Position numbers and translations under genes: made by a program. Of a DNA stretch of 41,134 nucleotides, positions 1 to 41,134 are shown in pieces. This stretch comes from a virus (lineage: Duplodnaviria; Caudoviricetes). The notes below the pieces were generated by a model, which was not told where the DNA came from, did not search any database, and saw only the letters and a program-made list of their open reading frames with translations. The stretch spans positions 1-41,134 of IMG/VR virus record IMGVR_UViG_3300048851_000208, one strand, 5' to 3'. Positions within the stretch are counted from its first letter, which is position 1. Every line of letters starts with the position of its first letter.

Positions 1-468
1 ATGACTACGAAGGCTTACCTGCTTACCGCAATCGCGGCCTTCATTGTCGTCGTCACGGGGTCTGACCTGATCGCGCGAATGACAATCGCGGGAGATACAT
101 TCAGCAATGCCGTTGGCGAGCACTTGTATTGGGCATCGTTGACCATCGTCGGGGTGGTGTTTCTTTTCGTGCCGTTTGGAGGCGCTGCTCTCATCTGTGG
201 TGCCGCAAACAAGCGAGCTAAGACACGCAGTGCTATCGCGTTGTTCATCGTCGCGCTGGCAGCGCTCGGCTATTTTTATTTCGGCGGCTTCCAAGCTTCT
301 CAGCAGGCGATGCTGGACGAGAGATGGACCGCAGCAACACTATCAGTTGGGCTGTTGCCGTTTTTCGTCGGGCTGCCGTTGCTTGGCGTCGTTGCGATTG
401 CGGCGGTGGTTATCGCTCGGGTCGATAGACGGGCGATCGTCGAGGTCTCATCCGCGACCGGCAGCTAA
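1..468 (+). CDS. Multi-pass membrane protein (cassette gene)
   Basis: 155-aa ORF with about 4 hydrophobic helices. Its TAA stop forms the last 3 nt of the left arm of the repeat site at 458-485. Confidence 0.8.
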   Translation: MTTKAYLLTAIAAFIVVVTGSDLIARMTIAGDTFSNAVGEHLYWASLTIVGVVFLFVPFGGAALICGAANKRAKTRSAIALFIVALAALGYFYFGGFQASQQAMLDERWTAATLSVGLLPFFVGLPLLGVVAIAAVVIARVDRRAIVEVSSATGS

Positions 469-581
469 CCACCCATTCCAGTCATCAGGGGTGGTTGAGG
501 CGCTTCCCGAAAGCGGAACGGCAGCTATTACCGCGCCGGTGCCCGAAGGCGGAGTTTCCGCTTACGCCCAATTGCGGACTT
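458..581 (+). repeat. Composite cassette-junction repeat, copy 1 (long form)
   Basis: CCGGCAGCTAA-CCACCC-ATTCCAGTCAT, 24-nt linker, AAAGCGGAA, an extra internal unit, then GTTTCCGCTTA-CGCCCA-ATTGCGGACTT. 469-579 matches 20576-20686 with 1 mismatch. Confidence 0.9.
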
Positions 582-606
582 CAGCGATCAATGATTATTG
601 AAAGGC

Positions 607-951
607 ATGGCACGGATCGGACCGGATGATTGGCTTGAAGCCGAACGGCTTGACCGACGTACGTCACGCGCCCGGCTGGTCGGGATGTATGCGGCGGGGC
701 CGTGGACCGCGCTTCCAGCCATCGCGTCGCTTCCGATCATGGCTGTCGCTGGCGAAGGTGACTACATTATCATCGTTTTGGGAGTGCTGTGGGCAGCTCT
801 TCTGATTGGCGCGATCCGGGTCCGCCGAGGCAGCGAAGTTGGATCAACCCGCCGATCATGCGCGACATGGGTATCTTCTTACAGCGCCCTACTTTCGGTG
901 CTGATGTTCGCGATTGCGCTCGCCTTCGCATCAGATGGTAGCTGGCGCTGA
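607..951 (+). CDS. Small membrane protein (cassette gene)
   Basis: About 3 hydrophobic segments; bracketed by repeat sites 554-581 and 962-989. Start at 607 or 598. Confidence 0.7.
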   Translation: MARIGPDDWLEAERLDRRTSRARLVGMYAAGPWTALPAIASLPIMAVAGEGDYIIIVLGVLWAALLIGAIRVRRGSEVGSTRRSCATWVSSYSALLSVLMFAIALAFASDGSWR

Positions 952-961
952 GCCTCGCCGA

Positions 962-1038
962 AAGTCCGCTTTCCTCCCAATATGGGACGCCGCGGCCGGT
1001 TCTCTGGTTCTTGGAAGCGGACTGTCCAATTACCGCTC
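962..1038 (+). repeat. Composite cassette-junction repeat, copy 2 (right end truncated)
   Basis: AAGTCCGCTTT-CCTCCC-AATATGGGACG, 24-nt linker, GAAGCGGAC, TGTCCAATTA-CCGCTC. Ends 3 nt from the stop codon of the phage gene at 1042. Confidence 0.8.
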
Positions 1039-1041
1039 AGC

Positions 1042-1824
1042 CTATGGTCTGCCGTCATCGATGATCTGGCCGTATGGCGTCAGGTCAGGAACCGTGCCGT
1101 GGATTGCCTTGTGGGCCTTCAGAACGATGAGGTCCGCATCGGTTAGCGGCATTTCCCAGAGGCCATCGTCGGTGGTGTAGAAGGGGCGTTCGACCTGTGC
1201 GCGAGCCGCCTTGCTGCCAATGGACTCCTGGCCCTCATACTTGCGGGCATCCTGACGCTGGAACTGGTTCGCGGTGCGCTTGATATAGGCCTCGGCGTCC
1301 AGCAGTTCGCCGCGAACGAATGCGGTCGCCGTGGTGGCGTGGACGTTGACGATGTGAGTAGCCGCTAGAGCGCCCTCTAACAGGCCGTAGATGTTCAACT
1401 CGGCGGCGAAGCAACTCGCAATGCGCGCATATTGGCTGACGCTCAGCGGTGCCGCGAAGGGGATCACGAGGGTGACGGCGTTCAAGGTGCGGGCGCGGTT
1501 CTCGGTTTGAATGAAGAGGTGCGCGTAGCCAAGTCGTTCGGCGGCGATCGTCAGGGCCTCGAACTGCTCGACCCGATAGTCTAGCGCCAGCGCATACACA
1601 CCTGTGATATTCGCGTCCTTGTTGACGCAGCGGGTGCCCTTATAGGCCGCGAAGCTAAGCCCGCGTGGTTCACCTTGGCCGAACCTAAGCTGCGCGACGG
1701 CATTCTCAACGTGCTGGACAACTGCGCTAAGTCGATTGCTCGTATCGAGCGGCACCTTGGAAGCGTCTGCCTTGTTGTAGCCGCGGTCTCCGCTGTGAAA
1801 TCGGGTAATCTCGATAACTGACAT
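1042..1824 (-). CDS. Hypothetical phage protein, possibly a degenerate AEP primase-like fold
   Basis: 260-aa ORF with SD AAGGAG. Segments YALALDY and AVTLVIPFAAPLS resemble the primase-polymerase motifs hhhDhD and RhhhPL, but without the catalytic residues. Confidence 0.7.
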   Translation of the reverse strand: MSVIEITRFHSGDRGYNKADASKVPLDTSNRLSAVVQHVENAVAQLRFGQGEPRGLSFAAYKGTRCVNKDANITGVYALALDYRVEQFEALTIAAERLGYAHLFIQTENRARTLNAVTLVIPFAAPLSVSQYARIASCFAAELNIYGLLEGALAATHIVNVHATTATAFVRGELLDAEAYIKRTANQFQRQDARKYEGQESIGSKAARAQVERPFYTTDDGLWEMPLTDADLIVLKAHKAIHGTVPDLTPYGQIIDDGRP

Positions 1825-1852
1825 TTGGGTGCTCCTTCTCCCTTGTGTCCAT

Positions 1853-1915
1853 TATCTATCAAGGTGCTGCGAAAGGTCGGGTCAAACGGGTCAAGAACCG
1901 GCGGTTTGATAGATA
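1853..1915. promoter_or_regulatory. Divergent pair of phage promoter motifs (TTGATAGATA on each strand)
   Basis: TATCTATCAA at 1853-1862 and TTGATAGATA at 1906-1915. The plus copy is 4 nt before ATG 1920. Confidence 0.6.
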
Positions 1916-1919
1916 GATG

Positions 1920-2336
1920 ATGACAAACCTATCTCCGCATTTCACCTTGGCTGAAATGACCGTCACCTCGACGGGCATCGACAATCAGCCAACCGCCGCC
2001 CACCTCGCCAACCTGAAGGTCGCCGCAGCCGGCATGGAAAAGGTCCGTGCCGCTCTGGGCAAGCCGATCAAGGTCAACTCAGCCTATCGAAGCGCGCTGG
2101 TGAACCGCAAAGTCGGTGGCGTGCCCACGTCGGCGCATTGCCAGGGTTACGCAGTGGATTTCCGCGTTGCCGGCATGACGCCGCTGGATATCTGCCGCGC
2201 AATCGTCGCCGCAGGGATCAAGTTCGACCAATTGATAGAAGAAGGGACGTGGACCCATGTATCTTTCGATCCGCGTATGCGCGGAGATGTCCTGACCATG
2301 AGGAACGGTCGATACACCAAAGGTCTCGTGAAGTAG
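1920..2336 (+). CDS. Endolysin, peptidase M15 (D-Ala-D-Ala carboxypeptidase-like metallopeptidase)
   Basis: Motifs LSPHFTLAEM, NSAYRS..N..VGG...SAH..G.AVD and WTHVS. Start at 1920 (fits the promoter-motif spacing) or 1917. Confidence 0.9.
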   Translation: MTNLSPHFTLAEMTVTSTGIDNQPTAAHLANLKVAAAGMEKVRAALGKPIKVNSAYRSALVNRKVGGVPTSAHCQGYAVDFRVAGMTPLDICRAIVAAGIKFDQLIEEGTWTHVSFDPRMRGDVLTMRNGRYTKGLVK

Positions 2337-2389
2337 TCGTTTAACCGATCCTCGCCGTTTCCACCGAACAACCACTCGGCTCCTATCGA

Positions 2390-2438
2390 TCGACCCCACC
2401 CACAAGTGTGTGTGTCGGGCTATATTGGTGGGGGTCGA
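2390..2438. other. Inverted repeat / stem-loop downstream of the endolysin
   Basis: TCGACCCCACC (2390-2400) pairs with GGTGGGGGTCGA (2427-2438) with one bulge. Confidence 0.5.
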
Positions 2439-2468
2439 ACAATTGATGGTTAACGGTGAAAATAACGC

Positions 2469-2496
2469 TTGCCATACTCTGAAGTTCGGCTAGAAG
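2469..2496 (+). promoter_or_regulatory. Putative sigma70-type promoter
   Basis: TTGCCA-N16-TAGAAG (GGCTAGAAG), upstream of the 2806-4558 operon. Confidence 0.4.
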
Positions 2497-2805
2497 GGTT
2501 CTCGTTCGGCGCTGGCAGCGATGATATAAGCCAGCGTGGTTGGGCAAACTAAGACTTCGGTCTCGCTGTTGCCATTCCTGGGTTTCACCCGGGCCGTCGG
2601 TTAAGGCTCGTCGCCGGATGCGTTCCGGTTGGCGTCATCAGTATGCGGTCCGCCGCTACTTGAAATGGCCTTTTAGGAGGAAAACACTCCCGACCCTTCG
2701 CCGTCGAACACGGCATCTTACCAACGCTCAGGCGTGGTGGGTGCCGTATATCTGTTTCATCGCTCCCCATGTCTGTGTGTTGGCTTTTAGAGAGCCACCA
2801 CCACT

Positions 2806-3690
2806 ATGACTTCTTCAAACGCTATTGTTCCTGCCTCGTCCACGTCTGACGAGAGCTTCACGCCGCTCACCGAGAGCGCCCTGACGATCGTGCCACCCAC
2901 AAGTGTGGATGGCGAGCCGCACATCAACGACAACCTGGAGCGCGTCGGCTTCGAAGAGGTGTCGGAGGTCGATGTCGAGCAGACGCTGACGCAGTGCCTG
3001 CTCTTGGTGCGCCGGCAGTTCACCGACAACCTCATTGGCGAGGCCACCCGCAAGGACGCGGAAGAGGACGACAACGCCGCCCTCATGTCGCTTGGCTACG
3101 GCAACGCCCTTGATTGGCTCGACAACAAGCCGATGCTCTATCGGGCGCTGTCCGCGGCCAAGATGGTGCCCGAGACCGACAACGTGAAGTTGTTGGGGCA
3201 GATTGCCAAGCTACAGCTTGGCGACTGGAAGACCCGTGCGGACGGCACGACTTCATGGTTTGTGCCAAGGCGCCGGGACGAGCGTCTGGGCCGCTTCTAC
3301 CGCATCTTCTTCGCCAACCAGGCCAAATATCCGCGCGAGAACCTGCGTCAGGTGATCCTCAATCATCCTGGCAAGTCGGGCGGCATCCTGAAGAGCGTCG
3401 AGAACAAGCAGAAGCCGCTCTCGAAGGTGGAACTTGCGGAGAACCGCAAGACGGCGAAGCGGGTCGCGCCCATGGCCAAGGTCAAGAACGCGTCACTCGA
3501 CATTCCTAAGGCCAAGCTAGGTCAATACCGGTTGGCGCTCGTTCGCGTCGAGCCGCACGGCTTGGACATCTGCTCGATCATCGAGGGCGAAGATGCCTTG
3601 ACCGAGCGCTTGGCCGACCGGTGGGCCGCAGAAGCAGCCATGACCGTCGACACCAGCGAGGACGCTGACGCGGACGCGAACGAGGAATGA
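2806..3690 (+). CDS. Hypothetical phage protein
   Basis: 294-aa ORF with coding-like codon usage; ATGA overlap with the next gene. Confidence 0.8.
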   Translation: MTSSNAIVPASSTSDESFTPLTESALTIVPPTSVDGEPHINDNLERVGFEEVSEVDVEQTLTQCLLLVRRQFTDNLIGEATRKDAEEDDNAALMSLGYGNALDWLDNKPMLYRALSAAKMVPETDNVKLLGQIAKLQLGDWKTRADGTTSWFVPRRRDERLGRFYRIFFANQAKYPRENLRQVILNHPGKSGGILKSVENKQKPLSKVELAENRKTAKRVAPMAKVKNASLDIPKAKLGQYRLALVRVEPHGLDICSIIEGEDALTERLADRWAAEAAMTVDTSEDADADANEE

Positions 3691-4295
3691 CGAGTGCGAG
3701 AAAGGCGCGTGCCAGCGAAATGCTGGCCGCGCTCGCCGCTGATCGTTTCCTGCTCTTCAAGGAGGCTGACTTGATCGCCCTCGATATTCCATTCGATCTG
3801 CGCCGCGAGACGCAGAACAAGGCGCTGCGCTACCGAAAGGAGCGCCCCTTCGACCCCAAGATGTTTCCGTCTCTCAGCCCGGCAGCCGACAACTACTATC
3901 AGTATCTGGAGGTTGCGCGACGAGAAAGCAACTACTCGGAGAACTACCGCAAGAAGCATTTCCAGCGCGTAAAGGCGCTGGTGGAACGCCACAATGAACT
4001 AGGTCCATTCGATCCTCCACTTTCCTCGGATGAACAGTTTTTAGTTGATAGATGGTTCTGGCATGGCGAGCACATTGAGAGATGGCGAGAGACGTGCCAG
4101 AGGAACTGGGACGCTCTTAGCGCCACCGAGCGTCTATGGTTCGATCACAAGCCGATGGATAGTCGGTGGGCGTGGGAGTTTCCGGGTCTCGCACCAGCCC
4201 CACATTGCTTCTACCCGACTGAAGAGACGCCCGAACGCGCGCGCCAGAAGCACCTGCTCAAGTGGGTGATCGAGGATTGCGGGGAGGACGCATGA
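3687..4295 (+). CDS. Hypothetical phage protein
   Basis: 202-aa ORF, translationally coupled at both ends. Confidence 0.75.
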   Translation: MTSARKARASEMLAALAADRFLLFKEADLIALDIPFDLRRETQNKALRYRKERPFDPKMFPSLSPAADNYYQYLEVARRESNYSENYRKKHFQRVKALVERHNELGPFDPPLSSDEQFLVDRWFWHGEHIERWRETCQRNWDALSATERLWFDHKPMDSRWAWEFPGLAPAPHCFYPTEETPERARQKHLLKWVIEDCGEDA

Positions 4296-4558
4296 TGATG
4301 GCGACCCACACGTGTCGATTGGACGGCCATCAGGTCTTCTTCGACAGCTTCGCGCACGGGGAGGCCGACACGTTGATCGCTTGGCTTGATCGGCAAGGCT
4401 ATGCGTCGGTGCCCGAACCGGAGGCCACAATGACGTGGCCGAGCGGCCGGGAGTATCAGGTGCTCCGCGCGCCTGATGGCACGGCGATTTTCATCAGGCT
4501 GTTCGACCTCGATCCACAAGACGCCATGCTGCTCAAACTGGCGTTTGGCGGGGGCTAG
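4292..4558 (+). CDS. Small phage protein with C-terminal D..DAM.xKLA.GG motif
   Basis: SD GGAGG with ATG overlapping the previous stop. C-terminus DPQDAMLLKLAFGGG resembles that of 5194-5529. Confidence 0.75.
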   Translation: MMMATHTCRLDGHQVFFDSFAHGEADTLIAWLDRQGYASVPEPEATMTWPSGREYQVLRAPDGTAIFIRLFDLDPQDAMLLKLAFGGG

Positions 4559-4562
4559 CGAC

Positions 4563-4935
4563 GCCACGAGATCTCGTGGCTATCCGACTACCCCTCTGGT
4601 CGGATCAGCCCTGAGCGAAGCCCGCAAGGGCAAGGCCGGGTCGCTCTGTTGGCCTGTCTTTGCGGGCTTCATCCACCCGGTCCGCCTTCCTCGGCGCAGC
4701 CACACTTCTCTTTCCCGCCTCCTGGCGAGGAGCGGAGCGATGGCGTCGCAGACAGCTGGTTCTGGCGTAAGCCAGGACGACTACCTGAAAACTAACACGC
4801 CAGCGGGTGAGCCGATCTGAGCAAACGTCGGAGACGTGCGAAGAGCGCGCGAAACAGCGCAGCGTCGTGGATTGGTGATGATCTTAGTGGGGAGGCATGG
4901 GCTGGGTTTATTACCCCTACGGGTAATATACCTAG
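4563..4935. other. Non-coding cluster of hairpins (possible replication origin or structured RNA)
   Basis: Perfect 18-bp palindrome at 4563-4580, plus stems at 4582-4605, 4617-4670, 4715-4735, 4760-4776 and 4902-4935. Confidence 0.55.
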
Positions 4936-5193
4936 TCTATGGTTCGCCAGTTAGTTCGTCGCCGATCCGCGGTTAATATATAGAGCAAAGCTCAAGACGA
5001 TTATAGACGAATCGAATGCCACGGCAGCATAGTGTCATTAACGCGATGGTTATCCGCATCGCCGCTCTCGATAAACTAGATCGACGCCGAGAACCACAAG
5101 ACGCGTTGTAGAGATTGCGGCTCATGTTAGCCGTGATGACCCTTGGGATTGGTGGTTCTCTCCCAAGGGTCAACCCAACTGGAGAACCACATC

Positions 5194-5529
5194 ATGAACA
5201 TCGATTATCTAGTCACGCTTCCGTTTGCCAAATTGGATGGCTGGGGACGCGAGTGTCATGCGATCCTTCACAGCATCAGTCCTCTTGCCGGCGAAGTTCG
5301 CATCGAAGTCTCAGCGGAGGCTCATGCCGGCTACAGCCCCATCCACCTCCGCGTGTTTGATGAAGCCTGCGGCTGCGTCGTGCCGGTGCCAGAGCTAATC
5401 GAGGAGATCGGCAAGGCCGTTGATCGCGTGCTCGAACTGACGAGGCACGACCCGGATCACGTGACTTTCCACTTCAGCGATCCCGACAGTGCCATGCTGT
5501 TCAAGCTCGCCAATGGAGGTGCGGCGTGA
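5194..5529 (+). CDS. Small phage protein with C-terminal F.DPDSAMLFKLA.GG motif
   Basis: SD GGAG before ATG 5194; C-terminus resembles that of 4292-4558. Confidence 0.75.
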   Translation: MNIDYLVTLPFAKLDGWGRECHAILHSISPLAGEVRIEVSAEAHAGYSPIHLRVFDEACGCVVPVPELIEEIGKAVDRVLELTRHDPDHVTFHFSDPDSAMLFKLANGGAA

Positions 5530-6032
5530 GGCAGGATCTATCAGACGACCTGCTGGCGTATCTGCGAGCGTGGCATGCTACCACCGTATCGCGCAAGCTG
5601 GCTGCTGGCCATCGCGTTGACCTACCCTTCGCCCATTTTCTCGACTTGTTCGAAGAACGGCAGCTTGCCAGCCTTCAAAGCGCCGTCGAGGAGGATCGGC
5701 TGAACGGCCTTCAGGACCGCGACAATCCTTACGCTTATGTCGCGACGTGGCGAAGCTACGCGGCTCGATCGTCTGGTATCTACGACAAGACGACGGCGTT
5801 CATCTGCTCGCGAATGAAGAGCGACGCGATCAACAAGCCCAAGCCTGGGGACGTCCTACGGGAGGATCACCGCGCAGCGATTTCCAAGACCCTGACAGGC
5901 ATGCCGAAGAGCGACGATCATAAGGCCGCACTGAGCGAGGCGCTTAAGGGCACCACGAAGCAGCCTTGGAGCGCAGAACGGAAGGCCGAGCGCCGACGTC
6001 AGAATGCCGAGAGAAGGTCGAAGCGCAGCTAA
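5526..6032 (+). CDS. Phage protein with C-terminal NUMOD3-like DNA-binding repeats
   Basis: Repeats EDHRAAISKTLTG, SDDHKAALSEALKG and WSAERK; SD GGAGG; GTGA overlap with the previous gene. Confidence 0.7.
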   Translation: MRQDLSDDLLAYLRAWHATTVSRKLAAGHRVDLPFAHFLDLFEERQLASLQSAVEEDRLNGLQDRDNPYAYVATWRSYAARSSGIYDKTTAFICSRMKSDAINKPKPGDVLREDHRAAISKTLTGMPKSDDHKAALSEALKGTTKQPWSAERKAERRRQNAERRSKRS

Positions 6033-6421
6033 ATTACATAGGGATGCTCAGCGCGGACGATCTCGACGGCCTTCTCGATCACCCCGCGCTGCTTCGCGGT
6101 GCCTCTCGGATGAGCAAGCCAGTTGTGCCGCACGAATTTCCAGATGGGCACCTTCTCCACCGAGACGCGCTCGCGCCATGTCTCTTCAGCGCCACCGGCC
6201 ACGCCCGCGATGATGTGGGCCAGCATGTCGCGCATCTCGTCAGCGGTCTGGAACTTGGTAGCAATGACGATCGGAGTCCTAAGTCCCGAGTCGAGTTCCC
6301 GAAATTGATGGTGGATCTCGTGGATAGATGATCCTTGATCTTGATTAGCCAACTCTCTCTGATCCGTTCCCCATCCTCTGCGTTGAAATAGGGTGTTTTC
6401 CAAGGGTGCGATAATGGCCAA
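6029..6421 (-). CDS. Hypothetical protein (start uncertain)
   Basis: 130-aa ORF converging on 5526-6032. Confidence 0.4.
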   Translation of the reverse strand: MAIIAPLENTLFQRRGWGTDQRELANQDQGSSIHEIHHQFRELDSGLRTPIVIATKFQTADEMRDMLAHIIAGVAGGAEETWRERVSVEKVPIWKFVRHNWLAHPRGTAKQRGVIEKAVEIVRAEHPYVI

Positions 6422-6638
6422 AGTCTACGACGAGAGTTCGCATGTTACGGCCGAAGAGGGCGTCGTTTATGTCGATGGGCCTGACGGTGTGTCGGTCGCG
6501 GTGACGCCAGAGGCGGCGTTGGACATATCAGACGAGCTGCTGGCGAAGGCTACGGAGGCACAGGGCCAGAAGGTCCAAGCGGAGCAGGGCGCGCGCGAAA
6601 AGCAGGGACGTGATGAGGCAAGGCGGCCGAACAGCTAG
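6414..6638 (+). CDS. Small hypothetical protein of sphingomonad type
   Basis: Motif VTAEEGVVYVDGPDGVSVAVTPEAA, recalled from Sphingomonas small proteins. Confidence 0.75.
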   Translation: MAKVYDESSHVTAEEGVVYVDGPDGVSVAVTPEAALDISDELLAKATEAQGQKVQAEQGAREKQGRDEARRPNS

Positions 6639-6691
6639 GTTCGAGGCCGAAACAACCTCTCGTGCGTTGTAGCGCGCGAAGGGGAACGACC

Positions 6692-6931
6692 ATGTCCGAT
6701 AGCTCAGCCGAATGTCGTGCTCGGGCGGCTGCTCTGCGCGCTACCTATGGCGACAGTCCGCTCGCGAATGTGCGCGATCGATATGAAGCTGCCGCGGCGA
6801 AGTGGGATGTGATGGCACTTCAAGCTGAACGGACCGACAAGGGCCGGCTCGCACGGGCGGAGAAGCGCGTCGCAGGTGAAATGACCCTCGACGGACCAGA
6901 CGACTTTTACCCGCCCCTGCGGTCAACGTGA
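6692..6931 (+). CDS. Small hypothetical protein
   Basis: SD-like AAGGGG before ATG 6692; motif LANVRDRYEAAAAKW. Confidence 0.6.
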   Translation: MSDSSAECRARAAALRATYGDSPLANVRDRYEAAAAKWDVMALQAERTDKGRLARAEKRVAGEMTLDGPDDFYPPLRST

Positions 6932-6941
6932 GCCCGTCAGA

Positions 6942-7181
6942 CTATCCCGTGATCAACACTGCGTCGCGGAAGTTGATCCGGCCCACTTCTTGAGCAGTGC
7001 TGTCGGCCACTGCGATGTAGCAACCAAGGCAGAGCCTTCCTTCGCGCAACTCGCCAACCATCACGTCACGAGCATTCTTTAACGCCACCGCTATGGCTTC
7101 GCTCAACGAAGCGCATTCAAATCCCTCTAAATCGTTCAGCACGCGGCCGCATTCATGAAGATGGAGGAAGTAACGTCCCAT
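6942..7181 (-). CDS. DUF6894-like small protein
   Basis: Pattern RYFLHL....D.EG.E..SL.EA...A...AR; downstream of a Crp gene. Confidence 0.8.
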   Translation of the reverse strand: MGRYFLHLHECGRVLNDLEGFECASLSEAIAVALKNARDVMVGELREGRLCLGCYIAVADSTAQEVGRINFRDAVLITG

Positions 7182-7205
7182 CGCAGAAAACTCACTCAGT
7201 TTACA

Positions 7206-7937
7206 TTACGCGGCGGCGGCGTGAAGATACGCTTGATCAAAGTCGGCGACACGCCGGAAGCGATCCCAATCCTGAACCTCGATGGAGCGGCCATCACGCC
7301 GGATCACTCCATCCTCATCCAACTCGCGAAGCATTCGGTTCACATGAACCGATGTCAAACCCGTCGCGTCACCGATTTCTTCCTGCGTAAAAGGTAACTT
7401 CATCCGTTCGGGAGAGCCGAGGCCGGCGGCTTGGCAGCGCACGATGAATTCGCAAAGCATGTGAGCGATGCGGGTTTTCGCATCTCTTCTGCCCACGTTA
7501 AGGACCCACTCGCGAAAGATCGAAGCGTCGATCAAGGTGTCGCGCCAGAACGCCCTTCCAATCATCGGACGCTGCTCGGCTAGTTCGCGCAACGCTGGCA
7601 TGGGAAGCCAGACAACCGTGGCGTCCGAGACAGCCTGTATGTTGTGGTCGGCACGCTCAAGAAAGAGGTGTTGAAGGTCCAGTATGTCGCCGGGGATATG
7701 AAAGGACACGATCTGGCGCGCGCCATCTGCTGCTAACTTGCTCCGAGAAGCAAAGCCATCAACGAGGAGGCAGCACTCCTGGGGCTTAGAGCCTTCTCGC
7801 ACCAAGTATTCGCGCCAAGAGATGCGACTGACGCGGTGCGGCAACGCCGCTACGGCTGCTTCATCTTCGGGACTGAGCGGAGTAAGAAGCCGGAGCTTCC
7901 GAACCAGAGTTGAGAAGGGCTGATCCGCGCTTGTCAT
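7206..7937 (-). CDS. Crp/Fnr family transcriptional regulator
   Basis: cNMP-like domain (GARQIVSFHIPGDILDL) and HTH LPFTQEEIGDATGLTSVHVNRMLREL. Confidence 0.95.
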   Translation of the reverse strand: MTSADQPFSTLVRKLRLLTPLSPEDEAAVAALPHRVSRISWREYLVREGSKPQECCLLVDGFASRSKLAADGARQIVSFHIPGDILDLQHLFLERADHNIQAVSDATVVWLPMPALRELAEQRPMIGRAFWRDTLIDASIFREWVLNVGRRDAKTRIAHMLCEFIVRCQAAGLGSPERMKLPFTQEEIGDATGLTSVHVNRMLRELDEDGVIRRDGRSIEVQDWDRFRRVADFDQAYLHAAAA

Positions 7938-7971
7938 TGATGCCTTGCGTCACGAGTTGCTTCTACGGAAG

Positions 7972-7996
7972 AATGCGCTTCCGCTGAAATCGTTCC
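7972..7996 (-). promoter_or_regulatory. Putative EcfG/SigT (general stress response) promoter of the Crp gene
   Basis: Minus strand reads GGAAC-N16-CATT. Confidence 0.45.
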
Positions 7997-8072
7997 CGAA
8001 ACGATCGTCGCAAGCGCCGCCGCGCTTCATGCGCGTGTTGTCGAGTTCGCACGGGCGGGCTAGCCTTTGCCG

Positions 8073-8735
8073 ATGTGTAATCGAGCGCGCCTTCAGCGAG
8101 AGCCTGACACGCTCTGGGGATCAGCCGCGAAGCTGTTCAGTGAGCGACCCCGCGACAACAGATTCAACCCGGTCGAGCTACGCCCCAAGTCGCGAAACTA
8201 TGTGGTTCGCGAGCAGGATGGCGAGCGTGCCTGGGACGTGATGACGTGGGACGTGCTCGGCGGTCAGGCGGCGTGGCCGATGACGAACGTCCGCAATCTG
8301 AAGCTGCCGCAATGGCGCAAGCTGGCCGAAAGGCCTGAGAACCGCTGCCTTGTGCCGCTGACCGAGTTCGCAGAATTCACGCCCGAGAAGCACGACCTCG
8401 CGGATGGCAAGCCGCCCCTAAAGGGTGAGATGTGGTTCGAAGTGACAGACCAAAACGTGTTTGCCGTTGCGGGGTTCTGGCAGCACACCAAGAATGGTGC
8501 GGGGTTCACGATGGTAACGTGCGCCCCCAACGAGCTGGTCGCGCCTATCCACCCTAAGGCGATGATCACGATCCTCGAACCCGAAGACGTGGATACGTGG
8601 CTGCGCGGCTCATACGACGAGGTGGTGGCGCTTCAGAAGCCCTACGATGCGTCGAAGATGACTGTTCGTGGCCCTGAATTCCCGACGCGGAAGGACCAGA
8701 AGCAAGCCTGGCTCGCCACGCAGGCCGATCCATAG
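8073..8735 (+). CDS. SOS response-associated peptidase (SRAP/HMCES-YedK family)
   Basis: Starts M-C-N-R (catalytic Cys2); motifs RCLVP...FAE, FAVAGFW and PN.LVAPIHPKAM..IL. Confidence 0.92.
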   Translation: MCNRARLQREPDTLWGSAAKLFSERPRDNRFNPVELRPKSRNYVVREQDGERAWDVMTWDVLGGQAAWPMTNVRNLKLPQWRKLAERPENRCLVPLTEFAEFTPEKHDLADGKPPLKGEMWFEVTDQNVFAVAGFWQHTKNGAGFTMVTCAPNELVAPIHPKAMITILEPEDVDTWLRGSYDEVVALQKPYDASKMTVRGPEFPTRKDQKQAWLATQADP

Positions 8736-8834
8736 AATGTGTAAATGTGAACTCAAATCAGTTGCTTAGAGATAAACTGCTGTTTGAGATAACCGATCCG
8801 TCACTCGGGCTTGCGGCCAATGGTGGGATATTCG

Positions 8835-9461
8835 ATGGGATACGAGTTTAGCGGCATTCACGCGAAGTTCGAAAACGCGTTAGACGCGGAGGAAGGCAGC
8901 TCCGATCGCCGCGATGGGCCGCGCCTTGTGACGGTGTATTGCGTCGCGCGAGTGCTCGCCCGCGGCGATCAAGGTCTTGCCAGAGTGTTGAACCTCTCGG
9001 ACGACGGCATGATGCTTTCGCTAAGGCTCGACCTTTTTCTGGGTGACGAAGTGACCGTTGACCTCTCGGAAGCGTGCTCTCTCACCGGCAACGCCGTATG
9101 GCGACAAGGGGACTGGTGTGGCCTGAAGCTCATCGAGCGGATTGACACTCCCGCGCTGCTGAAACGCCTACGTGACGAGCGCCGCGCACCGGGCGCTCGG
9201 CAACTTCGCTTGCCCATAGAGAAGCGTATCCTCGCATCAAGCGAACTGGGCATACAGATAGTTAGACTGCGGGACGTCTCGCAGCGGGGTGCCAAGGTGG
9301 TCCATGATGGCCGCTTTCGTCCCGGCCTTGCGGTCAGATTACATATCAATCCGCAGATCCAACGCCGCGGCGTGGTGCGTTGGTCGCAAGACGGTATAGC
9401 CGGGATCCAGTTGACGGAGCTACTCAGCGTGGATGACTTGGGCTCGGTCAATCTGCTGTAA
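8835..9461 (+). CDS. Tandem PilZ-domain protein
   Basis: RRDGPR with NLSDDG, and RQLR with DVSQRG (RxxxR and D/NxSxxG motifs). Start could be 8820 or 8811. Confidence 0.85.
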   Translation: MGYEFSGIHAKFENALDAEEGSSDRRDGPRLVTVYCVARVLARGDQGLARVLNLSDDGMMLSLRLDLFLGDEVTVDLSEACSLTGNAVWRQGDWCGLKLIERIDTPALLKRLRDERRAPGARQLRLPIEKRILASSELGIQIVRLRDVSQRGAKVVHDGRFRPGLAVRLHINPQIQRRGVVRWSQDGIAGIQLTELLSVDDLGSVNLL

Positions 9462-9511
9462 AAAGGCGAACCACGAATGCGCGATCGCCGGGAGTAAGTC
9501 GCTTTTCGGTA

Positions 9512-9697
9512 TTAGGATTTGCGCTCGTGATCGCGGGGGCTGAACTTGAGCACGGCCCATTCCACGATGCGGATGATTGACCAGAGTAGCGAAGCGGCGG
9601 CGGCGACTTGGGGCAGATACTGGATAAGCGCGCCGAGCGCCGCGACGCCAGACAGGAGATCGCCGGCCGTCTTTGCGTGATCGAAGTGATCGTCCAT
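9512..9697 (-). CDS. Putative holin-like small membrane protein
   Basis: 61 aa with two short hydrophobic segments (LPQVAAAASLLWSIIRIVE) and a basic tail; TGATG-coupled to the upstream gene. Confidence 0.65.
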   Translation of the reverse strand: MDDHFDHAKTAGDLLSGVAALGALIQYLPQVAAAASLLWSIIRIVEWAVLKFSPRDHERKS

Positions 9698-9927
9698 CAA
9701 GCCCCACCCACGTAGCTGTCGATAATGCTGACGACGATCGCGCCACCAACCGGAGACAAGCGGATCGCCCAGGTCAGGGCCATGCTCTTCACGGCATCGA
9801 GCCGCCACGCGCGCTTGGCGAGATCGAGCGCAACCGAACCAGCGCGCTTCAGGAAGGACTTCGACGGTGCGGCTTCAGCCGGAGCATCGGGAGTGAGGTG
9901 CGCGTCCGCGCTTAGCTGTTCCGACAT
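9697..9927 (-). CDS. Small phage protein (possible lysis accessory)
   Basis: 76 aa with hydrophobic C-terminus; preceded by GCTAAATA (9936-9943). Confidence 0.6.
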   Translation of the reverse strand: MSEQLSADAHLTPDAPAEAAPSKSFLKRAGSVALDLAKRAWRLDAVKSMALTWAIRLSPVGGAIVVSIIDSYVGGA

Positions 9928-9935
9928 TGTAGCCC

Positions 9936-9943
9936 TATTTAGC
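9936..9943 (-). promoter_or_regulatory. Phage promoter motif GCTAAATA
   Basis: 8 nt before ATG 9927. Confidence 0.6.
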
Positions 9944-10021
9944 CCTAGGAGCGTCGCTCAACGCAGTTCGGCCATTTCGGGCAGTCGGGTAGCCCAAAGC
10001 CTGCGACACGCCGCACGGGGC

Positions 10022-10741
10022 CTAATATCCGGTCACATCCACGACGACCACGCCGCCGTTGAACACGTTGCCTGCCGTCCAGCCGTAGCCTTGAAGGTGG
10101 TCGCCTAGGTTCTTGATGCGAAAGCCTCCGCTTACGTTCCTGACCGCTGGCACCGCGGCATTGAAGCCGATGTTCGTGAAAACAGCGTCACCCGACGATG
10201 CCGGCGGCCCCGGCGGATAGATCTCCCGCAGGACGGTGCCATACAGCATGAAGGCCGTGGACCCACCCGACACCGAGTAGAAGTCGTCCATTGTCGCCGT
10301 CATGCCGGTAATCGGGATCGCGCCTGCTACCTTCAACGGTCGGTAGCCTGCGTCGAATGTCCGAACCCCGGCGTCATTGTGTAGCGTCAAACCCGCGTTC
10401 GTAGTCGGCAAGAGGCTGTATTGCTTGAACAGGTAAACCGTGAAGGTGTGGGTCGAGTTTGGCGCGCCATTCTCTGTGTTGAGGAAGACACTCGTCCTGA
10501 GGCCATTTGGATTGGCGTTGTCGGTGTAGTCGGGTGACGCCTTAGGCATACTGACCGCCAGTGTTCCGCAACTGATCGCTGCCATCTGGTGTTCGGGCAA
10601 AGACGCATGATAAGCGAAACCGCGGCCAGCCGCGTCGAGGGTATTGGTCCAACTGACCTTGCCCACGTAACCATACATCAGGGTATTGCTGTCTAGCTGT
10701 AACTTGCCATCCGCGGTGAATGTCTGAAAACCTGCCGCCAT
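10022..10741 (-). CDS. Tail tip-associated structural protein
   Basis: N-terminal MAAGFQTF..DG.LQLDS and internal GLTLHNDAGVRTFDA repeat, typical of genes following gpJ-like fibres. Confidence 0.8.
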   Translation of the reverse strand: MAAGFQTFTADGKLQLDSNTLMYGYVGKVSWTNTLDAAGRGFAYHASLPEHQMAAISCGTLAVSMPKASPDYTDNANPNGLRTSVFLNTENGAPNSTHTFTVYLFKQYSLLPTTNAGLTLHNDAGVRTFDAGYRPLKVAGAIPITGMTATMDDFYSVSGGSTAFMLYGTVLREIYPPGPPASSGDAVFTNIGFNAAVPAVRNVSGGFRIKNLGDHLQGYGWTAGNVFNGGVVVVDVTGY

Positions 10742-11034
10742 CAGACCAGCATCACATTCAGGCGCGAGTGGACGTGGAAGTCGGATCGCTGTTGCGTATA
10801 GCTCAACGTCGAGCCGCTGACCGAGAAACCCGGTTCTGTGGTTTGCTTACCCGACGAGGCTTCGGGCAGCGTCACTGGAACAACGGTGGAAGTGCCTCGA
10901 TCGGCGACGTAGTTGTCCACGTTCACCGAGCCGGTTCCCGTGATCGTCATGCCAGTGACGAACTTGAGAACCATGCTTTCTGTGTCCAAGATCAGGTTGC
11001 CACTCGCATCCCAGATTTGTAGTCCTGCTGCCAT
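10741..11034 (-). CDS. Small tail tip-associated protein
   Basis: MAAGLQIWDASGNLILD N-terminus similar to the downstream gene; start 1 nt after the upstream stop. Confidence 0.8.
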   Translation of the reverse strand: MAAGLQIWDASGNLILDTESMVLKFVTGMTITGTGSVNVDNYVADRGTSTVVPVTLPEASSGKQTTEPGFSVSGSTLSYTQQRSDFHVHSRLNVMLV

Positions 11035-11035
11035 A

Positions 11036-13375
11036 TCACCACACTCCCAAGCGAACGCGGAGGGTGCCGTTCGCATCATAAACCCTGAGGCCGTTGTTAT
11101 CGAGTTCCGACCTCTGGCCCGTGGGTGCTGTTCTAATTAGTCCGATGTTGGCGCTGATGGCGCTCAAGCTGGTCACGTTCAGGCGATTGGCATCAATGGT
11201 GCCGGTGCGGATGCGATCACCGTCGATCACCGTGCCGCCATAGTGCGCGGAATAGGTTGAACCGCCCATATACACCGCGATCATGACCGCGTTCTGGTCG
11301 GCGACGATATCCTCTGCGCGGGTGTGAACGCGGAAGAAGGTCTCGCCCTGGTTCCAATAGACGAAGCAACGCTTGCTAACGCCGTAAGTGCTACCTGCTG
11401 CGATGTTGACGGCCTGTGCTGCGCCACTATCGTTCAGCCACTGTAGCCAGCCGCTGTTCCAAGTCAGCTCAAGAGAGCCGCGGTCATATCCGATTTGGAA
11501 GTCCAGACCCTCGATGTTGATACCGCGCGAGTTGATATCCAGCTTGCTTGCGCTGATGCTGTTGGCCTTGATCGCGCCGCCGCGAATTTCCGTCTGGTCG
11601 CGCCAGCTATCAAGGGTCGTCCCGCCCTGGATGAGGATTTTGCCCGGATTGATCGTGGTCGATGCGCCGTTGATGCGGGTCGCAGGGTCTTGCGCGCCAG
11701 TAGCTGCGTTGGATGCGACAGTAGCCGCGGCTGTGCCAGCTACGAGCGTTCCGACAGGTGCGCCGACTGTTGCTCCAGCGGCGATACCAGTTAGCTTGGT
11801 GCCCTCCGCGCTGTTGAGACCCGCAAGTGTGGTTGGGCGGCCAGTGGTGCCAGTCCAGGTCGAGGACGTGAAGGCGCTGGAAAGCGTGCCCGAGCCGCTG
11901 ACCGTGATGTTGCCGGCAAGGATCGAGTTTGCCTTGATCTTGTTGGCGTCGAGACTGTCCGCAAGGATGCGGTCGCCGTTCAGCGTGTTGACGGTGAGAT
12001 GGTTGGTCGTGATCGCGCCATTGGCGATTAGCGTGCCGTCTCCGACACGCACTATCTTGACCATGAACTCCACGTAGCCCGCGGTGATCGCGCCGTTGAA
12101 CCTGAACTGCCACTGCCGGTTGCTGTTGTTGTTGACGGATGTCGGATTTGTGAAGGTGAATGAATGCTCGCTCAGATATTCACCAGCCGTAATGCCGTGA
12201 GTGGCATTGGCGCCGTTTGGTTCTGTGGGCCAATTTGATCCGCTCTTAAGCGAGTAAACGGCTGTGGCAGGCATGTGGATCGTCGGATTGAAGCGGCCGG
12301 CGAAGTCCACGCTGGCATATAGGCCCACGCTGATTTTGTAGGTCGCGCCAACTTCCACGGGGAAGAAGGGCGTCACGTAATCGGCGTTGAAGCCAACATC
12401 AAACCGCACCGCATTACGGAAGGTCCAAGCGCCGTTCTGTGCCTGTAGCGAAGTGCCGGCACGATCACCCGTCCACCAAACCCGATCCTGAATATCGCCA
12501 TCTGGGATGATGTTGTCCGTGTTGCCGATCGCCAGCTTCGTCGCGACGATTTCGCCCGCACCGATTTGTGCCGCTTTAATCGAGCCTGTTTCCAAGTGAT
12601 TGCCCGTCAGGGTGAGGGCCTTGATGTTGTTGCCCTCGATTGTCAGGCCTTTGATGTTGCGGCCTTCGATTGTGTCGCCCGCGATATGGACTGCCTGGAT
12701 TGTGCCGGCGATCAACTTGCTGGCGTTGACCGAGCCTTCGATGATCTGCGAGCCCGCGATGTAAGCTGCGAGCGAGACCCAAGCGGTGCCGTTGAAGACG
12801 CGCGTTTCGCTGAAGACGGGAGAGGCGCGGAAGAGGGTCGCGATATCGCCGTTGATCGGAGCGCCGCCGCCCACGCCTGCGATTGCGGTAGTCGCCTCGC
12901 TATCAAGCCAAGCGCCGCCCGAGATTGCGCGCGTCACCGTCAGGGTGCCGCGTCGTCCCGCCGCACCCGGCGAGCCCGCGTTAGCCCTGGCGACGCTGAA
13001 GCGCCGGACGATGTTCTGCTGGCCGGCCTTGGTCGCAGTGATGTCGATGTAGGAGACGCCTGTGGTGAGGCTGGTGACACGGAGGTAGTTGGTGTCCAGG
13101 ACGCCGTTGGTTGGGCCTACGTCCGATCGGTTCGCAGTGTCGTTTACATCTCGGTAGGTGATACCGGAGCCAAGCGCCGAGACGTAGAAGCCCCATAGCG
13201 GGGACGTATCCTTACCCGCCTCGAAGATCGTGAAGGTGGTATCTGCGCCCGTGTAAGAACTGACGGTGCCTGCGGCGTCGGCCGGCAGAACAACGCTGTT
13301 GTTGGTGAGGGTTGCGGAGAGACCGTCGTTTACATCGACGATCGCGATTTGACCTGTGGAAACGTGCTGTGGCAT
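11036..13375 (-). CDS. Tail fibre / host-specificity protein
   Basis: Gly/Thr-rich; collagen-like GSPGAAGRRG; 10-aa repeats TIEGxNIK; gpJ-type C-terminus GLRVYDANGTLRVRLGVW. Confidence 0.88.
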   Translation of the reverse strand: MPQHVSTGQIAIVDVNDGLSATLTNNSVVLPADAAGTVSSYTGADTTFTIFEAGKDTSPLWGFYVSALGSGITYRDVNDTANRSDVGPTNGVLDTNYLRVTSLTTGVSYIDITATKAGQQNIVRRFSVARANAGSPGAAGRRGTLTVTRAISGGAWLDSEATTAIAGVGGGAPINGDIATLFRASPVFSETRVFNGTAWVSLAAYIAGSQIIEGSVNASKLIAGTIQAVHIAGDTIEGRNIKGLTIEGNNIKALTLTGNHLETGSIKAAQIGAGEIVATKLAIGNTDNIIPDGDIQDRVWWTGDRAGTSLQAQNGAWTFRNAVRFDVGFNADYVTPFFPVEVGATYKISVGLYASVDFAGRFNPTIHMPATAVYSLKSGSNWPTEPNGANATHGITAGEYLSEHSFTFTNPTSVNNNSNRQWQFRFNGAITAGYVEFMVKIVRVGDGTLIANGAITTNHLTVNTLNGDRILADSLDANKIKANSILAGNITVSGSGTLSSAFTSSTWTGTTGRPTTLAGLNSAEGTKLTGIAAGATVGAPVGTLVAGTAAATVASNAATGAQDPATRINGASTTINPGKILIQGGTTLDSWRDQTEIRGGAIKANSISASKLDINSRGINIEGLDFQIGYDRGSLELTWNSGWLQWLNDSGAAQAVNIAAGSTYGVSKRCFVYWNQGETFFRVHTRAEDIVADQNAVMIAVYMGGSTYSAHYGGTVIDGDRIRTGTIDANRLNVTSLSAISANIGLIRTAPTGQRSELDNNGLRVYDANGTLRVRLGVW

Positions 13376-13379
13376 CGAA

Positions 13380-13387
13380 TACTTATC
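13380..13387 (-). promoter_or_regulatory. Phage promoter motif GATAAGTA
   Basis: 4 nt before ATG 13375; no SD. Confidence 0.75.
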
Positions 13388-13417
13388 GTATTCGACGCCA
13401 CACGCAGTCCGTTCAGC

Positions 13418-14884
13418 TTACGGCTGGATTGCCTCGCACTGGATCACGCCCTTGGCGTCGATGTCGTCGCCAGTGACGACGATCTTGCTGTCGGTGTCAG
13501 GGCCGTTGGTGCCGTTGGTCCTGATAGTGTGGCGGCAAACAAACATGCTGCCGCTTAGGAACTTGTTGGCCGTCAGGTTTGGCACGTTGTTCTTGAGCCA
13601 TGGGTTCGACGTTGGCGCGCGCACCGTTACTGTCGAGCCAGTTGCCGAAGCCACCTCGAAATACTCCGCGACACCCGCGTTCACAGCCTTGATGATGTCG
13701 CCTGCTGCGAAGGTGATCGCCGTGCCACTGTAGGTGAAGGTCGTGGCGGTGTTCGCGCTGATCAAGCGACCACCAGCAAGGGCCGTGCGGGTCGTATCCA
13801 CGAACGCTGCGCGCTGGCCATCGCGATCCCAGAACGTGAAATCGAAGAACCAGCCCGCGACTGCGTTGACCTTCTTCGCGCCGTAATAGACTTGCGGGTA
13901 AACGTCGGTGGAACCCACGCCGTTCTGTAGCTTGTCGCCTGCTGTTGAGATTAGGCGCACCTCGTAAGGGTCCGACACGTCGCTGACAGCGAAGAAGCTC
14001 TGGTAGATCTTACCATCGCTGTCGCGGATTTCGACCTTGAAGTTGGCGATGTCGGTGACGGCCGTGTGGTTGATGATGAGGCCTTTAGCATCAGTCCAGC
14101 CCGCGTCAGGCACGTTGGTCGTGGTGATCGCCGCGCCGTTAAACTGGCCGAGCGTTCCAGCGACGTTGCTCGTGACCTGTGCCGTGGTCAGGAGACCGTA
14201 ATTGGCCTGGACGCCGGAGAGATTGCCGTCGATTTGGTCGGCCGCGTTGAACGGGCTTTGGAACCAGCGATAGGTAACGGATGTGTCCACGCCTGCCGCA
14301 CGGATGAGGTCTGCGTTGACGCGGATGGTGTTCTTGCCGGCGTTCGGCTCTAGGATGTTGCCGTCTGGCGAGTTGATGTTGATGTAAACGGCGTTGGTGC
14401 CCGTGCGGACCTGCGTGAGCGTGATGGACTTGATGATGCGCGAAACTAGACCGGTAACAGGGTCGGTGTAGTCGCCCCTAAACCAGATGGTCTCAGGCGG
14501 ATTATCGACCTTCAGGTTGGCCTTCACGACCAGCTTACTCTCCGTCGCGGAGTGCGTGACCGTCAGTGTGCCGCCGGTCTCGAAGTCGGTAGTTGGTGCT
14601 GCGCCAGTGACGATAGCTGCGCCACCTTCGACGTAGGACCACGCCCGGTTGGATAGCTGGCCGGTGATATCCTCGGGAGCGCCAGCGGCGGCGGCGAACA
14701 CGCGGGCACGAAGTTCGAGACCCGCGTTGCTGTTGATGGTCGTCCAGTTGGGGGTGAACACGACAAGGCTTTCGTCCTTGGTGTAGATTTGCTGCGTGCC
14801 GGGGTTCGCAGCGATTTCGGCGGTGATCGAGCGTGCGTCGTTGTTATCAACGATCGTTAGCTGACCTGTAGAAACGAGTGCCAT
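13418..14884 (-). CDS. Virion structural protein with Ig-like repeats (candidate polymerising fibre subunit)
   Basis: SD GGAG before ATG 14884; N-terminus VSTGQLTIVDNND; beta-rich repeats; own promoter motif at 14946-14953. Confidence 0.8.
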   Translation of the reverse strand: MALVSTGQLTIVDNNDARSITAEIAANPGTQQIYTKDESLVVFTPNWTTINSNAGLELRARVFAAAAGAPEDITGQLSNRAWSYVEGGAAIVTGAAPTTDFETGGTLTVTHSATESKLVVKANLKVDNPPETIWFRGDYTDPVTGLVSRIIKSITLTQVRTGTNAVYININSPDGNILEPNAGKNTIRVNADLIRAAGVDTSVTYRWFQSPFNAADQIDGNLSGVQANYGLLTTAQVTSNVAGTLGQFNGAAITTTNVPDAGWTDAKGLIINHTAVTDIANFKVEIRDSDGKIYQSFFAVSDVSDPYEVRLISTAGDKLQNGVGSTDVYPQVYYGAKKVNAVAGWFFDFTFWDRDGQRAAFVDTTRTALAGGRLISANTATTFTYSGTAITFAAGDIIKAVNAGVAEYFEVASATGSTVTVRAPTSNPWLKNNVPNLTANKFLSGSMFVCRHTIRTNGTNGPDTDSKIVVTGDDIDAKGVIQCEAIQP

Positions 14885-14945
14885 ATCTCTCCTGTCTTTG
14901 TTCCCGCCGTCGAACAAGAGCGACAGGCGTAAGTATGCGTCCGCT

Positions 14946-14953
14946 TACTTATC
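14946..14953 (-). promoter_or_regulatory. Phage promoter motif GATAAGTA
   Basis: Intergenic, upstream of the SD-led gene at 14884. Confidence 0.65.
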
Positions 14954-14967
14954 GAGGCGGCGGCAGA

Positions 14968-16353
14968 TTAGTTGTTGATGTCCACGAAGAAGGTCGCGCG
15001 AGCGTAGATGTCATCAATGGTGACTTCGATGTTCTTGTAACCCTGACGATAGCGTGTGTTGAACGTCGCATCATCGTCGGGTGCGGAACGAGGGATGCCC
15101 GAAACACGACGCCAGCCGAACCAATGGTCAGGCACTTGCTCTGTTACCTCCGCGCCGTTCTTGAAAAGGCGTGCTTTGAGGGTCGTGCTCTTCGACTGAC
15201 CGACACGGAACACAGTGCCGTTGCTGCTCTCGATGGTGACGTAGAAGCTCTGGCCATCCTCAAGGTAGATCAACCAGTCGAGCGGGTCGCCGGTCAGGAC
15301 GTAGCTGCGCCCATCCATGCTGTTCTTATAGACGGCGTTCTGACGCCATTGATCGCCTAGCTGCGCCTGCGTCGGAGGATTGGCAAACTCGCCTACGAAG
15401 TGAAGGCTAGGCGTGAGGGCGTTGCTGGCGATGGTGCTGATCGATACGGGCGTGCCGTTCACGGGGATCGTCGCGCCCGGCGAAATCAGGCCGTCGCTGC
15501 CGAACATGATGTTGCCCTGGGCATCCCGAACATCGAGACCCTTGCTGTCGATGAACGGAGCCGTGATTAGCTCGCTTAGATCGACCGGCGAAACCTCCGC
15601 CGTCCACCTTCCGCTGACGAGACGGTAGAGCTTGCCGTCCGTCTTAAGGAACACCAATGGGCCGCCGGTCCAGCCCGTTGGATTTGGCAGCACGTCCACA
15701 GTTCGTGTGATGCCCGTGTTCACGGCGGGTGCCACATCGGTGATGTCGATGAGAACGGTTTTGATAGCGCCGCTGCTGGCGCTGAACGGCGACACGTTGT
15801 CCGACGTATCCACCGCCTTGGCCCAGAAGTAGTGCGTTGAGCCGTTCGCTAGGCCGGAGTGGATGTAGCTGCTCTGCGTGCTTGGCGAGGCCGATACAGA
15901 CGCGAGCCGCGTGGCATTCGCACTGTTCGCCGTGCTGCCGCCCCAAATCTCGACATGGGCGAGGTCCGCGTCCGCTGGGTTCGTCCAGGTCATACCGATG
16001 AAGTTGAAGCCGGGTTGCCCGGTAAGGCCAGTAGGGGCAGCGGGCGGAACCGTATCCCGCTCCGTTGCGCGGGAAGCGACCGCACTGAAGAGCGAACGAT
16101 TGCTCGCCTTGTCATAGGCCAGCACCTTAGCTTCGTAGGTCGTGTTGCGGGCGACGGCGAGCCACTCATAGGTGTTGGTGGTCGTGAAGTATTCGGTGAA
16201 CGGACCTGTGCCCTGGCGCACGGAGATGATGTAGCCTGCCAGATCGCTCTCGGTGCGCGGCGCCCACGTCGCTTTTAGCGATGCCGCTGGTGAGGCTGCT
16301 CGTAAGAACGAGGCCGGTGGGAACGCCCGGTGCCGTGGTGTCCAAAAGGCCAC
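14968..16353 (-). CDS. C-terminal part (Fn3/Ig-like domains) of the frameshifted tail tip protein
   Basis: Fn3 motifs LKATW...DLAGY and DTVPPAAPTGL...W.NP.DADLAHVEIW. No credible own start; continues the upstream ORF after a frameshift near 16280. Confidence 0.8.
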   Translation of the reverse strand: MAFWTPRHRAFPPASFLRAASPAASLKATWAPRTESDLAGYIISVRQGTGPFTEYFTTTNTYEWLAVARNTTYEAKVLAYDKASNRSLFSAVASRATERDTVPPAAPTGLTGQPGFNFIGMTWTNPADADLAHVEIWGGSTANSANATRLASVSASPSTQSSYIHSGLANGSTHYFWAKAVDTSDNVSPFSASSGAIKTVLIDITDVAPAVNTGITRTVDVLPNPTGWTGGPLVFLKTDGKLYRLVSGRWTAEVSPVDLSELITAPFIDSKGLDVRDAQGNIMFGSDGLISPGATIPVNGTPVSISTIASNALTPSLHFVGEFANPPTQAQLGDQWRQNAVYKNSMDGRSYVLTGDPLDWLIYLEDGQSFYVTIESSNGTVFRVGQSKSTTLKARLFKNGAEVTEQVPDHWFGWRRVSGIPRSAPDDDATFNTRYRQGYKNIEVTIDDIYARATFFVDINN

Positions 16354-18406
16354 CAGCCTTCAGGTAGTCCAGTTCCTGCCTGATCTCCGTCGCCGGCTTG
16401 CCACCGACTGCGTGCGTGTCCTTGGACGTGTTGTCGCCAGTGACGTCTGCGTTCGGGGCCGGGCGCGTGCCGCTCTCGTCGGTGATGTTCTCCCAATCGG
16501 TGACGACCGTGACGGGAGCGGTGCCGATGGTTGCCGAGACCCAAGGACCGTAGATCGCGTTCGACATGCGGAAGCGCGCACGGACCTCGATGTCGATGCC
16601 GGGCGCGTTGCTGGTGAACGTGAAGATGCCAGCCACGGGATCGTGAAGCGCGGCCTGCTCCGACCAACCCGACACACCCACGGGGCGGCTCTGAATATGG
16701 ATGCCGGAGACACGGCCGCTATCCTCGGGTGTCCACGAGACATGGACTTCGGAGACGTTGTAGTGGTTCGCGCCCTCGTAGCTCTCGCTCGTGAGGCTTA
16801 GGTTCTCCGGCTTCAGGACATCGTTGGGATTGTAGCCCTCGGGGCGGATGTTCGGCGGTAGCGGCTTCTCTTCTCGATCCCACGCATAGATGGCCGCGCT
16901 CTCTTCGCGCAGCGTCATCTGGTAGAACATGTCGTGCGTCTCGGTTTGATCCTCGACGCGGAACAGCTTCGCGTTCCAGCCCTCCTTGGGGATGGTCAGG
17001 GTGACGAGACTGCCGACCTGGGCAGCGAATGCGTTAGGGCCGAACGTCGCGCTGAACTTGCCCGGTGTCTTGTATTCGCGAAGCAGAAATTGCTTGGCGA
17101 TGCGTTGGCAGGTTTCGGCGCGTGAGACGCAGCCAAGATCGAGCGGCATCGTGCGGGGCACCATGTCGGCAAGCGCGGGCTGCTCGATTGGCTCGCCCCA
17201 ATCGCTTAGCTGGTAGAGGTTCGCGGGATCGGCAAAGCGACCGCGAACGATGTTGAAACGCTCGCGCGATGGTGGAGCCGGCGACCACACGTAGGGGCTG
17301 GCGCTGCCGGGAGCGCCGACAAGATCATCGGCGGTCAGTGCGACCTTGGGGCCGGCCGTGTCGTCGTAGCCACCCACAAGTGTGTATGCGCCGCCGACAT
17401 CGACCAGCTTGGTCGAACCCATCGCCGCCGTGATGGCGTTGATTACGGTGTCGTGGCCGTCTGCGGTGCTGAAGATGCCGTCGCACGTGTAACGCTGGAC
17501 GGTATAGCCAGCCTGCGTGGCAACACGCTCTTCGCAGACGTTGGCGAAGGTGCGGAAGCTATCGAGGTCGATGTTGGTGAGCGGAACGCCCATGCCCCAG
17601 ACCAGCTTGCCGTTGATGCGCCAGCCAATGAGGTAAGCGAGCAGGGCGAGGGCCGGATTGCGGCCAATTTCGACGCCGCCGTTGCGCCATCCCCAGGTGT
17701 TTTGATCGGTTGGGCGGTGATTGCCCTGACCGCCGTTGGTGCTGTCGAGACGAGGATCGTAGAGGGGGCAACCCTCCACGATCGTGCGCGTCGCGGACGG
17801 CATGCCGTTCGGCCAAGCGTCGTTGCTCAGCTTCCACGTAAGCGCGATGTAGGCGCAGCCGGTGAAGCTGGCCGTGTTGCGCCAGTAGGTGCCGGAGCCA
17901 GCGGCAAAGCCGTTGCCAGGGCGACCTTCCGTGACCGCGCGAACGCTCTCGAAGCCGTCCTGGTGGCTGATTAGGCCATTGCCGGTCGAGACAAGATCGT
18001 TCTCGACATAGAAGCCCTGAACCGCATTGATCTTGTGCGAAGCGAGCGCGACGACCTGAGCGTAACGGTCCTTCTTCTTGCCGTAGGTTTCGAAGAACCT
18101 GACATCGTTGCCGGCGGCGGTCAGACCGAAGACGATCTTACGCGGGGCAGTCGGATTGACGCTGCCCTGGAGCCTGTCCGCCATTGAGTTGGACATGCTG
18201 GGCGTCTTGCGAAACGGGGTCAGGGCGGCGCTTAGCGCCGTGGTGATCGCCGCACCGATGAGCCAGCTCGTAACGGCGGCAGCCGATACGGTAGCGATGC
18301 CCAGGGAGCCAATGACACTGGCGAGTGCCCCGCCGATCGCGGGGGCGAAGACGACGACCGCAACCGCAATCGCGACGATCGCGACGACCTTGAGGACCTT
18401 CGACAT
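16166..18406 (-). CDS. Central tail tip/hub protein (gpJ-like), N-terminal part
   Basis: PRKIVFG, G.PLYDPR and NPALALLAYL motifs; position after the NlpC/P60 gene. Plausible sequence ends at DTTAPGVPTGL...TSG. Confidence 0.85.
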   Translation of the reverse strand: MSKVLKVVAIVAIAVAVVVFAPAIGGALASVIGSLGIATVSAAAVTSWLIGAAITTALSAALTPFRKTPSMSNSMADRLQGSVNPTAPRKIVFGLTAAGNDVRFFETYGKKKDRYAQVVALASHKINAVQGFYVENDLVSTGNGLISHQDGFESVRAVTEGRPGNGFAAGSGTYWRNTASFTGCAYIALTWKLSNDAWPNGMPSATRTIVEGCPLYDPRLDSTNGGQGNHRPTDQNTWGWRNGGVEIGRNPALALLAYLIGWRINGKLVWGMGVPLTNIDLDSFRTFANVCEERVATQAGYTVQRYTCDGIFSTADGHDTVINAITAAMGSTKLVDVGGAYTLVGGYDDTAGPKVALTADDLVGAPGSASPYVWSPAPPSRERFNIVRGRFADPANLYQLSDWGEPIEQPALADMVPRTMPLDLGCVSRAETCQRIAKQFLLREYKTPGKFSATFGPNAFAAQVGSLVTLTIPKEGWNAKLFRVEDQTETHDMFYQMTLREESAAIYAWDREEKPLPPNIRPEGYNPNDVLKPENLSLTSESYEGANHYNVSEVHVSWTPEDSGRVSGIHIQSRPVGVSGWSEQAALHDPVAGIFTFTSNAPGIDIEVRARFRMSNAIYGPWVSATIGTAPVTVVTDWENITDESGTRPAPNADVTGDNTSKDTHAVGGKPATEIRQELDYLKAGGLLDTTAPGVPTGLVLTSSLTSGIAKSDVGAAHRERSGRLHHLRAPGHRSVHRILHDHQHL

Positions 18407-18867
18407 CAGCGGCCCTCCGCGTTGGAGGTCGCTTCAAAGAGCACAGTGAATGCGCGCGAGCAGTCGGCAGTCGGGATGGCGACTAGGCCGTGCTGACCAT
18501 GCTCTTCGCCGACGAAGTAGGAGTAAGCGCCGACGCAGATGCCCAGCGTCGTGCGGTCGCGCATGACGACATCGCCGCGCTTGGCCTGGCTGACGTGCTT
18601 GGAAGGGCCGAACCAGGCCGAGACCGTCTTGAGCAGCGTGCCGGCGCCATGTTCGCGCAGCGCGGCAGCGGAACCCTCGCGCGTGTCATACTGGTCGCGG
18701 AAGGCTGCGGCCGGGTCGATACCCGACATGGCCCTGACTGCGCCAGCGGCAAACAAGGCGCAATCGTGAGAACCCCAAGCAAAGGGTTCTTCCGACACGC
18801 GATCGAGGTAAGTTGAGAGGCGGTCTTCCCAATCGGGAGCGCGGATGATTTGGGATGGAAGGTCCAT
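18406..18867 (-). CDS. NlpC/P60-like tail assembly protein (DUF6950/gpK-like)
   Basis: PFAWGSHDCALF and AKRGDVV motifs. Confidence 0.88.
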   Translation of the reverse strand: MDLPSQIIRAPDWEDRLSTYLDRVSEEPFAWGSHDCALFAAGAVRAMSGIDPAAAFRDQYDTREGSAAALREHGAGTLLKTVSAWFGPSKHVSQAKRGDVVMRDRTTLGICVGAYSYFVGEEHGQHGLVAIPTADCSRAFTVLFEATSNAEGR

Positions 18868-18871
18868 CCAA

Positions 18872-18879
18872 TACTTAGC
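18872..18879 (-). promoter_or_regulatory. Phage promoter motif GCTAAGTA
   Basis: 4 nt before ATG 18867. Confidence 0.75.
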
Positions 18880-18891
18880 TGAATTGGCGAG

Positions 18892-19575
18892 TTACTGGTC
18901 GAAGTTCCAGTTCTTGTTCTGGTTCGCCAGAATGGCGTCGTAAGCGCCACCCCAGAAGCCACCCACGGGACCACCACGCGACGGGGCCGGGGAACCGTTG
19001 GCACAGGCCAGCACGTAGTCCTGGCTGGTATCGGCGGGATCCAATGCGCTCTGGCTCTGGTAGGTCTGCCCGGTGGCTGCGCTAATCAGGCCTGCGTGCC
19101 CCTCGATGCCGAGCGTGAACTTCTGGACGCTGCCGTCATTCGACACTTCAAGGGTGTCCATGCGACCGGTGCGAATGCGTCGAAACGCCCACGTGGCAGG
19201 TGCGCCCGGCGTCGGGCTGGTGATCATGATCGCGCGCCAGAGGGTTGCGGGGCGGGCCTGATACTCGTCGGGGTCCACCATGGCCGCGCTGACTGCGACG
19301 CTGGGATCGCCAGGAAGGCCGAGCGTGACTTTCAGGCTGTCGCTGCCTGCCATGCTCATGTTGTTTTCGCCGATATCCAGGACGACGCCATGAACCAGCG
19401 GGTCGAAGGTCATGTTGTTGAGCAGGCTGTCTGCGCTGCCCGTTACGGTGAGGCTATCTGCGCCTGTCCAGATGCCGATTGTCTCGTTCTTGAAATCCAA
19501 GCGACCAAGGATTGCGGTCGTGATGCCCTTGGCGGCGAGCGCCGCTAGCACCTCGGCGTTCGTGCCGACGCGCAT
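18892..19575 (-). CDS. Minor tail protein (gpL-like position)
   Basis: Synteny between distal tail and NlpC/P60 genes; WTG, GRMD and Q....P.D motifs. Confidence 0.75.
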   Translation of the reverse strand: MRVGTNAEVLAALAAKGITTAILGRLDFKNETIGIWTGADSLTVTGSADSLLNNMTFDPLVHGVVLDIGENNMSMAGSDSLKVTLGLPGDPSVAVSAAMVDPDEYQARPATLWRAIMITSPTPGAPATWAFRRIRTGRMDTLEVSNDGSVQKFTLGIEGHAGLISAATGQTYQSQSALDPADTSQDYVLACANGSPAPSRGGPVGGFWGGAYDAILANQNKNWNFDQ

Positions 19576-20177
19576 TACAGAGCCTCCTTTGCCTGGATGG
19601 TCGGGAAGCTGGGCCGGCGGTCGATATCGAGGGAGTAGCCGTAGCTATCTGCGCTGATGAGACGGAACGTGCCCCTGGGATTGGCGAACTCAATCGCGGT
19701 GCCCGCTGCCTGCGTCTTGCGAACCTGCGGCGTGACTTCCACGAGGCAGCGGCCGTTCGCGTCGGCATAGGCCGGCGCAGACGTGATGCGATGGAGGCGT
19801 TCACCGATTTGGCAATACTGCCCCAGATTTAGCCCTGAGACGGCGCCTGCGGCCCATCCGCCCATGTTGACGGTATTGGCGTAGCTGAACGCCGCTTGGG
19901 CAACTGTGCGCCCTGCGAGGGCAGATTTGAAGCTGTTGCGGGGCGTGTATGTGAAAGAGCCAAGCTGACCGCGAAGGCTGTCGATCCAAGCCTGGATGCG
20001 ATCGGCGTCCGCATGGCTCATGCGCGGCCAATCGAATTCCAGAACCCAATGGTCGGCGTTGCTGACCGTCTGCTGCGCGAAGGTGTGCGGGCTTTCCATC
20101 GCAGCTTGCTTGTGCTGGATGGTTAGCTTCTCTTGTGCCGGTGCTTTCGCCGGAAATGCGATGGGATAAGTGGCCAT
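19575..20177 (-). CDS. Distal tail protein (Dit-like)
   Basis: First tail gene after the tape measure; SP.T..QQ....W and W.DSLRG motifs. Confidence 0.75.
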   Translation of the reverse strand: MATYPIAFPAKAPAQEKLTIQHKQAAMESPHTFAQQTVSNADHWVLEFDWPRMSHADADRIQAWIDSLRGQLGSFTYTPRNSFKSALAGRTVAQAAFSYANTVNMGGWAAGAVSGLNLGQYCQIGERLHRITSAPAYADANGRCLVEVTPQVRKTQAAGTAIEFANPRGTFRLISADSYGYSLDIDRRPSFPTIQAKEAL

Positions 20178-20181
20178 CGCA

Positions 20182-20189
20182 TACTTAGC
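20182..20189 (-). promoter_or_regulatory. Phage promoter motif GCTAAGTA
   Basis: 4 nt before ATG 20177. Confidence 0.75.
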
Positions 20190-20200
20190 ACAATCACGAA

Positions 20201-20236
20201 AAAGCGGACATTCCGCTTACGCCCACTTCTGACATC
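20201..20236 (+). repeat. Cassette-junction repeat (right half)
   Basis: AAAGCGGAC followed by ATTCCGCTTA-CGCCCA-CTTCTGACATC. Confidence 0.8.
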
Positions 20237-20510
20237 AGAGAGGGCTTTGGTTCACCGAACTGTCCTTGAGCGTATGACCCTTGCCGATCTTCTTCGGATA
20301 GCCGATCAGCATGAGGATGCAGACGCCGATCCCGATAGCTATGAACCTCGGGATTGCCTTTGCGGGCTTGTCGGTCACGTAATTCCACGAAAGCAGCGCC
20401 ATCAGGGCACCGAAGCAGAGTATGATGCTTCCAGCGATTATCTTCGCCGATTTGGGATGGGCATCAGCCCATTTCGCCCATCGATAACCTATCCGTTCCG
20501 CATCGCTCAT
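20235..20510 (-). CDS. Small two-helix membrane protein (cassette gene)
   Basis: 91 aa, two hydrophobic helices; stop codon overlaps the end of the repeat. Confidence 0.7.
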   Translation of the reverse strand: MSDAERIGYRWAKWADAHPKSAKIIAGSIILCFGALMALLSWNYVTDKPAKAIPRFIAIGIGVCILMLIGYPKKIGKGHTLKDSSVNQSPL

Positions 20511-20564
20511 TCCGCGATTGTAGCAGCGGAAGGTTAATATCGTGGAGTATCTGCGGATGCCTCA

Positions 20565-20688
20565 ATGTCCGCTTCCCACCCATTCCAGTCATCAGGGGTG
20601 GTTGAGGCGCTTCCCGAAAGCGGAACGGCAGCTATTACCGCGCCGGTGCCCGAAGGCGGAGTTTCCGCTTACGCCCACTTGCGGACGA
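20565..20688 (+). repeat. Composite cassette-junction repeat (long form, near-identical to 458-581)
   Basis: ATGTCCGCTTC-CCACCC-ATTCCAGTCAT ... GTTTCCGCTTA-CGCCCA-CTTGCGGACGA. Confidence 0.9.
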
Positions 20689-20713
20689 CGGCGGTAGCCG
20701 CCACGATCCTCCA

Positions 20714-20965
20714 ATGCTGGACGAGCTTCGCCTTGCGGATTGGTACTGGTTTGTCCTTGCCGTCTGGTGCGTGTTGTTCCTGTCGCTGACCGGCATCCTT
20801 AGCGTAGGGCTCCGGGTGAACCCCTTTCCGTTGCTCTGGACGCTGCTGAGCGGGTGGCCGCAAAACGACTACTTTTCCGCAATCTTTCGCCCCCTCCGCT
20901 GCCTTGCTCCACTGCCGGTTATCTTGCTGCCCTTAGCGGTGCGGCGAAGCAGCGATGTCCGTTAA
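20714..20965 (+). CDS. Small membrane protein (cassette gene)
   Basis: 83 aa, hydrophobic. TAA stop is the last 3 nt of the left arm at 20955-20965, the same register as ORF 1-468. Confidence 0.65.
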   Translation: MLDELRLADWYWFVLAVWCVLFLSLTGILSVGLRVNPFPLLWTLLSGWPQNDYFSAIFRPLRCLAPLPVILLPLAVRRSSDVR

Positions 20966-21042
20966 CCACGACTTGCGGCCGTTCTTGGCCGTCTAAGCGG
21001 CTCCCAAAAGCGGACAGGCTGAAAACGCCCATCATCGGCCTC
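20955..21042 (+). repeat. Composite cassette-junction repeat
   Basis: ATGTCCGTTAA-CCACGA-CTTGCGGCCGT, 24-nt linker, AAAGCGGAC, AGGCTGAAAA-CGCCCA-TCATCGGCCTC. Confidence 0.8.
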
Positions 21043-21114
21043 GGCCGCACCGGCATATACGCGATTTTAGGGCTTGGCAGCGATCAGCAGATTGGATGCC
21101 CTCGATAGGAATAG

Positions 21115-21408
21115 ATGATGCGGCTTCGTAACCGCCCTTGGAAACTACTGCTCTTAACGGCTTTCGCGACGGTTCTTCTGGTTGTTGGCGGTGTTGATAT
21201 TCTCGATGGCGTGGTAGTTCTTCGAAGATATGGTCAGATTAGCAGCCACACCAATTCCGGCATGTTTGCTCTCTATGTGGCTGGATACTGTCTTATGTGC
21301 GTGCTGGTTGGGGTATGCTGGATCATACTAAAGAGTGAGTGGTCACTCGACTATCGTTCGCCGTTGAAACCCCGCTTCCATGATCCAGAGCGAACCCGCC
21401 GCTTCTGA
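21115..21408 (+). CDS. Small two-helix membrane protein (cassette gene)
   Basis: 97 aa, two hydrophobic helices, SD AGGA, visibly lower GC than the flanks. Confidence 0.7.
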   Translation: MMRLRNRPWKLLLLTAFATVLLVVGGVDILDGVVVLRRYGQISSHTNSGMFALYVAGYCLMCVLVGVCWIILKSEWSLDYRSPLKPRFHDPERTRRF

Positions 21409-21417
21409 TCGAATACG

Positions 21418-21479
21418 ACGTCCGCTTTCCTCCCAATCTCGGTCGTAGGTGATAGATCAAGCCGATTCCTGAAGCGGAC
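21418..21479 (+). repeat. Cassette-junction repeat (left part)
   Basis: ACGTCCGCTTT-CCTCCC-AATCTCGGTCG, 25-nt linker, GAAGCGGAC; ends 6 nt before the tape-measure stop codon. Confidence 0.8.
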
Positions 21480-21485
21480 GCCCAT

Positions 21486-24068
21486 TCACATGCGTGGGCG
21501 GCGCAACTCCGCGATGGTGGCGTTCTTCGCGTTCGTGGTGAGCATTGGTGCCATCTCGGCAATTGCCTGAATGGCCATCGCCTTCACAGCGGCCGGATCG
21601 TTGCTGGTGATCGAACCAAAGGTGACGTTTACGCCGCCGACGCTGGAACCCCGAACGTCTTCCAGCTTGTGATTTGGCGTCACGTGGAATGGCGCGTTCA
21701 TTTCCACAACTTCGGGTCCATGCTCGCCAACTAGGTAGCGGCCACGATTGCCGCGACCGCCATTGGCCTTGCCGGTAAGCCCGCCGCTCGCAGCCTTGCT
21801 GATGCCGCCAATGATGCCGCCCAACAGGCCACCGCCACCGCTGTCACCGCCGAATAGCACGCTTCCTAGCGGCTTGATGAGGAGTTGCTGAAGGGCGATG
21901 TCGAGAAGGCCGTCGATAACGGTATCGGCCATGTTCGAGAACGCATCGCCCAGACTGCCGACGCCCTTAATCGCGTCCATCAATCCGCCCTTCAGACCCT
22001 CCAATCCGCGAACCTGAACATCCTCAAGCGCCTCGTTGATTTCGTCTCCGGTGCGGGGGATGCTGTCGAGGTATGCGCCCAGCGGACCCTTGGTCTGCTC
22101 GTCAATCTGCTGCCCCTGGCGCTCTGCCAGCTTGGGAATGAGGGCGAGACGTGCGCGGGCAATCTGCTTCTCGGCTTCCGTGCTGGCGCGGGAGGCGATG
22201 ATCGCCTCAAGGGCCAGCTTCTCTTGCTGGACACGCAGATCAAGCAGGCGGTGTTCGGCGGCGCGGCGATCCTTGGCAGTGCGCGCCATGTTGACGTCCA
22301 GCTGCGCGATCTCGACAGCGTTATCTAAACTGGCACCAACCAGCTTCAATCGCTCTTCGGTCTTGAACGCCTCTTCCTCTAGCGTGATCGCCTGACCACG
22401 ATTGAGCGTGATGCGCTCTTCAATCGCCTTGAGTTCTGCGACCTGCGCGGCGCTGTAACGCTTGCTACCCTCAGGACCGTCTTTGTCGATTTGATCGAGG
22501 CGGCTCTTGCGCTCAACATCGAGTTTCTGGCGTTCGAAGTTGAAGCGCTCCGATGCTACGGATGCCAGATCGGCCTTGCTGTCCAGTTCCTCACGGGCAC
22601 TGCGGTTCAGGTCAGCGACGAACGCTTCCTTGTTGCGGCGCTCCGTCTCTGCCGCGCGTTCCGCTTCACGAGCAGCCTTATCGGCGGCACGCTGCGCCTT
22701 GTTGCGAGCCGTCTCCGCTGCCTTGTCGGCCTTCTCGTCCTTGGGTTTGGGAGGTGTCTTGCCGGTGCCGTGGACGACATTGCGACCGGCTTTGATGTCG
22801 GCATAGACCTTCTTGGAAACGTCCTGAAGTTGCTTGTCGCTTAGACCCTTTCCATCGAACTTCTTATAGTCGTTACCGCCGTTGATGCGGATCGTGCGAA
22901 CAAGGCGATTACGAGCGGATTCGACGCGCGACTTCTGGTAGCCGCGATCGAAGTCGTCGCCCATGTCCCAGTTTTCATCCTTGAGCGGCTTATTGCCGCC
23001 CGTGATGAAGTTCTCCGCACGAGTGCCCAGATTATCGGCCCAGGCGTATGCGTTGTGGGCCTTGTCGATGAAGCGCAGTAGGTTGCCGATGGTCTCGCGA
23101 GTGTATTCCGCATCCTTACGGATCGCAGCCATGACGTTGCTGGAGTTCTCGCCCATGGGGTCGAACACGTTGTCCAATCCCATGAACACGGCACGGATAT
23201 CGACGCCGGCTTCCTCCGCGACCTGAGTGATGAGGTCGATTGCGTCAGTGCCTTCGCCCATCGCCTCAACGATGCCCTCGCTGATGCCTGCGCCGCGGTC
23301 GAACGCTCCAATTAGGTCGTTCAACGCATTCTCCATGAGCGTCTTGGAGTCCTCCCAGGTCTTGGGCAGTTCCTTGAACTCCGCGTCGATCTGCGCGGTC
23401 ATCTTCGTGTTGGTCAGCGCGTCGTAGAGCATCTTGGAGGTCAGCTTGCCGTCCTCGGCCATCTTCTTGAGTTCGCCGCGCGTGACGCCCAGGCTCTCGG
23501 TGAAGAGGCGAGCGAGGCGCGGTGACGCCTCCATGATCTGGCCCAGCTCTTCCCACTGGACGTTCGTGCCGGAGAGCGCCTGACCCATCTGGAGGGAAGC
23601 GGACATCTGCTCTTGCGTGCTGGCCTGACTGACCTTCATCGCCTTCGCAAAGGTCTCGGTGGCACGAGCGTTATCTAGCTGGCTGCGGCCGAGCTCCTTG
23701 GTCGTCGGCATGAACTTGGCATACAGGTCGTTGATGCTCTCGATTTCGCTTCGAGTTTCCTTCGCGATAGCGTTGGTATCGCGCATGGCTTGGCCCTGGT
23801 TGCCAAACTGCGCTGTTGCCAGCTTCATCTGGCTTTCCATCTTCTTGGAAGAGTCCGCGATTTCGAGGAACTTCGCCGCGCCGTCGATGGTCTTGTCCGC
23901 GACGAAAGCCGCTACGAAGCCCTTGACCGCCAGACTAGCGCGATCCATTCCCTTCTCGATTGCCTTGCTGGCGCGGTCGGTGGCTTTGGTTGCGCGCTCA
24001 AGTCCACTTAGGAACGAGGCGCTTTCCAGCGACATGCTGGCGTAGAGTGATCCAATTTGCTGGCCCAT
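21486..24068 (-). CDS. Tail tape measure protein
   Basis: 860 aa, Ala-rich helical; tape-measure N-domain (LQMGQAL...EEL..IME.SPRLA, GELKKMAEDGKLTS); C-terminal YLVGEHGPE. Confidence 0.95.
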   Translation of the reverse strand: MGQQIGSLYASMSLESASFLSGLERATKATDRASKAIEKGMDRASLAVKGFVAAFVADKTIDGAAKFLEIADSSKKMESQMKLATAQFGNQGQAMRDTNAIAKETRSEIESINDLYAKFMPTTKELGRSQLDNARATETFAKAMKVSQASTQEQMSASLQMGQALSGTNVQWEELGQIMEASPRLARLFTESLGVTRGELKKMAEDGKLTSKMLYDALTNTKMTAQIDAEFKELPKTWEDSKTLMENALNDLIGAFDRGAGISEGIVEAMGEGTDAIDLITQVAEEAGVDIRAVFMGLDNVFDPMGENSSNVMAAIRKDAEYTRETIGNLLRFIDKAHNAYAWADNLGTRAENFITGGNKPLKDENWDMGDDFDRGYQKSRVESARNRLVRTIRINGGNDYKKFDGKGLSDKQLQDVSKKVYADIKAGRNVVHGTGKTPPKPKDEKADKAAETARNKAQRAADKAAREAERAAETERRNKEAFVADLNRSAREELDSKADLASVASERFNFERQKLDVERKSRLDQIDKDGPEGSKRYSAAQVAELKAIEERITLNRGQAITLEEEAFKTEERLKLVGASLDNAVEIAQLDVNMARTAKDRRAAEHRLLDLRVQQEKLALEAIIASRASTEAEKQIARARLALIPKLAERQGQQIDEQTKGPLGAYLDSIPRTGDEINEALEDVQVRGLEGLKGGLMDAIKGVGSLGDAFSNMADTVIDGLLDIALQQLLIKPLGSVLFGGDSGGGGLLGGIIGGISKAASGGLTGKANGGRGNRGRYLVGEHGPEVVEMNAPFHVTPNHKLEDVRGSSVGGVNVTFGSITSNDPAAVKAMAIQAIAEMAPMLTTNAKNATIAELRRPRM

Positions 24069-24101
24069 GTAGGCGCCTCCCGCGCTCTTATCTTTGTCTT
24101 C

Positions 24102-24513
24102 TTACTTAGCGGGAGGTTGGCGCTTCTTGCCCTTGTCGCTGCGGACCTTGCGGGGCTTGTTGGTTGGTGCTGGCGCAGGTTCGGCCTTGACCGTCTTGCC
24201 GGCGAAGAAGTCGCGAATGCTGTTGTCCAACTCCTCTGGTGTTGGATCGGGCTTGATGTTGCTCTGGGGGTCGCGGTCGATGAAGCGCGGGATGGTCGCG
24301 TTTGGCTTCGAGTTGATCGCGTAGAGTAAGTGTAGGCTCAACTCGGCACGGTGATCATCGGCAGGACAGCCCCACGGCTCTAGGTCGTAGAAGGCCATCC
24401 ATGCGTTGAGTTCGTCGTTGCTGATATGCTCCAACTCGGCGAGGGTCTTTCCCAGACCCAGAGCCAAGCGGAACTGGAAGCGACGGTGAGGATCAGTCCT
24501 CAGTCTTTTTTTT
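24102..24513 (-). CDS. Tail assembly chaperone GT, C-terminal extension (reached by -1 frameshift)
   Basis: -1 frame after the A8 run reads KKRLRTDPHRRFQFRLALGLGKTLAEL...W.AFY.LEPWG. Confidence 0.85.
24103..24110 (-). promoter_or_regulatory. Phage promoter motif GCTAAGTA
   Basis: Overlaps the GT stop; upstream of the SD-led tape measure gene. Confidence 0.7.
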
Positions 24514-24925
24514 CGATTTCGACGGCCGCGCTTGGCGACTGATCGTATTGGTTGAGCGCGATCACTTCCTCGTAGATGCGCGTAACCGCGTTGTGCGCCC
24601 ACTCGTTGAACAGGGGCATGTCAGCCTCAACGAACATGGTGTTACCATCCTCGTCCACGAGGCTGTAAACGAGCGCGAGGATGCCGATATCGAGATCGGC
24701 CGGCTTCGCCACTCCCTTGCGCTGACCCGCAGGTAGTTCCTGATCGTCCTCATAGGCGAAGAGAGCCTGCCTATGCTGGCGGATGCGCTCAAGGTAGGCA
24801 GCACGGGTGTTCACGCTCATCTGCCTGACGCGCACCGTGGCGTCCGGTCCCATCTCTGGAACCGGAACGTCACGATGCGGCAGCTTAGCCGATAGCAGAG
24901 CGGTGCGGCTGAGTAGCGTGGCCAT
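24500..24925 (-). CDS. Tail assembly chaperone G
   Basis: Between tail tube and tape measure; V.VPE...VRVR.MS and SLVDEDG motifs; ends GAA AAA AAA GAC TGA. Confidence 0.9.
   Translation of the reverse strand: MATLLSRTALLSAKLPHRDVPVPEMGPDATVRVRQMSVNTRAAYLERIRQHRQALFAYEDDQELPAGQRKGVAKPADLDIGILALVYSLVDEDGNTMFVEADMPLFNEWAHNAVTRIYEEVIALNQYDQSPSAAVEIEKKD
24505..24514 (-). other. Programmed -1 ribosomal frameshift site (G AAA AAA AA G)
   Basis: Run of 8 A just before the G stop, with an open -1 frame; the established lambda G/GT arrangement. Confidence 0.85.
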
Positions 24926-25341
24926 TAGACAGCCGCGGTCTCAACAACTGCGCCAGTGATTTCGAGGTTGCTCGACGCCTTAACAACGTCGTCCTGCTGA
25001 ACGCCGCGATCGAAGGTCAGAACGTAAGCGGTGAACTCATACTTGGTGCCATCGCTGAGCGTGATGCGGAACTTGGTTGCTGCGCGGGTGCCGCGAGCGG
25101 CGCGCATGGCCACCTGACCAGCATCCTTGGGCAGATAGATGAAGTTACAGGACACCTGACCCTCGTCAGGAATGCCCATGGACTTCTCCTTCGCGACGCT
25201 GTCGAGGTCCGACGTGTCGATGACTGCTGCCGAACCCGAGCCGAGGCCGCTGAAGTCGGTGAAGCCCTTGACCTGAACGTAGGTCGAGGCAGTTGTGTTG
25301 ATTTCGAGCTTGGTGCCCGCGCTGTTAATTCCGGTGGCCAT
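24925..25341 (-). CDS. Major tail tube protein
   Basis: IDTSDLDS..KE...G.PD.G motif; strong SD AAGGAG; synteny. Confidence 0.92.
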   Translation of the reverse strand: MATGINSAGTKLEINTTASTYVQVKGFTDFSGLGSGSAAVIDTSDLDSVAKEKSMGIPDEGQVSCNFIYLPKDAGQVAMRAARGTRAATKFRITLSDGTKYEFTAYVLTFDRGVQQDDVVKASSNLEITGAVVETAAV

Positions 25342-25388
25342 TTTTGGCTTCTCCTTATTGGGCTAAGCCCAACAAGGGGCTTCGCCAT

Positions 25389-25396
25389 TACTTATT
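25389..25396 (-). promoter_or_regulatory. Phage promoter motif AATAAGTA
   Basis: Upstream of the SD-led tail tube gene, followed by a leader hairpin. Confidence 0.6.
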
Positions 25397-25751
25397 CCTT
25401 GTGGCTGACCTTGAACTCCAACTGGACGCGGGACAGAGCCGAGTTGCTAGTCAAGTCGCTCAAGTCCATTTCGTTGATGAGCGCGCAACTCTGGACAACA
25501 GCGTCGCGGTAGCCGTCCAACTTGATCCTGATGCTGTTCGCGAGAGCGCGGGCCTCGTCAAAGTCGAGTGCGTAAACATCGACGCGGAAGGTGGGCATCG
25601 CATTGCCAGTAGGACCGTCGAAGTCCCTTAAACGTGGCGTGCTGACGCGGTTGTAGGTGACGAACGGCGCTCTTGTGCCTTTAGGAACGACGTTGGGGAA
25701 TGTGTTCGGGCATAGGTCTGCCAACATGCCGTAGAGCGTTGCTTCAATCAC
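25392..25751 (-). CDS. Tail terminator (DUF3168-like)
   Basis: P......PFVTY and FRVDVYA....A..LA motifs. Confidence 0.88.
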   Translation of the reverse strand: MIEATLYGMLADLCPNTFPNVVPKGTRAPFVTYNRVSTPRLRDFDGPTGNAMPTFRVDVYALDFDEARALANSIRIKLDGYRDAVVQSCALINEMDLSDLTSNSALSRVQLEFKVSHKE

Positions 25752-26209
25752 TTGCGCGCCTTCCTGGCGGCTCGATCGACGCCCTTCTTGAGTTCAGCCT
25801 GGAGCGTTTCCACGACTTTGGGGGCGACATCATCAAGAGCGGGCTTGAACCACGGCTTGGCGGGTTCATGCTCGGTGCCGTTTTCAGAGAAGCGACCCCA
25901 GAAAGCGTTGCCGGTAGTCACCTCGAAAGCCACCGTGTGGTTCTTTCGAGCCTTCACCTTCTTGGTTTTGATGTTGTCCTTTAGGTGGCCGTAATCGGCG
26001 GTGCTCTTGCTTCCGTCCTTCTTCGTCCAGGTGCGCTCGGTTGGCCCAGGATCGAACGGGGCGCGGTCCTTCACGGCATCGCGCATCACGTTCGTGGCTT
26101 TGCGTGCGGCGGCGGCGCCGGTCTTCGTCGCTACCTCAGGGCCAAGCGCCTTCAGCGCCTTTTCCAGTTCCTTGAAGCCCGACATGTGGAAGGTGTTGCG
26201 AGTAGCCAT
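25748..26209 (-). CDS. HK97 gp10-like tail component
   Basis: G.KEL...L..L, GHLKDNI and F.ENGT...PAKPWFKPA motifs; start ATG 26209. Confidence 0.9.
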   Translation of the reverse strand: MATRNTFHMSGFKELEKALKALGPEVATKTGAAAARKATNVMRDAVKDRAPFDPGPTERTWTKKDGSKSTADYGHLKDNIKTKKVKARKNHTVAFEVTTGNAFWGRFSENGTEHEPAKPWFKPALDDVAPKVVETLQAELKKGVDRAARKARK

Positions 26210-26523
26210 CAGATGGCCCTCACGAGCAGCTTCAGACCCTCGCGGCGGGGCATCTCGTCCACGCCTACGATCGCGTAATGCTGGCCGTCGCACTCGATCT
26301 GGTTGGCAGTGGTGATGCCGGGGCTATGGCGGATGACGAATTTGGCCTCTGCGGCCTCGTCGGTCCCCGCCATGCGCGTGGTCTCACGCAGGTTGAGCGC
26401 TTCCCGACCGGCCCAAACGGTGGCGATCGGAGCGAATGCGCTCTTTTCCACACCTGTGGGTGATCGGGTCTTGGTCGAACCAAGGATCGTGATGCGACGG
26501 TCGAGGGAGCCGGCGTCGATCAT
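26209..26523 (-). CDS. Head closure / head-tail adaptor (SPP1 gp16-like)
   Basis: AG.LDRRITI, TVWA and F.IR motifs. Confidence 0.92.
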   Translation of the reverse strand: MIDAGSLDRRITILGSTKTRSPTGVEKSAFAPIATVWAGREALNLRETTRMAGTDEAAEAKFVIRHSPGITTANQIECDGQHYAIVGVDEMPRREGLKLLVRAI

Positions 26524-26795
26524 AGATCACCGGCACGGAAGGGGTTCAGGAGGCGGTAGAACGTCTTCTCACCAACCGTCTGACCCTCGCGATTGCGGTA
26601 TAGGTCAGCCGAGAACACGGCGATCGCCTGCTTGATGCTAGCAGGGCACGTATCAGGGGTGAAAAGGCGACCTGTGTAGGTCTGCGCCTGTTCCTGCGCG
26701 GCGATGATGAGGAGAAGGATCGCGGCGTCGTCGGCATCACTGTCGATGCGACACCAATCCTTGACCTCCTGCGGAGTAATGACGGTAAGTTCCAT
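26520..26795 (-). CDS. Head-tail connector (HK97 gp6-like)
   Basis: EVK.WCRID..DD......AA...YTGR and LY.NRE motifs. Confidence 0.92.
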   Translation of the reverse strand: MELTVITPQEVKDWCRIDSDADDAAILLLIIAAQEQAQTYTGRLFTPDTCPASIKQAIAVFSADLYRNREGQTVGEKTFYRLLNPFRAGDL

Positions 26796-26799
26796 CGAT

Positions 26800-26807
26800 T
26801 ACTTAGC
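26800..26807 (-). promoter_or_regulatory. Phage promoter motif GCTAAGTA
   Basis: 4 nt before ATG 26795, directly after the capsid terminator. Confidence 0.75.
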
Positions 26808-26842
26808 AGAAACAGAAGAAGCGGCCGTTTCCGACCGCTTCT
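26808..26842 (-). terminator. Intrinsic terminator after the capsid gene
   Basis: Minus strand AGAAGCGGUCG-GAAA-CGGCCGCUUCU followed by UCUGUUUCU; abuts the promoter motif at 26800-26807. Confidence 0.75.
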
Positions 26843-26865
26843 CCATTCCTTATCCGGTTAGAGGA

Positions 26866-28026
26866 TCAGGCAGACACCTTCAGGGTGATGAAAGCCAGCT
26901 TGTCGCGGACCATGCCACCAACGCGCTTGGTGCTGTAGAACAGCACGAAAGGCTTCTTGGTGAACGGATCGCGCAGCACGCGAACGCCGATACGGTCAGC
27001 GATCAGGTAGCCCTGCTTGAAGTCACCGAACACGAGAGGCAGCTTGCCAGCGGCAACCGCATCCATCTCCGAGATTTCGGTCAGGCCGTAACCTGCCAGG
27101 GTGGCTGGCTCGCCCGCGATTAGCGAAGGCTGCCACAGGTAGTTGTTGTTGGCATCCTTCAGAGTGCGAACCTGCGCGATGGTTGCCGAAGCGGCAGCAA
27201 AGCGGGCGTTCTGGCGGTAAGCCGAACCCAGACCGTAGATCATCTGGAAGATGAAGTCTGCGTTGGTAGGCAGCGCGGCTGCGATGCCGGTCTTGACCTG
27301 CGCGATGCCGGTCGTAGCCATCAGGCCCATTGGCTTGTTGACGCCATCGCCGTTCACGAACGCAGCGTTCTCCTTGATCGCGAATGCGCGTGCGACTTCC
27401 TCGGCGAGCAGGGCTTCCACGTTGACCGAGAGGTCATCGAGAGCGCGCTGCGAAACGCCAGGGTTAGCGTAGATCTCGCCCATTGGGACGCGGGTCTCGC
27501 TCAGCGTTGGGGTCTGGGTCTCAGGACGTGCGTCGGTCTCACCAACCCAGCCGGCATCAACGCCGTGTAGGTTCGAGAGGAAGCGGTAGTCGTCGGACGA
27601 AACCGAGATAACCGATGCCATGCTGCGGATCGGGCTAAGGGTCTCAAGGGCCTTGAACAGGCCAGCCTCAACCACCTTAGGCAGGAGATAGCCGCCGGTC
27701 GAACCCTCTGGCGTGCCGCCAGTGGTGACCATTGCCTTCTGCTCCAGACCTTCGAGGCCTGCGTCCATGCCCTTACGCATGAAGCCGTTGAACGCCTTTG
27801 CGTGGGCATCCTCGTCAGCGTTGATGCTGGTTGCGCCTGGACGGTTGGACTTCTTGGCAACGTCGGTGACGGATGCCTGAAGTGCGGTCAGATCAGCGTT
27901 GATCTTGTCCAGCTTGTCGGTGGTAACGTAGTCTGCGCTGCCCTTCGCTTCAATCTGGGTGAGGCGCTGATCATTAGTATTCTTGAACTCCTCGAAGGCG
28001 TTCATCAGGTCGTTGAGATCGGCCAT
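26866..28026 (-). CDS. Major capsid protein, HK97 family
   Basis: GGYLLP, AGWVGE, AFVNGDG.NKPMG, LKDANNNYLWQP and FGDF motifs; SD AAGGAG. Confidence 0.97.
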   Translation of the reverse strand: MADLNDLMNAFEEFKNTNDQRLTQIEAKGSADYVTTDKLDKINADLTALQASVTDVAKKSNRPGATSINADEDAHAKAFNGFMRKGMDAGLEGLEQKAMVTTGGTPEGSTGGYLLPKVVEAGLFKALETLSPIRSMASVISVSSDDYRFLSNLHGVDAGWVGETDARPETQTPTLSETRVPMGEIYANPGVSQRALDDLSVNVEALLAEEVARAFAIKENAAFVNGDGVNKPMGLMATTGIAQVKTGIAAALPTNADFIFQMIYGLGSAYRQNARFAAASATIAQVRTLKDANNNYLWQPSLIAGEPATLAGYGLTEISEMDAVAAGKLPLVFGDFKQGYLIADRIGVRVLRDPFTKKPFVLFYSTKRVGGMVRDKLAFITLKVSA

Positions 28027-28098
28027 TATGGGCTCCTTTGTCTCGGTGAATTGATCGAAACCTCGACGCCAGAGTCCCTCCGTGCTTGGTTTGCTTTT

Positions 28099-28106
28099 TA
28101 CTTATC
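28099..28106 (-). promoter_or_regulatory. Phage promoter motif GATAAGTA
   Basis: Upstream of the SD-led major capsid gene. Confidence 0.7.
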
Positions 28107-28115
28107 AGTTGATGG

Positions 28116-28787
28116 TTATGCGGCTCGCATCTTGCCAATTAGGTCGTTGATCGCGTCGTTAATCGCCTTCTTCTCGGCAAGTTCGCTCTTGCTCTCGAAT
28201 TGGCTCGCTACTGCGATGCTTTCCGACTTGCTCAGGCCACATTCGCGCAACAGGCTTTCAAGATCGCGGACACTCATGCTCTCGCCCAGGCTCTTGACTG
28301 CCTGAACACGAGCTTTGCCGTTTGCCGGCAGGCCGACGACCGACACTTCCACAACTTCGACTTCCTCAAGGGTGCGAAGTGGCTCGTTGGCCTTGGTGCC
28401 AAGAGTGTATCTGACCGGGTAGAAGCCGATCGACAGGCCGGTAATCGCGCCAGCCTTGAGCGCCACGTAGGTGTCGCGGCCCATGCTGGTGTCGAGCAGT
28501 TCGCCAGTGACCTTCAGGCCGTAGCCGTCTTCCGACATATCGGTCCATCGGCCGATCGGCAGGCTATTGAAGGCGTCATGGTTGAGGAACATCATGGGCG
28601 ATGTGCCGGCCGTCTGGTGGCCCGCGAGGCTCTTGGCGAAGGCACCGGGCGCGATCACGTCGCCATAGCTGTCCACGTTGCCAAAGACGGCACCGTAACC
28701 CGAGAAGGTCATCTTGCCTTCGGCATCCGCAACGCTGTCGAACTTACATTCGAGGCGGGCGACCGCCTTTTGCTCAATAGGGGTCAC
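28116..28787 (-). CDS. Prohead protease, HK97 family
   Basis: FSGYGAVF.NVDSYGDVI.PGAF, NHD..PIG.W, GLSIGF and EVSVV..PAN motifs. Confidence 0.95.
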   Translation of the reverse strand: MTPIEQKAVARLECKFDSVADAEGKMTFSGYGAVFGNVDSYGDVIAPGAFAKSLAGHQTAGTSPMMFLNHDAFNSLPIGRWTDMSEDGYGLKVTGELLDTSMGRDTYVALKAGAITGLSIGFYPVRYTLGTKANEPLRTLEEVEVVEVSVVGLPANGKARVQAVKSLGESMSVRDLESLLRECGLSKSESIAVASQFESKSELAEKKAINDAINDLIGKMRAA

Positions 28788-30058
28788 TTCTCTACCTCAT
28801 CGTTATTATCGTTCTGGGAGGTGGCCCGAGAGGCCGAGTTGGGCAGCTTGTTTGCGCCACCGAATAGGTTTGCTGCGCCCATCAGCTTATCGGCTTCAGG
28901 ATCGGTGCTGCGCGGCATGTCTTCCTTCGCGCGGACCTCGTTTGCGGTCATCGCACCGATGGTTTTCATGGTCTGGTAGTAGGAGGCGCGCTCACTGTGG
29001 CTGGCGCGCAGGAGCGCGTTCGCGGACAGCTTGATCGAATAGCCGTCGCGCAACTCCTGCTCGGTCAGAAGAGCATTTTCGGCGCTCTGCTCGAAACGCT
29101 CATACCAAGGCATCAGCGTGTGGGTGAGGTGAGCCAAGAATAGCTGCTCAACGGACGCGTAGCTGGTGCTGTCGTCCTCCATGACCATGATCGGCAGGAC
29201 ACGGAAGAAGCGGCAAATCTCGCGGATGAGGAACTTGCGGTTCTCGATCCATTGCGCCTCGTTCGCGGTGCTGTGGACCGGAGTGAATTCCAGGTCGAAC
29301 GGCAGCATCACGGTCCGGTGGGCATTAGCCGTGCCCTGGTGCTGCTCGCTCCACAGCTTTTTGATCTCTGCGCGCTGCTCTGCGGTGAGGGGCTGACCGC
29401 CAGAGCGCGTGGTCAACATGCCGCCTGGACGCGCGCCGTTCTCGAAGAGCTTGCTTCCGAAGTTCTCCGTGGCGCGGGAAAGACCAATCGCGTTACAGGC
29501 TAGTTCAACGGCATCGATGCCCTTGACGCCATCCATGCTGGGGCCGCGAATGTGCCAGATGTCCTCGGCAGGAACTTCGCGTTGAACACCATCGGCGAAC
29601 GCGACATCGTAGGTTAGGCTTAGGTCGTCGTTCTGCTTGACCGTCACCGCGTTCGGCTGGAACGCATATAGCTCTGTGATCTTGTTGCCGACGCGGTTCT
29701 TGAACAGATAAGCGTTGTTCTTGAGTGCGAGGTGGAAGCCGATCTGCTCGCGCAGTTCAAAGCTGGTTTGCCAATCGTTGGGCTTGCGGTTCAGCAGCAA
29801 GTAGAGCGGGTGTTCGCGCGCTTCTACCGGCGATCCGGCGCTGTCCTCGCGATAGACCTTACATGGAACCTGCGCCATGCCTTCTGCGATCACGCGAGCG
29901 CAGCAAAGCACCGCGCTGACCTGGATCGCTGTTTTGTCGTTTACCTCTTCGCCCGCGGACCGCGCTGCCTGACTGATGGCGCTGCGTAGGTCGTGAGAGG
30001 TGGTGATGGCCGCGTCGCTTTTGCGCTCTAGGCCGAAGAATTGAGCAAGAAGTCCCAT
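28784..30058 (-). CDS. Portal protein, HK97 family
   Basis: AV..C.RVIAE..AQVP, HPLY.LL..KPN.WQT, F.NGA.PGG and T.NEVR..ED motifs. Confidence 0.96.
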   Translation of the reverse strand: MGLLAQFFGLERKSDAAITTSHDLRSAISQAARSAGEEVNDKTAIQVSAVLCCARVIAEGMAQVPCKVYREDSAGSPVEAREHPLYLLLNRKPNDWQTSFELREQIGFHLALKNNAYLFKNRVGNKITELYAFQPNAVTVKQNDDLSLTYDVAFADGVQREVPAEDIWHIRGPSMDGVKGIDAVELACNAIGLSRATENFGSKLFENGARPGGMLTTRSGGQPLTAEQRAEIKKLWSEQHQGTANAHRTVMLPFDLEFTPVHSTANEAQWIENRKFLIREICRFFRVLPIMVMEDDSTSYASVEQLFLAHLTHTLMPWYERFEQSAENALLTEQELRDGYSIKLSANALLRASHSERASYYQTMKTIGAMTANEVRAKEDMPRSTDPEADKLMGAANLFGGANKLPNSASRATSQNDNNDEVEK

Positions 30059-30062
30059 CCTT

Positions 30063-30070
30063 TACTTAGC
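30063..30070 (-). promoter_or_regulatory. Phage promoter motif GCTAAGTA
   Basis: 4 nt before portal ATG 30058; second copy TCTAAGTA at 30087-30094. Confidence 0.75.
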
Positions 30071-30122
30071 ACGGATGGAAGCCGTTTACTTAGATCTTCA
30101 TTTGTTCAGGGGCCTCAGCCCG

Positions 30123-30788
30123 TCAATCATACTCGCGCCGGAGATCAGCTCTTTGCTCGAGTGCTGCCGCATAGCGGCGGCGAAACTCTTCTGCCTCATC
30201 ACCGGTTAGCGGGTTGCGATCCAGAGAGAACGTCCGTCCTCTGATAATATCGAGGATACGAATTCCGCCGGGTGGTACCTGTGGAAGGGCGCTCGTTAGC
30301 AACCAAAGCCCTAGCTGGGCTGCTCGATCTGAAAGCACCGGATCAGGCGCAAAGTATGGATAGACGACGTGTTCTTCATCCCTGCCGTCCCGAACAGACA
30401 GGATGTTGTCGATCTTTACGGTCGCGTCTAATCCAGGGATCGGGAAATGCGCTTTCAAGGTGCGTCCTGGCCGAAATGGCTCGTTCGTCCAACGGCGCCG
30501 CTCATTCCACCACGTGAGAAATCCGCTTCGAAGCTGCGGATACAGATTGTCACGTGCGCGGAGTGCTTCGATGCGATCGTCCACCATCGCGTGGAGGTCG
30601 CCCGTGCCGAATACGTGCGCCTTAGCGTCTGCCCAGAACGGACCGTAGAAGTCGCCCCCGCCACTATCTCGGCCAGCTTCTCTGGCAATCTCTTCACGAA
30701 TATCGTCCCTCAACGCGGAGGTAACTCGATTAGGCGGAAGAAAGAGGATCTTCAGCAGCTTACGAAGGTGAATTCGATCAAGAGCCAT
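30123..30788 (-). CDS. Hypothetical moron between terminase and portal
   Basis: 221 aa from the SD-led ATG 30788; interrupts the normally adjacent terL-portal pair. Confidence 0.75.
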   Translation of the reverse strand: MALDRIHLRKLLKILFLPPNRVTSALRDDIREEIAREAGRDSGGGDFYGPFWADAKAHVFGTGDLHAMVDDRIEALRARDNLYPQLRSGFLTWWNERRRWTNEPFRPGRTLKAHFPIPGLDATVKIDNILSVRDGRDEEHVVYPYFAPDPVLSDRAAQLGLWLLTSALPQVPPGGIRILDIIRGRTFSLDRNPLTGDEAEEFRRRYAAALEQRADLRREYD

Positions 30789-30864
30789 TTGCCGTCTCCT
30801 GAAAAGCTCATGAGCCGTCGCGGTGCGCCGATCCACTAAAAAACATAACGGGTTATCCGCTGTC

Positions 30865-32547
30865 TCAATCTAGGACGTCCAGCCACACCTCCACAGGTGT
30901 GGGTGCCGCGACACTCGCAAGGCCCAGAGCCATGATCAGAGACACGAAGCCGTCGATCTTCGCTTCGTCTCTGCGCGGCGGCTTCGCGGGCTTCATGAAC
31001 TCGTCTCGGCGCTGAGCGACTACGTTACTTGCCATCCAGCGCATCATGCGGTTGCCGTTGTGCTTGATCTGCCCAAGCGCAATCAGCTTCTCGAAACGGC
31101 TCATCGGCGGATGGAGGTTGGAGAAGTTCTGCGGGTAGGTGACGACAGGTAGGCCGTCCTGGCCAAGCCGCTGCGCCATCATCGCTGCCTGCCACTGGTC
31201 GAACGCGATGCCCTGGACGTTGAACTGCCCGGCAAGTTCGCGCAGCTTCGCTTCTACGGCCGCGAAATCGGTCTCTTCGTCGGGCGTAAGGATCAGATGA
31301 CCGTCACTTTCCCATTCCTGATAGGCCGTTGCGTTCTTCGGCTGGCGTTGGACTGCCATTTGGGGAAGGAAAAAGAACGGGTAGAAATGGTGCTCTAGCC
31401 CGGTGTCTGCCGGCACATCGACCAGCAAACCGATGGCCGTGACGTCGACTACCTTCGACATATCGACGCCGATATGAGCTTTGTAACCCTGATTGATGAC
31501 GCGATCGAAGGGCAGAGCATCCGCATTGGCATCCCAATCGCGCATGTTGACCCAAGCATCGCTGCTCGACTGCCAGACGTTCAGATGCTTGGTCAGGAGA
31601 CCGGGCTTCTCGCTCGGCACGTCCATGGCCGTCTGGTAGAGTTCGCGAAGGCGCGCTTCGGTGAAGCTGACACCCACATTCGGGTTGGCTTTCTTCCAGA
31701 CATCGAAGTCCCGCCAATCGTCGCCCTTGTCGATCGTGTAGATGGCCGAGAAGCGGCGTGCGTCGGTCAGTTCACCGGCAAGGATTTGCTCGCACTGCGA
31801 CTGAAGGGTGCGGCAATCGCCGGCCTCGTTGAAGCCGGCCGTGGTGATCGTGATGAGCAGGGGCTGGGTTCGGGCACCCATGCCGGTTCGCATCGTCTCG
31901 CGCTGGCGTGCGAAGTTATGGTTTTCATGTGCCTCATCCAGGATGGCGAGGTGCGGGTTCGATCCGTCGGGCGGATCGCCAATCATGCGTTCGAGGAAGC
32001 TGCCATCTGGCAACTCGATCTTCTTCTTGGTGACGCGGGCGCCCCAATGCTGGGCGAAGCCGGGTGCGCGCAGAGCCATGTCGCGGCACGGCTGGAAGCA
32101 GAAGTCGGCCTGGTTGAGCGCGGTCGCGCCGATATAGACCTGAGCGCGCTGCTCGTAGTCCGCGACCAGCATGTAGAGCGCGATCACCGCGGCGAAGGTG
32201 CTTTTGCCATTCTTGCGGGGGATGAAGACGAAGGCTTCGCGGTGCTTGCGGTAGCCATCGGCATCGACCAGCCCGAAGATGCTCGCCAAAATCCAGACCT
32301 GCCATGGCTCCAAGCGCAGCTTCAGTCGCTTGGCGGCGAGCGGGCCTTCCAGATACGGGAACGTCTCCGCGAAGAGGCAGACGCGCTCGACCTTGGCCGC
32401 GTTCAGCGTCCATGCGTCGGATGCGATGTCATCAAGGAAGCGTTGGCAGGAACTCTGAATTTGCCAGCACGCGGGGATCTCGGCCGCGGCGACCTGTTCC
32501 GCATAGCGAATGGCTATGCTGGCGAAGTGCCCCTTGCCCTGGCGCAC
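30865..32547 (-). CDS. terL: Terminase large subunit
   Basis: LEPWQ, Walker A PRKNGKST, Walker B ILDEAH, ITTAG, nuclease GVD.S...D and KIDG.V motifs. Confidence 0.97.
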   Translation of the reverse strand: MRQGKGHFASIAIRYAEQVAAAEIPACWQIQSSCQRFLDDIASDAWTLNAAKVERVCLFAETFPYLEGPLAAKRLKLRLEPWQVWILASIFGLVDADGYRKHREAFVFIPRKNGKSTFAAVIALYMLVADYEQRAQVYIGATALNQADFCFQPCRDMALRAPGFAQHWGARVTKKKIELPDGSFLERMIGDPPDGSNPHLAILDEAHENHNFARQRETMRTGMGARTQPLLITITTAGFNEAGDCRTLQSQCEQILAGELTDARRFSAIYTIDKGDDWRDFDVWKKANPNVGVSFTEARLRELYQTAMDVPSEKPGLLTKHLNVWQSSSDAWVNMRDWDANADALPFDRVINQGYKAHIGVDMSKVVDVTAIGLLVDVPADTGLEHHFYPFFFLPQMAVQRQPKNATAYQEWESDGHLILTPDEETDFAAVEAKLRELAGQFNVQGIAFDQWQAAMMAQRLGQDGLPVVTYPQNFSNLHPPMSRFEKLIALGQIKHNGNRMMRWMASNVVAQRRDEFMKPAKPPRRDEAKIDGFVSLIMALGLASVAAPTPVEVWLDVLD

Positions 32548-32549
32548 GG

Positions 32550-32909
32550 TTACGCGTCCGGCAGAGCGCCGTAGGGGTTAGCTTCTGCCTGTAGTGGGTT
32601 GGCCGGCGTGCCGGTTGTGGTGCGTCCCGCTAGGCCACTGATGCCCAGCAGCTCGGCCAGCTTACGCTTCTCGCTCAGGTATGCGCCTCGGGGCACGTCG
32701 CCGGCCGCGAAGATCGCGCGGCACTGCGCTTCAAGGGAGCAATAGGTCGCGAAGGTGCTTGAGTGGCTGGCATTGATGCCCTTGGCGACGACGAACTCGA
32801 TTTCTTCGAACCACACGTCCTTGGCCGCTGCCGTGAGGTAATCTGGCATGACGGGCTTGCTGGCTAGGCCAGTTTCGTGCGGTTGTTTAGGTTTTGGGCC
32901 TCGTTTCAC
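32550..32909 (-). CDS. terS: Terminase small subunit (P27-like)
   Basis: MKRGPKP...P.YL...AK..W...YC...ELLG; immediately upstream of terL. Confidence 0.88.
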   Translation of the reverse strand: MKRGPKPKQPHETGLASKPVMPDYLTAAAKDVWFEEIEFVVAKGINASHSSTFATYCSLEAQCRAIFAAGDVPRGAYLSEKRKLAELLGISGLAGRTTTGTPANPLQAEANPYGALPDA

Positions 32910-32913
32910 TCAT

Positions 32914-32921
32914 TACTTAGC
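32914..32921 (-). promoter_or_regulatory. Phage promoter motif GCTAAGTA
   Basis: 4 nt before terS GTG 32909. Confidence 0.75.
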
Positions 32922-32995
32922 CCTCAGCGCACTAGATGATTGCTTGAGCGCGTTAGCGCAGGCTAAACTAGCCAGAATGCTGTGGTGGAGCCCAT

Positions 32996-34495
32996 ATGGA
33001 CCGTCTTAATCTACTCAAAGGCCTGTCGTTTGGGTCTCAGGTCGCTGAGGAAGAGGTGAACCAGCTTCAAGACTACTTTGTTCAAACGGACCAATGGAGT
33101 CGGATAGCTCGTGGCGATGTGGACATCGTCCGCGGAGAGAAGGGCGCAGGTAAGAGCGCAATATACCTGCTCCTCGACAAATCCCGCGACCTTATGTTCG
33201 ACAGAAACGTTCTTCAGGTAAGTGGCGAGAACCCGCGAGGGACCACGGTCTTTAAAGACCTTCTTTCCGATCCTCCAACGAGCGAGGCCGAGTTCATTGT
33301 TCTTTGGAAGATCTATATCCTAACTATCATTGTCCATAAGCTGCGCGAGTACGGGATCGCGACCGGAAAAATGTCGGCGGTAGTCGGTCCGCTTGAGGAA
33401 GCTGGCTTGCTCGAACGTGAATTAAACCTCGCAGGTCTGTTAAGGCTGGCCCAGAGTTTCACAAGAAGGCTTCTCAAAAGCAAGCTAGAAGCGGGCGTAG
33501 AGTTAGACCCGAATACTGGTACGCCGTCTGGCGTGATTGGCAGAATAGCTCTGGCTGAGCCCAGCCACGACCTTAGGCTCAGGGGTATAACGTCCATTGA
33601 TGGCATGTTCGAAATTGTTAGATCCTCCTTGGAGGAGGCAGGCTATTCAATATGGGTTTTGCTGGACCGACTAGATGTCGCTTTCGCAGAGAGCCATGAG
33701 CTCGAGGCAAATGCGATACGTGCTCTTGTGCGGGTCTATGGAGACCTCCGCGGTATTGACAACATCCATCTTAAGATATTCCTCCGAGAGGACATCTGGA
33801 AGAGAGTAACGTCGGCGGGGCTGCGAGAGGCAAGTCATATAACCCGTTTTGAGATCATGCGGTGGACGACGCCGATGCTGCTTAATCTAACACTTCGGAG
33901 GGTTCTCAGTAACGCGGCGCTAACTGCTGAACTGAAGGTAGACAAGGAGGCAGTGCTCGCCAGTTCTGAGGCCCAAAGTGAACTGTTTGAGCGCATCTTT
34001 CCAACGCAGGTTGAGCAAGGAGAACGAAAAGCAACCACCTTCGATTGGATGGTTGGTCGGTGCGCTGACGGAACAGGTAACACTGCTCCCCGCGAGCTGA
34101 TACACCTTTTGAATTGTATTAAGGACGAGGAAATCAGACGTTTGGAGCGAGGCGAAAACCCACCCGAGGGCGACAAGCTATTCGATCGGTCGGTTTTCAA
34201 ATCAGCTTTGCCGACAGTGTCGACTACTAGACTACACACTTATTTGTACGCCGAGTATCCGCAAGAGAAGCCGTTCTTGGAGAGGTTGAAAGGCGAAAAG
34301 ACTGAGCAGACTGTCGAAAGCCTGTCAGAAATCTGGGGTTTCTCGAAAGAAGAGGTTTTGGCGAAAGCGCAGTCACTCATAGAGCTAGGCTTCTTTCAAG
34401 CCCGCGGAACACGAGCAGAGCCTACCTTCTGGGTCCCGTTTCTGTATCGGGATGCCCTAGACCTAATCCAGGGGAAAGCCGGTGCGGGTAGCTAG
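32996..34495 (+). CDS. P-loop ATPase (Sll1717/FunZ-like), antisense moron, candidate defence gene
   Basis: FG..VAE.E, Walker A GEKGAGKS, Walker B VLLDRLD, KIFLREDI and PRELI motifs; atypical codon usage. Confidence 0.85.
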   Translation: MDRLNLLKGLSFGSQVAEEEVNQLQDYFVQTDQWSRIARGDVDIVRGEKGAGKSAIYLLLDKSRDLMFDRNVLQVSGENPRGTTVFKDLLSDPPTSEAEFIVLWKIYILTIIVHKLREYGIATGKMSAVVGPLEEAGLLERELNLAGLLRLAQSFTRRLLKSKLEAGVELDPNTGTPSGVIGRIALAEPSHDLRLRGITSIDGMFEIVRSSLEEAGYSIWVLLDRLDVAFAESHELEANAIRALVRVYGDLRGIDNIHLKIFLREDIWKRVTSAGLREASHITRFEIMRWTTPMLLNLTLRRVLSNAALTAELKVDKEAVLASSEAQSELFERIFPTQVEQGERKATTFDWMVGRCADGTGNTAPRELIHLLNCIKDEEIRRLERGENPPEGDKLFDRSVFKSALPTVSTTRLHTYLYAEYPQEKPFLERLKGEKTEQTVESLSEIWGFSKEEVLAKAQSLIELGFFQARGTRAEPTFWVPFLYRDALDLIQGKAGAGS

Positions 34496-34514
34496 ATTTG
34501 CCAGGTATTTTAAT

Positions 34515-34650
34515 TCATCCAGGCGTCTTTTTGAGGGGGTGGGTGTCGCTGAGAGCGTCGGTTCCTCAGATTTTGACGCGCCCCTAGGCACATTAGGGTC
34601 CAAACAGGGGTCACTCAGGGTCAGGGGCACCAGAGGGGCAGCAGGGCTGC
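34515..34650 (-). other. Putative cos/packaging region
   Basis: Non-coding DNA between HNH and terS. Minus strand GGGGCGCGTCAAAATCT...CGACACCCACCCCCTCAAAAAGACGC resembles sequence near the termini of HK97-like phages; adjacent CAGGG repeats. Confidence 0.4.
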
Positions 34651-34718
34651 TCCAGGCGCGTGTGGCCCCTTACAGGGCATCTGCGGGGCGTGCGGAGGGG
34701 AGCGCAAGCTGTCGGAGC

Positions 34719-34779
34719 GTCCACTTTTCGTAGCGGCGTTGAACCATGCGAATGACCGGAGCGGGTGGATACCAGCCGT
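34719..34779 (-). repeat. Cassette-junction repeat (left part, minus strand)
   Basis: Minus: ACGGCTGGTAT-CCACCC-GCTCCGGTCAT, 24-nt linker, AAAGTGGAC. Confidence 0.75.
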
Positions 34780-34785
34780 CCGCGC

Positions 34786-35133
34786 TCACGTGGAATGAGT
34801 GACGCGGAAGCCTGCTTGGAGCGGTTGGACTTCAATGAAGTCTCCTTCGACGGTGTTTCCGGCACATCGCTCGGCGCGTTCGCAGGCAGTGCCGATCCGA
34901 CGTTCCGTTGCGCGGCGAAACGCACTCTCGCAGACAAGCGGCATCTTAACTAGAACGATGTAAATGCTGTCGAAGCCGGGTGAACGGTCGGGCGAGTCAG
35001 CGTTCAAGTTGCGAACGGTCGCACCGTCGCAGAGCGCTAGCCCCGTAACTTCATTGAAGTAGCTAATCGTCTCTGGCCGGCTTTCGCACGACAGCAGCAG
35101 TGGGCTGATCAGCAGCAAAGCAGAAAGGCGCAT
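34786..35133 (-). CDS. Putative lipoprotein (cassette gene)
   Basis: MRLSALLLISPLLLS-C lipobox; SD AAAGG; bracketed by repeat sites. Confidence 0.75.
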   Translation of the reverse strand: MRLSALLLISPLLLSCESRPETISYFNEVTGLALCDGATVRNLNADSPDRSPGFDSIYIVLVKMPLVCESAFRRATERRIGTACERAERCAGNTVEGDFIEVQPLQAGFRVTHST

Positions 35134-35157
35134 CACCTTTCTTTTACGATGGCGCGA

Positions 35158-35243
35158 GTGTCCGCAAGTGGGCGGCAGCGGAAGGTCCGATTTCGGGAGC
35201 GGCGGCAAGAAGGCGGTCGGCCTAAATCGGGGAAAGCGGACGC
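35158..35243 (-). repeat. Composite cassette-junction repeat (complete, minus strand)
   Basis: Minus: GCGTCCGCTTT-CCCCGA-TTTAGGCCGAC, 22-nt linker, AAATCGGAC, CTTCCGCTGC-CGCCCA-CTTGCGGACAC. Confidence 0.85.
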
Positions 35244-35271
35244 GCCTCTGGGTCTGAGGGTCACACAGGCG

Positions 35272-35454
35272 TCAGGCGCGAGTTTGGTAGCCTGGGGTGC
35301 TGCTATGGCCGGGAGTGCCAGGGGAGGGTTCGTAGGGCACGTCTGACAGCATCGCGAGCAGCGAGGCCATGTCATCGTCCAAACCGTCGTCAGTGGGCCA
35401 TGCCGACAACAAGACGTCGCCGATGCCGGCGATTGTAGCGTCCCGCATGTTCAT
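35272..35454 (-). CDS. Small protein with weak NepR-like (anti-sigma) pattern
   Basis: IGDVLLSAW.....LDDDMASLLAML; upstream GGAAC-N16-GGTT. Confidence 0.45.
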   Translation of the reverse strand: MNMRDATIAGIGDVLLSAWPTDDGLDDDMASLLAMLSDVPYEPSPGTPGHSSTPGYQTRA

Positions 35455-35530
35455 CACTTTCAATGAAACGGAAGACCCACCGCTCAGCCATGAAGGGGGA
35501 GCATGGAAGGCGATGGGTCTCCGTTCTTTT

Positions 35531-35555
35531 AACCGTGGCTTGGTGTAATGGTTCC
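35531..35555 (-). promoter_or_regulatory. Putative EcfG/SigT promoter
   Basis: Minus strand GGAAC-cattacaccaagccac-GGTT. Confidence 0.5.
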
Positions 35556-35579
35556 GCTCACCGCTCGCGGATAGATGCG

Positions 35580-35876
35580 TCACCACCCGCGACGAATGCG
35601 GCGCACATCTTCGCGGGTCTTATCCTGGTGGCATGGCTTACAGAGGCTCTGGGTGTTGTCCCATTCATCTAGTCCGCCGAGCGCCTTTGGCTTGATGTGA
35701 TCGACTTCGGCTGCTGGTGTAACCAGACCACGCGCCGAGCAATGCCTACACAGTGGTTCAGCATCAATGCGCCTGTTCCTGAGCTTGCGCCACTCACCAT
35801 CGTAGCCTCCACCCAGGTTGATTGTCTTAGTCGGTGCTGCTGGGATAACGCCGAAGCGTGGAGTTCTCTTGGGCAT
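35580..35876 (-). CDS. HNH endonuclease (terminase-associated, HK97 gp74-like)
   Basis: Y..EW.KLR......PLCRHC, EVDHI.P...GG....N.QSLC..CH..KT; ATG 35876 is 4 nt after GCTAACTA. Confidence 0.93.
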   Translation of the reverse strand: MPKRTPRFGVIPAAPTKTINLGGGYDGEWRKLRNRRIDAEPLCRHCSARGLVTPAAEVDHIKPKALGGLDEWDNTQSLCKPCHQDKTREDVRRIRRGW

Positions 35877-35880
35877 CCAG

Positions 35881-35888
35881 TAGTTAGC
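35881..35888 (-). promoter_or_regulatory. Phage promoter motif GCTAACTA
   Basis: 4 nt before HNH ATG 35876. Confidence 0.7.
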
Positions 35889-35956
35889 TGATTGCTGTGC
35901 CACCAGGGTGGTTATAACAGAGAGGCGTTATTGGTGCTTAGCCAATACCCAGTGGG

Positions 35957-36802
35957 TCATGCCTGACGCTTAAGTATGTGGAGGAAGGCGTTTATCGTGT
36001 TAAGGTAGTGGTAGAACATCCAGCTAAGCCAGACTGCTTTGTCGTATTGTAGCTTTTGTTTCTGGTTCAAGTGCCTGATGCCGAAGTTGTTCGCTATGTT
36101 GAACAGCTCTTGTTCGTCCTCCTTCATCAGTGCCACCTTCAGTTGCGGACGTAACCACTCCAACACGTCTACCAGGTCACGAACGGCATCCTGTCGATCG
36201 GTCAAGCTGCTGCCATGGCGACGAAACTTCATCGTCGCATCGGTGACTTTCTGGGTCGTCGTTCGGTCGCTCGTGGGAAGGATTGCGCTGACTAACGTCT
36301 TCATGCCCTCGGGCGGGAGGCTTAGGACCTCTCCTTTCTCGGACAACTCCCAGCCGTCGCCGTAGCGGCCGAGCGGCAGGTTCATGCGCTCGCGGAACTC
36401 CTCGCGACCCAGATCGCGAACGAAGTCGCTGTAGTGGTATCCGCAATTGTTCCAATCATGGTAGCTCTTGGTGAGCGGCTTGCTGATGTGGTCGAAAAGG
36501 AACTCGATCAGCGTGAAAACGTCGTCCTCATCGAAGTTCTCGTAATTGTCCTCGATCGGCCAGAGGTTTGCGCGCTGTAGGGTGAGCCGCGTATAAGCGT
36601 CAGAGCTTCCGCCAACATATCCCGGTTCAAACCCGCGATCCACGCACGTGTAACCAAACGCCTCAACAAAGTAGCCGCTGTGTTCATAATGCTGGAAGGC
36701 GCTGTAGAGCAGCTCGCGGAGATCGATTAGCGACAAACCGCGCGCTGCCGCGCCATATTTCCGGGCCGCATAGTATGGTCGTGGCTTGATAACGTCGTCC
36801 AT
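35957..36802 (-). CDS. AbiJ-like / HEPN-type putative abortive-infection protein
   Basis: FTLIEFLFDH...GWELSEKGEV N-terminal domain; C-terminal AVRDL.DVLE and IANNFGIRH. Confidence 0.65.
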   Translation of the reverse strand: MDDVIKPRPYYAARKYGAAARGLSLIDLRELLYSAFQHYEHSGYFVEAFGYTCVDRGFEPGYVGGSSDAYTRLTLQRANLWPIEDNYENFDEDDVFTLIEFLFDHISKPLTKSYHDWNNCGYHYSDFVRDLGREEFRERMNLPLGRYGDGWELSEKGEVLSLPPEGMKTLVSAILPTSDRTTTQKVTDATMKFRRHGSSLTDRQDAVRDLVDVLEWLRPQLKVALMKEDEQELFNIANNFGIRHLNQKQKLQYDKAVWLSWMFYHYLNTINAFLHILKRQA

Positions 36803-36908
36803 GTCGCTCAGCGTAGCGGCTGAAGGGCGCACGCGGTAGCGCGATCGGCAAAAACTCCTACGCGGGGTCGTCGGACTGCTGGATCATCGCGGCATCGGAC
36901 GTCCTGGA

Positions 36909-37442
36909 TCAATCGTTCAAGCGCCTTACCAAGCTGCGTAGCCTCATGGCCTTCTGTTTGGCTGCGGGGTCCGGCGCTGGCTCTGCCTCTGGTGTGCTTC
37001 GCTTTTCGATGCGGTTCACGTTACATGGTTGGCAACTGATCTTCAGGTTCTCTGGTGTGTTGTTCTGGCGATCCCAATTCAAGTGATCGACCTGAATTTC
37101 CGTCCACTCCAGTTCTGTATCGCACCAATTACACGAGTGTGGACCGGGGCCATACTTGTCATAGGCGACCTTCCTGTGTTCATACACGGAGCCGGTCTTG
37201 TATGCGAGTGGATGGTCGGCGGCTTTGACGATCACATAGCCAGTCGCCTCGATGATCCAGCGGCCGTTGAACTCGGGCTTGCCAGGAGCCTTAAGCGCAG
37301 CCAGGCCCTCTTTCTTCCGCCGCATGTAGTGGGTGTTACAATGTAGGAGGTAGCCACCCCGTGTCTCTTTCCCGCAACCATCTTCGCAACAGATGCCCTT
37401 GGGTCGTCGTGCGTTCTTTCTTGGCTTCTTTGGCGTCTCCAT
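36909..37442 (-). CDS. HNH endonuclease with N-terminal Cys/His zinc motif
   Basis: C...GC......C.THY, YEHR, C.WC and VDHLN.DRQNN..ENL...C..CN; GCTAACTA-N4-ATG. Confidence 0.88.
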   Translation of the reverse strand: METPKKPRKNARRPKGICCEDGCGKETRGGYLLHCNTHYMRRKKEGLAALKAPGKPEFNGRWIIEATGYVIVKAADHPLAYKTGSVYEHRKVAYDKYGPGPHSCNWCDTELEWTEIQVDHLNWDRQNNTPENLKISCQPCNVNRIEKRSTPEAEPAPDPAAKQKAMRLRSLVRRLND

Positions 37443-37446
37443 CTTC

Positions 37447-37454
37447 TAGTTAGC
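37447..37454 (-). promoter_or_regulatory. Phage promoter motif GCTAACTA
   Basis: 4 nt before HNH ATG 37442. Confidence 0.7.
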
Positions 37455-37510
37455 CAGGGAGAGTTCTGGCTATTAACTGCGTGGTAATTGCGGCGGGCTA
37501 AGTGGCCCAT

Positions 37511-37804
37511 ATGTCTATCGTTCGCGTCTCCTTCCTTCTCGACACCAATCAGCTTGGCATTACCGATGATGTGGAGGCTGGCATCAACAACTTACTGCTG
37601 GCGCCTGCTCGCAAGACCCACATGGAAGCCCTTAAATCGGCCCGACTCAACGACAGTTTGTCCTCTGAAGACAAGACAGCTACGGTTGCTCTGCGGATGC
37701 GAGGGATGATGGGAAGCCTAATGGCACAGGCCAACATGACCGTTGAGGAAATGCCCTTGGGAACTAAAGTCACCATGGAACTGCCGTTTGAGCGAGACCG
37801 CTAG
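37511..37804 (+). CDS. Hypothetical protein
   Basis: 97-aa ORF divergent from the HNH gene, followed closely by 37808. Confidence 0.65.
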   Translation: MSIVRVSFLLDTNQLGITDDVEAGINNLLLAPARKTHMEALKSARLNDSLSSEDKTATVALRMRGMMGSLMAQANMTVEEMPLGTKVTMELPFERDR

Positions 37805-37807
37805 ACC

Positions 37808-38284
37808 GTGTCGCTGATGAACCTCCGCTACCTCACCGCCACCATTAACAACTTCTCTGCTGGCCCTTATGGCAACTGTTTTCAGAGGGCGGTAGCGCTC
37901 GTCATGGACGTGCCGACAGCCAAGCTAGTGGTAGGCACCTGCGAGGATCGCCAGGACAAGCACCTCTATCTTCACTGCTGGGTGGAGAACCGCGGCATCT
38001 ATCTCGATCCGTCGAAGTTCGAGGAACACGGCAACCAGATCAAACCGATCCAGAAGGACGCCTTTGTGGCGGTCTTAGGTGCGCGGGACATTCACGTGAT
38101 CGACCGCAAGTGGGTAATCGACTTTGCGCGTTCGGGGAACCTGAAGGACTGGATACTCAAGCGCGATGATACCTACCACACCCTCGGAGGTGTGATGGGC
38201 GAGGTCCTAATGGAGCGTCGAGGTATTCCCTATCGGGTTGATGAGCATGGCGCGCTGTTGCCGCTACCCCTAGCGCAGAACTAG
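37808..38284 (+). CDS. Hypothetical protein with Cys-His-Asp (papain/transglutaminase-like) pattern
   Basis: GNCF, HCWVE and YLDP motifs. Confidence 0.65.
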   Translation: MSLMNLRYLTATINNFSAGPYGNCFQRAVALVMDVPTAKLVVGTCEDRQDKHLYLHCWVENRGIYLDPSKFEEHGNQIKPIQKDAFVAVLGARDIHVIDRKWVIDFARSGNLKDWILKRDDTYHTLGGVMGEVLMERRGIPYRVDEHGALLPLPLAQN

Positions 38285-38308
38285 ATCTCGCATCGGGGGC
38301 GGAGATCT

Positions 38309-38515
38309 TCACACTCGAAAACCGCCGTTCTGCCCCCACGCGTCAAGCCATTCCTCTAGCTCCACATCGTCGGTGTCATCGGCCTCATCAATTTCCCGTT
38401 GTTCGTCGGGTGCGATGTAGACGGATACCGGCTCCATCAACGCCCAAACGTCTCGGTCTTCATAATCGAAGAAGAACAATCCCTCCAGGTAGGCGGCTGC
38501 TTCCTCGTAGGTCAT
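38309..38515 (-). CDS. Small acidic hypothetical protein
   Basis: 68 aa, strongly Asp/Glu-rich; SD GAGG; ATGA-coupled to 38512-38688. Confidence 0.65.
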   Translation of the reverse strand: MTYEEAAAYLEGLFFFDYEDRDVWALMEPVSVYIAPDEQREIDEADDTDDVELEEWLDAWGQNGGFRV

Positions 38516-38688
38516 GCCACGCCTCGGCCATTACAGTTGGAGCAAGTCCGCCACCTTGGCTTCCCCTCCTTCATGTAGAAGTCATTGCGGGAGCCGCCAC
38601 AGGACTGGCAGAGCTTGGGTAGGCGCGCGAGCGCCGCCTCCCTGTTTAGCTGCTTTATCGTCCTGATTTTGCGCTTGCGATGGAACAT
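38512..38688 (-). CDS. 58-aa zinc-finger protein (not in the ORF track)
   Basis: MFHRKRK...CQSCGGS...CSNCNGRG; SD AAGGA; stop overlaps the next ATG. Confidence 0.7.
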   Translation of the reverse strand: MFHRKRKIRTIKQLNREAALARLPKLCQSCGGSRNDFYMKEGKPRWRTCSNCNGRGVA

Positions 38689-38864
38689 GGCAGCACGTCC
38701 TTTACCGCCTTCATCAGCGCGCTAACAGTCCAGCACGGGCAAGCGCATGGTCAAGGGATCGGGCGTCTGTAACTTCGTCATCGTCGTGCTCGATCGCGAG
38801 AATGAGGGTCAGAACATGAACGCCAGGGGATGGATTTCTGGCGCCATGCCTCTTGCTCATCATC

Positions 38865-39173
38865 TCAGACGCCGCTCTGCCACTGGTCCAGCCGAACTAG
38901 CCAGCAATCGACGGCCTCGCAGTCGTTGAGGTTGTCCAGTAGCTTCCCGCCGATCTGTAGCAGCAAATCGAGTTCCGCGTCCTTGCTTGGCAAGGGGACC
39001 GCCGCCTGTAGTGCGCTGCCCGCAAGAGCAAGCCGCTCTCCGTCCACGATGCGCGTAGGAAACTGTATAATAGTCGCAGACATCGTTAACCCATCCGGTG
39101 CTTCGTTGTAGTCGTCGTGTATGTTCACACGACCAGCGAGCCTAATGGTTATTTCTGGTGGCTTGCGGATCAC
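38865..39173 (-). CDS. Hypothetical protein (start uncertain)
   Basis: ORF containing SATIIQFP, a common N-terminal motif of small alphaproteobacterial phage proteins; true start probably internal. Confidence 0.4.
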   Translation of the reverse strand: MIRKPPEITIRLAGRVNIHDDYNEAPDGLTMSATIIQFPTRIVDGERLALAGSALQAAVPLPSKDAELDLLLQIGGKLLDNLNDCEAVDCWLVRLDQWQSGV

Positions 39174-39281
39174 CAGAAAAGAATGAAATCAAGAGCCATA
39201 AAGGCGTTGTCCTGTTTAGGAGGCGATGTCTTATGTTCTGGGGCAGGCAACAATGCGCTGCTAGACCAGAGGAACTACACA

Positions 39282-39710
39282 GTGGCACGTTTCGACCCCA
39301 AGATGCTCGTTCCCGCACTGCCGGCCGATAAGGCAACCACGCAGCGCAGCACCAAGGACGTAGCGTTGGCGAACATCAACAAGATGAAGGAGCAGATGGC
39401 GGCCGGCGAGGGCGCAGAAGGGCGCAAGAACTTCAAGCCGATCGACGGCAACCGGATCGAGTTCACCATCCGCGTTTCCAACACGCCGCTGATCCTCGAA
39501 CGGACGAAGGTCGTGGACACCGAGGTCGAAGTGTGCGCGATGACGGTGCCAGCGGCCAACTTCACCGATGCGCTCGACTACTATGCGGATCGCATCAAGG
39601 CAGGCGAGTATGACGCGCAGCTTGCTGCTCTGACCGAGAAGAAGACGGCTCGCACGAACAAGCTGAAGCAGACCCGCGCAACGAAGATGGCCGCAACGCC
39701 CGCCAAGTAA
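39282..39710 (+). CDS. DUF6641-like protein, paralogue 1
   Basis: GTG start after SD AGAGGA; motif IKAGEYDAQL; basic tail. Confidence 0.75.
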   Translation: MARFDPKMLVPALPADKATTQRSTKDVALANINKMKEQMAAGEGAEGRKNFKPIDGNRIEFTIRVSNTPLILERTKVVDTEVEVCAMTVPAANFTDALDYYADRIKAGEYDAQLAALTEKKTARTNKLKQTRATKMAATPAK

Positions 39711-39732
39711 GCGCCCCTACACGACCTACCCC

Positions 39733-39757
39733 AACGGAGCCTTCGGGCTCCGTTTTT
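39733..39757 (+). terminator. Intrinsic terminator
   Basis: AACGGAGCC-TTCG-GGCTCCGTT followed by TTT. Confidence 0.85.
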
Positions 39758-39821
39758 GCCTGTGCTTGACACTCTGGTAAGCCTGTGTGCCTATCCTCCA
39801 CCCACACTTGTGGAGGACACT

Positions 39822-40370
39822 ATGGTCAGCTTTCTTAGTTTCGTTGATGACATGCTGGGCACCGGCTTCGACGCACCAAAGGACGAGAACGGTCCTCGTC
39901 GTAAGCGCCTCATCGCGATCATCGACAAGGCCAAGGAGCAGCGCAACGATGGCAAGACGCCACCCACGCGGGCCTGGAAGACCGGCCACAACAGCGCGAT
40001 CAGCTTCGCGCCTAAGTTGAACGGCAACCCGGTGCTGATCGGTGGCAAGGCGACCAATTACATCGCCGCGGACAAGTTCGACGCCGCCATGGATGCGTTG
40101 AAGAAGGACGTTGAGGCCGGCTTACTTGATGCGGAGATCAAGGCCGCACTCGAAGGCGGCGCGCCCGCTGGCGGGGTAGCGAAGCGCACTCGTGCGCCTG
40201 CGTCGGGTCTGGGCAACAAAGCGCAGCCCGACAACGCGGAGTGGATGGCCAAGTTCGTAGAGAAGTATGGCGCTGCGCCGAGCGCCGATTACGTCCCGAA
40301 CAGCAAGGGCACCAAGTGGGTCAGCGCAAAGAACGCAGAACGGGGGAAGAAGGCCAAGGGCGTAAGCTGA
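39822..40370 (+). CDS. DUF6641-like protein, paralogue 2
   Basis: SD GGAGG before ATG 39822; motif VEAGLLDAEI. Confidence 0.75.
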   Translation: MVSFLSFVDDMLGTGFDAPKDENGPRRKRLIAIIDKAKEQRNDGKTPPTRAWKTGHNSAISFAPKLNGNPVLIGGKATNYIAADKFDAAMDALKKDVEAGLLDAEIKAALEGGAPAGGVAKRTRAPASGLGNKAQPDNAEWMAKFVEKYGAAPSADYVPNSKGTKWVSAKNAERGKKAKGVS

Positions 40371-40374
40371 TACG

Positions 40375-40455
40375 GCGAATGCCGGTGGTCGAAACCACCG
40401 GCACCCAATGAAGATACTAGGAGCGCGACGAGCAAGCTACCCGTAAGCCCGTCGC
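40375..40455 (-). ncRNA. Candidate ~80-nt small RNA driven by the phage promoter motif
   Basis: GCTAAATA (40460-40467) + 4 nt leads straight into a hairpin, then a CUCCU-containing linker and a second hairpin; no ORF on this strand. Confidence 0.35.
40380..40403. terminator. Perfect 10-bp hairpin between convergent genes
   Basis: TGCCGGTGGT-CGAA-ACCACCGGCA. Confidence 0.65.
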
Positions 40456-40466
40456 ATTCTATTTAG

Positions 40467-40826
40467 CTAAACCTGAAGGTAGCCCAACTCACGCGCGGCG
40501 GCCGCGTATTGGCTAAGCGTCTTTGTCGGGCGGAAGCGGATATCGCGCTCCACGCGCAAGCCGCCCGGTCCCACCACGTCCCAGATTTCATCGATGCTGA
40601 TGTAGCCGAGTTCTGGGTAGCCAAGATCGGCCAGCCCGAACGCAAGGCCATCACCGGGGTCCATTTCGGTCAACAGCCATGTGCCGCTCGTCCAGGGCAG
40701 GAACAGCTTACAGACGGGCATGAAGTCGCGTTCGCCCCGCGTGCCCTTCAGAGCTAGCTGCTCGCGATGGTTGGCGTGAAGCTGCGCTAGAGCTTCGTCA
40801 CCGATGATGCGGAACCATTCGGTCAT
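40467..40826 (-). CDS. DUF2958 family protein
   Basis: PVCKLFLPW...TWLLTE, FGLADLG.PELGY.S..E and VERD..F motifs. Confidence 0.88.
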   Translation of the reverse strand: MTEWFRIIGDEALAQLHANHREQLALKGTRGERDFMPVCKLFLPWTSGTWLLTEMDPGDGLAFGLADLGYPELGYISIDEIWDVVGPGGLRVERDIRFRPTKTLSQYAAAARELGYLQV

Positions 40827-41134
40827 GCGCGGCCACCGATCTTGTAAACGGGCGTTTCGCCCGACCAATCGATGTTCTGGGCGATCCATTCGGGAACGAA
40901 CTCCCAGTCGAACGGCTGATCGTATTCGTCTTTGACCTTCGCCCAATCGGCATCGACCAACTCGGTCCAACGCAGGACCGCCAGACGCAGCCCGCTTGTT
41001 CCCATGTTCTCGCGGATACGCTGCGCTTGTGCGCGCAACCCTTTGTGGCCTGCCCCGCCGTTCAGTATCTCAAGAACGGCCTCCCAGAGACATGCTGCGG
41101 TCTCCAAGCTAGTTGCCGGGTATGTTTCCTTCAC
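40823..41134 (-). CDS. Hypothetical protein (may extend beyond the window)
   Basis: 103-aa ORF (ETAACLWEAVL...PFDWEFVP.W); ATGA overlap with the DUF2958 gene. Confidence 0.7.
   Translation of the reverse strand: MKETYPATSLETAACLWEAVLEILNGGAGHKGLRAQAQRIRENMGTSGLRLAVLRWTELVDADWAKVKDEYDQPFDWEFVPEWIAQNIDWSGETPVYKIGGRA

What the first reader, a model, noticed from the sequence alone, without database searches (positions are those of the whole stretch)
20201..21479. Integron/pdif-like gene-cassette system built from non-canonical 11-6-11 sites, at three loci
Seen: small membrane or lipoprotein genes at 1-1038, 20201-21479 and 34719-35243 are each bracketed by 28-bp sites with roughly inverted 11-bp arms (about NNGTCCGCTWW / MTTGCGGACNN) around a 6-bp spacer. 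One side has a type-2 site with spacer CGCCCA (554-581, 20209-20236, 20661-20688, 21015-21042, minus 35185-35158). The other has a type-1 site with spacer CCACCC, CCTCCC, CCACGA or CCCCGA (458-485, 962-989, 20565-20592, 20955-20982, 21418-21445, minus 35243-35216, minus 34779-34752). Each type-1 site is followed by a 22-25-nt variable linker and an AAAGCGGAC-like box, which in complete junctions overlaps the next type-2 site, giving a ~86-bp junction. Units measure 436, 384, 322, 431 and 434 bp and each carries one unrelated gene. Two genes end with TAA at the same position inside the left arm. One gene is inverted relative to the sites. Known: 11-6-11 is the geometry of tyrosine-recombinase sites (dif/pdif), and one-gene units with the stop inside the site are typical of integron cassettes, but these sites resemble neither attC nor dif. 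Inference: a distinct site-specific cassette capture/exchange system whose recombinase acts in trans, since none is in the window. It may supply variable envelope proteins such as superinfection-exclusion factors. I recall GTCCGC...GCGGAC repeats being common in alphaproteobacterial genomes but know of no mechanistic description.
Basis: partly seen in the sequence, partly recalled or inferred. Interest (0 to 1): 0.92.

Follow-up and report, generated by a model that had tools for sequence, protein, structure and literature searches.

The report
Swappable gene cassettes in Sphingomonas prophage
A prophage related to those of Sphingomonas carries six small membrane-type genes between two kinds of short repeated DNA sites, and two of these genes turn up elsewhere with breakpoints at the sites, which points to a cassette-swapping system, likely driven by a tiny host recombinase, in a bacterial class reported to lack integrons.

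Summary
The repeats are real, although the geometry is not a uniform 11-6-11. Type-2 (A) sites are two 11-bp arms around CGCCCA. Type-1 (B) sites are ~63-bp composites with three arms. Units read A-gene-B in one direction.

Three footprints show movement at the sites. Two junctions share 102 identical bases, running spacer to spacer. The lipoprotein unit has a 78%-identical chromosomal twin whose homology starts and stops at the sites. The likely source sample holds a second copy of the 83-aa unit that diverges at both spacers.

The same sites form arrays in Sphingomonas chromosomes and sit in other phages. They are neither attC nor dif, and the arms show no hairpin covariation.

The likely enzyme is a 210-aa tyrosine recombinase that has only a catalytic domain. 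Sites lie beside 26 of 60 copies, against 2 of 144 control windows. It is absent from this provirus, does not co-occur with sites genome-wide (P=0.86), and is untested. Related prophages vary at the same slot without sites. Cargo function is unknown.

This scan reported the system before on other DNA. My searches found no paper describing it; one probably relevant 2004 paper was unavailable.

The parts
1..468 (+). Cargo gene 1, 155 aa, 4 hydrophobic segments; its stop TAA is the last 3 bases of the B-site left arm
   Evidence: no family hit
458..520 (+). Type-1/B composite site: arm 458-468, spacer CCACCC, arm 475-485, 24-nt link, third arm 510-520
   Evidence: (26.3 bits)
469..570 (+). 102-nt junction block identical to 20576-20677; starts at the first base of the B spacer, ends at the last base of the A spacer; includes a gene-less module at ~518-553
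   Evidence: double-depth contig; 77% homologue in G521
554..581 (+). Type-2/A site, spacer CGCCCA
   Evidence: 31.1 bits
607..951 (+). Cargo gene 2, 114 aa, 2 hydrophobic segments; ATG 26 nt after the A site
962..1024 (+). B composite with 7-nt spacer; third arm 1014-1024 ends locus 1
   Evidence: 26.1
19575..20177 (-). Distal tail protein (Dit), flank of locus 2
   Evidence: phrog_1302
20201..20236 (+). Lone third arm (20201-20211) overlapping a partly decayed A site (20209-20236) by 3 nt; left edge of locus 2
   Evidence: (9.5 bits)
20235..20510 (-). Cargo gene 3, 91 aa, 2 hydrophobic segments, inverted relative to the sites
20565..20627 (+). B composite (spacer CCACCC; third arm 20617-20627)
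   Evidence: (29.4)
20661..20688 (+). A site, spacer CGCCCA
   Evidence: 27.3
20714..20965 (+). Cargo gene 4, 83 aa; ATG 26 nt after A, stop in the B left arm; a second copy of 20678-20969 with other flanks is in run X1
   Evidence: 95% homologue P0016
20955..21017 (+). B composite (spacer CCACGA; third arm 21007-21017)
   Evidence: 23.0; 34.2
21015..21042 (+). Decayed A site; an intact A site stands at the equivalent place in a contig of run X2
21115..21408 (+). Cargo gene 5, 97 aa, 2 hydrophobic segments
21418..21481 (+). B composite with 7-nt spacer; third arm 21471-21481 ends 4 nt before the tape-measure stop
   Evidence: 29.2
21486..24068 (-). Tape measure protein, flank of locus 2
34717..34779 (-). 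B composite ending locus 3 (third arm 34727-34717)
   Evidence: 16.4; 20.4
34786..35133 (-). Cargo gene 6, 115-aa predicted lipoprotein (LLLSC lipobox read by eye); the unit has a 78%-identical twin in G417 bounded by the sites
35158..35185 (-). A site, spacer CGCCCA
   Evidence: 26.7
35183..35243 (-). B composite with 5-nt spacer whose third arm overlaps the A site by 3 nt
   Evidence: 22.0

Best explanation
The six genes sit in one-gene units bounded by two classes of short arm-spacer-arm DNA sites, and two of the units are found elsewhere with breakpoints at those sites; a 210-residue tyrosine recombinase supplied from another locus likely binds the arms as double-stranded DNA and is predicted to exchange strands at the ~6-bp spacer. 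Because A spacers (CGCCCA) and B spacers (CCACCA/CCACCC) differ, A would pair with A and B with B. Two crossovers, one per class and probably through a cointegrate as proposed for dif modules, would swap one gene for another. One crossover between like sites would excise or insert a circle. The prophage would thus pick up single genes from the chromosomal cassette pool of its sphingomonad host. SHOWN: the sites, their polarity, the breakpoints, the chromosomal arrays, the local link to the recombinase. INFERRED: the enzyme, the strand-exchange rule, current activity, the cargo function.
For: (1) 469-570 and 20576-20677 are 102/102 identical, from the first base of the B spacer to the last base of the A spacer, with four unrelated flanking genes. 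(2) The lipoprotein unit matches G417 at 341/435 nt; homology starts inside the A left arm and ends 2 nt past the B right arm; the neighbours there are non-phage ORFs (1 of 301 genomes). (3) In run X1, contig 20678-20969 has depth 71.5 against 38-41 for the prophage. Other contigs give a different left arm and upstream sequence, and a different sequence from the fifth base of the B spacer. (4) Diverged unit pairs in other genomes start and end at sites: L281/L360 82%, +3/+2; L302/L304 79%, +4/-2. (5) Across 116 Sphingomonas loci, one-gene-sized intervals were 62 A-B, 50 A-A, 29 B-B, 10 B-A and 8 unclassed. Short links were 21 B-A and 0 A-B of 28. ATG lies 22-29 nt after the site in 46 of 114 A-start units, against 17 in a control window. 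13 of 58 genes ending at B stop exactly at the end of the left arm. (6) Sites lie within 400 nt of 26 of 60 copies of the 210-aa recombinase (30 of 120 windows), against 2 of 144 windows beside other integrases (P=2e-9), 0-2 in shuffles, and 0 of 14 for a second small recombinase family. In 5 loci the composite starts 95-98 nt before the start codon. (7) Catalytic residues: R61, K89, H158, R161 in 60 of 60, H184 59 of 59, Y193 58 of 59. (8) 13 other viral loci carry the site; 12 of 13 have two or more sites and 12 of 13 lie beside recognisable phage genes.
Against: The recombinase is not in this provirus. It does not co-occur with sites at genome level: 23 of 48 against 47 of 103, P=0.86, a noisy test because the reversed control pattern also gave 35 hits. 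34 of 60 recombinase loci show no site within 400 nt. The site-rich genomes G109, G063 and G047 gave at most fragments or distant integrases with this query. Several window sites are decayed, so the loci may be relics. Of 22 related prophage loci, 12 are empty and 10 (6 distinct) carry other morons at the tape-measure/Dit slot without sites, so that slot varies by other means too. The two copies of the 83-aa unit differ inside their spacers, so strict spacer identity is not shown. X1 may be the source of the window. No excised circle was observed.
Confidence: 0.7

Rival explanations
1. The cassettes and crossovers are real, but another recombinase, not the 210-aa family, acts on the sites; the 210-aa gene is itself just a frequent cassette.
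For: No genome-level co-occurrence. 34 of 60 loci lack nearby sites. Site-rich genomes lack an intact copy with this query. The protein lacks a core-binding domain: XerC/D profiles match only from residue ~40.
Against: Fixed position of the composite before its start codon in 5 loci. 30 of 120 windows against 2 of 144 for other integrases and 0 of 28 for the 192-aa family. Fragments of it lie at array ends in G109 and G119.
Confidence: 0.13
2. The repeats are dispersed REP- or MITE-like elements, and genes are swapped by ordinary homologous recombination between them.
For: The 124-bp junction recurs as a block in G521 at 77%. A REP-like palindrome, judged by eye, abuts the B site in G417. The sites are common in genomes.
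Against: Left and right halves travel with their genes and break at the spacers. B-A polarity is strict and start and stop positions are fixed. Flanking direct repeats are 0-4 nt with +-3 slack, so there is no consistent target duplication. Shared identity between most sites is too short and patchy for RecA (inference).
Confidence: 0.09
3. The ~63-bp composite works like attC: one strand folds and an IntI-type enzyme recombines it.
For: Its size and its place at gene ends resemble attC. Some junctions fold with arm 1 paired to arm 3.
Against: Own-arm complementarity is 5.43 of 11 against 5.42 for shuffled partners in 150 sites (28-bp cores only). Folds differ between copies. No GTTRRRY core in 7 of 8 junctions. 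The linked enzyme scores 17-20 bits against an IntI cut-off of 265.
Confidence: 0.04
4. Host XerCD acts on the sites, as on pdif.
For: Roughly 11-6-11 geometry; spacer-class logic like dif modules.
Against: At least 3-4 mismatches to the 9-nt XerD-arm core in all 8 junctions. G+C is 0.51-0.67 against 0.18 for the Novosphingobium dif. Both arms share one consensus and sites are in direct orientation.
Confidence: 0.04

Closest known systems
Acinetobacter dif modules (pdif sites, XerCD; PMC13141974, passages read)
   Same: 28-bp two-arm sites with a 6-bp spacer bound accessory genes; crossovers fall at the sites; matching spacers govern which sites react; single modules can be replaced via two crossovers; the enzyme acts in trans.
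   Different: The arms are G+C-rich and unlike XerC/XerD boxes; both arms share one consensus; sites are in direct rather than alternating inverted order; B sites have a third arm; hosts are sphingomonad chromosomes and prophages; the candidate enzyme is a 210-aa catalytic-domain-only protein.
Integrons and CALINs (IntI, attI, attC; PMC4889954, passages read)
   Same: Arrays of single small genes in one direction, stop codons inside the downstream site, a recombinase gene beside some arrays, arrays without an enzyme.
   Different: No attC core, no arm covariation, no IntI; each unit has a site at both ends, in two spacer classes; found in Alphaproteobacteria, where that paper found no integron, In0 or CALIN in 243 genomes.
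Inverted repeats flanking the Z/fun insert of P2-like coliphages (Nilsson, Karlsson and Haggard-Ljungquist 2004, PMID 12949155; only the title was seen, in a reference list; content from earlier scan notes and recall)
   Same: The same arm consensus, with other spacers (GTGCCA, TCGCTC), is common in lower-G+C viral contigs, and one such region matches E. coli phages including Peduovirus P24C9. This may be the same site family.
   Different: I could not read the paper, so identity of the repeats is unverified. As recalled, it names no enzyme and no polar one-gene arrays.
FimB/FimE-type short tyrosine invertases (that they lack a core-binding domain is recalled)
   Same: About 200-aa tyrosine recombinases; weak profile matches.
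   Different: Scores of 19-28 bits are far below the cut-offs of 221-222; they invert one promoter segment rather than move cassettes.

Membership tests
Integron / CALIN | attC core GTTRRRY and inverse core at the site ends | tested here: not met
   absent from 7 of 8 junctions; one internal match in the eighth
Integron / CALIN | Conserved single-strand hairpin (paired boxes, extrahelical bases) | tested here: not met
   no arm covariation in 150 sites (28-bp cores); folds differ among copies
Integron / CALIN | IntI integrase | tested here: not met
   none in the provirus; linked enzyme 17-20 bits against cut-off 265
Integron / CALIN | Score against the IntegronFinder attC covariance model | not testable with these tools
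   Model not held; the Rfam scan gave 0 matches but is not that test
Integron / CALIN | Directional arrays of single-gene units | tested here: met
dif / pdif modules | Conserved XerD arm and low G+C | tested here: not met
   3-4 mismatches in 9; G+C 0.51-0.67
dif / pdif modules | 11-6-11 geometry with crossover at the spacer | tested here: met
   for A and most B cores; spacers of 5 and 7 also occur
dif / pdif modules | Alternating inverted sites (C and D modules) | tested here: not met
   All sites within each window locus are co-oriented; arrays are mostly co-oriented
dif / pdif modules | Dependence on XerCD | not testable with these tools
   Needs mutants
REP / MITE | Moves as an intact unit with target duplication | tested here: not met
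   halves exchanged at spacers; flanking repeats 0-4 nt, inconsistent
REP / MITE | GTAG-type tag next to a palindrome (feature recalled) | tested here: inconclusive
   GTAG/CTAC in 2 of 8 junctions, at no fixed place
P2 Z/fun-type flanking repeats | Sequence identity to the published repeats | not testable with these tools
   Paper not held; indirect support
Tyrosine recombinases (candidate enzyme) | R-K-H-R-H-Y catalytic set | tested here: met
   set defined in PMC8138268

The most novel reading that the evidence does not exclude
Proteobacteria have a third widespread gene-cassette system beside integrons and dif modules. A recombinase with only a catalytic domain uses two mutually incompatible spacer classes to perform natural recombinase-mediated cassette exchange, moving single envelope-protein genes between chromosomal arrays and prophages. 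In Alphaproteobacteria it fills the role of the missing integrons.
Probability: 0.55. Interest if true: 0.9.

Novelty: new variant of a known kind. Interest (0 to 1): 0.76.

Why it matters
Cury et al. 2016 (PMC4889954) call the complete absence of integrons in Alphaproteobacteria 'extremely puzzling'. A separate cassette system with its own sites and enzyme would help explain it and is directly testable with reporter plasmids. It would give a defined route by which prophages acquire morons, a marker for mining small unannotated membrane proteins, and a 210-aa recombinase with two orthogonal spacer classes as a possible cassette-exchange tool. This window adds three cassette loci in one prophage and a near-identical second copy of one unit in the same sample.

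Tried and rejected
SEQUENCE SEARCHES. Rfam: 0 matches. Junction against plasmids: none. Single-protein Dit scan of viral contigs: none; an alignment then worked. The 83-aa and 155-aa cargo proteins were not found in viral contigs. DNA of locus 2 against 301 genomes matched only sites or junctions and one short internal stretch, with no whole cargo gene. The ESM Atlas gave unnamed clusters only for the 155-aa protein.

RECOMBINASE CANDIDATES. The first, strict scan of 30 of 54 integrase loci found 1 weak site. The 192-aa recombinase family was rejected as the enzyme: 0 of 14 loci had a site within 400 nt, 1 of 14 within 1.5 kb. A single-sequence AlphaFold model of the 210-aa protein had pLDDT 36 and was not used.

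SEQUENCING RUNS. No RNA holder was listed. The X3 relative gives no cover over the cassettes; no contig joins across locus 2, so I do not count it as an empty site. All runs are contigs, so rare circles cannot be seen.

IDEAS DROPPED. The attC-like hairpin. The idea that the sites explain the slot's variability.

LITERATURE. Searches (listings and abstract starts) found no description of these sites or this enzyme. Passages were read in PMC13100340, PMC4889954, PMC2731167, PMC3448106, PMC8138268 and PMC13141974. PMID 12949155 is not held. No supplements were opened, so a subgroup listing in the datasets of PMC8138268 cannot be excluded. The library lacks most subscription papers.

Full report
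CONTEXT. The window is an 88%-complete provirus record with an HK97-like head and lambda-like tail module. The named relatives of its Dit protein are mostly Sphingomonas. Locus 2 lies between tape measure and Dit, locus 3 between an HNH gene and a 499-aa ATPase moron upstream of terminase, and locus 1 at the contig start. No tyrosine recombinase domain was found in the record.

OBSERVATION. A matrix built from 150 sites in Sphingomonas genome loci scores 7 of 12 at >=16 bits, with a null maximum of 1 in 30 Markov sequences; the seeds were selected with a window-derived pattern and the window was excluded from training. Arm mapping shows that type-1 (B) sites are three-arm composites: arm, 5-7-nt spacer, inverted arm, 23-24 nt, and a further copy of the inverted arm. 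That model recovers all 7 B sites, and its 12 hits >=20 bits all fall in the three loci. The repeating unit is A-gene-B-link-third arm, and the third arm overlaps the next A by 3 nt at three junctions. Two junctions carry an extra gene-less module and are 124 bp; that long junction recurs at 77% in G521.

EVIDENCE OF MOVEMENT AT THE SITES. First, 469-570 and 20576-20677 are 102 of 102 identical. Identity begins at the first base of the B spacer and ends at the last base of the A spacer, with four unrelated genes around. Second, the lipoprotein has one homologue in 301 genomes. The DNA match (341/435) starts in the A left arm and ends 2 nt past the B right arm, among non-phage ORFs. Third, in run X1, which may be the source sample, 20678-20969 has depth 71.5 against 38-41 for the prophage and differs at 4 bases. 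One contig gives a different upstream sequence and left arm, and another diverges from the fifth base of the B spacer. I read this as a second, ~99% identical copy, probably on the host chromosome (inference from depth and provirus status). Another X1 contig joins an A-type left half to the right arm, link and third arm of window 20971-21016, and an X2 contig has an intact A site where the window's 21015 site is decayed. Fourth, diverged unit pairs in other genomes start and stop at sites (L281/L360, L302/L304). Other rows of that table are the same locus fetched repeatedly or have ends offset because neighbouring sites were called differently.

GENOME-WIDE ANATOMY. A strict A pattern gave 26 matches in 5 genomes and 0 for the reversed control. 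A broader pattern hit 70 of 151 Sphingomonas genomes with up to 26 per genome; the control gave 35 hits in all and at most 2 per genome. G109 holds 30 sites in about 10 kb, largely A-gene-B-(18-20 nt)-A. Over 116 loci chosen because they hold sites, one-gene-sized intervals were 62 A-B, 50 A-A, 29 B-B, 10 B-A and 8 unclassed, and short links were 21 B-A and 0 A-B of 28. Start codons cluster 22-29 nt after A (46 of 114, control 17), and 13 of 58 genes ending at B stop at the last base of its left arm, as two window genes do. Thirteen other viral loci carry the Sphingomonas-type site; 12 lie beside recognisable phage genes, and one A-gene-B unit lies upstream of HNH and terminase as here. The arm family is therefore probably pan-proteobacterial.

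THE ENZYME. Notes from this scan pointed to a ~200-aa recombinase, so I tested it. A 210-aa family that matches XerC/D only from residue ~40 occurs in 48 of 151 Sphingomonas and 63 of 251 family-level genomes. Its catalytic residues are intact. I examined 60 loci, the 30 best of each search. Sites or composites lie within 400 nt of 26 of them (30 of 120 windows), against 2 of 144 windows beside 24 other integrases, 0-2 in shuffles, and 0 of 14 loci of a second small family. In five loci the composite starts 95-98 nt before the start codon. In G129 and G104 an A-gene-B array runs away from the gene's 5' end. Against the link: no genome-level co-occurrence (23 of 48 against 47 of 103, hand-counted; P=0.86), 34 of 60 loci without a detected site, and site-rich genomes with only fragments. 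The control windows were tiles across the loci, not exact gene flanks, and related loci are not independent, so P=2e-9 overstates certainty.

MECHANISM. Arms show no within-site covariation (5.43 against 5.42), so they behave as double-stranded binding boxes. The breakpoints point to exchange at the spacer. [quoted passage not shown] A x A plus B x B would then replace a single gene, and one like-site crossover would excise or insert. The many A-A and B-B units and the spacer differences between the two 83-aa copies show the rule is not strict. The role of the third arm is unknown; an accessory binding site, like the direct repeats of attI (recalled), is a guess. Several window sites are decayed and may no longer work.

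WHAT THE SITES DO NOT EXPLAIN. Among 22 related prophage loci, the tape-measure/Dit gap is 13-53 nt in 12 and holds other morons in 10 (6 distinct), none with these sites. Of 25 related loci scanned, only one weak site, seen in two records, was found, elsewhere. The slot is a general hotspot. No close empty allele was obtained. The X3 relative diverges at 20190 into a sequence holding an A-like spacer core (read by eye), which is suggestive only.

CARGO. Five proteins have 1-4 hydrophobic segments and one has a lipobox; none resembles another. None matches PHROGs, Pfam or PADLOC, and the only NCBIfam hit is a weak one far below its cut-off. Many genomic units also look like membrane or secreted proteins (50 of 158 with a strongly hydrophobic 19-mer). 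Superinfection exclusion is plausible but untested.

COMPARISON AND VERDICT. It works like a cross between dif modules and integrons but fails membership of both: no attC core, hairpin or IntI; no XerD arm, high G+C, direct orientation. PMC4889954 (passages) reports no integrons, In0 or CALIN in 243 alphaproteobacterial genomes. Passages found in PMC8138268 list no catalytic-domain-only subgroup; its datasets were not opened. Nine paper searches found no description. The 2004 P2 paper may describe the enterobacterial repeats but was not held. The scan has reported this system several times on other DNA, and three enterobacterial notes are marked 'in doubt'; those notes are leads, not support. 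Verdict: a real cassette system (about 0.9); the named enzyme and two-class exchange about 0.7; a new variant of tyrosine-recombinase cassette exchange; interest 0.76.

Noticed in passing
L003-L048, tape-measure/Dit and tail-227aa/DUF6950 junctions; window 20175-20190: In related prophages, unrelated morons at both tail slots end just upstream of a conserved CTAAGTA motif a few bases before the next start codon. It may be a translation or late-transcription signal that fixes moron boundaries.
   Followed up: no
window 32996-34495: 499-aa Sll1717-family P-loop ATPase moron (NF047389; weak DS41 anti-phage and PDC-M28C hits), lower G+C, opposite to the late genes and next to locus 3. A contig of run X3 joins 32921 to 34503.
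   Followed up: partly
window 2396-2420, 2893-2917, 17370-17394 and inverted at ~39798-39829: A repeated CCACCCACAAGTGTG motif with three direct and one inverted copy; possibly operator sites.
   Followed up: no
window 7206-9461: CRP-family regulator, SRAP and PilZ-domain genes clustered as morons beyond the tail genes.
   Followed up: no
window 14968-18406: The central tail fibre (J-like) is in two overlapping ORFs of 746 and 461 aa, both with phrog_31 hits; a frameshift or split gene.
   Followed up: no
L352:1879-1975 (G417): A REP-like inverted pair begins exactly at the end of the B-site right arm, sharing its last five bases.
   Followed up: no
L301, L378-L391: A second small (192-aa) tyrosine recombinase occurs in 13 of 151 Sphingomonas genomes; in L301 it lies beside a small conserved ORF and a tRNA-like stretch (by eye). 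It is not linked to these sites.
   Followed up: partly
L322-L351, upstream of the 210-aa recombinase: A conserved short inverted repeat (GGCCA...GGCC) precedes the ribosome-binding site in most family-level copies; a possible autoregulatory site.
   Followed up: no
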